A stretch of DNA of 43,892 nucleotides, from positions 1 to 43,892 of IMG/VR virus record IMGVR_UViG_3300005573_000145, one strand, 5' to 3'. Source of the stretch: a virus. Its lineage: Duplodnaviria > Caudoviricetes. This document shows positions 1-43,892 of this stretch, piece by piece (the first letter of the stretch is position 1; each line of letters begins with the position of its first letter). Both the position numbers and the translations under genes were made by a program. The notes below the pieces were generated by a model. It was not told where the DNA came from and ran no database searches. It was given only the letters and a program-made list of their open reading frames with translations.

Positions 1-121
1 CCTGCCACTCCATTAGTAGAAGTCATATACCAAGTGTCTACATTAAATTCTATTGCTCCTGTTTCTTCTGTCGATAATAATGTTCCACTTGTGAATTTTA
101 GAGGAGCGGTGCCTGCTGAAG
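1..121. repeat. Terminal direct repeat, left copy (assembly overlap of a circular contig)
   Basis: 1..121 is identical to 43772..43892, and an ORF reads straight through the join. Confidence 0.97.
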
Positions 122-875
122 CTGTCCCAGCTTTTAAGTGTAATGCTGCTGTTGGTGGTATGGCTCCTATTCCAACATTTCCTACATTATTTATTACTCC
201 CAAACCTACACCTGAACTATTCCTCCATCTTAGTATATCAGCAGTTTGTCCGTTAGCGGCTTGTAATATCATATTAGGCATTTCTATTTTGATATTTCCT
301 ACGTAAATCAAAGCTGGAGTTTCCCAAGCTGCTCCTCCTACTCTTAAAGTTGCATATCCGCTACTATATCCTATGGCTACAGCATAATCGGAATATCTAT
401 TGATATGAAAGGCTGTGTTAACGCTGTCTATTCCTCCAGTTCCAGGCGTAAACTTTATCATTCTGTTATTACTTGTTGCCTCTAACCATAATTCTGGGCT
501 ACTATCTGATATATGTAACTTTGCTCCCGGAGTTGTTGTTCCTATTCCTACACGATTATTTATCGTATCTACGTTAAATACATTAGTTGTTCCGTCTGCT
601 CTGTTTATTTGCACTGCTGTTGTACTATTTATAGAAGGATAGATAACCCCTGTTTTTACTTTTCCAAAGGTTCCTATACCGTCAGTAGCTAAATTTTGAA
701 TACCTAAATTAACATCGCTAAATGCTCCTATATAAGGAACAAAAGTATTATTTGTTTGTGTCATAGTATAATAATTAGATTTCTCAGAATTCCAAATAGG
801 GTCGGTTTCTACTATACTTCCACCTACTTCGTAATAATCTAATTTCCCAGTTAAGGGATTGAATTTATAAGACAT
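1..875 (-). CDS. Fibre-like virion protein, 344 aa, 5' part; continues across the origin through 43771..43612
   Basis: Manual translation from ATG at 875: MSYKFNPLTGKLDYYEVG...RVGIGTTTPGAKLHI...GNVGIGAIPPTAALHL...; VGIG repeats typical of trimeric fibres; in frame with the track ORF 43612..43797. Confidence 0.85.
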   Translation of the reverse strand, partial: MSYKFNPLTGKLDYYEVGGSIVETDPIWNSEKSNYYTMTQTNNTFVPYIGAFSDVNLGIQNLATDGIGTFGKVKTGVIYPSINSTTAVQINRADGTTNVFNVDTINNRVGIGTTTPGAKLHISDSSPELWLEATSNNRMIKFTPGTGGIDSVNTAFHINRYSDYAVAIGYSSGYATLRVGGAAWETPALIYVGNIKIEMPNMILQAANGQTADILRWRNSSGVGLGVINNVGNVGIGAIPPTAALHLKAGTASAGTAPLKFTSGTLLSTEETGAIEFNVDTWYMTSTNGVA

Positions 876-876
876 T

Positions 877-1140
877 TTATGTTCTGGTTATTGTCTTTAC
901 ATTACCATCTTCATAGGTTATGCTTAATGTAGCAACAACAGTCCCAGAAGAGCCACCTTGTTTATAAACAATTTGTGTAGGGTTTCCCCCAGAATAAGTT
1001 AATTCTATATAATCATATCCCTCTGGAACAAGAGAATCAGCAGTTATTACAGGAGCATTTGCTCCGATAGTTTCTCCTTTATCATTAACTAAAACAAATG
1101 GATATGCCTTTGCATTTGAGCTCGGTAAAATATATGCCAT
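877..1140 (-). CDS. Small beta-rich virion protein of the fibre cassette
   Basis: YDYIELTYSGGNPTQIVYKQGGSSGTVVATLSITY resembles small structural proteins of uncultured phages; BRE-TATA ~22 nt upstream. Confidence 0.7.
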   Translation of the reverse strand: MAYILPSSNAKAYPFVLVNDKGETIGANAPVITADSLVPEGYDYIELTYSGGNPTQIVYKQGGSSGTVVATLSITYEDGNVKTITRT

Positions 1141-1160
1141 AATTCTAATATGTTATGCTT

Positions 1161-1176
1161 ATATTTAAATCTTTCT
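1161..1176 (-). promoter_or_regulatory. Archaeal BRE-TATA promoter for the fibre cassette
   Basis: AGAAAGATTTAAATAT on minus strand ~22 nt before ATG 1140, implying a leaderless mRNA. Confidence 0.8.
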
Positions 1177-1225
1177 ATTTTTCAGGTATCGGAAAATATT
1201 TAAACTAAAAAATCTATTTTATGTT

Positions 1226-1378
1226 ATGAAAATAAGAAAAGTTCAAGATAAAAGAATCTTAGCGAGGGTCTATTACAAACATGTGGTAACAATACCAAAA
1301 GAAATAGCTTTAAAATTTATAAACAAACAACTTAAATGTTACACAGAAAATAATAAAATTATAATAGAGCCTCTATAA
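1226..1378 (+). CDS. AbrB/MazE/SpoVT-family DNA-binding protein, 50 aa (not in ORF track)
   Basis: MKIRKVQDKRILARVYYKHVVTIPKEIALKFINKQLKCYTENNKIIIEPL shows the VTIPKEI...KIIIEP signature; GAAAATATTTAAA promoter at ~1192-1204. Confidence 0.75.
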   Translation: MKIRKVQDKRILARVYYKHVVTIPKEIALKFINKQLKCYTENNKIIIEPL

Positions 1379-3317
1379 ATTTGTCGATATCATAATAAGC
1401 AGAGCCAAGAGGTTTTTGAGGAACATAAGGCTCCATTAATTTAATCTTGTTTTCATTCATAACAACAACTTTAGGAGGGTTTATTTTTCTAAAACATAAA
1501 TCATAGAGTGGAATAAAAGAATCATGAGGACCTTCTTTTTCTCCCCATACAAAATGAACTTTGTCTTGTAATTCTTCTGGAAGCATTTTAGCAATTCTTA
1601 CTTCTATTGCTCTTTTTAAAAAATCATTTTTTGGCTCATCAAATCTTATAAGCAAGTCAATATCGTGAGGTTTATGTTCTTGAGTTACACTAGAACCAAT
1701 TAAGGAAATACAATCTTTGATTACTGTAAAGTCTTGTAGATTTTCTAAGAATTTCAAATCTCTCCATTCAGCCATAATTACAGATTCCCCAGAAACAATT
1801 CTATACAACTCTCGTGAATGAGGCTTCATTTTTTCTGGCTTAAATTCGTGTTTCATTTTGCCTTCTTTTACCCTTTTAACTATTTCTTGATAAATTAACT
1901 TTGCTAGATTAATTATCGTCTCTTTTGAAAATTTTATTCCTTTTCCTTCTGTTTCAATATAAGTAGAATACCATCCATTTACTATTCTCCAATCATCAGC
2001 TAATTGGGCATTATTTACTTTGGTTGGGTCATAAGTTTCTATTTTTTGAATTAGTTTTATTACCTCTTTGCTGGGAAGTTTTACTTCAATTTTGCCTTTC
2101 TTTTTTCTACCCCAAATCCAAATTGGTTGTAATCCAAATCCTGTAGTTTCTCCTCCTCCTACATCTCCACTTCCTGTTTCCTCTAAGTCTTCTGACAAAA
2201 ATTTTGTAGATTCAACAAAAGTTTGCACTCCTTTTGGCAATTCTATTGGCTTTGGTTCTTCAAAAGTAGAAAGAATGTCAAACTCATAAGCATAAAACTC
2301 ATTTGCTCCATTCCACCATTTTATTCTTTCTTCATCTGTTATTTTATGTTCTTGCTTTAGCATTCCAAATTCTTTAAGAGAAATCTTTTTTGGCTTTTTT
2401 AATCTAAGAATTCCATAAGCATATTTATCGTCCATATAAAATAATGGTTTTCCAACCATATTTGGATATTCTTTTTCTTTAATTATTAGCTTCTTTTCTC
2501 CTTCTCTTATTAATCTAGCATGAGGTTCTGGAAGATATATTCCTTCATCTAATTTAACATCATCTCTTAGTTCGTTAGCATTAAATCTCATACCATCATA
2601 TGAAAGATAGATATTTGTTTCAGTGTCTCCTTTAATAGAATCCCAAAATTTTTTTATTTCAACTAAAGCTTCTGATTGATTTGGATAAGTCCTGCCTGCT
2701 TGTATTATTATTAAATTGTTTGGCTGAAATTTTTTGGCAAGCAATAAAGTTTTATCAATAGATAAATGTCCTCTAATTTGCTTTCCAAACCACATAGTTC
2801 CATCAGCAATTATAGTATCGGCATTTTTAAAATATTTAATAGATTTTTCTGGAATTGCTTCCATATCTTCTGCATAAACAACATTATTTATTCTATAGCC
2901 ATAAGTTGGAAATTTCTTTCCGAGAGTAGGATGATATTCATAATGAATAACTCTAAAAGGAGTTATATTATAATCACCTATCTCAATTTCTTCATAAGGC
3001 TTTAAATTAACTATATTTAAATTTTTGAATTCTTTTGAAAATCTAAAAACATTTACTCCTTCTGGAACATATACATTAATCTTTTTCCCTATCCATTTGT
3101 CTAAATCTTCTAATCCTCCTATTGCATCTTTATGAGCATGAGTAAGAAATACTGAATCAATTTCATCTGGATTAATTTCTAAATCTTTTACTTGCTCTAA
3201 AAACATAGGAGTGATATCTATTAAAAATCCATCAATTAAGACTGAAGAATTACTCCTTTTCTCCTTTTCCCTTATTATTGGTTTCGTTGGACCCGTTCCC
3301 AGAAATAATATCTGCAT
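1359..3317 (-). CDS. Multi-domain protein: MBL-fold hydrolase, ASCH/PUA-like domain, MCP-like peptide, helical domain, Pol-beta-like nucleotidyltransferase, ligase-like C-terminal stub
   Basis: FLGTG...THAHKDAIGGL...YAED...ADGT...GHLS (PhnP/RNase Z-like MBL); GIYLPEPHARLIREGEKKLII...YAYEF (ASCH-like); LIGSS...DIDLLI (GS/DxD NTase); GGAGG SD. Confidence 0.8.
   Translation of the reverse strand: MQILFLGTGPTKPIIREKEKRSNSSVLIDGFLIDITPMFLEQVKDLEINPDEIDSVFLTHAHKDAIGGLEDLDKWIGKKINVYVPEGVNVFRFSKEFKNLNIVNLKPYEEIEIGDYNITPFRVIHYEYHPTLGKKFPTYGYRINNVVYAEDMEAIPEKSIKYFKNADTIIADGTMWFGKQIRGHLSIDKTLLLAKKFQPNNLIIIQAGRTYPNQSEALVEIKKFWDSIKGDTETNIYLSYDGMRFNANELRDDVKLDEGIYLPEPHARLIREGEKKLIIKEKEYPNMVGKPLFYMDDKYAYGILRLKKPKKISLKEFGMLKQEHKITDEERIKWWNGANEFYAYEFDILSTFEEPKPIELPKGVQTFVESTKFLSEDLEETGSGDVGGGETTGFGLQPIWIWGRKKKGKIEVKLPSKEVIKLIQKIETYDPTKVNNAQLADDWRIVNGWYSTYIETEGKGIKFSKETIINLAKLIYQEIVKRVKEGKMKHEFKPEKMKPHSRELYRIVSGESVIMAEWRDLKFLENLQDFTVIKDCISLIGSSVTQEHKPHDIDLLIRFDEPKNDFLKRAIEVRIAKMLPEELQDKVHFVWGEKEGPHDSFIPLYDLCFRKINPPKVVVMNENKIKLMEPYVPQKPLGSAYYDIDKFIEALL
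1375..1384. repeat. 10-bp direct repeat ATAAATTTGT at one fibre-cassette boundary
   Basis: Same 10-mer at 40395..40404; both lie over the codons for (D/N)KFI in the same codon phase of the flanking enzyme genes. Confidence 0.55.
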
Positions 3318-4572
3318 TTAACCCTCCCAAGCCTTCTGATTTAATTGCATAGGATTTAATTTCAGTTGGGGTTAATACTCCTTTTTCTATATAACTAATT
3401 AATCTTTTGGCTTTATCATTAATTTCTTCAGCTCCAATATCTCCCCATTTTATTTCAGCTGGTTTAAATTTATTAACCTGACATATACGATTGATTATAT
3501 ATTTTTTAATAGTAGATAATGTTCTATATACTATATCATTTAAAGTAAATTCTAAAAATACCTGCTGATTGTTTAATGTTGCTCTATTTGTTGCTTCTCC
3601 ACTACCAGTAGCAAAGGCTGCAGGCATTCCAAGAGAAGCTGTTTCATTTATTCTAAGATATTCTAAAGTATTTTGCACAATTTCTGACTGCTTAACTTCT
3701 ATTGGCTCTACTTTATACCAATAAGGAGCAGCCGTGCCTCTATCATACCTTATTTTTGTAACTAAATCAAGAGCTTCTTTCATAGATTGAGGAGTAGGAT
3801 GATGCTTTTCATCTCCAACATATGCAATTAAAGGATATAATCCTCTTGAATCAATAGAAACAGATTGAGCTTCTTCTATATTATGTTTGTATAGAATAGA
3901 TTTATAAGCTGGTTCAATTAATCCTAATCCATAAAATCTATCACCATAAGTATAAAGTTTAAAATGGCATATTCTTTCAGGAAGTAAAAATATCTTATCA
4001 GAACCAAGATTAATGTCATAACCTTTAGGAACTGGGTCTGACTTTCCTTCAGTAGAATAACCAAATGGAACAGTTAAAACATAGCCAATGGGCTTGCCAT
4101 ATTTATCAAGAACAATATTTCCTGTGCTATCCTTTGCATAATCCATTTTCTTTGGGTCAATTAACACTAAATCAACAATCCTATCCATTCTTTTATTATA
4201 AACTAATTCAATATATGCATTACCATAAATCATTTGATACTTATAAATCGCTTCTAAAATTTCATCAAAAGTAACATCTTCTCCTACTTTTCCAATAGAA
4301 TCAAAGAACTTTTTAAATTCCTCTTTTCCTTCTCCGATTATTTCGTACCCAGCAGATAATATCATTTGAGTTGCTTTATTTATAGAATTAAAGCAAATAG
4401 GGTCATTAATATAACACAACTCAAGTTCTTCAAGGCTTACTCTTGGAACTTTAGGAGTAGTTTTAGTAGTCTTTGGAGAGGGAATTGGCTCTTTAGATTC
4501 TTCTGCAAGAATATATGAAACTTGCTTTTCTTCTTTCTTAAAAAGATTTTTTACAAAGTCAAATATAGCCAT
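3250..4572 (-). CDS. Portal protein
   Basis: YGNAYIELV, LIDPKKM, ERICHFK, YGLGLIEPA, LGMP...NRAT, GVLTPTEI motifs; downstream of TerL; ATG 4572 preferred over GTG 4593. Confidence 0.9.
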   Translation of the reverse strand: MAIFDFVKNLFKKEEKQVSYILAEESKEPIPSPKTTKTTPKVPRVSLEELELCYINDPICFNSINKATQMILSAGYEIIGEGKEEFKKFFDSIGKVGEDVTFDEILEAIYKYQMIYGNAYIELVYNKRMDRIVDLVLIDPKKMDYAKDSTGNIVLDKYGKPIGYVLTVPFGYSTEGKSDPVPKGYDINLGSDKIFLLPERICHFKLYTYGDRFYGLGLIEPAYKSILYKHNIEEAQSVSIDSRGLYPLIAYVGDEKHHPTPQSMKEALDLVTKIRYDRGTAAPYWYKVEPIEVKQSEIVQNTLEYLRINETASLGMPAAFATGSGEATNRATLNNQQVFLEFTLNDIVYRTLSTIKKYIINRICQVNKFKPAEIKWGDIGAEEINDKAKRLISYIEKGVLTPTEIKSYAIKSEGLGGLNADIISGNGSNETNNKGKGEKE

Positions 4573-4620
4573 TTTTAAAGGGACGAAGCTCACCTTTACA
4601 AGTTTTATAAAGATATGCTT

Positions 4621-4636
4621 ATATTTAAATCTTTCT
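4621..4636 (-). promoter_or_regulatory. BRE-TATA promoter for the portal operon
   Basis: AGAAAGATTTAAATAT, identical to the copy at 1161..1176. Confidence 0.8.
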
Positions 4637-5477
4637 AATTATAAATTGTGGGTTTAGTTTTGATAATTGGCTTTTTTGTTCCAAGATAATATTGTTTTGT
4701 TTTTTTTTCTCCTTCATAGTTTATTTTGCTGCAAATTTCCCATAAACTGCAATATTCAGAATTTTTTTGACAAGATTCACAAGGCTTAGTCTTTGACAAA
4801 TCATAAATTCCTCTCTTATAAAATTTTCTTCTAAAATTTGCTCTGTTAATTGTATCAAATATAAAATTTCTAATAGTGCTATCAAGAATTAAATTATCTT
4901 CCATAAATTTATAGGATAGACTATCATTAGGCAATTCTAAAATTATTTCAATATTGAGATTAAAAAATTTAGGATATAATTTAATTGGAACAAGCTTGTT
5001 TTTCTTTTTTCCTTTTTTAGTATAGTATAACATACAATTTATGTCAGAAAAAATCAATCCATAACAAGCCATTTGAACATAATGCTTTTTATTCCAAGAA
5101 GACTTTATTTCTTTGATTTTTACATTAATAGCATTATTTTTTTCATATTGCAAAGTTAATGTATCTATTATTCCTCTCAAACCATAACTTGGCGAACATA
5201 CTGGAACTTCTTTTAAGATAATTTCTTTTCCTAAAATAAAATCTTTTTTAAAGTTTTGAATTCCATATTCATCTAGAGTTTTAATTCCACTTTGTTTTAA
5301 TTCATGGTATTTTTTTCCTTCAGTCATTTGTTTTGTTTCTTTTTGTCTATACCCTAGTATTTTTAGAAAGAATTTTCTAACATCGGAAGCTATTGAAGTC
5401 GCACTTATGCAATCAAATTTTCTAGAACATTCATTACATTTGCTTCCAAAATAAGCTATTGTTGTTTTTTTAATCAT
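4635..5477 (-). CDS. Cas4-like PD-(D/E)XK nuclease
   Basis: GKKYHE, LRGIIDTL, EIKS, QMACY motifs and a C-terminal Cys cluster (PCESC...C...C). Confidence 0.8.
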   Translation of the reverse strand: MIKKTTIAYFGSKCNECSRKFDCISATSIASDVRKFFLKILGYRQKETKQMTEGKKYHELKQSGIKTLDEYGIQNFKKDFILGKEIILKEVPVCSPSYGLRGIIDTLTLQYEKNNAINVKIKEIKSSWNKKHYVQMACYGLIFSDINCMLYYTKKGKKKNKLVPIKLYPKFFNLNIEIILELPNDSLSYKFMEDNLILDSTIRNFIFDTINRANFRRKFYKRGIYDLSKTKPCESCQKNSEYCSLWEICSKINYEGEKKTKQYYLGTKKPIIKTKPTIYN

Positions 5478-5901
5478 AAATTAAGTCATTTGTTAGTTTA
5501 ATTATTCCTCCCTTTCCGAAGTATGCTATATAGCCTTTTGCTTCAAGTATTTTGAGAGGATAGTAAAGATAAGGAAAATAATACTTTGCTCTGTTCTTTC
5601 CTCCGTTAAATGCTTCCATAAAAGTCTCTAAAGGCAATCCTTCTTTTTCATGAAATTTATAATATTCAAGCAATTTTCTAACAAGATACTTATATTTATA
5701 TTCTTCTCTATAAGCACAATTTGAATTTATTATTTTCCATAAAACTCTAACATTTTCTTTTGGAATTAAGTGTTCATTTTCATAGATTTCTCCTGTTTCC
5801 TTATTTTTTCTATGCTCAATTAGCCTGTAATATTCTGCTCTCTCAAATAAAGAAATTTCATCTTTACCTTTCCATCCTTTTATATGAATTTCTTCTACCA
5901 T
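5470..5901 (-). CDS. Hypothetical protein, possibly winged-helix
   Basis: Coupled ORF between TerL and the nuclease; C-terminal LKILEAKGYI...GGIIKL. Confidence 0.6.
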   Translation of the reverse strand: MVEEIHIKGWKGKDEISLFERAEYYRLIEHRKNKETGEIYENEHLIPKENVRVLWKIINSNCAYREEYKYKYLVRKLLEYYKFHEKEGLPLETFMEAFNGGKNRAKYYFPYLYYPLKILEAKGYIAYFGKGGIIKLTNDLIYD

Positions 5902-7295
5902 GACTCTATTAAACTAGCAGATTTAACTTCAGCGGCTTCTTTTACTGCCATAGCTAAAGCCATAGCAATATCATCATGAGAAGCTGTGGAAACTATTTGT
6001 TTAGTCTGAGTAAGTTTTGATTTTTCTTCCTTAAATCCAACAAGTTGCTCTACTAATGTATTTGTAACTGGAATAGCTGTTTCGCTGTTTGGGCTTCTGG
6101 GAATAATAAGCTTTTTTGAATCTATAACATTTTTAAGAGTCATAAGAAGGTCTTTTCTTGCTTTTGATTGAAATGATTGAGCCACAACTGGCAAAGCCTT
6201 TGCTCTAAGTTCATCAATTAATGTGCTTCCTAAATTTGATTCATCTACTACTATACTTATTGGCTTATAGATTTTGTTTAATTCACATATTCTTTCAATC
6301 TTGGCTGGTGCAATTAATCCTTTGTATGTTTCTATTTTTTTTATTACAAAAAAATTATTAATTTTCTCAATAACAACATATGCATCGTAGTCTGCTTTTT
6401 CACCTGAACTTATAGCAAAGTCGCATCCAATAAAAGTAGGTCCTTCATAAGATTCAGAAAAATCTCTATCTTTATCGAAACCTTCCATTAAATTAGCAAT
6501 AGAAAATATGGCTCCTTCTGGCTCTGCTTTTGGATTGCACATAAAATTCTTTTCAAAAAATTGTTCTCCTTGCTCTTTTTTTAACTGCATAAGCTTTTCA
6601 TAACTAAATCTTTGCTCCCAAATAGACTTTCCATTAACTATCGCAGGATATGTTTTAATTACATAATCTAAATTTCTGTCTTCAATCTGGCTAAGCAAAT
6701 CCGTAGTTGATTCTGGAGTTGAAATCAAGCAAATTTTTCCGTCTGGATTTAGTCTTGGAATAATATAATCAAAATATATATCTGGTCTATCATAACTTGC
6801 TGCTTCATCCATTAAGATATAATCTACTCTTTCTCCTTTTATATTAATTGAATATGGTCTGCAGAAAATTCTGCATCCAGAAGTTGTTTTAATTGTTTGT
6901 TTGCTCCAAGTTTCCGTGAAATTCTTCGGCTTCAAATCAAGAAGAAGCTCGTTATCTTCAATAGTTGCTTTAATTATTTCAAGAATTCTAGTAGACTGTG
7001 GAAGGGATTTAGAAATAATTAAAATCTGCTTGTTTCTGTAAGTAAATGCTAACCAAATAGGATAAGCCACAGCTAGAATTGTAGTTTTTCCAAAGCCACT
7101 TGGAGCTTTAATAGCAACTCTATTATTATTTTGAATTAACTTAAACCATTCTACATGAAAATCTTGTAATCCCCCTGATTCTTTTGGAAACAAATCATAA
7201 AGCACTCTTTCACAAAAGAACTTAAAATCAATCCTGCATCTGAATAAAAAATCTGTAATTTCATAATCACCCAATATATCTTGTAAAGTCCTCAT
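5895..7295 (-). CDS. terL: Terminase large subunit
   Basis: Walker A APSGFGKTT, Walker B ILMDEAA, ISTP coupling motif, nuclease motifs GCDFA and HDDIAMALA. Confidence 0.95.
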   Translation of the reverse strand: MRTLQDILGDYEITDFLFRCRIDFKFFCERVLYDLFPKESGGLQDFHVEWFKLIQNNNRVAIKAPSGFGKTTILAVAYPIWLAFTYRNKQILIISKSLPQSTRILEIIKATIEDNELLLDLKPKNFTETWSKQTIKTTSGCRIFCRPYSINIKGERVDYILMDEAASYDRPDIYFDYIIPRLNPDGKICLISTPESTTDLLSQIEDRNLDYVIKTYPAIVNGKSIWEQRFSYEKLMQLKKEQGEQFFEKNFMCNPKAEPEGAIFSIANLMEGFDKDRDFSESYEGPTFIGCDFAISSGEKADYDAYVVIEKINNFFVIKKIETYKGLIAPAKIERICELNKIYKPISIVVDESNLGSTLIDELRAKALPVVAQSFQSKARKDLLMTLKNVIDSKKLIIPRSPNSETAIPVTNTLVEQLVGFKEEKSKLTQTKQIVSTASHDDIAMALAMAVKEAAEVKSASLIESW

Positions 7296-7686
7296 TTTTT
7301 AATTTATTTTCAATTTTTTTATCTATGTTTATTTCATAAAAATTAAGCTTTTTTCTTTCTCTATATGCAACTAAAAATGCAGTTATTTTATTTTTCCTAA
7401 GCATTTCTATTGCTTTTTCTTTTTCTTCTTTAGTTAAGTATTTGTTTACTTTGCATTCAACAGCGAATATTATAAACGGAACAAACTTTTTCAAGTATTC
7501 TTTTCCTTCTCTTCTAAGAGTTATGTCAAAAATAAATGGATTATTATTATCGTCTACTATATGATTCCAAGCTATTATATCTGGAAAAGCACTTTTCGGC
7601 TGAACTACAGCACTAAAGCCTTTGCTATTAAGATATTTTATAACTCTTCTTTGAAAATTATATCCTTTTCTATAATTTTTATTCAT
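7267..7686 (-). CDS. hjc: Archaeal-type Holliday junction resolvase
   Basis: YRKGYNFQRRV...KGF...PDIIAW...AVECK. Confidence 0.8.
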   Translation of the reverse strand: MNKNYRKGYNFQRRVIKYLNSKGFSAVVQPKSAFPDIIAWNHIVDDNNNPFIFDITLRREGKEYLKKFVPFIIFAVECKVNKYLTKEEKEKAIEMLRKNKITAFLVAYRERKKLNFYEINIDKKIENKLKNEDFTRYIG

Positions 7687-8249
7687 AATCTAAAAAAATT
7701 GATTAATTTACTTATTATACCACTTATTATACCTTTTGGTTTTTGTTTTTCTTGTTTTTCTGGTTTTTGTTTTTCTTGTTTTTCTTTTTTTGGCTTGCTT
7801 TCATTTTTCTCTGTTTTCTTATAATATTTTGAAAGATATTTTTCATAACTTAAATTATTATAACCTGCTTCATAATAAGTATAATCATAAAGTAAATTCT
7901 TATCATAAAAGATTATTTCCATTATTTTTCCCCCATCAATATAATCCCAAACTCCGCCATAACATTCTTCTCCAAGAGTTAAATTAACAAAAGTATAATT
8001 TGGATAGTCTATCTCATCTTTTGGTCTAATGTCTTCTCTTTTCATCTTTTCAAAAAGCAATTTCGCATTTTCATTAGAATAAGCCTCATATATTGTAATA
8101 GAATACTTTTCATATTTAGGATAGAAACTTGTATAATCTGGAAAATAGCCATAATCTCCAGTTACTTTTTTGAATCCCCAAAGTACTTCTCCATTAATCG
8201 TGGAAATTAATAAGATTAATAAAATGAATGCTGCTGTTGTTTTTTGCAT
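7683..8249 (-). CDS. Secreted or membrane-anchored hypothetical protein
   Basis: N-terminal hydrophobic signal; KQEKQKP repeats; amphipathic C-terminus. Confidence 0.7.
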   Translation of the reverse strand: MQKTTAAFILLILLISTINGEVLWGFKKVTGDYGYFPDYTSFYPKYEKYSITIYEAYSNENAKLLFEKMKREDIRPKDEIDYPNYTFVNLTLGEECYGGVWDYIDGGKIMEIIFYDKNLLYDYTYYEAGYNNLSYEKYLSKYYKKTEKNESKPKKEKQEKQKPEKQEKQKPKGIISGIISKLINFFRL

Positions 8250-8476
8250 CTTAAGTAGTTATCTATGTATAAATTTATAATTCTATCATCAACTCCTTTA
8301 ACTATCATTTCAGCAACATGTTTCCACATCTCATTTTTTAGCATTTCTTTTACAACTGCTAAACCATCTTTTGTTAAATGATAAACCATATCATCAAGTT
8401 TTTTGTCAAACTTCTCAGTAATAAGTTTCTTTGAAATAAGCGAATCTATTATTCTAATGTCCTCCATATTTTTCAC
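8216..8476 (-). CDS. Small winged-helix-like protein
   Basis: LISKKLI...YHLTKDG pattern. Confidence 0.55.
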   Translation of the reverse strand: MKNMEDIRIIDSLISKKLITEKFDKKLDDMVYHLTKDGLAVVKEMLKNEMWKHVAEMIVKGVDDRIINLYIDNYLRCKKQQQHSFY

Positions 8477-8636
8477 TTAGTTTTTTATTTAATTCTTCAA
8501 GTCTATTTAGAGTTTCATCTGAAATTGGATTTCCAAGCAATTTTATTTCCCAATTATATCCTTTAGACATTTTACTAAGCTTTATGCTTTCCTTTTGTTC
8601 TATTATTGGAATATCTTCGTTTTCAAACTGTACCAT
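8454..8636 (-). CDS. Hypothetical protein
   Basis: Coupled ORF with GAGG SD. Confidence 0.6.
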   Translation of the reverse strand: MVQFENEDIPIIEQKESIKLSKMSKGYNWEIKLLGNPISDETLNRLEELNKKLSEKYGGH

Positions 8637-8845
8637 TATATTTTTACCTCCTCTTCAGGGATAAGGATTATATAGAATTTCTTTCCAATAAATCTTTTTG
8701 GAACGAATACTGCTCCAGATGAATTACTTGCTTTCTTTACTGTTCTATGAGCAGAAAAACCATTAAAAATAAATTGCTTAAAGTTTCTAATTACTTCCAA
8801 TACTAGATTTACTTCTTTTTCAGTCATTTCTCTCATTTTCATCAC
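8636..8845 (-). CDS. DUF2080-like (AbrB-related) small protein
   Basis: RTVKKASNSSGAVFVPKRFIGKKFYIILI. Confidence 0.7.
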   Translation of the reverse strand: MMKMREMTEKEVNLVLEVIRNFKQFIFNGFSAHRTVKKASNSSGAVFVPKRFIGKKFYIILIPEEEVKI

Positions 8846-8966
8846 CTCCTAATTTTTCTTTAAGCAAAACTCTAAAAAAGCCACTTATACTTTGCCCTGT
8901 TTTATCTAAATAGCTTTTCAGCTTTTCGTGGGTTTCATCATCAATTAAGAATATTATCCTTTTCAT
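8820..8966 (-). CDS. Ribbon-helix-helix protein, 48 aa (not in ORF track)
   Basis: MKRIIFLIDDETHEKLKSYLDKTGQSISGFFRVLLKEKL. Confidence 0.7.
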   Translation of the reverse strand: MKRIIFLIDDETHEKLKSYLDKTGQSISGFFRVLLKEKLGGDENERND

Positions 8967-9052
8967 TTTTTCTTATCAAATTTAATTTAAGATTTTTAGG
9001 CAATTTTTTGAGTTTTTCTATAATTTCTTCTTTTATTTTTTCTTTTTTCTTT

Positions 9053-9202
9053 TTATCTAACTTGTCCCAATCTTTCATTCTCCATCTCCTTTTTTAAAAG
9101 TATTTGAACAAGCTTTGATAAATTAATTCCATTTTCATTTACAAATTTTTTTAGTTCCATTAAAAAATCCTCATCGATTGTCAAGCATAAATGTTTTTTC
9201 AT
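9053..9202 (-). CDS. Ribbon-helix-helix protein, 49 aa (not in ORF track)
   Basis: MKKHLCLTIDEDFLMELKKFVNENGINLSKLVQILLKKE; first gene after a BRE-TATA. Confidence 0.75.
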   Translation of the reverse strand: MKKHLCLTIDEDFLMELKKFVNENGINLSKLVQILLKKEMENERLGQVR

Positions 9203-9222
9203 ATTAATACTACAAATTACAC

Positions 9223-9238
9223 CTTTATAAATCTTTCT
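9223..9238 (-). promoter_or_regulatory. BRE-TATA promoter for the leftward regulatory/packaging operon
   Basis: AGAAAGATTTATAAAG ~21 nt upstream of ATG 9202. Confidence 0.8.
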
Positions 9239-9239
9239 A

Positions 9240-9588
9240 TTATTTTGTAACTACTATCTCTTACAACACATTTATAAGTAGATTTTTTTCCTAAGGGTAT
9301 TATCTTTTTATTTCTTTTTTATCTCTTTCTTTGTGGTTGCATAAATTAGATAAAAATTAGATAAAAATATAGATATTTATTATGAAAAATATAGAGTAAT
9401 TTGGGGGGAACCACTATACCTATTTCTAAAAAATTCATTCGTGAAATCATAATAAAAATTAGAAAAAAAAACATAAAAAATAAGTTTATAAATATTTCTA
9501 TTGTAGAATATATATTTTCTAATATAAAAATATTTATAAATAAGCATTTCTTAATAAAATTAAATAAATAAATAAAATAAAATAAAAA
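9240..9588. other. AT-rich divergent control region (candidate origin or packaging region)
   Basis: Long non-coding stretch at a strand switch; tandem ATAAAA(A)TTAG units at ~9341-9375; rightward AAAAATATTTATAAA at ~9526-9540. Confidence 0.45.
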
Positions 9589-9756
9589 ATGACAACAAAA
9601 AAAGAACTTAAAAAAATTAAAGAAAGAATAAATAAACTATATGAAAAAGGAACAAAAAAAGCAATTGCAGAAGCAGAAGAATTACAAGATAAACACGCAG
9701 TAGAACTTTTTCAAAAACCTTTTTGTTTTTATTTGAGACTCATGAAGAAGTTTTAA
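9589..9756 (+). CDS. Small early protein, 55 aa (not in ORF track)
   Basis: MTTKKELKKIKERINKLYEKGTKKAIAEAEELQDKH...; follows a TATA element and A-rich leader. Confidence 0.6.
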   Translation: MTTKKELKKIKERINKLYEKGTKKAIAEAEELQDKHAVELFQKPFCFYLRLMKKF

Positions 9757-9786
9757 ATAAATAAATAAATAAATAAATAAAAACAA

Positions 9787-9960
9787 ATGATAAATAAAAA
9801 TGAATATATGAAAATAGAAGAAATGATAAAATTAAATAAATTTAATATAAAAATGTTTGAAATTTCGGATAATGAAAATTTTAAAGAATGGTTTAAAAAA
9901 TTTAAAAAATATATAAATAAAGAAATAAATAAATATCTAAATAAAAATATATATTCTTAA
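9787..9960 (+). CDS. Small early protein, 57 aa (not in ORF track)
   Basis: ORF after an (AAAT)n leader; tiles with neighbours. Confidence 0.5.
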   Translation: MINKNEYMKIEEMIKLNKFNIKMFEISDNENFKEWFKKFKKYINKEINKYLNKNIYS

Positions 9961-9973
9961 GGAGGATTAAAAA

Positions 9974-10120
9974 ATGATATATGGTATTAAAAAATTTAAA
10001 AACGGAAAAAAAAGAGGATATCTTGAATTTAAGACAAATAAAAAAGTAGTAATCTTAAAAGAAGGAGAGCTTGAAGAATTTGAATATTTTTTAAATAAAG
10101 TTATCGCAAATGCTAAATAA
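9974..10120 (+). CDS. Small early protein, 48 aa (not in ORF track)
   Basis: AAGGAGG SD upstream of the ATG. Confidence 0.6.
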   Translation: MIYGIKKFKNGKKRGYLEFKTNKKVVILKEGELEEFEYFLNKVIANAK

Positions 10121-10140
10121 CTGAAAGGAGGTTTAAAAAA

Positions 10141-10638
10141 ATGGAAAACATAAATCAAGAGATTTTAAGAGAAATTCAGAGACTAAATGAGATAGAAGAG
10201 AATAAAGAAAAAGTAATTTTCAAAAACGGCGATGAGGTTTTTAAAATCTTTTCAAAAATAGAAGAACCAGAGACTTTAAATCCTTTTGATGACTATTCTT
10301 ATTTATTCTTGAGTCAGTTTTTAAATGAATTCAGCGACTACTTAAAGGATAATTTAGATAAAGATATAAAAGAAGTTATAAACTCTTTTGAAGAGAATAT
10401 AAGTAATTTTGCCGATGATTATACAGAGATTTACAATAGCGAACTTATAAAGTGGGTTAGTGAGAGGACAGAAAACGGCTTTTATATGGAAGATGCCATA
10501 AATGAAGGACTTATAAGTTTTGAAAATTACGACTTTTTTGGACATCTGCAAACGGCTTATAGTATTGCATTAGAGAGGCATTTTATAGCATATTTTGAAA
10601 GTTTAAAAGAATATTTAAAAAAGAAGTTTAAGATTTAA
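10141..10638 (+). CDS. Ocr-like acidic DNA-mimic (putative anti-restriction protein)
   Basis: ISNFADDYTEIYNSELIKWV...DAINEGLI...DFFGHLQTAY parallels the T7 Ocr core; very acidic; early location; AGGAGG SD. Confidence 0.6.
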   Translation: MENINQEILREIQRLNEIEENKEKVIFKNGDEVFKIFSKIEEPETLNPFDDYSYLFLSQFLNEFSDYLKDNLDKDIKEVINSFEENISNFADDYTEIYNSELIKWVSERTENGFYMEDAINEGLISFENYDFFGHLQTAYSIALERHFIAYFESLKEYLKKKFKI

Positions 10639-10662
10639 TTTTTTATTTTTTTTATTTTTTTT
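10639..10662 (+). terminator. Archaeal-type oligo-T terminator
   Basis: T-tracts directly after the stop codon. Confidence 0.6.
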
Positions 10663-10712
10663 GGCCGCCCTAAAAATAAACAAAACAAATAAACAAAACA
10701 AATAAAAACAAA

Positions 10713-10913
10713 ATGGAGAAAAGAAAATTAAAACCTGTATGGATAAGTGAAGAATTACATAAAGAGTTAATGCTCTTTAAATTTAAAAACGGATTCAAAA
10801 ATTTAGAAGAAGTTTTAAAAGATTTGATTAAATTAAATTTAAATAAAAATATAGATAACTCACAAGTGATAACAAAAGAACCGAAAGATTTAAATAGTAG
10901 TATATCTATATAA
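10713..10913 (+). CDS. Ribbon-helix-helix protein
   Basis: KPVWISEELHKELMLFKFKNGFKNLEEVLKDLI. Confidence 0.7.
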   Translation: MEKRKLKPVWISEELHKELMLFKFKNGFKNLEEVLKDLIKLNLNKNIDNSQVITKEPKDLNSSISI

Positions 10914-11027
10914 AAATATAGATTAAAAAAATGAAAACAAAAAAAACAACATTAAACGAATTACTAAAAGAAGTTAAAAAAGAAATAAAAAGAATAATAC
11001 AAACAGAAAAGGGGGTAATAATAGAAT

Positions 11028-11207
11028 ATGAATAAAGAGCTTACAAAAGAGCATAAACTTAAACTACTTGAACTATACTTTAAAGATAAAACTATAGTAA
11101 AGGCAGTAGCAGACACTTTAAACGAAAAGGAATTAAACAGGCTTATTTTTAACAATCTTGATGAAATTTTAATAAATGCTTTAAATCTTGATAAAGAGGA
11201 GGAATAA
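11028..11207 (+). CDS. Hypothetical protein, 59 aa (not in ORF track)
   Basis: MNKELTKEHKLKLLELYF...; ends just before the Ku start. Confidence 0.55.
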   Translation: MNKELTKEHKLKLLELYFKDKTIVKAVADTLNEKELNRLIFNNLDEILINALNLDKEEE

Positions 11208-11208
11208 A

Positions 11209-11970
11209 ATGGAATTAAGAATTGGATTAGTTAAAATACCTATAATGTTAGTAAACGTTTATAATAATTCATACAATTATGAGGCACTGCATCAATTCTC
11301 TAAATGCTGTAAAGAAAGAGTAAATTATTTAAAGGTTTGTAGTAATTGCGAAAAAAAACTAACTAATGATGAAATTTTAAAAGGAACAGATAAAGAGCAT
11401 ATTTTATCAGATAAGCAAGAGGAAAAACTTAAAGAGGCACTTGAAAATTCTATTATAGAAGTAATTAGTATTAAAGAATTAGAAAAAGAAACCTTATTTA
11501 ATTTAATGCCATTCATTTTAAAATCTCAAATAATACTGCCGAGTTTAAGAAAGGGATTTAAAAAAAGAGATATAAAAACTTTCTATTCTTTTGTAAATTC
11601 GCTTAAAGAGTTAAATAAATATTGTATAGCAAAACTAACAACAAGAGGAAAAGAGCATCTTATTATCTTATTGAACTATAAAAATGACTTTATGAGTTTT
11701 GAAATTCCGTTCAGTAGATATTACAATAATGATGAGATAAGCAGACTTAAACAAGCAGTAAAATTTGAATCGACTAATTTAAACATAGATGAATATAAAG
11801 AACAAGCAAAGAAGTTTATAAATGAATTTAAGAAAGATGCAGAATTAGATGAGATAACAGAGGAAAAAAAGACATTACTTAAATTGTTTTTAGAAAATAA
11901 AAATGAGGAAAAAGAGATAGAAAAAGAAGAGGATAATTGCCCTTTTTCTATCTCTAATTTAAAAAAATGA
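11209..11970 (+). CDS. ku: Ku DNA end-binding protein (prokaryotic NHEJ type)
   Basis: LRIGLVKIPIML, LHQF...RVNYLKVCSNC...DEILKG, CIAKLTTRGKEHLIIL; ATG 11209 after GAGGAGG. Confidence 0.85.
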   Translation: MELRIGLVKIPIMLVNVYNNSYNYEALHQFSKCCKERVNYLKVCSNCEKKLTNDEILKGTDKEHILSDKQEEKLKEALENSIIEVISIKELEKETLFNLMPFILKSQIILPSLRKGFKKRDIKTFYSFVNSLKELNKYCIAKLTTRGKEHLIILLNYKNDFMSFEIPFSRYYNNDEISRLKQAVKFESTNLNIDEYKEQAKKFINEFKKDAELDEITEEKKTLLKLFLENKNEEKEIEKEEDNCPFSISNLKK

Positions 11971-12233
11971 TAAAAGGATATAAAGTATTAATAGGAATCA
12001 ATAGAGAAGGAGGAATATTTAATTATTTCAGGAGTAAGAAAGATGCCCAAAAATGGGGAAAATTGATAAAAGAGAGTTTTGGAATTAAAAAACTAAAAGT
12101 ATATCTTATTCCTATGAAATTAAAAAAATGCGATATGGATTATTGTGATAATCTTACAGAATTGGACGAGAGATATTGTTTAAGTTGCGATAAATTAATT
12201 TTGGATTCATATTTAGAAAAAAATGAAAAATAA
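11967..12233 (+). CDS. Small Zn-finger protein
   Basis: CDMDYC...CLSC. Confidence 0.6.
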   Translation: MIKGYKVLIGINREGGIFNYFRSKKDAQKWGKLIKESFGIKKLKVYLIPMKLKKCDMDYCDNLTELDERYCLSCDKLILDSYLEKNEK

Positions 12234-12369
12234 AAAAAGATACCTACTAATAGAAAGTCAAGTAATAGCAGAATACACTAATAGAAAAGAAGCAGAAGCA
12301 GATTTAGAAAATCATAAACTTTGGTATCCAGAAAGAGAATTTGAAATTGAGGAGCAGATTAAAAAATGA
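12223..12369 (+). CDS. Hypothetical protein, 48 aa (not in ORF track)
   Basis: Overlaps both neighbours at start and stop. Confidence 0.5.
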   Translation: MKNKKRYLLIESQVIAEYTNRKEAEADLENHKLWYPEREFEIEEQIKK

Positions 12370-12521
12370 TAAAAAGAATAAACTATTACACAATAGACGG
12401 CGATGAGATAGTAATGATAGACTGCCCTAAATGCAAGGGAAAAAACGGAATAAGAAGAAAAAATAGTTTAGTGGTTAAATGTTTTACTTGCTGTAAGAAA
12501 ATAGGAAAATTGGAGGTATAA
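12366..12521 (+). CDS. Zn-ribbon protein, 51 aa (not in ORF track)
   Basis: CPKC...CFTC; GAGGAG SD; ATGA coupling. Confidence 0.6.
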   Translation: MIKRINYYTIDGDEIVMIDCPKCKGKNGIRRKNSLVVKCFTCCKKIGKLEV

Positions 12522-12522
12522 A

Positions 12523-12720
12523 ATGATAACAAAAGAAGAATTTTTAAAAAATACAACAGAAGATGAAGTTTTTTGTTTAATAGGGGAATTCCTGTATAGG
12601 GCAAGATTAAAAGGTTATATGGATTTGTCGGTATTCAAAAAGGAAGGTATAAATGAATTTATTTTAACCGATAAGGAAGTAATTACAATAATAAGAGAAA
12701 TTCTAAAATTAAAGTATTAA
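12523..12720 (+). CDS. Hypothetical protein
   Basis: GGAGGT SD; tiles with neighbours. Confidence 0.6.
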   Translation: MITKEEFLKNTTEDEVFCLIGEFLYRARLKGYMDLSVFKKEGINEFILTDKEVITIIREILKLKY

Positions 12721-12731
12721 ATAAAATTAAA

Positions 12732-12899
12732 ATGGTTAAATGTTACATTTGTAAAAAAGAAATCAAAGGGAAGAAGTATATAAAAAATAGATTTGACTAT
12801 GCAAAAAATAAATATGTAAATGTATGTAAAGAATGTTTTGAAATTCCTTTAGTGATTTTAAAAGAAAAAAAGGAGAAGAAAAATGAACGAAGGAAATAA
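12732..12899 (+). CDS. Zn-finger protein, 55 aa (not in ORF track)
   Basis: CYIC...CKEC. Confidence 0.6.
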   Translation: MVKCYICKKEIKGKKYIKNRFDYAKNKYVNVCKECFEIPLVILKEKKEKKNERRK

Positions 12900-13107
12900 A
12901 CTATATTTTTATGGAATAAAGGCACAGATAGAAGTGATTTTAGGAGTCGTAACTATGGCTATTGGAATATTCGCACTTGCAGAAAGTAGTATGGTTTTAG
13001 GAGCAATCTTTTTAGTAGTTGGATTTATTTTAATACTCAAAGGAAAAGCAGACAGATTTGATTTTAAACTAAAATCAGGAACTATAATACATAAAGGAGA
13101 TTGGTAA
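12883..13107 (+). CDS. Small two-TM membrane protein
   Basis: Two hydrophobic helices. Confidence 0.65.
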   Translation: MNEGNKLYFYGIKAQIEVILGVVTMAIGIFALAESSMVLGAIFLVVGFILILKGKADRFDFKLKSGTIIHKGDW

Positions 13108-13152
13108 AATGAAACTAAAAGATTATTTAAAAAAATTCAAAGGATTAATAAG

Positions 13153-14316
13153 ATGACAGAAATATTAGATAAAAAGATTTTAAACAAAATAGAAAAATTA
13201 TGCAAAAAGTATAAGATAGAAAGCGATTTAATAGATTTTCATAGCGTCTGGGATAGAAATTTAACAGAAGGAGAAAATTTAAACATAATAGAAGGAATCA
13301 TTAAAGAAATGAGTAACAATAGTTTAGATTTAATAACGAAAAATGAAATAAATACACTAAAAGAAAAAGAAGAAAACAAAAGATTAGAAGAGTTTAGAGA
13401 AGAAGAATTTAAAGCAAAAAAAGAATTAGATAAAGCAATAGAAACAATAATAGAAGACAAAAATTCTAAATTTAATGAATATTTTCTTCCTCTAATAAAC
13501 TATATAAAAAGCGTTATTAATTCAGATAATTATCTAAATTCTTTATTTGTAGTAGGAGAAGGAGGACTTGGAAAAACAACAATACTTCTTAAAACATTAA
13601 AAGAAATGAATAAAGAATATGTGTATATCTCAAATTATACTACTATTGTAGAATTCGTTAATTTCTTATATGAACATAAAGATAGCATTATAGTAATGGA
13701 TGATATGGAAGGGATATTTAATCTTGGAGCAAAGTTTATAAATATTCTTAAAGGAACTCTTTGGGGAGTAGGAAAAGAAAACAAAAGAATAGTAACATAT
13801 CTTACAACTGATAAAAGGCTAAAAGCACCTTCTCAATTTGAATTTAAAGGAAAAATCTTTTTTCTTTTAAACAAAATGCCGAATGAAAAAGATAGTCTAA
13901 TCCGAGCATTATTAAGCAGAAGTTTAGTTTACGAACTAAATCTCACTTATGAAGAGATTATGAAAATGATGGGAGAGTTTGCAAAAATTGAATATAAGAA
14001 CTTAACTTTTGAAGAAAGAAAAATGATATATGAATTTCTAAAAGAAAATACAGACGATACTTGCGAAGATATTAATTTTAGAACATTAGTAAAAATGTAT
14101 GATTTATATTTGACTAACAAGGAAAATTGGAAATCCATTTGTAAAAATCTTATAAAAAGAAACGAAAAACTTGCATTACTAAAACTATACTTAAAAGAAT
14201 CCAACACTATAAAAGAAGCACAAGAAAGGTTTTGTGAAGAAACAGGATTATGCAGGAAGACATTTTTTAATCTAAAAGCAAAATTAACGGAGTGTAAAAG
14301 TGTATTACACTTATAA
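13153..14316 (+). CDS. AAA+ ATPase with C-terminal HTH (candidate replication initiator or loader)
   Basis: GEGGLGKTT, IIVMDDMEG, sensor-1 FLLN, Arg finger ALLSRS, C-terminal ETGLCRKTFFN. Confidence 0.8.
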   Translation: MTEILDKKILNKIEKLCKKYKIESDLIDFHSVWDRNLTEGENLNIIEGIIKEMSNNSLDLITKNEINTLKEKEENKRLEEFREEEFKAKKELDKAIETIIEDKNSKFNEYFLPLINYIKSVINSDNYLNSLFVVGEGGLGKTTILLKTLKEMNKEYVYISNYTTIVEFVNFLYEHKDSIIVMDDMEGIFNLGAKFINILKGTLWGVGKENKRIVTYLTTDKRLKAPSQFEFKGKIFFLLNKMPNEKDSLIRALLSRSLVYELNLTYEEIMKMMGEFAKIEYKNLTFEERKMIYEFLKENTDDTCEDINFRTLVKMYDLYLTNKENWKSICKNLIKRNEKLALLKLYLKESNTIKEAQERFCEETGLCRKTFFNLKAKLTECKSVLHL

Positions 14317-14322
14317 TACGAT

Positions 14323-14949
14323 ATGATGATAAGTGGATATGATGAAGTAGCAAGATGTAAAGTAATAGGAAATATAATAACTGCTTATGTTGTTGTAGAT
14401 GATGACTTCTTTATAAAAAACAAAAAATTAAGGATAAAAGACAGCAAAGTTTTAACAGAAAATAGAATTAAACAAATATTTAATCTAACAAAAGATTTAG
14501 TAAAGTTTTATAAGATTTCTTACATAACTCCACAGGAAATGATGGGGGATAATATAAACAAACTTGAAATGAAAAAACTATTAGAAGCAATAAAAGAAAG
14601 TGAAGAAAAAGGGCTTAAATCAGATAAAATATTTGTAAATAATTTTGAAGTAAATGAAGTTGTTTTTAAAAATAGATTTCTTGAATTAAATCAGAATTTA
14701 GAATTATACAATAGAATTAAATTATCACATCATTCAAAAGAAAAAGCAATCTATCTTGCAAGTATTTACGCAAGATATTTTGAATTATTAGAAAATGAAG
14801 AAATTAGAAAAAAATTTGGAGATTTTGGAAGTGGCTCTCCTGCTGATAAGAATACAAGAGAATTTATATTAAAAAATAAAGATACAGACATAGTTAGAAA
14901 ATCTTACAAAACATATAAAGATTTATGTAACAAAACATTTTTAAACTAA
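14323..14949 (+). CDS. rnhB: Archaeal-type RNase HII homologue with substituted motifs
   Basis: GYDEVAR, IKDSK, LASIYAR, FGDFGSGSPAD, VRKSYKT. Confidence 0.8.
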   Translation: MMISGYDEVARCKVIGNIITAYVVVDDDFFIKNKKLRIKDSKVLTENRIKQIFNLTKDLVKFYKISYITPQEMMGDNINKLEMKKLLEAIKESEEKGLKSDKIFVNNFEVNEVVFKNRFLELNQNLELYNRIKLSHHSKEKAIYLASIYARYFELLENEEIRKKFGDFGSGSPADKNTREFILKNKDTDIVRKSYKTYKDLCNKTFLN

Positions 14950-15033
14950 AACATCTATATATTAACGCCAAAGCGTTTTAGGCATACTTTAAGTCCCTGC
15001 TATGGAGAGAGGAATGGCAGGTTTCCTTTCATT

Positions 15034-15192
15034 ATGAAAAACAAAGAAGGAATAGTCTTGACATTTTGCCCTTATTGTAAGAATAAACAACAATTTACAT
15101 ACAGAGGAACTTGGAAAAAGAAATATAGAACTTGCATCTATTGTAATAGACAAATATCTTTAGAAAAAAATATTGTAGCAATACTTAAATAA
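15034..15192 (+). CDS. Zn-ribbon protein, 52 aa (not in ORF track)
   Basis: CPYC...CIYC. Confidence 0.6.
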   Translation: MKNKEGIVLTFCPYCKNKQQFTYRGTWKKKYRTCIYCNRQISLEKNIVAILK

Positions 15193-15238
15193 ATTTAAAA
15201 AAAGCCAATTTAAAAGAGTAACTAATCATTTTTTAATC

Positions 15239-15448
15239 ATGAATCAAAATAATAGTAAGCTTATAAAAGCTTGTTGTGTTTGTGGAAAGTGGTATGATGA
15301 AGAGAAACAAACATGGTATGTTCCTATTAATAATGGCGAACACAATATAACACACTCATATTGCGATTCTTGTTTTGAAAAAGCACTAGAAAAAGTTAGA
15401 GCAGATATTCAAGAGTTACAAAGATATAAACGAAGAGAATATATTTAA
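15239..15448 (+). CDS. Small Zn-binding protein
   Basis: CCVCGK...THSYCDSC. Confidence 0.65.
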   Translation: MNQNNSKLIKACCVCGKWYDEEKQTWYVPINNGEHNITHSYCDSCFEKALEKVRADIQELQRYKRREYI

Positions 15449-16188
15449 AAAAACCTATAAATTTCTTGTTTAATTCTATGTAATCTCTTTTTTCTATCTA
15501 ACTTAATATTAATAATCCAACCTCCTATTGCTGGTTGTATTCCTTTCCTTTTTAAATAATCATTCTGTTTTTGAAATGCTCCACTCATAAACAAGTGTAT
15601 GTTCCTGTAATTCATATACATTAATCTATGCAGATGCCCAAATAGTAAGATATCTGGCTTACTTCCGCCTTCTAATTCATTAATATATTTTTGAGGAGAA
15701 TAACTAATAGCATAAGTAAATCCATAATCAGGATGCACTAAATCAATTTTAACATTATTAAATACAACTCTTCCAGCATACCTACCAAGATATTTTATGT
15801 CCTCTCTACCATTAAAACTTACATCATCTCCACATCTTCCCCCTTTTATTATCAATTCCCCAACATCTATTCCACTTTTCTCAAATTGCTTTAAATCATG
15901 ATTTCCTGTAATAACTATATTCTCAATTCCTTCTCTTTTTGGATAATTTTTATTAAAGTATCTTGCTTGTTCTGTTGTGGTTGAGTGTTTTAAGAAGTTT
16001 TCCTGTCCTCTATATACTCCAATTCCATCTGTTAAATCTCCGCAATTAAAAACATATTTAATCCCTTCTTTTTTAAATATAGTATACATTTCCTCTAAGG
16101 ATTTTAAATCTTCATGATAAGACCCAAGATGAGTATCACTAACCACTCCTATTCTAAATTCTTTCTCATTAGTGTTTATATGTTGCAT
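15445..16188 (-). CDS. Calcineurin-like metallophosphoesterase
   Basis: SDTHLG, GDLTDG, GNHD, VHP, GHLH: all five motifs present. Confidence 0.9.
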   Translation of the reverse strand: MQHINTNEKEFRIGVVSDTHLGSYHEDLKSLEEMYTIFKKEGIKYVFNCGDLTDGIGVYRGQENFLKHSTTTEQARYFNKNYPKREGIENIVITGNHDLKQFEKSGIDVGELIIKGGRCGDDVSFNGREDIKYLGRYAGRVVFNNVKIDLVHPDYGFTYAISYSPQKYINELEGGSKPDILLFGHLHRLMYMNYRNIHLFMSGAFQKQNDYLKRKGIQPAIGGWIINIKLDRKKRLHRIKQEIYRFF

Positions 16189-16466
16189 CTTTTCTTATGG
16201 AAATTATTTTTATAATCCTCTTTTGCTATTTTAGTTATATTCTTATAATTAAATTGCATTTCAAGTGGTTTGTCATATTCCCAATACAATTCGTCTGCTA
16301 CTTCGTATAAAACCTTTAATTTTAATTTTGTTAGTTTAGTAAAATCCGCTTTTGGACATAATTTCCTATATTCTAAACAATAAAGAAACAACCAACTATA
16401 CAATTCTTTTTTATCCAAAACAACTTTTCTATTTTCAATTTCCTTTACAAGTTCTTCTATTTGCAT
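16176..16466 (-). CDS. Hypothetical protein
   Basis: ORF overlapping the phosphoesterase start. Confidence 0.55.
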   Translation of the reverse strand: MQIEELVKEIENRKVVLDKKELYSWLFLYCLEYRKLCPKADFTKLTKLKLKVLYEVADELYWEYDKPLEMQFNYKNITKIAKEDYKNNFHKKRCNI

Positions 16467-16734
16467 AAGTGGAAGTAATTTCTGAAAGAAGCAATAACGC
16501 TATCGTATATTGAGAGATTTTCTTTCTCAATTAAAGCCAATAATTTAATTTGAGTTTCATTTTCCCTTAATTAACTATACTAAATAATTATAGTTTATAA
16601 ATTTTATTATTTTAATTATCTACTAAATATTTTTTCTTTAGTTCATCTATAATCTTTATCGCTTGGTCTTTTGAAATCCAATCTAAATTTCCACAATTTT
16701 CTTCTGCATTTTTCAACACCTATAAATCTATTTA

Positions 16735-16750
16735 TAAATATAAATCTTTC
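16735..16750 (-). promoter_or_regulatory. BRE-TATA promoter
   Basis: GAAAGATTTATATTTA, just downstream of an oligo-T tract (16763-16787, minus strand). Confidence 0.65.
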
Positions 16751-16796
16751 GGTTTAAAAGTTAATAAAAAAAAATAAAAAAATAAAAGAGTTATTT

Positions 16797-17279
16797 TTAA
16801 GCTAACTCGTAATCAGTGTCTACTACTTCTCCATCGTCTATTTCAGAAGTGATTACAAGAGTGACTCTCTTACTATCTCCATCTGAATTCTCGTAATAGA
16901 CTCTAACTTCTTCAACGACAGTAGCATCTTTCTCATCAGCATCAGCATTCAAGACTTCTGAATCCTTTACTACATATCTTTCTATATCGTCTCTATCATC
17001 TATACTAATATTCAAGTCTTTTAAGGCATTATAAAGATGTCTATTAGTATATTCTGCTTCTGCTAATGCTATTGCTTCTGCTTCCCAGTTATCATCTTTG
17101 TTTACGATGTTCTTGACTTCAGCTATTTCGTTTCTTAAGGCAGTATCGTTATATTCTACCGACTCAACCGAAACTACTTTTTCTTCAGTTGTTACTTGAA
17201 CTGGGTTGAACAGCAGATAGCCACAAATCAAAAGATTGACTACTGCTATTGCCAATACAGCATATAAGACAGCTTTCAT
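16797..17279 (-). CDS. Acidic membrane-anchored surface protein, monocistronic
   Basis: N-terminal TM helix, D/E-rich ectodomain, AAAGGAGG SD, own promoter and T-tract terminator. Confidence 0.75.
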   Translation of the reverse strand: MKAVLYAVLAIAVVNLLICGYLLFNPVQVTTEEKVVSVESVEYNDTALRNEIAEVKNIVNKDDNWEAEAIALAEAEYTNRHLYNALKDLNISIDDRDDIERYVVKDSEVLNADADEKDATVVEEVRVYYENSDGDSKRVTLVITSEIDDGEVVDTDYELA

Positions 17280-17354
17280 TTTAAGAAATCCTCCTTTCAA
17301 TTTTGTTAAGTTTAAGAATTTGGCTCATAGCCCAATATTTTTAAAAATGTTTAT

Positions 17355-17370
17355 CTTTATAAATCTTTCT
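17355..17370 (-). promoter_or_regulatory. BRE-TATA promoter
   Basis: AGAAAGATTTATAAAG. Confidence 0.75.
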
Positions 17371-17386
17371 TAAATATTTATAAGTT

Positions 17387-17527
17387 CTCTCTCGGATAAA
17401 CGACGGACTTAGAAGCTATTGAGAACTAAAACAACAACGGTCTTAGATAAGTGTCCTGTCTCATTGGGGTTAAAGAGGCTAAAACCCTGTATAGGCTTTC
17501 CCTATACATTACATTTATCCGAGAGAG
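17387..17527 (-). ncRNA. Candidate structured RNA (four-way junction)
   Basis: Perfect 14-bp closing inverted repeat plus three internal stems; G-U pairs favour the minus strand. Confidence 0.45.
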
Positions 17528-17789
17528 TATTATTTTCATTTTTTTTTAATTCTTTTAGGTATGTCCAAAAGTTTATTTCTTTATTTTCTAATAATTCAAT
17601 ATATCTATCAAATTCCTCAGGAGTTATATCTCTTCCTAATTCTTTTTTAAAAAGGTTTCTTAAATATGCATTTCTTTCATTAATTATTTTTTCTTTATCT
17701 CTTTTATATACTATTTCTACTTTTGGTTCTTCTATTTTATAATTTTCTATTTTTTCTATAGATTTAGTGTTATCTATTATGTATTTCAT
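17502..17789 (-). CDS. Hypothetical protein
   Basis: ATGA-coupled to the upstream RHH-like gene. Confidence 0.6.
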   Translation of the reverse strand: MKYIIDNTKSIEKIENYKIEEPKVEIVYKRDKEKIINERNAYLRNLFKKELGRDITPEEFDRYIELLENKEINFWTYLKELKKNENNTLSDKCNV

Positions 17790-18013
17790 TTTAATTTAGA
17801 TTTAAGAAATTTAAGTTTATTTTCAAGTTCTAATATTTGATTTTCTATCATGTTTATTTCTCTTTTAATTGTAACTGAATTATCAAATTGTTTAACTCCT
17901 TTTTCAGCAAGTAATATGCTCATTCCTATTCTGCTTGCTTCAGTCCAAGATAATTTGTATTGTTTTGCTAATTTATCAAATTCATAAGAGACTGAAATTG
18001 ATTTAATTGGCAT
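17786..18013 (-). CDS. RHH-like protein with coiled coil
   Basis: KSISVSYEFDKLAKQYKLSWTEASRIG then heptad repeat; leaderless after a BRE-TATA. Confidence 0.7.
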   Translation of the reverse strand: MPIKSISVSYEFDKLAKQYKLSWTEASRIGMSILLAEKGVKQFDNSVTIKREINMIENQILELENKLKFLKSKLK

Positions 18014-18033
18014 AGAAATATAAGTAATTCAGT

Positions 18034-18049
18034 ATTTATAAATCTTTCT
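18034..18049 (-). promoter_or_regulatory. BRE-TATA promoter
   Basis: AGAAAGATTTATAAAT ~21 nt upstream of ATG 18013. Confidence 0.8.
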
Positions 18050-18217
18050 ATATAAAGTGTCTTATATAATGGATTTTCTTTTCAACTATTAATAGTTTAT
18101 ATAATTAAATTATATAAAAAGTCAATATAATATAATATATTTTGATTATATAATGAATTTTATATAGAAATGTTTTCAGTAACATTTATAAAGATGTAAA
18201 TATATTCTTTTATTAAA

Positions 18218-18994
18218 ATGAAAGACATAAAAGAGTTTGAAAATAAGATTATACAAGGTGATTGTTTAGAAGTTATGAAGGAGATGCCAGATAATTCAGT
18301 AGATACTATTATCACTGACCCTCCTTATTTTATTAGCCAAGAAGGAAAAAAAATAAGCAGAAAATCATTAAATTCTAAATCTTGGAAAAGAAATATGGAT
18401 GTTAAATTAGATTTTGGAAAGTGGGATAATTTTAAAGATGAACAAGAATTTTTTGATTTTACTGAAAAGTGGTTTAAAGAATGTTCAAGAATCTTAAAGC
18501 CAAAGGGGTGGATATATATTTTTTTTGATAAACAGAAATTGGGTTATTTTGACTTAATTTTGGCTAAAAAATATGGAATTAAACCAAGATGTATTTTTGT
18601 CTGGTTAAAATCAAACCCCTGTCCATCTTTTAGAAAAGTTAATTATTTGTCTGCAACAGAATTTATTTGGATAGGAAGTAAGGGAGAATGTAAATTAAAG
18701 AATTTTCTGCAACAAACAGAGATGTTTAATTATATGATTACTCCAAATAAATCTTCTTATGGAGAAACAAGACATCCAACAGAAAAACCAATTAAATTAA
18801 TTGAAAAATTTGTTAAAACAGGTTCAAATGAGGAAGAAATAGTTTTAGACCCCTTTCTTGGTTCAGGCACTACTGCTATTGCTTGTTTAAAGACAAATAG
18901 AAAGTTCATAGGTATTGAAAAAGAGCCTGAATATGTTGAAATAGCAAAAGCAAGAATTAAACCATATTTAGAACAGAAAAAAATTGATAGTTAA
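18218..18994 (+). CDS. Orphan N4-C/N6-A DNA methyltransferase (beta class)
   Basis: GDCLEVM, TDPPY, HPTEKP, DPFLGSGTT. Confidence 0.93.
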   Translation: MKDIKEFENKIIQGDCLEVMKEMPDNSVDTIITDPPYFISQEGKKISRKSLNSKSWKRNMDVKLDFGKWDNFKDEQEFFDFTEKWFKECSRILKPKGWIYIFFDKQKLGYFDLILAKKYGIKPRCIFVWLKSNPCPSFRKVNYLSATEFIWIGSKGECKLKNFLQQTEMFNYMITPNKSSYGETRHPTEKPIKLIEKFVKTGSNEEEIVLDPFLGSGTTAIACLKTNRKFIGIEKEPEYVEIAKARIKPYLEQKKIDS

Positions 18995-18998
18995 AAAT

Positions 18999-19014
18999 AG
19001 AAAGATTTATAAAT
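18999..19014 (+). promoter_or_regulatory. BRE-TATA promoter
   Basis: AGAAAGATTTATAAAT ~21 nt upstream of ATG 19035. Confidence 0.8.
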
Positions 19015-19034
19015 ACCACATTACTAATATATTT

Positions 19035-19223
19035 ATGGAAGATTTCAAACAAAAAATCCTTGAATACCTGAAAGACGGAGAATGGAAATCAACTCTTAAT
19101 GTTTCGAAGGGAACGGGAATAAACTACTACAGAGTTGAGAGGTTCTTACATCAATTAAAAGAAGAAAACAAAGTAGAGTTGTTTAAAGCAAGTAAGGTAT
19201 TTATGTGGAAGGTAAAACAATAA
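19035..19223 (+). CDS. Winged-helix DNA-binding protein
   Basis: KILEYLKDGEWKSTLNVSKGTGINYYRVERFLHQL...WKV. Confidence 0.75.
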   Translation: MEDFKQKILEYLKDGEWKSTLNVSKGTGINYYRVERFLHQLKEENKVELFKASKVFMWKVKQ

Positions 19224-19224
19224 A

Positions 19225-19776
19225 ATGCCATTTCAAAATAAAGAAGAATTTAGAAGTCCAGAACTTAAAAAGAGAATTATAGAACTAAGAACACAAGGGC
19301 TTACTTTAAAGAAAATTCAAGATAAAATAAAAGAAGAATTCAATTTAGATATTTCCTTACCTACTATTACAAAGATTTATGAAATAGAAATAGCAAAGGC
19401 TTCATTTCAAGCTCCTGAACTTACAACAACAATAAAAACAGATTATAATGAAGTTCATGAAAGATATCAAAAAGTTGTTAAAATGGTAGATGATTTAGTT
19501 AATACTTTTGAAAAACTAAAAAATGAATTGTCTACAGAATCTTATCTAAAATATGCTCCAATAATGATTGCAATATCAAGAGAAGTGTTAAACCAGCTTG
19601 ACTTTATAAGAAAAGAACAAGAAAGAATTACAATACAGCAAAAAAACCTAATCTATTCTCCAATTCAAATAATCAATGTAATAGACAAACAAATAAGAGA
19701 GTATGAAAAAAAAGGATTGATTAAAGTTTTAATGCCTTTACCATCAGAAACAAAAGAAAACAGGGAGGAAGAATAA
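19225..19776 (+). CDS. HTH plus coiled-coil protein (possible terminase small subunit)
   Basis: RIIELRTQGLTLKKIQDKIKEEFNLDISLPTI HTH followed by a helical region; not adjacent to TerL. Confidence 0.5.
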   Translation: MPFQNKEEFRSPELKKRIIELRTQGLTLKKIQDKIKEEFNLDISLPTITKIYEIEIAKASFQAPELTTTIKTDYNEVHERYQKVVKMVDDLVNTFEKLKNELSTESYLKYAPIMIAISREVLNQLDFIRKEQERITIQQKNLIYSPIQIINVIDKQIREYEKKGLIKVLMPLPSETKENREEE

Positions 19777-19931
19777 TGTCCGAATCAAATTTTGACATCG
19801 CTATAAATTTACTAAACAGTAAAATATCAGGATTAGAAGCAAGAATTAGAGATTTAAATAGAAGAATAGAAGAAATAATGTTAAGAATTCAATTCCTTGA
19901 AACAGGAAGTTTACCAACTCAAACAAAATGA
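19776..19931 (+). CDS. Coiled-coil protein, 51 aa (not in ORF track)
   Basis: GGAGG SD; heptad repeat. Confidence 0.55.
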   Translation: MSESNFDIAINLLNSKISGLEARIRDLNRRIEEIMLRIQFLETGSLPTQTK

Positions 19932-19945
19932 AAGGAGGGTTAAAA

Positions 19946-20074
19946 ATGGATAAAACAAAAACAAAGGCAACAGGTTTAGGAAAAGTAATTGGCTATGTAT
20001 TAGGAATGACTATTTTGATTTGGGTTATTTGGCTACTATTCAAAGGAATCATAGCCATAATAAATCTATTTTAA
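19946..20074 (+). CDS. Small membrane protein, 42 aa (not in ORF track)
   Basis: AAGGAGG SD; single hydrophobic helix. Confidence 0.6.
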   Translation: MDKTKTKATGLGKVIGYVLGMTILIWVIWLLFKGIIAIINLF

Positions 20075-20080
20075 TTGAAA

Positions 20081-20338
20081 ATGAAAAAAGAAGAAGTAAA
20101 ATTAACAGAAAGAGATATTGAAATAAAGAAAAATATGTTAGAAGAAGCTCAGTTACAAGCAGATATACTAGAAACAACAATAATCCCAATAGCAGAAAAA
20201 GAAATAGAGTTAAATCTTCCTATGAGAAATGCTCAATATAAGTTAAAACAAAATAAACAACAGTTGGAATTATTAAAGAGAAATATAGAAATACTAAAAA
20301 AACAAATAAAAGAAGGCAAAGAGGTTGTTTTAAAATGA
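20081..20338 (+). CDS. Coiled-coil hypothetical protein
   Basis: Operon ORF, helical hairpin. Confidence 0.6.
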   Translation: MKKEEVKLTERDIEIKKNMLEEAQLQADILETTIIPIAEKEIELNLPMRNAQYKLKQNKQQLELLKRNIEILKKQIKEGKEVVLK

Positions 20339-20778
20339 AAGTTTCAGGAAAAATTACTGGAAAGGAGCTAAATGAAGGAGATACTTGGAAGAGGGCAGTG
20401 TTTGTAATAAATGAACGTAAGTATTCTACATTTGAAGAAGATTATATAAAACAATTTAACACAGGAGATAATGTAGAGTTAGAATACGAAACAACTACTT
20501 CTAAAGATGGAAAATACAAATATAATAACATTATTTCTATGAAAAAAATAGATTTTGTTACTGCAAACAACTATGATAAAGACTTTTATAAAGAAAAGGA
20601 AATAAAAATAGCAAGAATGAATGCCTTAACAAATGCAGTAAACCTTCTTAATCTAATTCCTACAAAAGTAGCAAATGAAAATGAATTAATGGTACTTGTT
20701 AAAGATATTGCTGAGCAATTGGTTGAATATATATATTTTGGAAAAAAGAAAGATGATAACAAGTTTCCAGATTATTGA
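20335..20778 (+). CDS. OB-fold ssDNA-binding-like protein
   Basis: KYSTF...GDNVELEYE...YNNI beta strands followed by an IARMNALTNAV helix. Confidence 0.55.
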   Translation: MKVSGKITGKELNEGDTWKRAVFVINERKYSTFEEDYIKQFNTGDNVELEYETTTSKDGKYKYNNIISMKKIDFVTANNYDKDFYKEKEIKIARMNALTNAVNLLNLIPTKVANENELMVLVKDIAEQLVEYIYFGKKKDDNKFPDY

Positions 20779-21001
20779 AAAAGGGAAATTAAAAATAGTA
20801 TATACAGAAACAGATGGAAGACTTAAACACAATTACACGCAAAGATTAGAATTATTAAATGAAGAATTAATAAAATGGAGTTGTGATTGTGTTTGGGGTT
20901 CTGTATATAGATTTAAATTCTTAGATTCAGATAAATATCCTTGTAGGCATATAAAAGAAATAATTGAATTTCTTAAATTTAATAAGTATATAAAAAATTA
21001 A
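20753..21001 (+). CDS. SWIM Zn-finger protein
   Basis: WSCDC...PCRHI. Confidence 0.75.
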   Translation: MITSFQIIEKGKLKIVYTETDGRLKHNYTQRLELLNEELIKWSCDCVWGSVYRFKFLDSDKYPCRHIKEIIEFLKFNKYIKN

Positions 21002-21028
21002 AAGAAAAGTTGGAAAAGAAAATAATTA

Positions 21029-21382
21029 ATGAACAAAATAAAAGCACAAATAGAAAGAAGAAAAATACTAAACCTGATAAGACCAAGTAATTTACATTCT
21101 GGAGCATTAAAATTCTATTCTAATGAAACAAAAGAACATAAATACAAGAAATTCCTAGTATTTACTAAATTGCAAGAAAATGGATATGAAGTATTTTCTG
21201 AGGTTATTTTTAAATCAGGAAAAAGATGTGATGTTCTAGCAATAAAAGAAGGAAAAGCAATAGGAATAGAAATTCTTGAATCAGAAACAGAAAAAATGTA
21301 TGAAGAAAAAATAAAAAATTATCCAGAGATTATTGAATGGAAAAAAGTAAAAGACTTAAAAGATATAGAAAACCTCATATAA
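21029..21382 (+). CDS. Small PD-(D/E)XK-fold nuclease
   Basis: ETKEH...SEV...RCDVLA...IEI. Confidence 0.7.
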   Translation: MNKIKAQIERRKILNLIRPSNLHSGALKFYSNETKEHKYKKFLVFTKLQENGYEVFSEVIFKSGKRCDVLAIKEGKAIGIEILESETEKMYEEKIKNYPEIIEWKKVKDLKDIENLI

Positions 21383-21554
21383 CGACCCATTCACCATTAA
21401 TTAATCTTTCTACTTTAATCCTTCCGCAAGAATACTTAAATACACTACAATTTATAATCTTGACTTCATGAGGCTTTAAAATTACATAAGCATCGCTAGT
21501 AAATATGCCTATTTCTTCATCTGTTAGATTTTCAACTCTGTATTTTGTACCCAT
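21375..21554 (-). CDS. Small beta-protein paralog A, 59 aa (not in ORF track)
   Basis: MGTKYRVENLTDEEIGIFTSDAYVILKPHEVKII...RIKVERL. Confidence 0.7.
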   Translation of the reverse strand: MGTKYRVENLTDEEIGIFTSDAYVILKPHEVKIINCSVFKYSCGRIKVERLINGEWVVI

Positions 21555-21808
21555 TATTGTTTTCCAGCTTTTTTTATTGCCGATAGCAAGAAGCTTCCAA
21601 GAACGCCCAATCCGCTTGCACTAGCAGGGTCTAAATCAAGACCATACATAGCCGCAAATGACAAAACACCTACTTGTAAAATAGAGGAAAGAAGTTTACC
21701 CCATTCAAATCGGTCTATCTTTCCGTCTTTTGCCGCGTTTTCAAGCCATCCTGCTACACTTCTTATGCCACCAGCAATTACTGGAAGTACCAATCCCCAA
21801 TTTATCAT
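21554..21808 (-). CDS. Holin-like membrane protein
   Basis: 2-3 hydrophobic helices, basic C-terminus, end of late operon, AGGAGGT SD. Confidence 0.55.
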   Translation of the reverse strand: MINWGLVLPVIAGGIRSVAGWLENAAKDGKIDRFEWGKLLSSILQVGVLSFAAMYGLDLDPASASGLGVLGSFLLSAIKKAGKQ

Positions 21809-21832
21809 TTTTTACCTCCTGTTTTTTTATGC

Positions 21833-22003
21833 TCATCTTCCTTCGCTGTCATCTAATTCTTCTACCTTTATTCCTTCTTGTGTAATCACTAAGTTTTCTG
21901 TATCAAAAAATAAATTAATACTATGTCCGGGTCTTAAAATTATATGCTCTCCTGCATGCGTAAATTCAAATTTTTCTTCTGTATTATTTGTAACTCTTTT
22001 CAT
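21833..22003 (-). CDS. Small beta-protein paralog B
   Basis: MKRVTNNTEEKFEFTHAGEHIILRPGHSI...GIKVEEL; start moved to ATG 22003. Confidence 0.7.
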   Translation of the reverse strand: MKRVTNNTEEKFEFTHAGEHIILRPGHSINLFFDTENLVITQEGIKVEELDDSEGR

Positions 22004-22200
22004 TTTATCATTACGTATTTTCCATTTATATATCTTTCTGCAATAATTTTCTCTAAGTCTTTGCCATTGATAGTAATACAGCAATCAGTTTCAAAAATTT
22101 TTTCTTCTTTTGGGTTAATGCAAACTTCTGTTTCTTGACATTCTTTATCCTTGTATCTTATTTTAACAGGTTCATTTGAAATATTTTTTATTCTAAACAT
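22000..22200 (-). CDS. Small beta-protein paralog C
   Basis: MFRIKNISNEPVKI...INPKEEKIF...IIAERY. Confidence 0.7.
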   Translation of the reverse strand: MFRIKNISNEPVKIRYKDKECQETEVCINPKEEKIFETDCCITINGKDLEKIIAERYINGKYVMIK

Positions 22201-22208
22201 TTTAACCT

Positions 22209-24620
22209 CTATACAAACAATCTTATATATGCGTTTGCTTCTATACGCATAGTTTGATTTAATACAAATCTAATATTATGCCATTTTCCTACTAAATTAA
22301 CTCCTGCTATGTTATTTTTAATATCAATAGTAGTTTGGTCAGTGCTAAAAGTATCATAAATTCTATAAACACTAGTATTATTTGGAGGTATAGACCAAGC
22401 ATTTACAGTCAGAGTATTTGAAGTATTTGAAAGTATAATTCTTGCTTGTCCTTGTCCTGTTCCCGATATTATATATACCATTTTATTCTGCCATTGATTA
22501 TTAGTCCATGATTTAGAAGCATCAACAAGAGTAGTAGATGAACCTCCACTAGCAGTTCCAGATTCAAGTTGTTCACTAATACAAGTTTCTTCTTCATCTA
22601 CTCCAGCAAGAACTCCAACATAAGGGCTTGATAAGCTTACTTCTGTAATCCCAAATGCTGTTGAGATAGTATGACTATGATTTCCTTGAGAATCTGTTCC
22701 AGGGCTTGCTGAATCTGTATATCCAGATATATTAACTGTATCAGTATCGCTAAATGTGTGAGTATGCGAAGATGAAGCAACAGTTTTTGAATAAATAACT
22801 GGAATAATATCAGCAAGAGCAGTACCACCGTCTACGCAACAACCCAAGTACAACTCCGTGGCTACATCAGTTACATATTGTAAGCCAGTAGTTGAACTTG
22901 GTCCACTTGTAGTTCCAGAAATGCTGACATTATCACTGTCGCTAAAGTAGTGATTATGGCTACTTACAGTATGACTATGGCTGCCATTAGTAGAAGTTGA
23001 TTGTGTTGAAGAAACATCAGAACGATAGTTTTTAATCTTAAAACTTAAAAGAGCCTCACTTACATTAATAACATCAGAAGGCATATAATATCTAAGATTA
23101 ACATCATGAGTTGCATCTCCATTTTCTTGGGTTTGTATATTCATAATTGAAGAACCTTGAGCATAAACATTAAGGCTATCTGCTACATCTTTGTTTTTCT
23201 GCATTTGTTCTATAAAAGTAACAGAACGATTTGATAATTCCAATTCGCAAGAAATATCTCCATAATCACTTTTATATTCAATTCCTATAATTCTATAGTC
23301 TCCTGAAATTGCTGCTTCTGCATCTTCAACACTCACTAAATCTCCTATATCAAGAGTTTTAACTATAGTATCAGGCTCACTTGGCTTTATTTTAATTGTA
23401 AGAATGGGGTCTTTTCTTTGAAGAAGAGTATTGCTTGCCATTACTTCCATAGTTTCTAAATCAATTAATCCTTTGTTTACATAACTATAATCCATAAGCC
23501 CGTATCTATCTATAGAACTATCAGCTTCTGGAGAAGTATGAGGAACATATTTTTCTACATAAACAGATTTTTTATGTGCTCTTGCTGTTGTTCCATTTGC
23601 TCCTCTTGTACATCCAGTTAAAGTATTTCCTGCTTTTCCAGTATAAGTAACTCTTTCTTCTGCTATTCTTATTTCTCCAGAAGAAGGAAAACTACTTGCA
23701 TCAGCTAATTCTATGCTTGTTTGAGAAGAATTTATATTATTTTTTAAAACAGAAAAAACAGTGCTTGCAGAATATGTAGTAGTAACTAATTGTGATGAGC
23801 CATCTCCAGAACCCATTATTGTTATATAATTAACAAGATTAGAAATGTCTTTTTCTCTTGAAGTTTTCTCGCAATTATCATTTTCCCCAGCGATAGTAAA
23901 ACTATATTGTGAAGTAGTTGCTCTAGTGTTATCTGGTCTTAATGGAGCTATATGAAAATAATGTTCATCATAATTGCTTCCCCCTATACTAACCCACCAT
24001 TCATATGTAGAATTTACATAATTTAATTCTTCTGTAGAACCAGCCATAGCCTCACATAAAGTGCTGATAGCTTTTAATCTTCCAACATTTTCAAATACTA
24101 AAGTTACATTTCCAAAATCTGTAGAAAATAATCCATCAGAAGCAGGTTGTATTATCCAAGGAGCGACTCCATCTGTATTTAAAGAAAGCAACTCTTTTGC
24201 AATAGTTTGTGCAGAAACATTTGTATAAAAGCATTTTTTAAAACTAGACCATTTGGCTGTAGTATTATTATTTTGAGTTAATTCTTTATCCATCAATTCT
24301 GCCTCTAAACCATAGCCTTTTGCAATACATTCATAAGCAGTAGAGTACTCAATATCTTGAATTCTGCCTTTCAAAATTAGAGTATTATCAACAAAGAAAG
24401 CAATATAAGCCTGTTCTTTAAAATATACTTTTTCTTCATCTTGAATATCGTAGATTTTCATTTCAAATTCAGAAGGCTTATTCATAACCTTTTTTACTTT
24501 AAAATAATCATAATGGCTAATATCGTGCCATTCTCCGCTAGAATCTTGCACATAAACCGTTGCTTGTCCAATAGTTCCAAGAGTTGCTGGATGTTCTGGT
24601 TCTTCCCAAAGTTCCACCAT
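22209..24620 (-). CDS. Tail tip/hub protein with fibre-like C-terminal extension
   Basis: Hub-like N-terminal region; Thr/Gly-rich inserts; HxH repeats; downstream of tape measure and distal tail genes. Confidence 0.75.
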   Translation of the reverse strand: MVELWEEPEHPATLGTIGQATVYVQDSSGEWHDISHYDYFKVKKVMNKPSEFEMKIYDIQDEEKVYFKEQAYIAFFVDNTLILKGRIQDIEYSTAYECIAKGYGLEAELMDKELTQNNNTTAKWSSFKKCFYTNVSAQTIAKELLSLNTDGVAPWIIQPASDGLFSTDFGNVTLVFENVGRLKAISTLCEAMAGSTEELNYVNSTYEWWVSIGGSNYDEHYFHIAPLRPDNTRATTSQYSFTIAGENDNCEKTSREKDISNLVNYITIMGSGDGSSQLVTTTYSASTVFSVLKNNINSSQTSIELADASSFPSSGEIRIAEERVTYTGKAGNTLTGCTRGANGTTARAHKKSVYVEKYVPHTSPEADSSIDRYGLMDYSYVNKGLIDLETMEVMASNTLLQRKDPILTIKIKPSEPDTIVKTLDIGDLVSVEDAEAAISGDYRIIGIEYKSDYGDISCELELSNRSVTFIEQMQKNKDVADSLNVYAQGSSIMNIQTQENGDATHDVNLRYYMPSDVINVSEALLSFKIKNYRSDVSSTQSTSTNGSHSHTVSSHNHYFSDSDNVSISGTTSGPSSTTGLQYVTDVATELYLGCCVDGGTALADIIPVIYSKTVASSSHTHTFSDTDTVNISGYTDSASPGTDSQGNHSHTISTAFGITEVSLSSPYVGVLAGVDEEETCISEQLESGTASGGSSTTLVDASKSWTNNQWQNKMVYIISGTGQGQARIILSNTSNTLTVNAWSIPPNNTSVYRIYDTFSTDQTTIDIKNNIAGVNLVGKWHNIRFVLNQTMRIEANAYIRLFV

Positions 24621-24621
24621 A

Positions 24622-27600
24622 TTAATATCCTCCAATTACACTTATTCTAGGTCTCCAAGTTTTTGTAACAGCACAGGAATATTTTGTCCACATCCAAATC
24701 ATAGCAGATTCACCAGGATTAAGTGTTGAAATAATAGTTCTATTTTCTGTAGGAACTAGCATAATTGAATCTGCAAAGTTTCTATAATAATTAGCATAAT
24801 CTACAATACAAGGATGAGTTTCATTAATACTCATAAATATAATTAATGAAGAAGTAAAGTTATTTGTAACATTAAGAATTCCACAAGAACTATTTTGACC
24901 TATAGGTTCAAAGACACCGCTTGAGTTTGTTACATTAAATTTAAAAAGACTAATTCCACAAGATAAATTAACCAATGGTTGAGTGTATTTATATTCTCTA
25001 TTTACAAAAATTGTTCTAGTTGAATTAATAGGGTCTAAATAGTCTGTTGAGTTGCATCTATCTAATTGGTCGCAGACTGTTACATTAAAATAATAATAAG
25101 TAGCATTTTTAAGACCAGTGAATACAATCGATTCTTGATTTGAAGTATGAGTTATTGTAGTGGAATTAAGAAGATTTGTCATATTATACAAATTAAAAGT
25201 TACATTTTTCTTATGAGCTACTGTAGTATTTATTGTTATCGTAAAATTACTACTATTAAGGATGGTTCCATTTGCTGGAGTAGGGTTTATATAATTCCAA
25301 ACAGGAGAATACGGGTCAATACTTATTGTAAAGTTTTCATCAGACCAATTACAAAGACCAATATCGCAGCCATAACAATTCCATTCAAAATTATAAGAAT
25401 TTCCATCATTAAAAATATAATTTGAAAAATTAAATAACCAAGAACTTTGATTTGAAGTTCCAGTTAGATTAGTAGTATTTGTGTATATTAAATTAGTAGA
25501 ATTCCAGATATACAAAGTTAAATTAGAAATTTCATTTACTGAACTAATATTACAAATAAATTCTTGTAAACTTTCACCAGATAAAGTATTATTTTCTGGT
25601 TTATAGAGAGTTATATTTAGTGGTGAAGGGAACGGAGGAAACTGTTCTTGTTCTTGCCCAAAGATATATGTTGGTTCTGGATATGTATATTTTCCAAGTA
25701 ATATCTCATCCCATCTATTTTGACCAACCCCCCCTTCAGTATACCAACGTACTGTATATACACGTAAATCAAAAGTCTGGTTTCCTGGATTTGTTTGATT
25801 TGTAACTGTATGTGTTAATGTTTGATTAAGCACTAATTTTGAAGTTGTCCCGTAATTATAATAATAATTAATATACATGCTATTAAAAGATATATTAGCA
25901 ATATCATAATAAAATGTTCTATTATAAGCACTATTCCCCCATTGTGTTATAGTACGTTGGCTATCCCATATCTCAGAATGAATGCCAGCATTATCTATAT
26001 AAACAGTTGCCCCACTTTCAGAAGCTACTGTTCTTATTCCCTGACGAATAGGATACATTTTTGCTCTTATAAAAAAAGGGGAAGTAAAATTAAATTCAGG
26101 CTTAGATTTAATTCCACCATTAGAAAAGAAGTCTGTTTTATTTATTTCAATTTGCCCAGAAACAAACCCTATTGATAAATCATTAGCACCAGTATACCAA
26201 GTTTCCCATAAAGTAGTATTTAGACTTCCGGCATTAAAATCATCATAGATTAAGAAAGCATTTTTACCATTTGAATTTGATGTTGCAAGATTATTACCAT
26301 AATACATATAAATAGTAGTGTTTGAATTTGCTGTTAATGTTGGAATTTTAACCCATACATAAGCATAATTACCATCAGATTTATTATCTATCCAATAACC
26401 TAATTCTGTGTCTTCATTTGAATTTACAAATCTCAAGTCATCAAAATCACTTTGCATATCGCTATCATAAGCTATATTAAGAAGCACAGAATAGTTAGTT
26501 AGATTCTTTCCTGAATTTTCTGAAATGTTTATTGCTTTCTTTCTTGTCCAGCTGCTATTCCACCAAGCCCATTCGTTTAATTCCTTTGACATAGAAATGG
26601 GAACTAAGTCAATAGAATCTAACGGTTTCTTTTTTGCTACTATCTTCCATTTATAATTTCCAGCAGGCAAAAGTTCATTATTGTATTTTTTCCATACTTC
26701 TTTTGTTTTTATTATTTTTTGAGTTCCTTTTGAAACTTGTTCACAGATATTCATTTTTGTTCCATTTATTATTTTATCCTGACATACTGTAGAATAAATT
26801 GGTTCCTCTTCAAAGTATTCTTCTGTATCATTTATGTAAATTTCATAATAATCTAAATTAATAAGATTATCAAGTTTTGAATAAAATCTTAAACTATCGA
26901 ATAAGGACATTTTTTCATATAATATTGTTTTCCCTTCAGATGCACAATCAATAAGACACTGCTCAGTATGTTTAGTTAAAGAATATTCTGCAATTGTGGT
27001 ATTATAATCGTCAATAATCACTCGTATTACACCATAATTTTTATTAAAATCTGACTTAAAGAATTCATTTACTTTCAAGACATCTTTTTCACTAAATGAA
27101 CTAACTAAAATTGGGTCAAAAAGCCTAGCATTAAAGATTTCATAATCAGAATTAACTTTATATTTAAGTATAAAAGTTCCTTTATTATTTTTATTAGTTA
27201 CAGAAGAATAATAATTTTTCATATCCCATTCTATTTTCATTCTTTTTCCAAAAGAAACAGGAGAAATAAGATTTACTTGATTTTTTCCTGTATATTCAAG
27301 ATTATCAACTTTGTATTGATAAATCAATCCAGAACCATTTATTATTTCAATAGTATGATAAATAGGGAACAACATAACATCATTAATATTTCCTTTAAAA
27401 TAATAGGTATCTCTTATTATTGAATTCTTATAATTAGCAGTTCTAACTATCTTAACTTCGCTTTCATTATAGTAAGTATTAACTACAGTTTCTCCTCTTG
27501 AAATAGATTTAGTTCCGTTATAAAGAGAATTGTATTCTACTCCTGATACAATCCAAGTTCCATTCTGATTTATATAAAAAATAGATTTAGTTTTTTCTAC

Positions 27601-27696
27601 ATCTATTCTAACATCTTTGAATGTAATAGTAGCCATAAGCCCAACTAAAATTATCAGGCTTAATACTCCTATTGTTATCTTTATTGGGTTTTTCAT
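24622..27696 (-). CDS. Large membrane-anchored surface glycoprotein with DUF2341 and Ig-like domains
   Basis: N-terminal TM/signal; WWNSSW...DFDDLRF...WVKIP...IYMYYGN (DUF2341); dense N-x-S/T sequons. Confidence 0.8.
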   Translation of the reverse strand: MKNPIKITIGVLSLIILVGLMATITFKDVRIDVEKTKSIFYINQNGTWIVSGVEYNSLYNGTKSISRGETVVNTYYNESEVKIVRTANYKNSIIRDTYYFKGNINDVMLFPIYHTIEIINGSGLIYQYKVDNLEYTGKNQVNLISPVSFGKRMKIEWDMKNYYSSVTNKNNKGTFILKYKVNSDYEIFNARLFDPILVSSFSEKDVLKVNEFFKSDFNKNYGVIRVIIDDYNTTIAEYSLTKHTEQCLIDCASEGKTILYEKMSLFDSLRFYSKLDNLINLDYYEIYINDTEEYFEEEPIYSTVCQDKIINGTKMNICEQVSKGTQKIIKTKEVWKKYNNELLPAGNYKWKIVAKKKPLDSIDLVPISMSKELNEWAWWNSSWTRKKAINISENSGKNLTNYSVLLNIAYDSDMQSDFDDLRFVNSNEDTELGYWIDNKSDGNYAYVWVKIPTLTANSNTTIYMYYGNNLATSNSNGKNAFLIYDDFNAGSLNTTLWETWYTGANDLSIGFVSGQIEINKTDFFSNGGIKSKPEFNFTSPFFIRAKMYPIRQGIRTVASESGATVYIDNAGIHSEIWDSQRTITQWGNSAYNRTFYYDIANISFNSMYINYYYNYGTTSKLVLNQTLTHTVTNQTNPGNQTFDLRVYTVRWYTEGGVGQNRWDEILLGKYTYPEPTYIFGQEQEQFPPFPSPLNITLYKPENNTLSGESLQEFICNISSVNEISNLTLYIWNSTNLIYTNTTNLTGTSNQSSWLFNFSNYIFNDGNSYNFEWNCYGCDIGLCNWSDENFTISIDPYSPVWNYINPTPANGTILNSSNFTITINTTVAHKKNVTFNLYNMTNLLNSTTITHTSNQESIVFTGLKNATYYYFNVTVCDQLDRCNSTDYLDPINSTRTIFVNREYKYTQPLVNLSCGISLFKFNVTNSSGVFEPIGQNSSCGILNVTNNFTSSLIIFMSINETHPCIVDYANYYRNFADSIMLVPTENRTIISTLNPGESAMIWMWTKYSCAVTKTWRPRISVIGGY

Positions 27697-27697
27697 C

Positions 27698-28225
27698 TTA
27701 TCTTGGCGTGCCTAAATAAAAATCTAAGTCTACTCTTACTCTTGCTCTCCCTTCTCTTGTTTGATTAGAAGGATAATTTATATTGGTATCTAATGAATCA
27801 AAAATCCCTTGAGGTTCTACTTCAAAAGATACATTTTCCAAAAAAGCCTGAACTGTTGAGCTTTTAAATTCAATATTATCTATTTTAAGCAAATCTAATG
27901 CTCCTTTATCACCATCTATATTTCCAGAAACACACATAGCCCTAAGCTTCCAAGCTTTATTCCAAGCAGTTTCATCTTTATCATCTTCTAACCAACCAGA
28001 AATTTTAATAATATCATCGACTCTTTTTAAATCAAGAACTTTGTTTATTGGAATATCATTTTGATTACTATTTTGCCTATTAGGTGATTGAGGATAAGTT
28101 ATTTTTATTGAACTTTTTTTTGTATTTACTGTTATTTTAGTAACTCCTGCTAAAGTTATAGAAGTATCTCCGCTTCCAGTATAAAAATTGCTTGATGGAA
28201 TTTTTTTTGATATAACTACAGCCAT
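27698..28225 (-). CDS. Distal tail (Dit-like) protein
   Basis: Directly after the tape measure gene; beta-rich. Confidence 0.55.
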   Translation of the reverse strand: MAVVISKKIPSSNFYTGSGDTSITLAGVTKITVNTKKSSIKITYPQSPNRQNSNQNDIPINKVLDLKRVDDIIKISGWLEDDKDETAWNKAWKLRAMCVSGNIDGDKGALDLLKIDNIEFKSSTVQAFLENVSFEVEPQGIFDSLDTNINYPSNQTREGRARVRVDLDFYLGTPR

Positions 28226-28254
28226 GTTATTATAGAGATATTAAATTATTTAAA

Positions 28255-30045
28255 TTATGCGGTTCGTGATTCTGTCATTCTCTTGAAATCAGCAACCCAG
28301 TATTTATTTAATTCACTTGCTAATCTTCTAATATCTACATCAGAAGATACAGTAGCATAAACCGTAATATTTGGAGCATAAGCATAATTTGCTGCAGGTT
28401 TTTCTCCAGCAGGTACAACATATTCTCCTCTATGAAGAAGATAAGGAGCAGTTTCTGGAATATAACCTCCTGTTTGACGAGATGGTAATGGTATTTCTTT
28501 AGTTTTGGGGGAAGGAAGTTTCTTTAACAATTCATTTACTGCAACTGCACTTACAGCACCTAATGCAGGATTCCCAGTAAAAACCGAAACTAAAGCTCCT
28601 ATTAAAACTGAAGCTATAAAATGTGCTATCGCTGTAATGTTTTCTACTAAATAATTAATCATTCCTTGAAATATACCTTTAATAATAGCCCATCCAACTT
28701 GAAGTATTAAAGGAGTCAAATTAGTAACAGCTTCTTGTATAAAATTAATAATTTTCTCTACAGCTGGAACTATTTTTGCTTTATTTGCAGGGTCTGTAAA
28801 TGCTCTTAAAAATGCTTCAAGAATTTTAATAGCTAAATCAACAATTTCAGGCAAGAATGTAAGAAAGAAATATACAAGCCATTTAATAATAGTTTCTGCT
28901 ATTTTAATTAAACTATCTTTATTTGCTTCATAAGTAGCATGAAGAGTATCAATAAAAGCAATAACAAAATTATTCAATTCTGCAGAAGTGATAATTTTAG
29001 CCAATCCATCAATCAAAGCTTTTGAAATCTTTTTTGCAATATCTTCTATTAATGGAAGATTTTCTATAAATTTATTAACAAAATTATTTATAAATTCTAC
29101 AGCTTTATCAACTCCTTTATTGATAAAACTAACTAATTTATCAGTAGTTTCTTCTGCACTATCACCTAGACCAAAGACTGCGGCAGTAGCTCCAGCAAGA
29201 ATAGCAACAAAAGGAGCTAAAAGAACTGTTAATGAACCCATACTAATTCCAAGACTACTTAATAAAATAATAATCTGAGATAAAGCACTTAATGCTCCTG
29301 TAATTACTATTCCAAATAAAATAATGTTTCCTATAACTTTTTTAATTGGTTCTGGTAAATCCATAAACCATAAGAACAAATCTATAAGGGTATCTATTAT
29401 CGGCATTAATACTGGAAGCAATATATCAATCAAAGTAGCTTTCCAAACTTCAAAAATTCCACTAACTTCTAACAAAGGAGCAATTAAAGATTTGAGAGCT
29501 CTATTAAGTTGCATAGAAATAAACATAATAGAAAGCCATTGAGGCTTAAAACCAACAACACTTTTATAAAGTTTATAAAAGGCTTTAAATAAAGTAACAG
29601 CAACTTTTGCTACTCCTCCAATCACAATTCCAGCAACTGATAATGCACCTCCAGCTTTAGAGCTAGAAGCTCCTAATGAAGAAAAAGAAAAACCTGATGC
29701 TTCAGTAGCATCAGATATTTCTTCGAATTTAGATGCTAGTGTTGGAGAAATAGAACCAAGTAAAGAAAAAACATTACCTAATTTTGTGCCTGATTTAGAC
29801 TCGTCTTTTTCAACAGAAGATAATTCTGCTTCTGTTAAAGCCAAGTCTCTAACATGCCACTTTTGGCTTCTAAGATTTGCACGTAATTCTTTACTAGTAA
29901 TTCCAATTCGATTTGCAACTTCATCCACTCCTCTATAAACTGTTTGTAAGCTTCTTGCTTGTGAAACTGCACCTTTAATGGTTTCATTTAAGGTTTCAAA
30001 ACCTTCTGCTATTGCAGAAACAATTATTTTTATTTGTTCTTCCAT
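28255..30045 (-). CDS. Tape measure protein
   Basis: IKIIVSA N-terminus, amphipathic repeats, TM-like segments, C-terminal RQTGGYIP...LHRGEYVVP. Confidence 0.88.
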   Translation of the reverse strand: MEEQIKIIVSAIAEGFETLNETIKGAVSQARSLQTVYRGVDEVANRIGITSKELRANLRSQKWHVRDLALTEAELSSVEKDESKSGTKLGNVFSLLGSISPTLASKFEEISDATEASGFSFSSLGASSSKAGGALSVAGIVIGGVAKVAVTLFKAFYKLYKSVVGFKPQWLSIMFISMQLNRALKSLIAPLLEVSGIFEVWKATLIDILLPVLMPIIDTLIDLFLWFMDLPEPIKKVIGNIILFGIVITGALSALSQIIILLSSLGISMGSLTVLLAPFVAILAGATAAVFGLGDSAEETTDKLVSFINKGVDKAVEFINNFVNKFIENLPLIEDIAKKISKALIDGLAKIITSAELNNFVIAFIDTLHATYEANKDSLIKIAETIIKWLVYFFLTFLPEIVDLAIKILEAFLRAFTDPANKAKIVPAVEKIINFIQEAVTNLTPLILQVGWAIIKGIFQGMINYLVENITAIAHFIASVLIGALVSVFTGNPALGAVSAVAVNELLKKLPSPKTKEIPLPSRQTGGYIPETAPYLLHRGEYVVPAGEKPAANYAYAPNITVYATVSSDVDIRRLASELNKYWVADFKRMTESRTA

Positions 30046-30254
30046 TTTTTATTAACTTCTTCTTCTTCTTTTTGCATACATTCAATCAAATCTAAAAAAG
30101 TTGCTATGGGCAAATTTCTAAATTCTTCTAAGGGTATCCATCCATATGCTCTCATAAATGAATGATGAAGCATTATAAGGACTTCCTCATTATCAACTTT
30201 TTTTTGTTTTCCAAATACCCTTTTCTTTAATTCTTCTATCTGGTTGGAACTCAT
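30030..30254 (-). CDS. Tail assembly chaperone, second part (gpT-like)
   Basis: YGWIPLEEFRNLP motif; directly before the tape measure gene. Confidence 0.65.
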   Translation of the reverse strand: MSSNQIEELKKRVFGKQKKVDNEEVLIMLHHSFMRAYGWIPLEEFRNLPIATFLDLIECMQKEEEEVNKKWKNK

Positions 30255-30255
30255 T

Positions 30256-30648
30256 TTATTTTTGCTCCACTTTTACTTGTTGTTGGGCTTTAATCTCTTC
30301 TATTAATTTTTTGTCTTTTTGTCCAATTTGTTGGGCATTCATCTCTATTATCTTTGTAATTAATGGTGCCATATATTTCAGCCCAAATTGTTTCCTTTCT
30401 TCTTCTGGTTCGTCTGGATAGGATTTCTGCAAAACTATATCGATGATTTTGGCTACATATTTTAGCCCATTTTCATCTAGTGAAGACAAGAGTTCTTGCC
30501 CTGTTGCATTTTCTTTTACATTACTAAATGCTTTCAAAGCCATAAAATATAGAGGAAGTTCCTCTACAGTTAAGGGCTTTAGCTCAAACTCTTCGCCGTC
30601 TATTTCTACTTTTGCATTTTCCCCTAGATGTGTTTTAAATTTGCTCAT
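30256..30648 (-). CDS. Tail assembly chaperone (gpG-like)
   Basis: VEIDGEEFELKPLTVEEL motif; position. Confidence 0.7.
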   Translation of the reverse strand: MSKFKTHLGENAKVEIDGEEFELKPLTVEELPLYFMALKAFSNVKENATGQELLSSLDENGLKYVAKIIDIVLQKSYPDEPEEERKQFGLKYMAPLITKIIEMNAQQIGQKDKKLIEEIKAQQQVKVEQK

Positions 30649-30953
30649 TTTATATCTATACCTCCTTTCAATTCATTGCCTGAAAGTGTTTTAATTACTT
30701 TTGTTTCTCCTTTATTTGAATTTTTTACTAAATCTATTAAATAATCAAGTTTCAAATCAAAATTTCCAATAAATTGACACCATAATTTATAATTATCCCA
30801 AAGATATTTTAATGTCATTCCATAATCAGAAGCAAATTCTTCTTCTGCAAATTTAATAAATTCTTCTCTAGTATTTTTAGGAACTCTACTTATAACTAAT
30901 CCATCTGCTTTTATTGATTTTACAATTTCCTTAAATTTTTCTTCTGTTACCAT
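30645..30953 (-). CDS. Hypothetical protein, RHH-like N-terminus
   Basis: LVISRVPKNTREEFIKFAEEEF...YGMTLKYL. Confidence 0.55.
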   Translation of the reverse strand: MVTEEKFKEIVKSIKADGLVISRVPKNTREEFIKFAEEEFASDYGMTLKYLWDNYKLWCQFIGNFDLKLDYLIDLVKNSNKGETKVIKTLSGNELKGGIDIK

Positions 30954-30954
30954 A

Positions 30955-31827
30955 TTATCTTTTAACTAACATTGCCTCCTTTGCATTTGCTGGACCATAA
31001 GCAACCCAAAATTCCATTTTTCTTTTTGTTTTTGAAATAACTGAATTCCATTCAGTATTTTTATGCTTTGCTCGTATATCAGTATCACACCAGAATTCAA
31101 AATGTTTATCATTAGCCTCTGCAAAAAACCAAAGGTCTTCTCCAAAAATAAATGTAGGATGGGTTCTAAATTGAATAGATTCCAAAACTTTTCTTTTAAT
31201 AAGAAGGCATCCAAGATTAACTCCATAAATTTTAATTAAATTAGGATGCCATATGTCATCTATAATAAAAGGTACAAGATTTTTCTCTGATTCTGATAAT
31301 TTATTTTTCCTAAATTTCTTTACAAACTTTTTATATTCATTAATTTCTTTCCAAGTAAAATAGTCTAATCCTTTTCCGAGTATTATTTCTCCTGATTTCA
31401 AAAGACAAGGCTTTGTTCTTGGTTTATAAAAAATATGAACATAGAATCCAACACAATCTTTATTTGCTGAAAGTAGTTTTTCTATTCCGTATTTTGGAAT
31501 AAAAATATCATCATCTAAAAAGAATAGATAATCATAATTATTTTCAATAAAGTATTTTCTAATCATTTCTCTTGCATTCGCTAGCATTTGTAAAGGATGC
31601 AATTCATCAGGATTCCAATTATATCTCATAGTTATTATATTTTTTCCTTTAACTTTTATTTCTTTTATTCTATTGTAATAATTTTCTTTGTCTAATGTAG
31701 TATCAACTAATAAAACATCAAAATTGGGATAGTTCAAACTATCCAAATGGGCTATCCATTCGTCTAAAAGATGCCCATGTCTTTCACTTACAGGTGCTGC
31801 GATTAATACATTAGGTAGTTCTACCAT
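30955..31827 (-). CDS. GT-A fold glycosyltransferase (GT2-like)
   Basis: VLIAAP, LLVD, YDYLFFLDDD, GCLLIKRKV, GEDLWF. Confidence 0.85.
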   Translation of the reverse strand: MVELPNVLIAAPVSERHGHLLDEWIAHLDSLNYPNFDVLLVDTTLDKENYYNRIKEIKVKGKNIITMRYNWNPDELHPLQMLANAREMIRKYFIENNYDYLFFLDDDIFIPKYGIEKLLSANKDCVGFYVHIFYKPRTKPCLLKSGEIILGKGLDYFTWKEINEYKKFVKKFRKNKLSESEKNLVPFIIDDIWHPNLIKIYGVNLGCLLIKRKVLESIQFRTHPTFIFGEDLWFFAEANDKHFEFWCDTDIRAKHKNTEWNSVISKTKRKMEFWVAYGPANAKEAMLVKR

Positions 31828-32414
31828 TTAACTGTGTTCGTATAGCTGGCAAGAGCAGTTAATGTGGCTGTAGCAGTTCCTGCTACAGATTCTATCTTAA
31901 TATTTGGGTTTCCATTTTTATCAAATGGAGGCACTTTGTATTTCACCGTAAATTTCAATACTCCATCTGTAAAAGATGGTTTTACCGAAATAAAATAACC
32001 GTCTGCAGCTACGAACCTAAGTGCTTGATGAGTTGGAGCTACTATTTGGTCTTCAGCATTTGCTGTAGTATCAGTAGTCCAAAGTATAGCAATTCTGTAC
32101 TTATTATGTTGTGTATCTATTGGAATAACTAGAGGCTGGCTTGTATCTGCAGTGTTCATAAGGTCAAAAAAACCTTTTCCTGTTGTTCCACTGTCTGTTC
32201 CAGCTTCTAATGGATATGCTTCTAATGTAACTGTAGTTGGCTCTTGTGGATTAAACTTTATTAGCTTTCCACAAAGGGTATTAATCATATCGAAGTCTTT
32301 ATCTCCGATATCTATGTCTACGGTTTCTGTTATTGCACAAAATTGCACATCTGGACCACCTTGAGCAGCAATAGCTACTTTAGCTGTTTCGCTCCAAAGG
32401 TCTGGTGCTGACAT
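31821..32414 (-). CDS. Major tail tube protein
   Basis: Size, beta-rich composition, position between neck and chaperone genes. Confidence 0.7.
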   Translation of the reverse strand: MSAPDLWSETAKVAIAAQGGPDVQFCAITETVDIDIGDKDFDMINTLCGKLIKFNPQEPTTVTLEAYPLEAGTDSGTTGKGFFDLMNTADTSQPLVIPIDTQHNKYRIAILWTTDTTANAEDQIVAPTHQALRFVAADGYFISVKPSFTDGVLKFTVKYKVPPFDKNGNPNIKIESVAGTATATLTALASYTNTVKW

Positions 32415-32592
32415 TTTTTATTTTTTTCTTCCTCCTTTCAGTTTTTTTCTCTTCCAGCTCTTCATTTATCTTTTCAACATTAAATCTATCTGAATTAGGA
32501 AATTCTTCTAATATTTTAGTTTCTTGAGGTTTAAAAATAATTCCTTTATATTTAACTTCTATTTCAAGTTTATTAGTAACTTTATATTTCAT
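32380..32592 (-). CDS. Small beta-protein paralog D
   Basis: MKYKVTNKLEIEVKYKGIIFKPQETKIL...RFNVEKI. Confidence 0.65.
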   Translation of the reverse strand: MKYKVTNKLEIEVKYKGIIFKPQETKILEEFPNSDRFNVEKINEELEEKKTERRKKKIKNVSTRPLERNS

Positions 32593-32593
32593 T

Positions 32594-33043
32594 TTATTTT
32601 ACACCTTTCTTTACTGCTTTTGATAATAAGTTTGGTAAATTTGATAAATTTACTTCTAATGCTGGAATTAAAAAAGGTTTATATTGTTTTACCAAAAAGT
32701 ATTTCCTCGTTCCTGTATATCCTTTTGCACTAAGCCAATCTGAAAATCTGTAACCACTTCTAGAATACTGGTCTTTGTGTATCCAGTGAGGTCTAAATCC
32801 TTCTTCTTGATAAATAGCATAAGGAGAATTAAGTTTTATTATAACTTCTTTTTCGTTTCTTTTTATTATTATACTTTCAGCAAGCTGTCCTGACGCTTTT
32901 GGGGCTCTCAATTTTGCAGATTTTTGTACCATAGAAGCAAATTCATAACTTACTTGATTGATTTCTCTAAGCAATTTTTTAGGAAGATTAATTATATAGT
33001 TTTGAGTTTCTTCTGAGCCTTGAATACTAACTTTAATTACCAT
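32594..33043 (-). CDS. HK97 gp10-like neck protein
   Basis: AKLRAPKASGQLAESI, YAIYQEEG, KPFLIPA. Confidence 0.85.
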   Translation of the reverse strand: MVIKVSIQGSEETQNYIINLPKKLLREINQVSYEFASMVQKSAKLRAPKASGQLAESIIIKRNEKEVIIKLNSPYAIYQEEGFRPHWIHKDQYSRSGYRFSDWLSAKGYTGTRKYFLVKQYKPFLIPALEVNLSNLPNLLSKAVKKGVK

Positions 33044-34491
33044 GTTTCAGTTTTTTTAATTACATATTTAAATGTATAAGTTAAAGATTTAAGATGAACT
33101 TTAATATCTCCTCTTGTTACTTCATCTTTTGAAGTTCCATCTAATCTGACAAACATAAATCCAGCACTTCTTAAATCATCTCTGTTATTTTCAATAACAT
33201 AATTAATTAAATCAGCAAATTTATCTGCTGCTTCTGCTTTAGTTGTATAAGTATCTATGGTAATGCTTCCATTTACCCAGAACTTCTTAATAGTTAATGT
33301 TTGCCAGTTTATATCTGGAGAATTTATAACAATAATAGGATAATCCTCTTTCTTGTCTAAAGATTTGTCAGGGAATGCTCCAGTATATGTTTTAATAGTT
33401 ACTGATGTCGAATCACTTAAAACTATGCTTTTTACATTTTCTTTTATCAAATCATAAAATGTTTCAAATGCATAAGAAATTATTCCAGCAGCTTCATAAA
33501 TCAACCAGTCACTTCCACTCTCATTAACCTGCCAAGCCAAGAATGGCAAGCCATCATTTAAGTTATATTCAGATGTTGTTGCTATGTCCCAAGTTGAATA
33601 AACAAGATTGCTTTTATCTTTATAAGTATCAATACTATTCTCATCATAACCCCAGTCTAATTCGGATAAGGTTGATTTAGACTCGCCTCCGTAATATCCA
33701 ACAGCATAAGTTGAAGTTGTAGTTAGCCAAGAGCAGTTTGTTATTGTTCCACCAGTGCAAGAACCTATAAATCCACCAATATAATTACCACTTCCAGAAA
33801 CGCTTCCTGTATTATAAGAATTAGAAATATTACTACCATTATACCCTGCAATACCCCCAACAGCATTAGTTCCAATAATATTTCCTGTATTGTAAGAGTT
33901 AGAAATAGAACCACTATTATACCCTGCAATACCTCCAATATAATTATTATTTCCAGAAACATTTCCTGTATTATAAGAATTAGAAGTAGAACCATAATTG
34001 TATCCTGCAATACCTCCAACAATATCATTTCCATTTATAGTTCCCGTATTGTAGGAGTAAGAAATAGAACCTTCGTAACTGTATCCTACAGTACCTCCAA
34101 TATAATTACCACCTCCAGAAATACTTCCAGAAACAGAAACATTTGAAATCATTCCATTTGCTAAATAACCTACTATTCCTCCAACACCATTTTGACCTGT
34201 TATATCAGCATTTTCTAATTTTAAATTAGAAATATTACCTCCATCAATATAACAAAATAAACCAACACCATCTGTTGAAGGAAGATTTACCTTTAGCCCC
34301 TCTATTTTATAACCATTTCCATCAAAAGAGCCTGTAAATCCACTAACTAAGGCGCCTATAGGCTGCCAATCATCTCCAATTCCTGAATAATCACTATCTG
34401 TTGTCAGTAAATTTCTAGTTAAAACATAGTCTCCACTTAAACCATATCTAATTGCATTAAGTTCAGTCCAGCTACTTATTTCAACTGCCAT
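33037..34491 (-). CDS. GLUG-repeat adhesin domain fused to a tail terminator-like domain
   Basis: FTGSFDGNGYKI, repeated IGGIAGYN...ISNSYNTG; C-terminal YPIIVI...ITIDTYT...LTYTFKY. Confidence 0.75.
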   Translation of the reverse strand: MAVEISSWTELNAIRYGLSGDYVLTRNLLTTDSDYSGIGDDWQPIGALVSGFTGSFDGNGYKIEGLKVNLPSTDGVGLFCYIDGGNISNLKLENADITGQNGVGGIVGYLANGMISNVSVSGSISGGGNYIGGTVGYSYEGSISYSYNTGTINGNDIVGGIAGYNYGSTSNSYNTGNVSGNNNYIGGIAGYNSGSISNSYNTGNIIGTNAVGGIAGYNGSNISNSYNTGSVSGSGNYIGGFIGSCTGGTITNCSWLTTTSTYAVGYYGGESKSTLSELDWGYDENSIDTYKDKSNLVYSTWDIATTSEYNLNDGLPFLAWQVNESGSDWLIYEAAGIISYAFETFYDLIKENVKSIVLSDSTSVTIKTYTGAFPDKSLDKKEDYPIIVINSPDINWQTLTIKKFWVNGSITIDTYTTKAEAADKFADLINYVIENNRDDLRSAGFMFVRLDGTSKDEVTRGDIKVHLKSLTYTFKYVIKKTETW

Positions 34492-34783
34492 TAGTTATTG
34501 ATTTTAATTTATTTAATTCTTCTATTGCTTTATTTACTTTGTTTAATTCATTATCTATAAAATCATTAGGATTATCTTCTAATAATTTTTTTTCATTCAG
34601 TAAATACTCTTTAATAGTTTGGTTCTTTGGATTAGAAGGTTTTCTATCTGGTAATTTTTTTATTACTTCAATTAAAGAATTCAATTTTTCTTGTATTATC
34701 TCAGAGCGATTATTAAGAATTCTATTTTTGTATTTATTTAAATCTTCTTTTACCTTTATTTTTTCAACTATATCTGTTTTCAT
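34481..34783 (-). CDS. Hypothetical helical protein
   Basis: First ORF after an internal promoter. Confidence 0.6.
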   Translation of the reverse strand: MKTDIVEKIKVKEDLNKYKNRILNNRSEIIQEKLNSLIEVIKKLPDRKPSNPKNQTIKEYLLNEKKLLEDNPNDFIDNELNKVNKAIEELNKLKSITNGS

Positions 34784-34787
34784 TTTT

Positions 34788-34824
34788 ATTCCACAGGAAT
34801 TTTGTTTTTGATTTCCACAGGAAA
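34788..34824. promoter_or_regulatory. Two 13-bp palindromes WTTCC-ACA-GGAAW (candidate operators or RNA hairpins)
   Basis: ATTCCACAGGAAT at 34788-34800 and TTTCCACAGGAAA at 34812-34824, between promoter and ATG. Confidence 0.55.
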
Positions 34825-34848
34825 CCTTATTTTTATATAGTTATTCAA

Positions 34849-34864
34849 ATATATAAATCTTTCT
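34849..34864 (-). promoter_or_regulatory. BRE-TATA promoter inside the late region
   Basis: AGAAAGATTTATATAT. Confidence 0.7.
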
Positions 34865-35223
34865 TAAATCTTTTTAGTGCGTGCTTCAATAATAAATACT
34901 GTTCCAGCTACTTCATGCTCGATTGTTTCTATGATTTCATACCATTTTCCTGAATGTTGTATTCTATTTCCTCTATTAATATTTGTTTCATTTCCTTTGA
35001 ACCAAAATATTTTATCCCCTGATTTAAAAATTCCTTCTTTTACAATTTCGTCTTCTTGCCTGAGAATCTGAACAAATGCAGTTTTAGTTTCATCAGAAGT
35101 AGTTTCTGTAGCATCCCCCCATTTTGAATATTCTGTATTAGTTACAACTCTAACAGTTGTCTGAGTTCCATAATAATTTATTTCATTCGTTACATGCTGA
35201 ACATCCAAATTTCTTTCTGCCAT
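34864..35223 (-). CDS. Head closure (stopper) protein
   Basis: YSKWGD...RGNRI...GKWYEI pattern; follows the adaptor. Confidence 0.75.
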   Translation of the reverse strand: MAERNLDVQHVTNEINYYGTQTTVRVVTNTEYSKWGDATETTSDETKTAFVQILRQEDEIVKEGIFKSGDKIFWFKGNETNINRGNRIQHSGKWYEIIETIEHEVAGTVFIIEARTKKI

Positions 35224-35226
35224 TTT

Positions 35227-35472
35227 TTAACCTAATACTATTGTTAAAAGTATTCCAACTAGTGTAACTAAAAATGTAATCAAAATACTAGCCCATAAAG
35301 GAAGTCTATTTGATAAATGATTATAAGATTTATCAAGTTTTTCATTTAAATAATCAAGACTGCTTTTTATCTCTCTTATATTTTTTGTTAAATCAATTAC
35401 CATTTGCCTTGTAACTTGTCCATAAGCACATCCTTCAGATTTCATTTTCTTGTGTATCAGGCATCCTTTCAT
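35227..35472 (-). CDS. Coiled-coil protein with C-terminal TM helix
   Basis: Heptad region then LPLWASILITFLVTLVGILL; start uncertain. Confidence 0.6.
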   Translation of the reverse strand: MKGCLIHKKMKSEGCAYGQVTRQMVIDLTKNIREIKSSLDYLNEKLDKSYNHLSNRLPLWASILITFLVTLVGILLTIVLG

Positions 35473-36073
35473 TTATTTTTTCCATAATTTTAAGGAATCT
35501 ATCATAATAATGGTCAAAGCTTTCCATATGTCTATATATTTTAGTATTTCCAAATGCTACTTGAGGAGCTCTTCCTATATTAATTTTAGCATAACAATAA
35601 GCAGCAGACAATAAAGTAGTAGCAAGAGTAATAAGAGGAGCAGGAGTAGATGGATTTAAGTAACACCAAGAATAAGTAACATAAAGAGTATAGTTTGAAG
35701 AATAAGCATTTTCTAAAACAAATTTTCCAGAAGCAGAATCAACAGAACTGACTGTTGCAATAGTTTCATTTCCAGTTCCACTTTCAACAGCATAAACTAT
35801 TATATCAGAAGCATCAACACTTCCATCATTATCCATATCAGCAATATATTTATCTTTCCAATTTTTTATATAATAAGTTTTATTTGAGCCATCTATAGTA
35901 TTTTTTCTTGTATTATCTATATAATCAATTTTTTCTCTAATTACTAGAACATTCATCATAGAATTAACTTCTTTGGTAGCTTCTGCTATAATATTATTTA
36001 CATCTGTATCTGAAATATCATCTGTTGTTAGGTTTGTAAGTAATCTAACTGCACTAGCTGAAGTATATGCCAT
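35435..36073 (-). CDS. Head-tail adaptor protein
   Basis: MAYTSASAVR...ISDTDVNNIIAEATKEVN...ITLATTLLSAAY. Confidence 0.8.
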   Translation of the reverse strand: MAYTSASAVRLLTNLTTDDISDTDVNNIIAEATKEVNSMMNVLVIREKIDYIDNTRKNTIDGSNKTYYIKNWKDKYIADMDNDGSVDASDIIVYAVESGTGNETIATVSSVDSASGKFVLENAYSSNYTLYVTYSWCYLNPSTPAPLITLATTLLSAAYCYAKINIGRAPQVAFGNTKIYRHMESFDHYYDRFLKIMEKINERMPDTQENEI

Positions 36074-36226
36074 TTACTTCTTTTTAGTTTTTGATTTTTG
36101 TTTAACAGAAGAAGTAACTTTTTTAGTTTTTTTCCCTTGTATCTCTAAAAGAATTTTTTGAGCTTCTTCAAGCTTTCCAGCTCTAACTAAGTCTTTGTAT
36201 TTTGTTTTCAGTTCTGACTTATTCAT
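36074..36226 (-). CDS. Small basic protein, 50 aa (not in ORF track)
   Basis: MNKSELKTKYKDLVRAGKLEEAQKILLEIQGKK...; abuts the adaptor start. Confidence 0.6.
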   Translation of the reverse strand: MNKSELKTKYKDLVRAGKLEEAQKILLEIQGKKTKKVTSSVKQKSKTKKK

Positions 36227-36242
36227 TTTATTTTATCCTTGT

Positions 36243-36539
36243 CTAATTTAAACTATCATCAAAAGCAATATATCCTACAGTAAGAATGCCACTAGTGACA
36301 GATGAGCCATCTACTTGTGCAATAAATCCAGTTGCTGTAATACTTTTTGCACAGAGTGTGCCTGTAGTATCTGCTTCTTGTGCTGTTAATACTACTGCTG
36401 GAGTTTTTGCTCCCTTCATTGGCTTTTTGAAAGTTACACTAGCAGTTCCGTCTCCATTTGCATCAGTTGTAATATCAACTGTTCCTGCTTGGATATTTTG
36501 TGCTTTTATGTATCCACTTTTAAATCCGTACCTTCCCAT
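36243..36539 (-). CDS. Probable capsid decoration protein
   Basis: After MCP; IQAGTV...VTFKKP...PAVVLT...TATGF beta-sandwich; GGAGGT SD. Confidence 0.6.
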   Translation of the reverse strand: MGRYGFKSGYIKAQNIQAGTVDITTDANGDGTASVTFKKPMKGAKTPAVVLTAQEADTTGTLCAKSITATGFIAQVDGSSVTSGILTVGYIAFDDSLN

Positions 36540-36631
36540 TTTTTTACCTCCATTAAATTTAATTGGTTTCTTCTAATGTTGTGAAGACCAAAGCCATTTG
36601 GCTTATGCTTCCAATTTTTCCTTTTTCTAAT

Positions 36632-36667
36632 AACAAAAACAAAAAGGAAAAAAAAACAAAAAACAAA
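36632..36667 (-). terminator. Oligo-T terminator after MCP
   Basis: Long T-tracts directly after the MCP stop. Confidence 0.65.
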
Positions 36668-36668
36668 T

Positions 36669-37748
36669 TTAGGCATCAGCAACGTCAATAAATACTATTG
36701 CATCTGGATAAATGACTTTTACATCGTATTCACAGACTAAGCTAATCCTAACCTGGTCTCTTTCATTATATTCCCAGCTATTCAATTCGGGCTGTCTGCC
36801 CCATACGACTGCACATGCATGCTTTGGCTTACAAAGTATGCATCTAGTCATATCAACAGCAACATTTGCTGTTTCTGGGTCAGGTCCTTCGCTTCCTGCA
36901 GAAACTTGTTCAACGTTGTTTGTTACAACAACTCTTATTCCTAAGTATTGTCCAATTTCTCCATTCTGGACAACTACATCAGAACCATATTCTGCAGCAT
37001 TGGTGAATTGACTATCTTTCCTAAGGACTTCTTCTTGAGCTGGTCCTATGAACAAAACATATGGGTCATCTGGTGTATTCATCCATGGGTTTCCTGTAAC
37101 ATGTCCAGCTACAGAACCATATCCTCCACCTGCACCATTATTTGTTCTGTATTCTTTGTTCTTCGATTTAAGGAGCTTAGCTGCTTTAGCAATTAGGTCT
37201 GTAGTTAATACATCACCTGATGCTAGAGTAGAATCACTTGTAGCATCTCCTCCAAAGAGTATTTGAGCTCCTGTTGCACTTGAACTTGCTCCAATTGCAT
37301 CACCCATTGCTACAGCAATAGCTTTGTCTAGTCTTTCACCAATAGCATAAGAAAGTTCTTCTTTTGCTATTTCTAACAAATTAAGTGCATTAGTTCTTAA
37401 TGCATACTTTGTTAGAGCAAAACCAGCCATAACAGGTGATGGAGTAGCAATAATGCTCTTAAGATTATCTAATGTTGTCCATGAGATATCTGCAGAAGTT
37501 CTTTCTGTAGTATCAAATGATACTCCAGTTGAACCTTTGTATGTAGATTTAACTGGAATTACAACATCATGTATTCCCTGAGGAGCATTCATTACTCTAA
37601 CGAAATTGGCAAAGAATAGCTGAGATTTAGCTGCATCAATTATCTCTTTAAGATACTCTATGGGCTGCAAACCGTACTTTGTTCCTACTGTAGTACCTTG
37701 AACATCGCTTGAGCCAGTTTGTGCCAGTTCTTTTATTGTGTATTTCAT
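36669..37748 (-). CDS. Major capsid protein (HK97 fold)
   Basis: ELSYAIGERLD, YVLFIGP, NGEIGQYLGIRVVVTN, YDVKVIYPDAIV; follows protease/scaffold. Confidence 0.92.
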   Translation of the reverse strand: MKYTIKELAQTGSSDVQGTTVGTKYGLQPIEYLKEIIDAAKSQLFFANFVRVMNAPQGIHDVVIPVKSTYKGSTGVSFDTTERTSADISWTTLDNLKSIIATPSPVMAGFALTKYALRTNALNLLEIAKEELSYAIGERLDKAIAVAMGDAIGASSSATGAQILFGGDATSDSTLASGDVLTTDLIAKAAKLLKSKNKEYRTNNGAGGGYGSVAGHVTGNPWMNTPDDPYVLFIGPAQEEVLRKDSQFTNAAEYGSDVVVQNGEIGQYLGIRVVVTNNVEQVSAGSEGPDPETANVAVDMTRCILCKPKHACAVVWGRQPELNSWEYNERDQVRISLVCEYDVKVIYPDAIVFIDVADA

Positions 37749-37749
37749 T

Positions 37750-38805
37750 TTATGCAAAGCTAGACCTCAAGAATTCAGCCATAGCAAGAGTCCCAGGTTT
37801 ATGAAGCTTGTCATTAGTAGCAAATACAGAAACTTTAGCTTGTTTATCCTGAGAAAGTTCTTGCACAGATTTAGCATCTGGTGCATTTAACCTTTCAGAA
37901 AGTTCCTGAATCTTCTGTTCCATTTCCTTTATCTTTTTTTCTGAAGATTCTTCCTCATAAGGATAAGGATATTTCTTTTTTCTTCTAAGGATATTTGTAA
38001 GCTGTTCTATTTTGCTTACTATTTCCTCTTCAGAAAGCTGTTCCAATTCTTCAGATTCTTTGCTTTTTTCTTTATAAGCCTTAGCAATGTCTTTGAAGCT
38101 CATTTTTGGATATTTTTTTCTCATACTAGCGACAAAATCTGTCCAATCGCTCATAGAAACAATATCCAAAAGTTCTTTTTCAGACATTTCTTCCTCTGAA
38201 GATTTTTTATCCTTACTAGCCATTTCTTCAGTAACTTCCTCTTCTTCTTCCTCAGTTGTTTCTTCCTCTGCTACTTCTGTTTCTTCTTCCTCCAGAACTC
38301 CTTTCTTTTTTGATTCTTGTGGCATTTTTTTAACCTCCTGCTTAGATTTAATTTGAGCTTGAGATAAATTTATATAAGCTTTTTTAACTGCTGGATTTGT
38401 AACTATTGAAAAATTTTCAAATACAAAATCTTTTAACTCTCCTTTGTCTTCAGTTCCTCTAATTCTTGGAGAAATTCCAAATTTTGCCTTTGCTTTTAAT
38501 AATTTAACAATAATATTTTCATCATATAATTCTAAATCTCCAACTAAATTATTTCCTTCTAATCTTGGATTTCTAACCCATCCAACCCAATCATGAACGC
38601 TTAAAGGTTTGTCTGCATGGTCTAATATTATAGAAATAGCATCTTTATCATTCCAATTTGTATTTTCAAAAGCTTTTTTGATTTCCTCTGCTGAATAATG
38701 AATATCATTCCACTTTCCAGGAGCCATTAATATTTTGTTTTTGATAACAGTTGGTATAGTAACAACATCTTGTTCAGAAAGTTCGGCACAAATAGGGTTT
38801 ACCAT
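37750..38805 (-). CDS. Prohead protease fused to scaffolding domain
   Basis: LMAPGKW, ILDH, VGWV, GISP, FSIVTNPAV, then an acidic coiled coil. Confidence 0.85.
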   Translation of the reverse strand: MVNPICAELSEQDVVTIPTVIKNKILMAPGKWNDIHYSAEEIKKAFENTNWNDKDAISIILDHADKPLSVHDWVGWVRNPRLEGNNLVGDLELYDENIIVKLLKAKAKFGISPRIRGTEDKGELKDFVFENFSIVTNPAVKKAYINLSQAQIKSKQEVKKMPQESKKKGVLEEEETEVAEEETTEEEEEEVTEEMASKDKKSSEEEMSEKELLDIVSMSDWTDFVASMRKKYPKMSFKDIAKAYKEKSKESEELEQLSEEEIVSKIEQLTNILRRKKKYPYPYEEESSEKKIKEMEQKIQELSERLNAPDAKSVQELSQDKQAKVSVFATNDKLHKPGTLAMAEFLRSSFA

Positions 38806-38826
38806 AGAAAATATATAGTATAACTA

Positions 38827-38842
38827 ATATTTAAATCTTTCT
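38827..38842 (-). promoter_or_regulatory. BRE-TATA promoter for the head operon
   Basis: AGAAAGATTTAAATAT ~22 nt upstream of ATG 38805. Confidence 0.8.
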
Positions 38843-38854
38843 ATAATTATATAT

Positions 38855-40408
38855 TTATTCATTCAACTTGTCAAAAAGAATTATATGCCTATTTCCAATA
38901 TGAGCTATATGCCATGAGTACTTTCCAGTAATGTCAATTAGCTCATCAGGAAGGTCTTTAGAATACTCTAGTCCTTCTTTTTTTGCTTCTTCTAATGGTC
39001 TTTTATCAATTTTTCCTTTATCAGATTTGTATTCAATATGAATAACATGGTCATCTACTTTGTGGATTGTATATTTTCCTTTTGAAATTATAGTAAATAT
39101 TCCTGGATTATGCTTTGTTGCCCCTATTCCTCCTTTTTTTGTAATTCCTTGAAAAGTAAGCCATTCAGTAGGTTGTGGAAGTTTTATAGTAGAACGAATA
39201 TTGTTCCTTTTAGTTTCTATTGGAAGCCTATCTTCTGTGCTTCTTCCAAATAATGTTATTCCTTCTAAATGGTCATCCACTTTATGCCTAATATCATAAT
39301 GTAATGTTTTTCCTCTTGTATGAACTTGCATAACATAATCATTCCATTTTCCAATCATATTTTTAAAGCTTTCTTGCATTCTTTGTGGAAAATTAAGCAC
39401 TTCTATTTCTTTTCCTTCACCTCTTGATTTTGATTCAGCTAATTCTTCACTAATAATTATTTCATGTCCATCTAATTCTGTATGAATAATAGATGCTCCA
39501 ATAGAAGTAACTAAATCTTCTAATCTATCAATAGTAGACAAATTTTCATTAGTTTTGTCTACAACTCTAGGTTTATGTATAGAATAATGAACTCCTTGTT
39601 TTCCTTCGTGTCTCCATACTTCTTCTACTAATATTTGTATTCTATCTCCTGTATTAAAAATTTTATCTGTATTAAATGTATGACCAAGAATTAAGAAACC
39701 ATTTTTAATATAGTCTTTGTCTAGAAATTTTTTATCTGCTTTTATTCCAACTAAGTAATTATAAAGGTTTCTCTTTTTAGGCACTCTTTCTATAACCTCT
39801 ACAACTAAAGGACTTAATTTTCTAAATTTTTTCCAAGAAGAGTTTTCTCCAAAAAAATATGGAGCATCTAAATCTTTAACTACTGCTCCTTCTGAGCCTT
39901 CTAAATCAGAAGCCCAATTTATTGCCTTTTTTAATTCCTCAATATCTTTGCTAACTATTTTTCTCTCGATTTCTTTTATTCTATCATTAAAATTAAGCTT
40001 TTTAAGATATTCTATTCTTTCTTTAAGAGAAAGGCTATCTATAGGCTTATTAAAATAAACTATATCCCAAACATGCAATTTTATATTTGAATCATCTACT
40101 TTCTTTCCAGATTTTACTGCTCCCGTATATTTCATTAAAGCATTTCTTCCAAGAGTATTGCCTTTTTCATCATATGGAACTAATTCACCATCTATAATAA
40201 AATCTTCTTTAGAAAGTTTTTTAATCTCTTCTATAAGTGTAGGAAAAGCAAAAGTTAAGTCTTTTTTTTGTTCTGAAAATATTTTGACTTCATCGTCCTT
40301 TTTATGAATAGTAGCATGAAAACCATTCATTTTTTTCTCTACAGAGAGATTTCCCTCAGGAATATTAGACAAAATTATTCCATAATCACTTTCAATAAAT
40401 TTGTTCAT
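38855..40408 (-). CDS. ATP-dependent DNA ligase (adenylation and OB domains) fused to a LigD-type 3'-phosphoesterase domain
   Basis: EKKMNG, IIDGELV, VWDIVY, EGAVVK, WKKFRK; YVMQVH...LHYDIR phosphoesterase motif. Confidence 0.88.
   Translation of the reverse strand: MNKFIESDYGIILSNIPEGNLSVEKKMNGFHATIHKKDDEVKIFSEQKKDLTFAFPTLIEEIKKLSKEDFIIDGELVPYDEKGNTLGRNALMKYTGAVKSGKKVDDSNIKLHVWDIVYFNKPIDSLSLKERIEYLKKLNFNDRIKEIERKIVSKDIEELKKAINWASDLEGSEGAVVKDLDAPYFFGENSSWKKFRKLSPLVVEVIERVPKKRNLYNYLVGIKADKKFLDKDYIKNGFLILGHTFNTDKIFNTGDRIQILVEEVWRHEGKQGVHYSIHKPRVVDKTNENLSTIDRLEDLVTSIGASIIHTELDGHEIIISEELAESKSRGEGKEIEVLNFPQRMQESFKNMIGKWNDYVMQVHTRGKTLHYDIRHKVDDHLEGITLFGRSTEDRLPIETKRNNIRSTIKLPQPTEWLTFQGITKKGGIGATKHNPGIFTIISKGKYTIHKVDDHVIHIEYKSDKGKIDKRPLEEAKKEGLEYSKDLPDELIDITGKYSWHIAHIGNRHIILFDKLNE
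40395..40404. repeat. 10-bp direct repeat ATAAATTTGT at the other fibre-cassette boundary
   Basis: Matches 1375..1384. Confidence 0.55.
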
Positions 40409-40539
40409 GTTAGCATTTTCATCCTTTTACTTTTCATTTCTTCTTTTTTACAATATAATTATGATTTAAATAATTTCCTGTTCTATTCCATTTTCTTTGC
40501 AATTTTCATCTTTTGTATTGATTGCATATTCATTTATTA

Positions 40540-42621
40540 TTATGAAACAGAACCATAATTATATTCTCTCCCACTACTTGTACCTCCTGTATCCATAACT
40601 ACTGGCTGTGCCTGAAATACATAATCCATATTTGTAAGTGTAGGGTTACCTCCAGCAACCGAAATTGTCATATCATCTACATATCCAGAATAAGTAGTTC
40701 CTCCGTAAGCCCAAGCTTCTATCTCAACCACTCCTGCCTCTGTTGGTGTAAATTGTATCTGTAACTCTTCCCAAGTATCTGCAGCCGCAGTCATAGTGGC
40801 AGTTACATCATCATCAACTCCTGCTATTTGTTTACCTCTACAGACTAATTTCATTGTTAAACCAGTATTGCTTCTTCTAAACCACGCCTTTACTGTAACC
40901 AGATTATTGGCTGTGCAGGCAACTTTGGCTATCTTTAAATCTAAAGGATAATTAGATGCCCTGCTTGATGAAGTTGGGGATAATTTCCAAGCAATTCCTG
41001 AAGCAGTATGTCTAACCGTTGTTTGAGAATTAATTATTCCGCCATCTGTGAATATCCAATGATTATTTGTAGTTTGGTCATGGTTTTGAGAGAAAATTCT
41101 TGAATTAGCAAAATTAGTATAGCCCCCAACCTCTGTTGATTCGGCAATTAAGGCGTTATAAAGATAATTCATTTGTGTATCATTACGAATCCCTCCTGTC
41201 CCATTTCCTGAAGTTGATAAAGATTTAATGGTATTGTTGTTGCTGCTGGAGTAGTAGACTCCATAGTTATTATTATTAGCATTTGAAAGGGTGGTAATAG
41301 TATTATTGCTGCTGCTGGTGTAGTAGACCCCATAGGGATTATTATTAGCATTTAAAAGAGTAGTAATAGTGTTGTAGTTACTAGTGGCGTAATAAACCCC
41401 AGCGGAACTATTATTATTAGCATTTAAAAGAGTAGTAATAGTGTTGTAGTTACTATTGTTGTAATAAACCCCAGAGGTAGTATTGTTATTGGCATTTGAA
41501 AGAGTAGTAATAGTGTTGTTATTACTATTGTTGTTATAGCCAATTCCATAGTTATAACGGCAAACATTAAGATAATTGAAGGTAATATAAGATTTACCAT
41601 TTAAATAAAGTCCATATCCATTTCCATTCAACCCATCAAAAAATGTTTCTCCATCTTGAACCGTAGTAGAAGTATTCCAGCCACCTTGAAATTCTATATT
41701 GTTTCCCAAAGTTCCATTATCTTGAACTTCTTGAACGGCTGCTCCACTGGCACCAGTTATACCCGTTTTTATTGTTTCTCTTTTATAAGTGGTTACAGTT
41801 TCAGTTGTTCCAGAATATCCTCTACCAGCATTGGCTAGAGTATTTGTATCAGCATCCAGTAAAACTGTAGTCCCATTTATACTTTGTATTCCATACCAAC
41901 CTTCTGTTCCTCCTTGCTCCGCTGAATTTTTAGAAATCAAACTCTGAAGATTAAGCCCATCAGTTGTGCAAGCGATAAAATCATCTAATAGAAGAGTTAT
42001 TATTCCTGGGTCAGTATTTGCATAAATAGCAATTGACTGGATAGAAGACCCCAAATTTCCTCCTCCATCTTTTGTAAGTGTCAAAGGCAAGTATCTATTC
42101 GTTGAAGGAATAGCTGGTATCCAAAAAGTATCTACAATAGTATCTCCTGTCGTGTCAGAACAAAGAACCACCTTAAAAACAGTTGCCGAAGCGATTGCCG
42201 CATCGTTTCGTATCCAGAAACTAATTTTCTGATAACTGGACAAATCTAAAGCGGCTGGAAGGGTTTTATAAGCAACTTTGCCAGTGATAAAGGAGGAGGC
42301 AATGGCAAGGGATGCGGCATAACTACCTTCTTTCATTGTTGTTGAGGTAGTAGCAGTGACATTAGTTGAAGCGGTCCAAGCGGTTTCGCACATTTCTATA
42401 TTGGCAGTTTGAGCAGTAGCCAAAGTAACCGTCTTTGATAAATTTGTCCAAGTAGCATTTCCAATTGATGTCGGAGGTGGACTTTTAGCAATTCTGATAA
42501 CATCGCCAGGAGCTATTCTGGAAGCAGTTGCTCCATTAGTTATAGTCTTCCAAGCAGTAGCCCAACTTAATCCGTCATTTGAATCGTTACCGTTTTCGTA
42601 ATCTAAATAAAATATTGTCAT
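40540..42621 (-). CDS. Beta-helix / carbohydrate-binding spike-like protein
   Basis: YLDYENGNDSNDGLSWATAWKTI...PGDVIRI beta-helix start; Asn-ladder repeats; C-terminal CBM-like domain. Confidence 0.8.
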   Translation of the reverse strand: MTIFYLDYENGNDSNDGLSWATAWKTITNGATASRIAPGDVIRIAKSPPPTSIGNATWTNLSKTVTLATAQTANIEMCETAWTASTNVTATTSTTMKEGSYAASLAIASSFITGKVAYKTLPAALDLSSYQKISFWIRNDAAIASATVFKVVLCSDTTGDTIVDTFWIPAIPSTNRYLPLTLTKDGGGNLGSSIQSIAIYANTDPGIITLLLDDFIACTTDGLNLQSLISKNSAEQGGTEGWYGIQSINGTTVLLDADTNTLANAGRGYSGTTETVTTYKRETIKTGITGASGAAVQEVQDNGTLGNNIEFQGGWNTSTTVQDGETFFDGLNGNGYGLYLNGKSYITFNYLNVCRYNYGIGYNNNSNNNTITTLSNANNNTTSGVYYNNSNYNTITTLLNANNNSSAGVYYATSNYNTITTLLNANNNPYGVYYTSSSNNTITTLSNANNNNYGVYYSSSNNNTIKSLSTSGNGTGGIRNDTQMNYLYNALIAESTEVGGYTNFANSRIFSQNHDQTTNNHWIFTDGGIINSQTTVRHTASGIAWKLSPTSSSRASNYPLDLKIAKVACTANNLVTVKAWFRRSNTGLTMKLVCRGKQIAGVDDDVTATMTAAADTWEELQIQFTPTEAGVVEIEAWAYGGTTYSGYVDDMTISVAGGNPTLTNMDYVFQAQPVVMDTGGTSSGREYNYGSVS
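41230..41545 (-). repeat. Tandem 69-72-bp coding repeats (NTITTLxNANNNxxGVYY)
   Basis: 43-bp identical blocks at 41341 and 41413, plus diverged copies. Confidence 0.85.
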
Positions 42622-42626
42622 ATTGG

Positions 42627-42887
42627 TTACTCCGTAAATTTTATTTTTTCCTCTAAAACTTTTATTTTTTCTTTTAATTCATCTATTGTTGGCTCTATCA
42701 AAGGCGGTTCATTTAAAACAAAACAGTATTTCTGTGTTTCAGCGATAATTTCATTTTCTGTTGGTTTATCCTGAAATTTTAAAATAATACATTCTTCTTC
42801 TTGCCCATTAATAATAGAAACTTTTACTCGATATTTCCCTGCTATATCCTGCCAAATTTCTATTATTTTATTAAATTGCCAATCCAT
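42627..42887 (-). CDS. Hypothetical protein (possible spike chaperone)
   Basis: GGAGGAG SD; directly upstream of the spike gene. Confidence 0.6.
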   Translation of the reverse strand: MDWQFNKIIEIWQDIAGKYRVKVSIINGQEEECIILKFQDKPTENEIIAETQKYCFVLNEPPLIEPTIDELKEKIKVLEEKIKFTE

Positions 42888-42902
42888 ATTTCTCCTCCAA
42901 AT

Positions 42903-43322
42903 TTATGTTTTATATCCAAAAATATCAACAGCTACTTTTGTAACTGTACTTACCGAATCGACATTTATTCTCACATAATCTCCAGCATTAACAGTGGTTG
43001 TCCAAGTGGTTAATGAAGTATCTTGATTTTTCTGTTGATTTGATAAGGTAGGTTTTTCAGAGCCTGCGATTGTATCAGCAACTGTAGGAGGAAAATTGTC
43101 ATAAGTACTTTTCCAAACATCAACTACAATGGAACCCGATTGGTCGGCAGTAATTTCCCATCCCGTAATTATCATATTGTAAGGAACTCTTACCCACGAT
43201 TTTGCTCCTATTGTAATTACTGACCCTCCACCATCTATGTCAAAGTGAAGTTGGGCGGTTTTTACATCGCCTGTTTCATAATAGTCTAAATTCCCTATTA
43301 GCGGATTAAATTTATAAGGCAT
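42903..43322 (-). CDS. Short fibre/decoration protein
   Basis: N-terminal YKFNPLIGNLDYYE then an IDGGGSVIT...ADQSGSIVVDVWK...PPT beta-sandwich. Confidence 0.7.
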   Translation of the reverse strand: MPYKFNPLIGNLDYYETGDVKTAQLHFDIDGGGSVITIGAKSWVRVPYNMIITGWEITADQSGSIVVDVWKSTYDNFPPTVADTIAGSEKPTLSNQQKNQDTSLTTWTTTVNAGDYVRINVDSVSTVTKVAVDIFGYKT

Positions 43323-43340
43323 TTTACATCAATAAATATT

Positions 43341-43592
43341 TTATTTAATTTCTTTCATTATTTCATCTAACACTTCTTTTGCACTTGTAAGTCTACTTAA
43401 TTCATCTTGTAGTATTTGCTTACTCTTATTGTATTCATCATCTATTGTTGCTAACCTTGATTGCACATTCGCTATTGCTATTTTTAATGCGTCGTATTCT
43501 GCTTTTAGTCCCTTCTCATCTACCACTTTCTCTACTTTTGTTATTAATTTATACTGTTCACCTTCCTTAACTACATTATATATTGTATCCAT
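43341..43592 (-). CDS. Coiled-coil hypothetical protein
   Basis: AAAGGAGGT SD; heptad repeat. Confidence 0.65.
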   Translation of the reverse strand: MDTIYNVVKEGEQYKLITKVEKVVDEKGLKAEYDALKIAIANVQSRLATIDDEYNKSKQILQDELSRLTSAKEVLDEIMKEIK

Positions 43593-43611
43593 CTTATACC
43601 TCCTTTCACAT

Positions 43612-43771
43612 TTAATTTAATAATAACCAATTTGATGAATCTGTAGTTCCATCTGCTATATATACTTTATGGTTTGCTGTATCAACATAAATATCTCCTA
43701 CTCTAACTGGAGTTGTAGTTGGGGCACTAGTTCCTTTTGTTACTCCGGGTATTCCTTGCCTTTTTGTTGAA
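43612..43771 (-). CDS. 3' part of the origin-spanning 344-aa fibre protein
   Basis: In frame with 875..1; GTSAPTTTP..VGDIYVDT..KVYI..W motif. Confidence 0.8.
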
Positions 43772-43892
43772 CCTGCCACTCCATTAGTAGAAGTCATATA
43801 CCAAGTGTCTACATTAAATTCTATTGCTCCTGTTTCTTCTGTCGATAATAATGTTCCACTTGTGAATTTTAGAGGAGCGGTGCCTGCTGAAG
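43772..43892. repeat. Terminal direct repeat, right copy
   Basis: Identical to 1..121. Confidence 0.97.

Follow-up and report, generated by a model that had tools for sequence, protein, structure and literature searches.

The viral genome analysed here probably carries an ATP-dependent ligase that is encoded by two genes, cut within the adenylation domain and complemented in trans. The window, that is the whole stretch of 43,892 nucleotides that was analysed (record IMGVR_UViG_3300005573_000145), contains a first gene for a 652-aa protein and a second gene for a 517-aa protein. The 31-residue tail of the first protein would dock onto the catalytic core of the second, and the two chains together would make up the working enzyme.

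Gene layout and the position of the cut

The features of the locus are as follows.

1359..3317, minus strand: first gene, 652 aa (Pfam PF12706, E 4e-22)
First gene, residues 1-249: PhnP-like metallo-beta-lactamase (MBL) domain (PF12706; fold match 6b9v, Z 26.1)
First gene, residues 256-376: ASCH domain (below the Pfam cut-off; fold match 5guq, Z 11.7, rmsd 3.2, 119 aligned)
First gene, residues about 423-510: helical domain
First gene, residues about 522-612: small nucleotidyltransferase-like (NTase) domain (NTP_transf_2 below cut-off)
1362..1454, minus strand: residues 622-652, putative ligase N-terminal piece at the end of the first gene (strand, PQKP, helix DIDKFIEALL)
1410-1421, minus strand: PQKP motif of the first gene
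38855..40408, minus strand: second gene, 517 aa, with leader, adenylation core, OB domain, linker and phosphoesterase (PF01068, E 3e-27)
Second gene, start: leader of about 20 aa, ahead of the adenylation core
40331-40333, minus strand: catalytic K26 of the second gene
Second gene, residues 355-515: LigD-type 3'-phosphoesterase (PE) (fold match 3p4h)
3250..4593, minus strand: portal gene, immediately upstream of the first gene (PF06074, E 3e-12)
37750..38805, minus strand: probable prohead protease-scaffold, the next gene downstream of the ligase (from position and conserved order in relatives)
36669..37757, minus strand: major capsid protein (PF05065, E 2e-7; PHROG major head matches)
11188-11970: Ku (PF02735, E 4e-14)
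1226..1378, plus strand: AbrB/MazE-like ORF, 50 aa, first cassette gene (Pfam PF04014 MazE_antitoxin, E 0.043, below cut-off)
877..1140, minus strand: cassette ORF, 87 aa (phrog_26903, unknown function, E 5e-14)
1..875 and 43612-43771, minus strand: origin-spanning cassette ORF, 344 aa, fibre-like by its composition
43341..43592, minus strand: cassette ORF, 83 aa, coiled-coil-like (weak Pfam matches only)
42903..43322, minus strand: cassette ORF, 139 aa, virion structural protein-like (phrog_10330, E 6e-19)
42627..42887, minus strand: cassette ORF, 86 aa (no family in Pfam or PHROG)
40540..42621, minus strand: cassette ORF, 693 aa, beta-helix fibre/adhesin-like (weak NosD and Beta_helix matches)
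1375..1384: first copy of the 10-bp repeat, which lies in the coding sequence of the conserved tail and covers the stop of the AbrB-like ORF
40395..40404: second copy of the 10-bp repeat, at codons 2-5 of the ligase leader

The record has a terminal repeat of 121 bp, and the cassette between the two genes therefore spans its origin. The 652-aa ORF ends in ...PYVPQKPLGSAYYDIDKFIEALL*, stopping 17 residues past the PxKP motif, and the 517-aa ORF begins with MNKFIESDYGII..., reaching its catalytic motif at residue 24. The split arrangement is not an assembly artefact. A second assembly (L033) is identical across 16,917 bp, both junctions included, and contigs from each of two hot-spring runs cross both junctions unbroken; L033 and the two runs may share a source sample and are not independent populations. 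Relatives occur on contigs from bins assigned to Methanosarcinales, Thermoplasmata and Aminicenantes, which may be mixed bins.

Within the cassette, the AbrB-like ORF overlaps the end of the first gene by 20 bp and has no match in the other fetched loci, the identical assembly excepted. The first 18 residues of the 344-aa ORF share 78% identity with the start of the 139-aa ORF. The 693-aa ORF has internal tandem repeats, where contigs break and skip repeat units. A bacterial-type scan for a promoter or terminator before the ligase gene gave no signal above shuffles.

By its domains and motifs, the second gene appears to encode an ATP-dependent ligase, presumably acting on DNA. Its PF01068 score is 96 bits against a cut-off of 26, and its RNA_ligase match is weak (E 1e-4, below cut-off). 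It keeps K26, D73, E75, D115, E173, K178 and K194 (motifs I, III, IIIa, IV and V), and an OB domain follows the adenylation domain (model residues 7-301 against 3gde 232-547, Z 22.1, 262 aligned). The PE domain has no Pfam match and is recognised by fold (3p4h, Z 14.2, rmsd 2.0, 115 aligned; 3n9b, Z 13.2). Among the Pfam and fold matches listed for either protein there is no primase-type polymerase domain, the fold lists being filled by other domains, and no Pfam intein family matches either half.

Archaeal and eukaryotic ATP-dependent ligases (3gde, 4eq5, 9dfa, 1x9n) likewise combine adenylation and OB domains with motifs I-V and a PMLA-type strand and helix ahead of the catalytic lysine. Unlike that group, this ligase protein is without an N-terminal DNA-binding domain. 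In solved ATP-dependent ligases the PMLA strand and the catalytic lysine lie on one chain, whereas here they belong to separate genes with 4.7 kb between them. The PMLA-type strand and helix are absent from the chain with the catalytic lysine and sit at the end of the 652-aa protein, where the PQKP strand aligns with the PMLA of 4eq5 and 9dfa; the first-pass annotation had singled out PQKP as the missing strand, correctly by this alignment. The cut falls inside the adenylation domain, in the loop that leads from the PxKP helix to the strand preceding the catalytic lysine, and the PMLA-type element is found together with the catalytic core only when the two proteins are combined.

Fused and split relatives

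When the 652-aa protein alone was used as a query against viral contigs, no relative was found, and alignment queries were needed. Both halves are in one polypeptide, collinear across the break, in 39 of the 41 long relatives, as in P0002 (612/619). The first-pass annotation had proposed an ancestral MBL-ASCH-NTase-ligase-PE gene and a search for contiguous homologues; these were found. Comparison of the relatives' sequences shows that the ancestral gene was a single head-module polyprotein of this composition.

The same loop is cut in 10 of the 43 non-redundant loci that hold both halves (this virus being one of the 10), with near-copies among the split loci (L072/L082 and L067/L095). In 4 of the 10 the ORFs abut or overlap; the remaining split loci contain unrelated inserts of 0.3-5.9 kb, mostly fibre-like genes, and the gaps range overall from -27 bp to 5.9 kb. 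Two loci (L071 and L089) are cut at other loops of the adenylation domain, each with a new leader. Re-fusion is seen within the window's clade at L036/L037, with a spacing of 29 between the PxKP and catalytic lysines.

The 28 distinct first-protein ends keep PxKP and the helix and stop 16-25 residues past the lysine, exactly 17 residues after it in 13 of them, the window's included. The first protein ends at the same place in relatives without any cassette, and the earlier proposal that the cassette caused the split is not supported. The ligase leaders are unrelated across relatives, measure from 17 to more than 100 aa and never contain PxKP. They are open frames with their own start codon, and many carry a coiled coil or a conserved domain of 90 aa. 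With a profile of this domain, no remnant was detected upstream of the window's ligase gene, and the helical domain of the first protein did not match it clearly. The window leader scored 17 against the start of the P0051 leader, a score that 709 of 20,000 shuffles equalled or exceeded, and 18 when aligned to the tail in the KFIE register.

The clade that contains the window's ligase has 98% support and comprises 22 split sequences and a single fused one; the six ligases nearest to the window's are all split. At least 13 changes between the split and fused states are placed on the tree, 3 of them forced by strong branches, with 5 labels corrected by hand and 4 rows left unlabelled. A single clade for all split rows is rejected (p-AU 8e-39). 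The loci and the tree show, at the level of sequence, that fission at this same loop predates this virus and arose more than once; how many times it arose we infer.

Predicted docking, the 10-bp repeat and alternative readings

Tail identity and conservation of the catalytic positions suggest that both pieces are under selection. Among 15 relatives of the window's clade, identity is 72% for the tail, 73% for the NTase domain, 44% for the linker and 48% for the ASCH domain, and it reaches 82% over the PQKP..YYD stretch of the tail. At each of seven catalytic positions outside motif I, 42-44 of the 44 split cores retain the residue; most of these cores are known as protein alone, without a locus, and some of the database proteins may end at contig edges. 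Split cores kept the catalytic residues across identities down to about 40%.

When the 652-aa protein was modelled alone, pLDDT was below 50 for residues 619-641 and the tail made no confident contact with its own chain. Prediction of the tail-core complex gave a score of 0.89, against 0.00 for the best of 3 controls, for what are two halves of a known fold that may pass through likeness to solved ligases; among solved complexes 116 of 157 reached the mark for this score, and among mismatched pairs 2 of 215. The predicted interface on the first protein comprises residues 622-652, and the predicted contacts of the tail include core residues 73, 115, 176-177 and 184-198. At least 95% of contacts agreed among the complex runs, with a partner pLDDT of at least 68. 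The tail is predicted to bind the core, a prediction that cannot establish binding by this copy. Among the three options raised by the first-pass annotation, a split ligase complemented in trans is the best. After the single head-module polyprotein had undergone fission at the loop before the catalytic-lysine strand, variable fibre/adhesin-like genes would have been inserted into the gap, or exchanged within it.

It is unlikely that the ligase core is self-sufficient, with the leader helix standing in for the lost one and the tail kept for some other role, for instance folding against the NTase domain or a packaging signal. In the model of the lone 517-aa protein the core is confident (mean pLDDT 86.5) and leader residues 2-15 form a helix, and the end of the leader, ILSNI-PEGNLSV, loosely resembles the helix-loop of fused proteins. 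The leader is nevertheless of low confidence (pLDDT 41 and 60 in its first two blocks), its counterparts in relatives are unrelated and lack PxKP, and the unattached tail retains the exact ligase motif. Rejoining of the halves into one chain by intron splicing, ribosomal bypass or protein splicing is highly improbable. The four loci with abutting or overlapping ORFs would allow it, and at L089 an HNH-type ORF sits inside the ligase break, as with mobile introns; yet neither half matches an intein family, the gaps differ widely in length and content, the leaders open from their own start codons and often carry a domain or coiled coil, and one of the genes in the window's gap runs on the opposite strand. 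Least probable of all is that the ligase has been inactive since the split, the genes persisting for their MBL, ASCH, NTase and phosphoesterase domains. Partial loss of the C-terminal region of one ligase gene (L043, 377 aa) fits such decay, whereas the catalytic residues kept in the split cores and a tail as conserved as the NTase domain speak against it.

The repeat ATAAATTTGT is present at 1375-1384 and 40395-40404 in identical codon phase, 4,751 bp apart on the circle, with identity extending to neither side. These copies, the ORF ends and the in-frame deletion product of 1,160 aa had been described in the first-pass annotation, and all were verified, as was the AbrB-like stop within the repeat (1226-1378 against 1375-1384). 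Its caution that a 10-mer is weak alone is borne out. This genome (29% GC) contains 8,051 identical 10-mer pairs, and a third copy of the repeat lies at 42438-42447 within the fibre gene in a different phase. An in-phase match of at least 10 bases arose in 60 of 6,000 random draws of 60- and 69-nt coding windows of this genome (P about 0.01), the repeat having been chosen after the fact. The match is weakly above chance, some shared history of the copies being possible, and the repeat is probably incidental to the split; in the proposed two-chain ligase it would have no necessary role.

Insertion of the cassette at the 10-mer of an intact fused gene, duplicating it and making the split recent and virus-specific, is very unlikely. 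The repeat is exact and in phase at both ends, the re-fusion at L036/L037 makes a fuse-then-split history possible and the virus encodes Ku. However, the residues EALL* that follow repeat copy 1 match the tails and stop position of relatives, so the cut in the first gene did not fall at the repeat. By this alignment EALL* is ancestral and not cassette-derived, and the idea that the repeat marks the break is not supported. Split relatives also carry the same KF(I/L)E helix as copy 1. Joining at the repeat would place the catalytic lysine 34 residues from the PxKP lysine, 7 over the usual fused form; among fused proteins with both motifs the spacing is 27 in 22/34, 31-33 in 5/34 and 34 in 0/34. 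The nearest ligases, moreover, are all split, and at the gap loci L045, L067 and L095 the two junctions have only 7 bases in common. No junction repeat was found at these other tested split loci; at loci with abutting ORFs the match is merely the ORF overlap. The in-frame deletion, and the longer loops of the fused relatives with spacings of 31-33, would also suit an excisable switch between a fibre-bearing and a fused-enzyme genome, which we consider extremely improbable. Excision fails to restore the ancestral spacing, and other tested split loci lack the repeat. The first-pass annotation had recognised no recombinase, and the profiles for tyrosine integrase (PF00589) and serine resolvase (PF00239) likewise gave 0 matches in the genome, with controls positive in 14/14 and 13/14 genomes, respectively. 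No recombinase was found at a meaningful Pfam score among the 73 ORFs scanned, though a host recombinase might act. Contigs of the two runs show no branch to an excision junction, the junctions having been examined separately in contigs that lose rare variants, so that rare excision could escape them. Cassette depth (38-56 and 22-32) is like that of the flanks (47-50 and 30).

Head module and known systems

The order portal, enzymes, probable protease and capsid is found in the window and in most loci. Judged by gene position only, the head probably takes up both proteins together, and co-packaging would hold the two pieces of the ligase together. The 37750..38805 ORF has no protease match in Pfam or PHROG; it carries repeated (E/N)-(L/M)-S motifs, and the capsid protein has a short N-terminal leader ending in TIKELA. 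A protease-site model was made from 36 capsid and 12 protease-end sites. The capsid-type motif was present in 10 of 44 split leaders versus 1 of 64 (p 0.005), counts that near-copies inflate. The ILSN of the window leader scores -2.2 bits, below background, and the strongest peaks, at 476 in the first protein and 66 in the ligase, both lie within folded domains. The evidence weakly suggests that the head protease trims linkers and leaders. Tentatively, and with some doubt, the proteins may form, in a family of tailed viruses, a head-packed DNA end-repair kit, in which the protease frees the 31-residue peptide and strips the leader and the ligase is assembled only inside the particle. This in-particle reading would comprise an intein-free split, repeated evolution, three loops and a break that is an exchangeable slot for fibre genes.

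The bacterial LigD and archaeal end-joining set (3p4h, 3n9b, 1vs0) also combines a ligase with a 3'-phosphoesterase, and Ku is encoded elsewhere in this genome. In contrast to LigD, the proteins here contain MBL, ASCH and small NTase domains, are encoded among head-module genes and have the ligase domain itself split. In phage genes fractured by split inteins, too, foreign genes lie between the two parts of an enzyme gene; here no intein family matches either half, and the pieces would associate without splicing. The heterodimeric DNA ligase of phage PR1 we take to be an NAD-dependent, T5-type enzyme. It is likewise a phage ligase made from two gene products (PDB 9hu3), but because residues 62-333 of its chain A align continuously with the core and OB domain (4-288) of this model, it is cut outside the adenylation domain.

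The bacterial RNA repair ligases Pnkp-Hen1 and Rnl-Hen1 need part of a neighbouring gene's product in trans, as described in PMC4411300 (PDB 4drf). There the partner is Hen1-N, which is unrelated to the ligase and keeps an insertion domain locked open, whereas here the partner would be the ligase's own missing N-terminal strand and helix. Polyvalent and MuF-fused phage proteins are multi-enzyme, encoded among head genes and proposed to be packaged, processed and injected, according to passages of PMC5512222 and PMC9503650. In contrast to these, the proteins here showed no sign of MuF or of an embedded peptidase domain, and the cases described in those passages have neither this domain set nor a split ligase. 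A literature search that reached few subscription journals found no paper on a natural ATP-dependent ligase with its adenylation domain split.

For annotation, standalone ligases of this family seem complete to Pfam, yet are without their first element. If the two-chain reading is correct, it would permit a direct test of the role of the PMLA strand, and a peptide-switchable ligase, possibly a heat-stable one, would be at hand for proximity assays or conditional ligation. A piece of the adenylation-pocket region of a DNA ligase would then be supplied by a separate gene, intein-free and several times in nature. Co-packaging may let viral polyproteins break within domains, opening the break to variable fibre genes.

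Domains and the position of the break

The record of the window is circular and complete-looking, with a 121-bp terminal repeat and a GC content of 29%, and belongs to a tailed virus. A Pfam scan found terminase, portal, capsid and tail genes, as well as Ku, RNase HII and a resolvase of the Hjc type, a gene content suggestive of an archaeal host. The Ku homologue (11188-11970) lies distant from the ligase gene, amid early-type genes. The minus-strand genes run from terminase through a 280-aa ORF, portal, the 652-aa enzyme gene, a 4.7-kb cassette, the 517-aa ligase gene and a probable protease-scaffold gene to capsid. The protease-scaffold is assigned by its position and the conserved order; neither Pfam nor PHROGs gave a protease identity for this ORF. 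In two relatives (loci L015, 11734-14106; L047, 1835-4138) protease-scaffold and capsid form a single ORF. The two enzyme proteins comprise the following domains.

1359-3317, minus strand: first protein (652 residues), with an MBL domain (fold match 6b9v, Z 26.1), an ASCH domain (5guq, Z 11.7), a helical domain of no assigned kind, an NTase (PF01909, E 8e-4, a weak match below the cut-off) and a tail (residues 622-652)
38855-40408, minus strand: second protein (517 residues), with a ligase core and OB domain (3gde, Z 22.1) and a LigD-type phosphoesterase (3p4h, Z 14.2)

In a family profile, PQKP in the tail is aligned to KPMLA of the archaeal ligases 4eq5 and 9dfa, so the adenylation domain of the ligase begins with the 31 residues that close the first protein. 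Many relatives (proteins P0102, P0103, P0106, P0108-P0110, P0112 and others) have a Dam-type methylase (PF02086) in place of, or beside, the MBL domain, and a degenerate ligase-like domain stands in tandem ahead of the intact one at locus L013 (9449-12196) and in proteins P0012, P0023 and P0029.

In line with the single ancestral polyprotein proposed by the first-pass annotation, 39 of 41 longer relatives match both halves in one chain, and in fused relatives the match runs to about residue 651 of the first protein and from about residue 22 of the second. The ancestor of the two genes was thus one fused gene. In 34 proteins with both motifs, the spacing between the PxKP and catalytic lysines was counted after four duplicate upstream matches were dropped; it is 27 residues in 22 of them, 26-29 in 29 and 31-33 in five. 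Joining the whole first protein to residues 17-517 of the second yields a spacing of 27, but a join at the 10-bp repeat (1375-1384 and 40395-40404), where the break had been placed originally, gives 34. This places the natural break past EALL rather than at the repeat.

Age and recurrence of the split

Near-length searches revealed many standalone ligases that are 50-73% identical to that of the window, whose leaders are unrelated and range from 17 to more than 100 residues, and numerous first proteins that end just past the PxKP helix. Among 34 first-protein ends examined (three duplicates, three without the pattern), 28 distinct ones keep the motif and stop 16-25 residues past the lysine, 13 of these at 17 like the window's. 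At the identity cut-offs applied, 43 non-redundant loci carry both halves: 30 are fused, 10 including the window are split after the helix, and three are split before the PxKP strand. The split had been attributed to the cassette, but in four of the 10 the ORFs abut without one. The remaining relatives among the 10 have gaps of 0.3, 0.3, 3.1, 3.7 and 5.9 kb, whose genes are unrelated to the window cassette and mostly fibre, spike or Ig-like; in the three properly tested gap loci, only 7 bases are common to the two junctions.

A quick tree was calculated for 112 ligase cores (64 fused, 44 split and four unlabelled, with five labels corrected by hand). The window's core falls in a group of 22 split and one fused with 98% support. 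The tree requires 13 changes, three of them forced by strong branches, and a single group of all split rows is rejected (p-AU 8e-39). The lone fused member (L036/L037) is nested in the split group, has a spacing of 29 and is cut at another boundary, so a re-fusion is the preferred reading. These sequences show the split to be old and recurrent. Two further loci are cut at other loops of the adenylation domain.

L071, 3-1057: adenylation domain cut at another loop, after ...RKIVQG; the gap ORF is fibre-like, and a new coiled-coil leader opens the second half
L089, 7520-12114: fused enzyme gene interrupted within the ligase core by a 175-aa ORF, presumably HNH-type from its motif; either a mobile intron or a third natural break may account for it

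Other domain boundaries of the polyprotein also carry fibre-like cassettes or simple breaks (L012, 6397-9050; L100, 6334-14130; L006), so the whole gene is a hotspot for fission and insertion. An 82-90-aa helical leader domain, common on split ligases, is a separate ORF immediately upstream of the ligase in L046 (1509-1757) and L052 (790-1038); it may serve head targeting.

The 10-bp repeat and the cassette

The coordinates behind the proposed excision are all correct: the two 10-mers share a phase, are spaced by 4,751 bp and give a 1,160-aa in-frame join, and the stop of the AbrB-like ORF falls within copy 1. A third copy is situated at 42438 in a different phase, and an in-phase match of such length occurred in 60 of 6,000 draws of random coding windows from the window genome. 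Because the end of the first gene is ancestral, a target duplication was rejected; copy 2 may have arisen by chance, as the leftover of an originally longer leader or from the tail by local copying. A deletion between the copies would plausibly yield a re-fused enzyme with 7 extra residues, an event not seen in the data examined. With regard to excision, no tyrosine integrase or serine resolvase match was found in the window genome. A second assembly matches the window at 100% across 16,917 bp, and contigs of two hot-spring sequencing runs (X2 and X3) span both junctions unbroken, although all of these may come from the same source as the window. The predicted deletion junction did not appear as a branch at either 10-mer copy in these contigs, which rare variants would escape, and in them the read depth of the cassette resembles that of its flanks.

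The 693-aa fibre gene contains tandem repeats (41100-41550) where the X2 and X3 contigs break, skipping 145-256 bases, which may reflect variation in repeat number, different alleles or the presence of related viruses. Two cassette proteins have a common 18-residue start with a YKFNPL motif (822-875 and 43269-43322, 78% identical), and comparable starts are found close to the head module in L109, L117-L119, L127, L133 and L140. This start is a possible capsid-anchoring peptide.

Selection, predicted docking and proposed working

Among 15 first proteins from the clade of the window (alignment A4, which has 21 rows), identity averages 72% for the tail, 82% for PQKP..YYD, 73% for the NTase, 44% for the linker before the tail and 48% for ASCH. 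In the 44 split cores, Asp-73, Asp-115, Arg-131 and Lys-178 are kept in all, Glu-173 in 43, and Glu-75 and Lys-194 in 42; motif I was excluded from the counts, since it had been used to select the rows. Both pieces of the split ligase are under selection.

Residues 619-641 have low model confidence when the first protein is modelled alone. Residues 622-652 are predicted to bind the ligase core with a score of 0.89, versus 0.00 for the best control; among solved complexes 116 of 157 passed the mark used, and among mismatched pairs 2 of 215. The docking runs share at least 95% of contacts, with a partner pLDDT of at least 68, and the predicted interface begins at residue 622, directly after the invariant Met-620. 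Because halves of a known fold can pass through likeness to solved ligases, the prediction indicates fit rather than binding.

The position of the break, the two genes, their recurrence and their conservation are established, and the tail is predicted to complete the ligase core. Complementation in trans is likely. This part of the first-pass reading is retained on the conserved tail, the kept catalytic residues and the predicted docking, whereas a role for the repeat in excision is disfavored by the joined spacing and the lack of a recombinase match in the genome. Both proteins would be expressed late, along with the head genes, and packaged in the head; once the DNA has entered, the kit would heal and seal its ends, possibly together with the viral Ku. 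Packaging has been proposed for head-module multi-enzyme proteins in passages of PMC5512222 and PMC9503650.

Processing by the head protease is a weakly supported possibility. Across the family, a hydrophobic-x-(E/N)-(L/M/F)-(A/S) motif is common to the N-termini of capsid proteins and the ends of protease domains. It scores at least 5 bits just before the core in 10 of 44 split versus 1 of 64 fused proteins (p 0.005), and in 26 of 59 relatives it has a peak near residue 624, in the linker that precedes the tail. It also peaks at other linkers and inside two domains, and does not score in the window's own ligase leader.

Taken together, the pair resembles an ATP-dependent DNA ligase carrying a LigD-type phosphoesterase, but on its own neither protein fits the single-chain definition. 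The phage PR1 heterodimer (PDB code 9hu3) also has two chains, but in the aligned structure its cut lies outside the adenylation domain. Pnkp/Rnl ligases have two chains as well, but are activated by a Hen1 domain unrelated to the ligase, according to passages of PMC4411300. The passages found of PMC4889955 make no mention of split ligases, and our literature search found no description of an ATP-dependent ligase broken inside the adenylation domain. On the sequence comparisons, the window pair would be an intein-free, repeatedly evolved two-gene ATP-dependent ligase.
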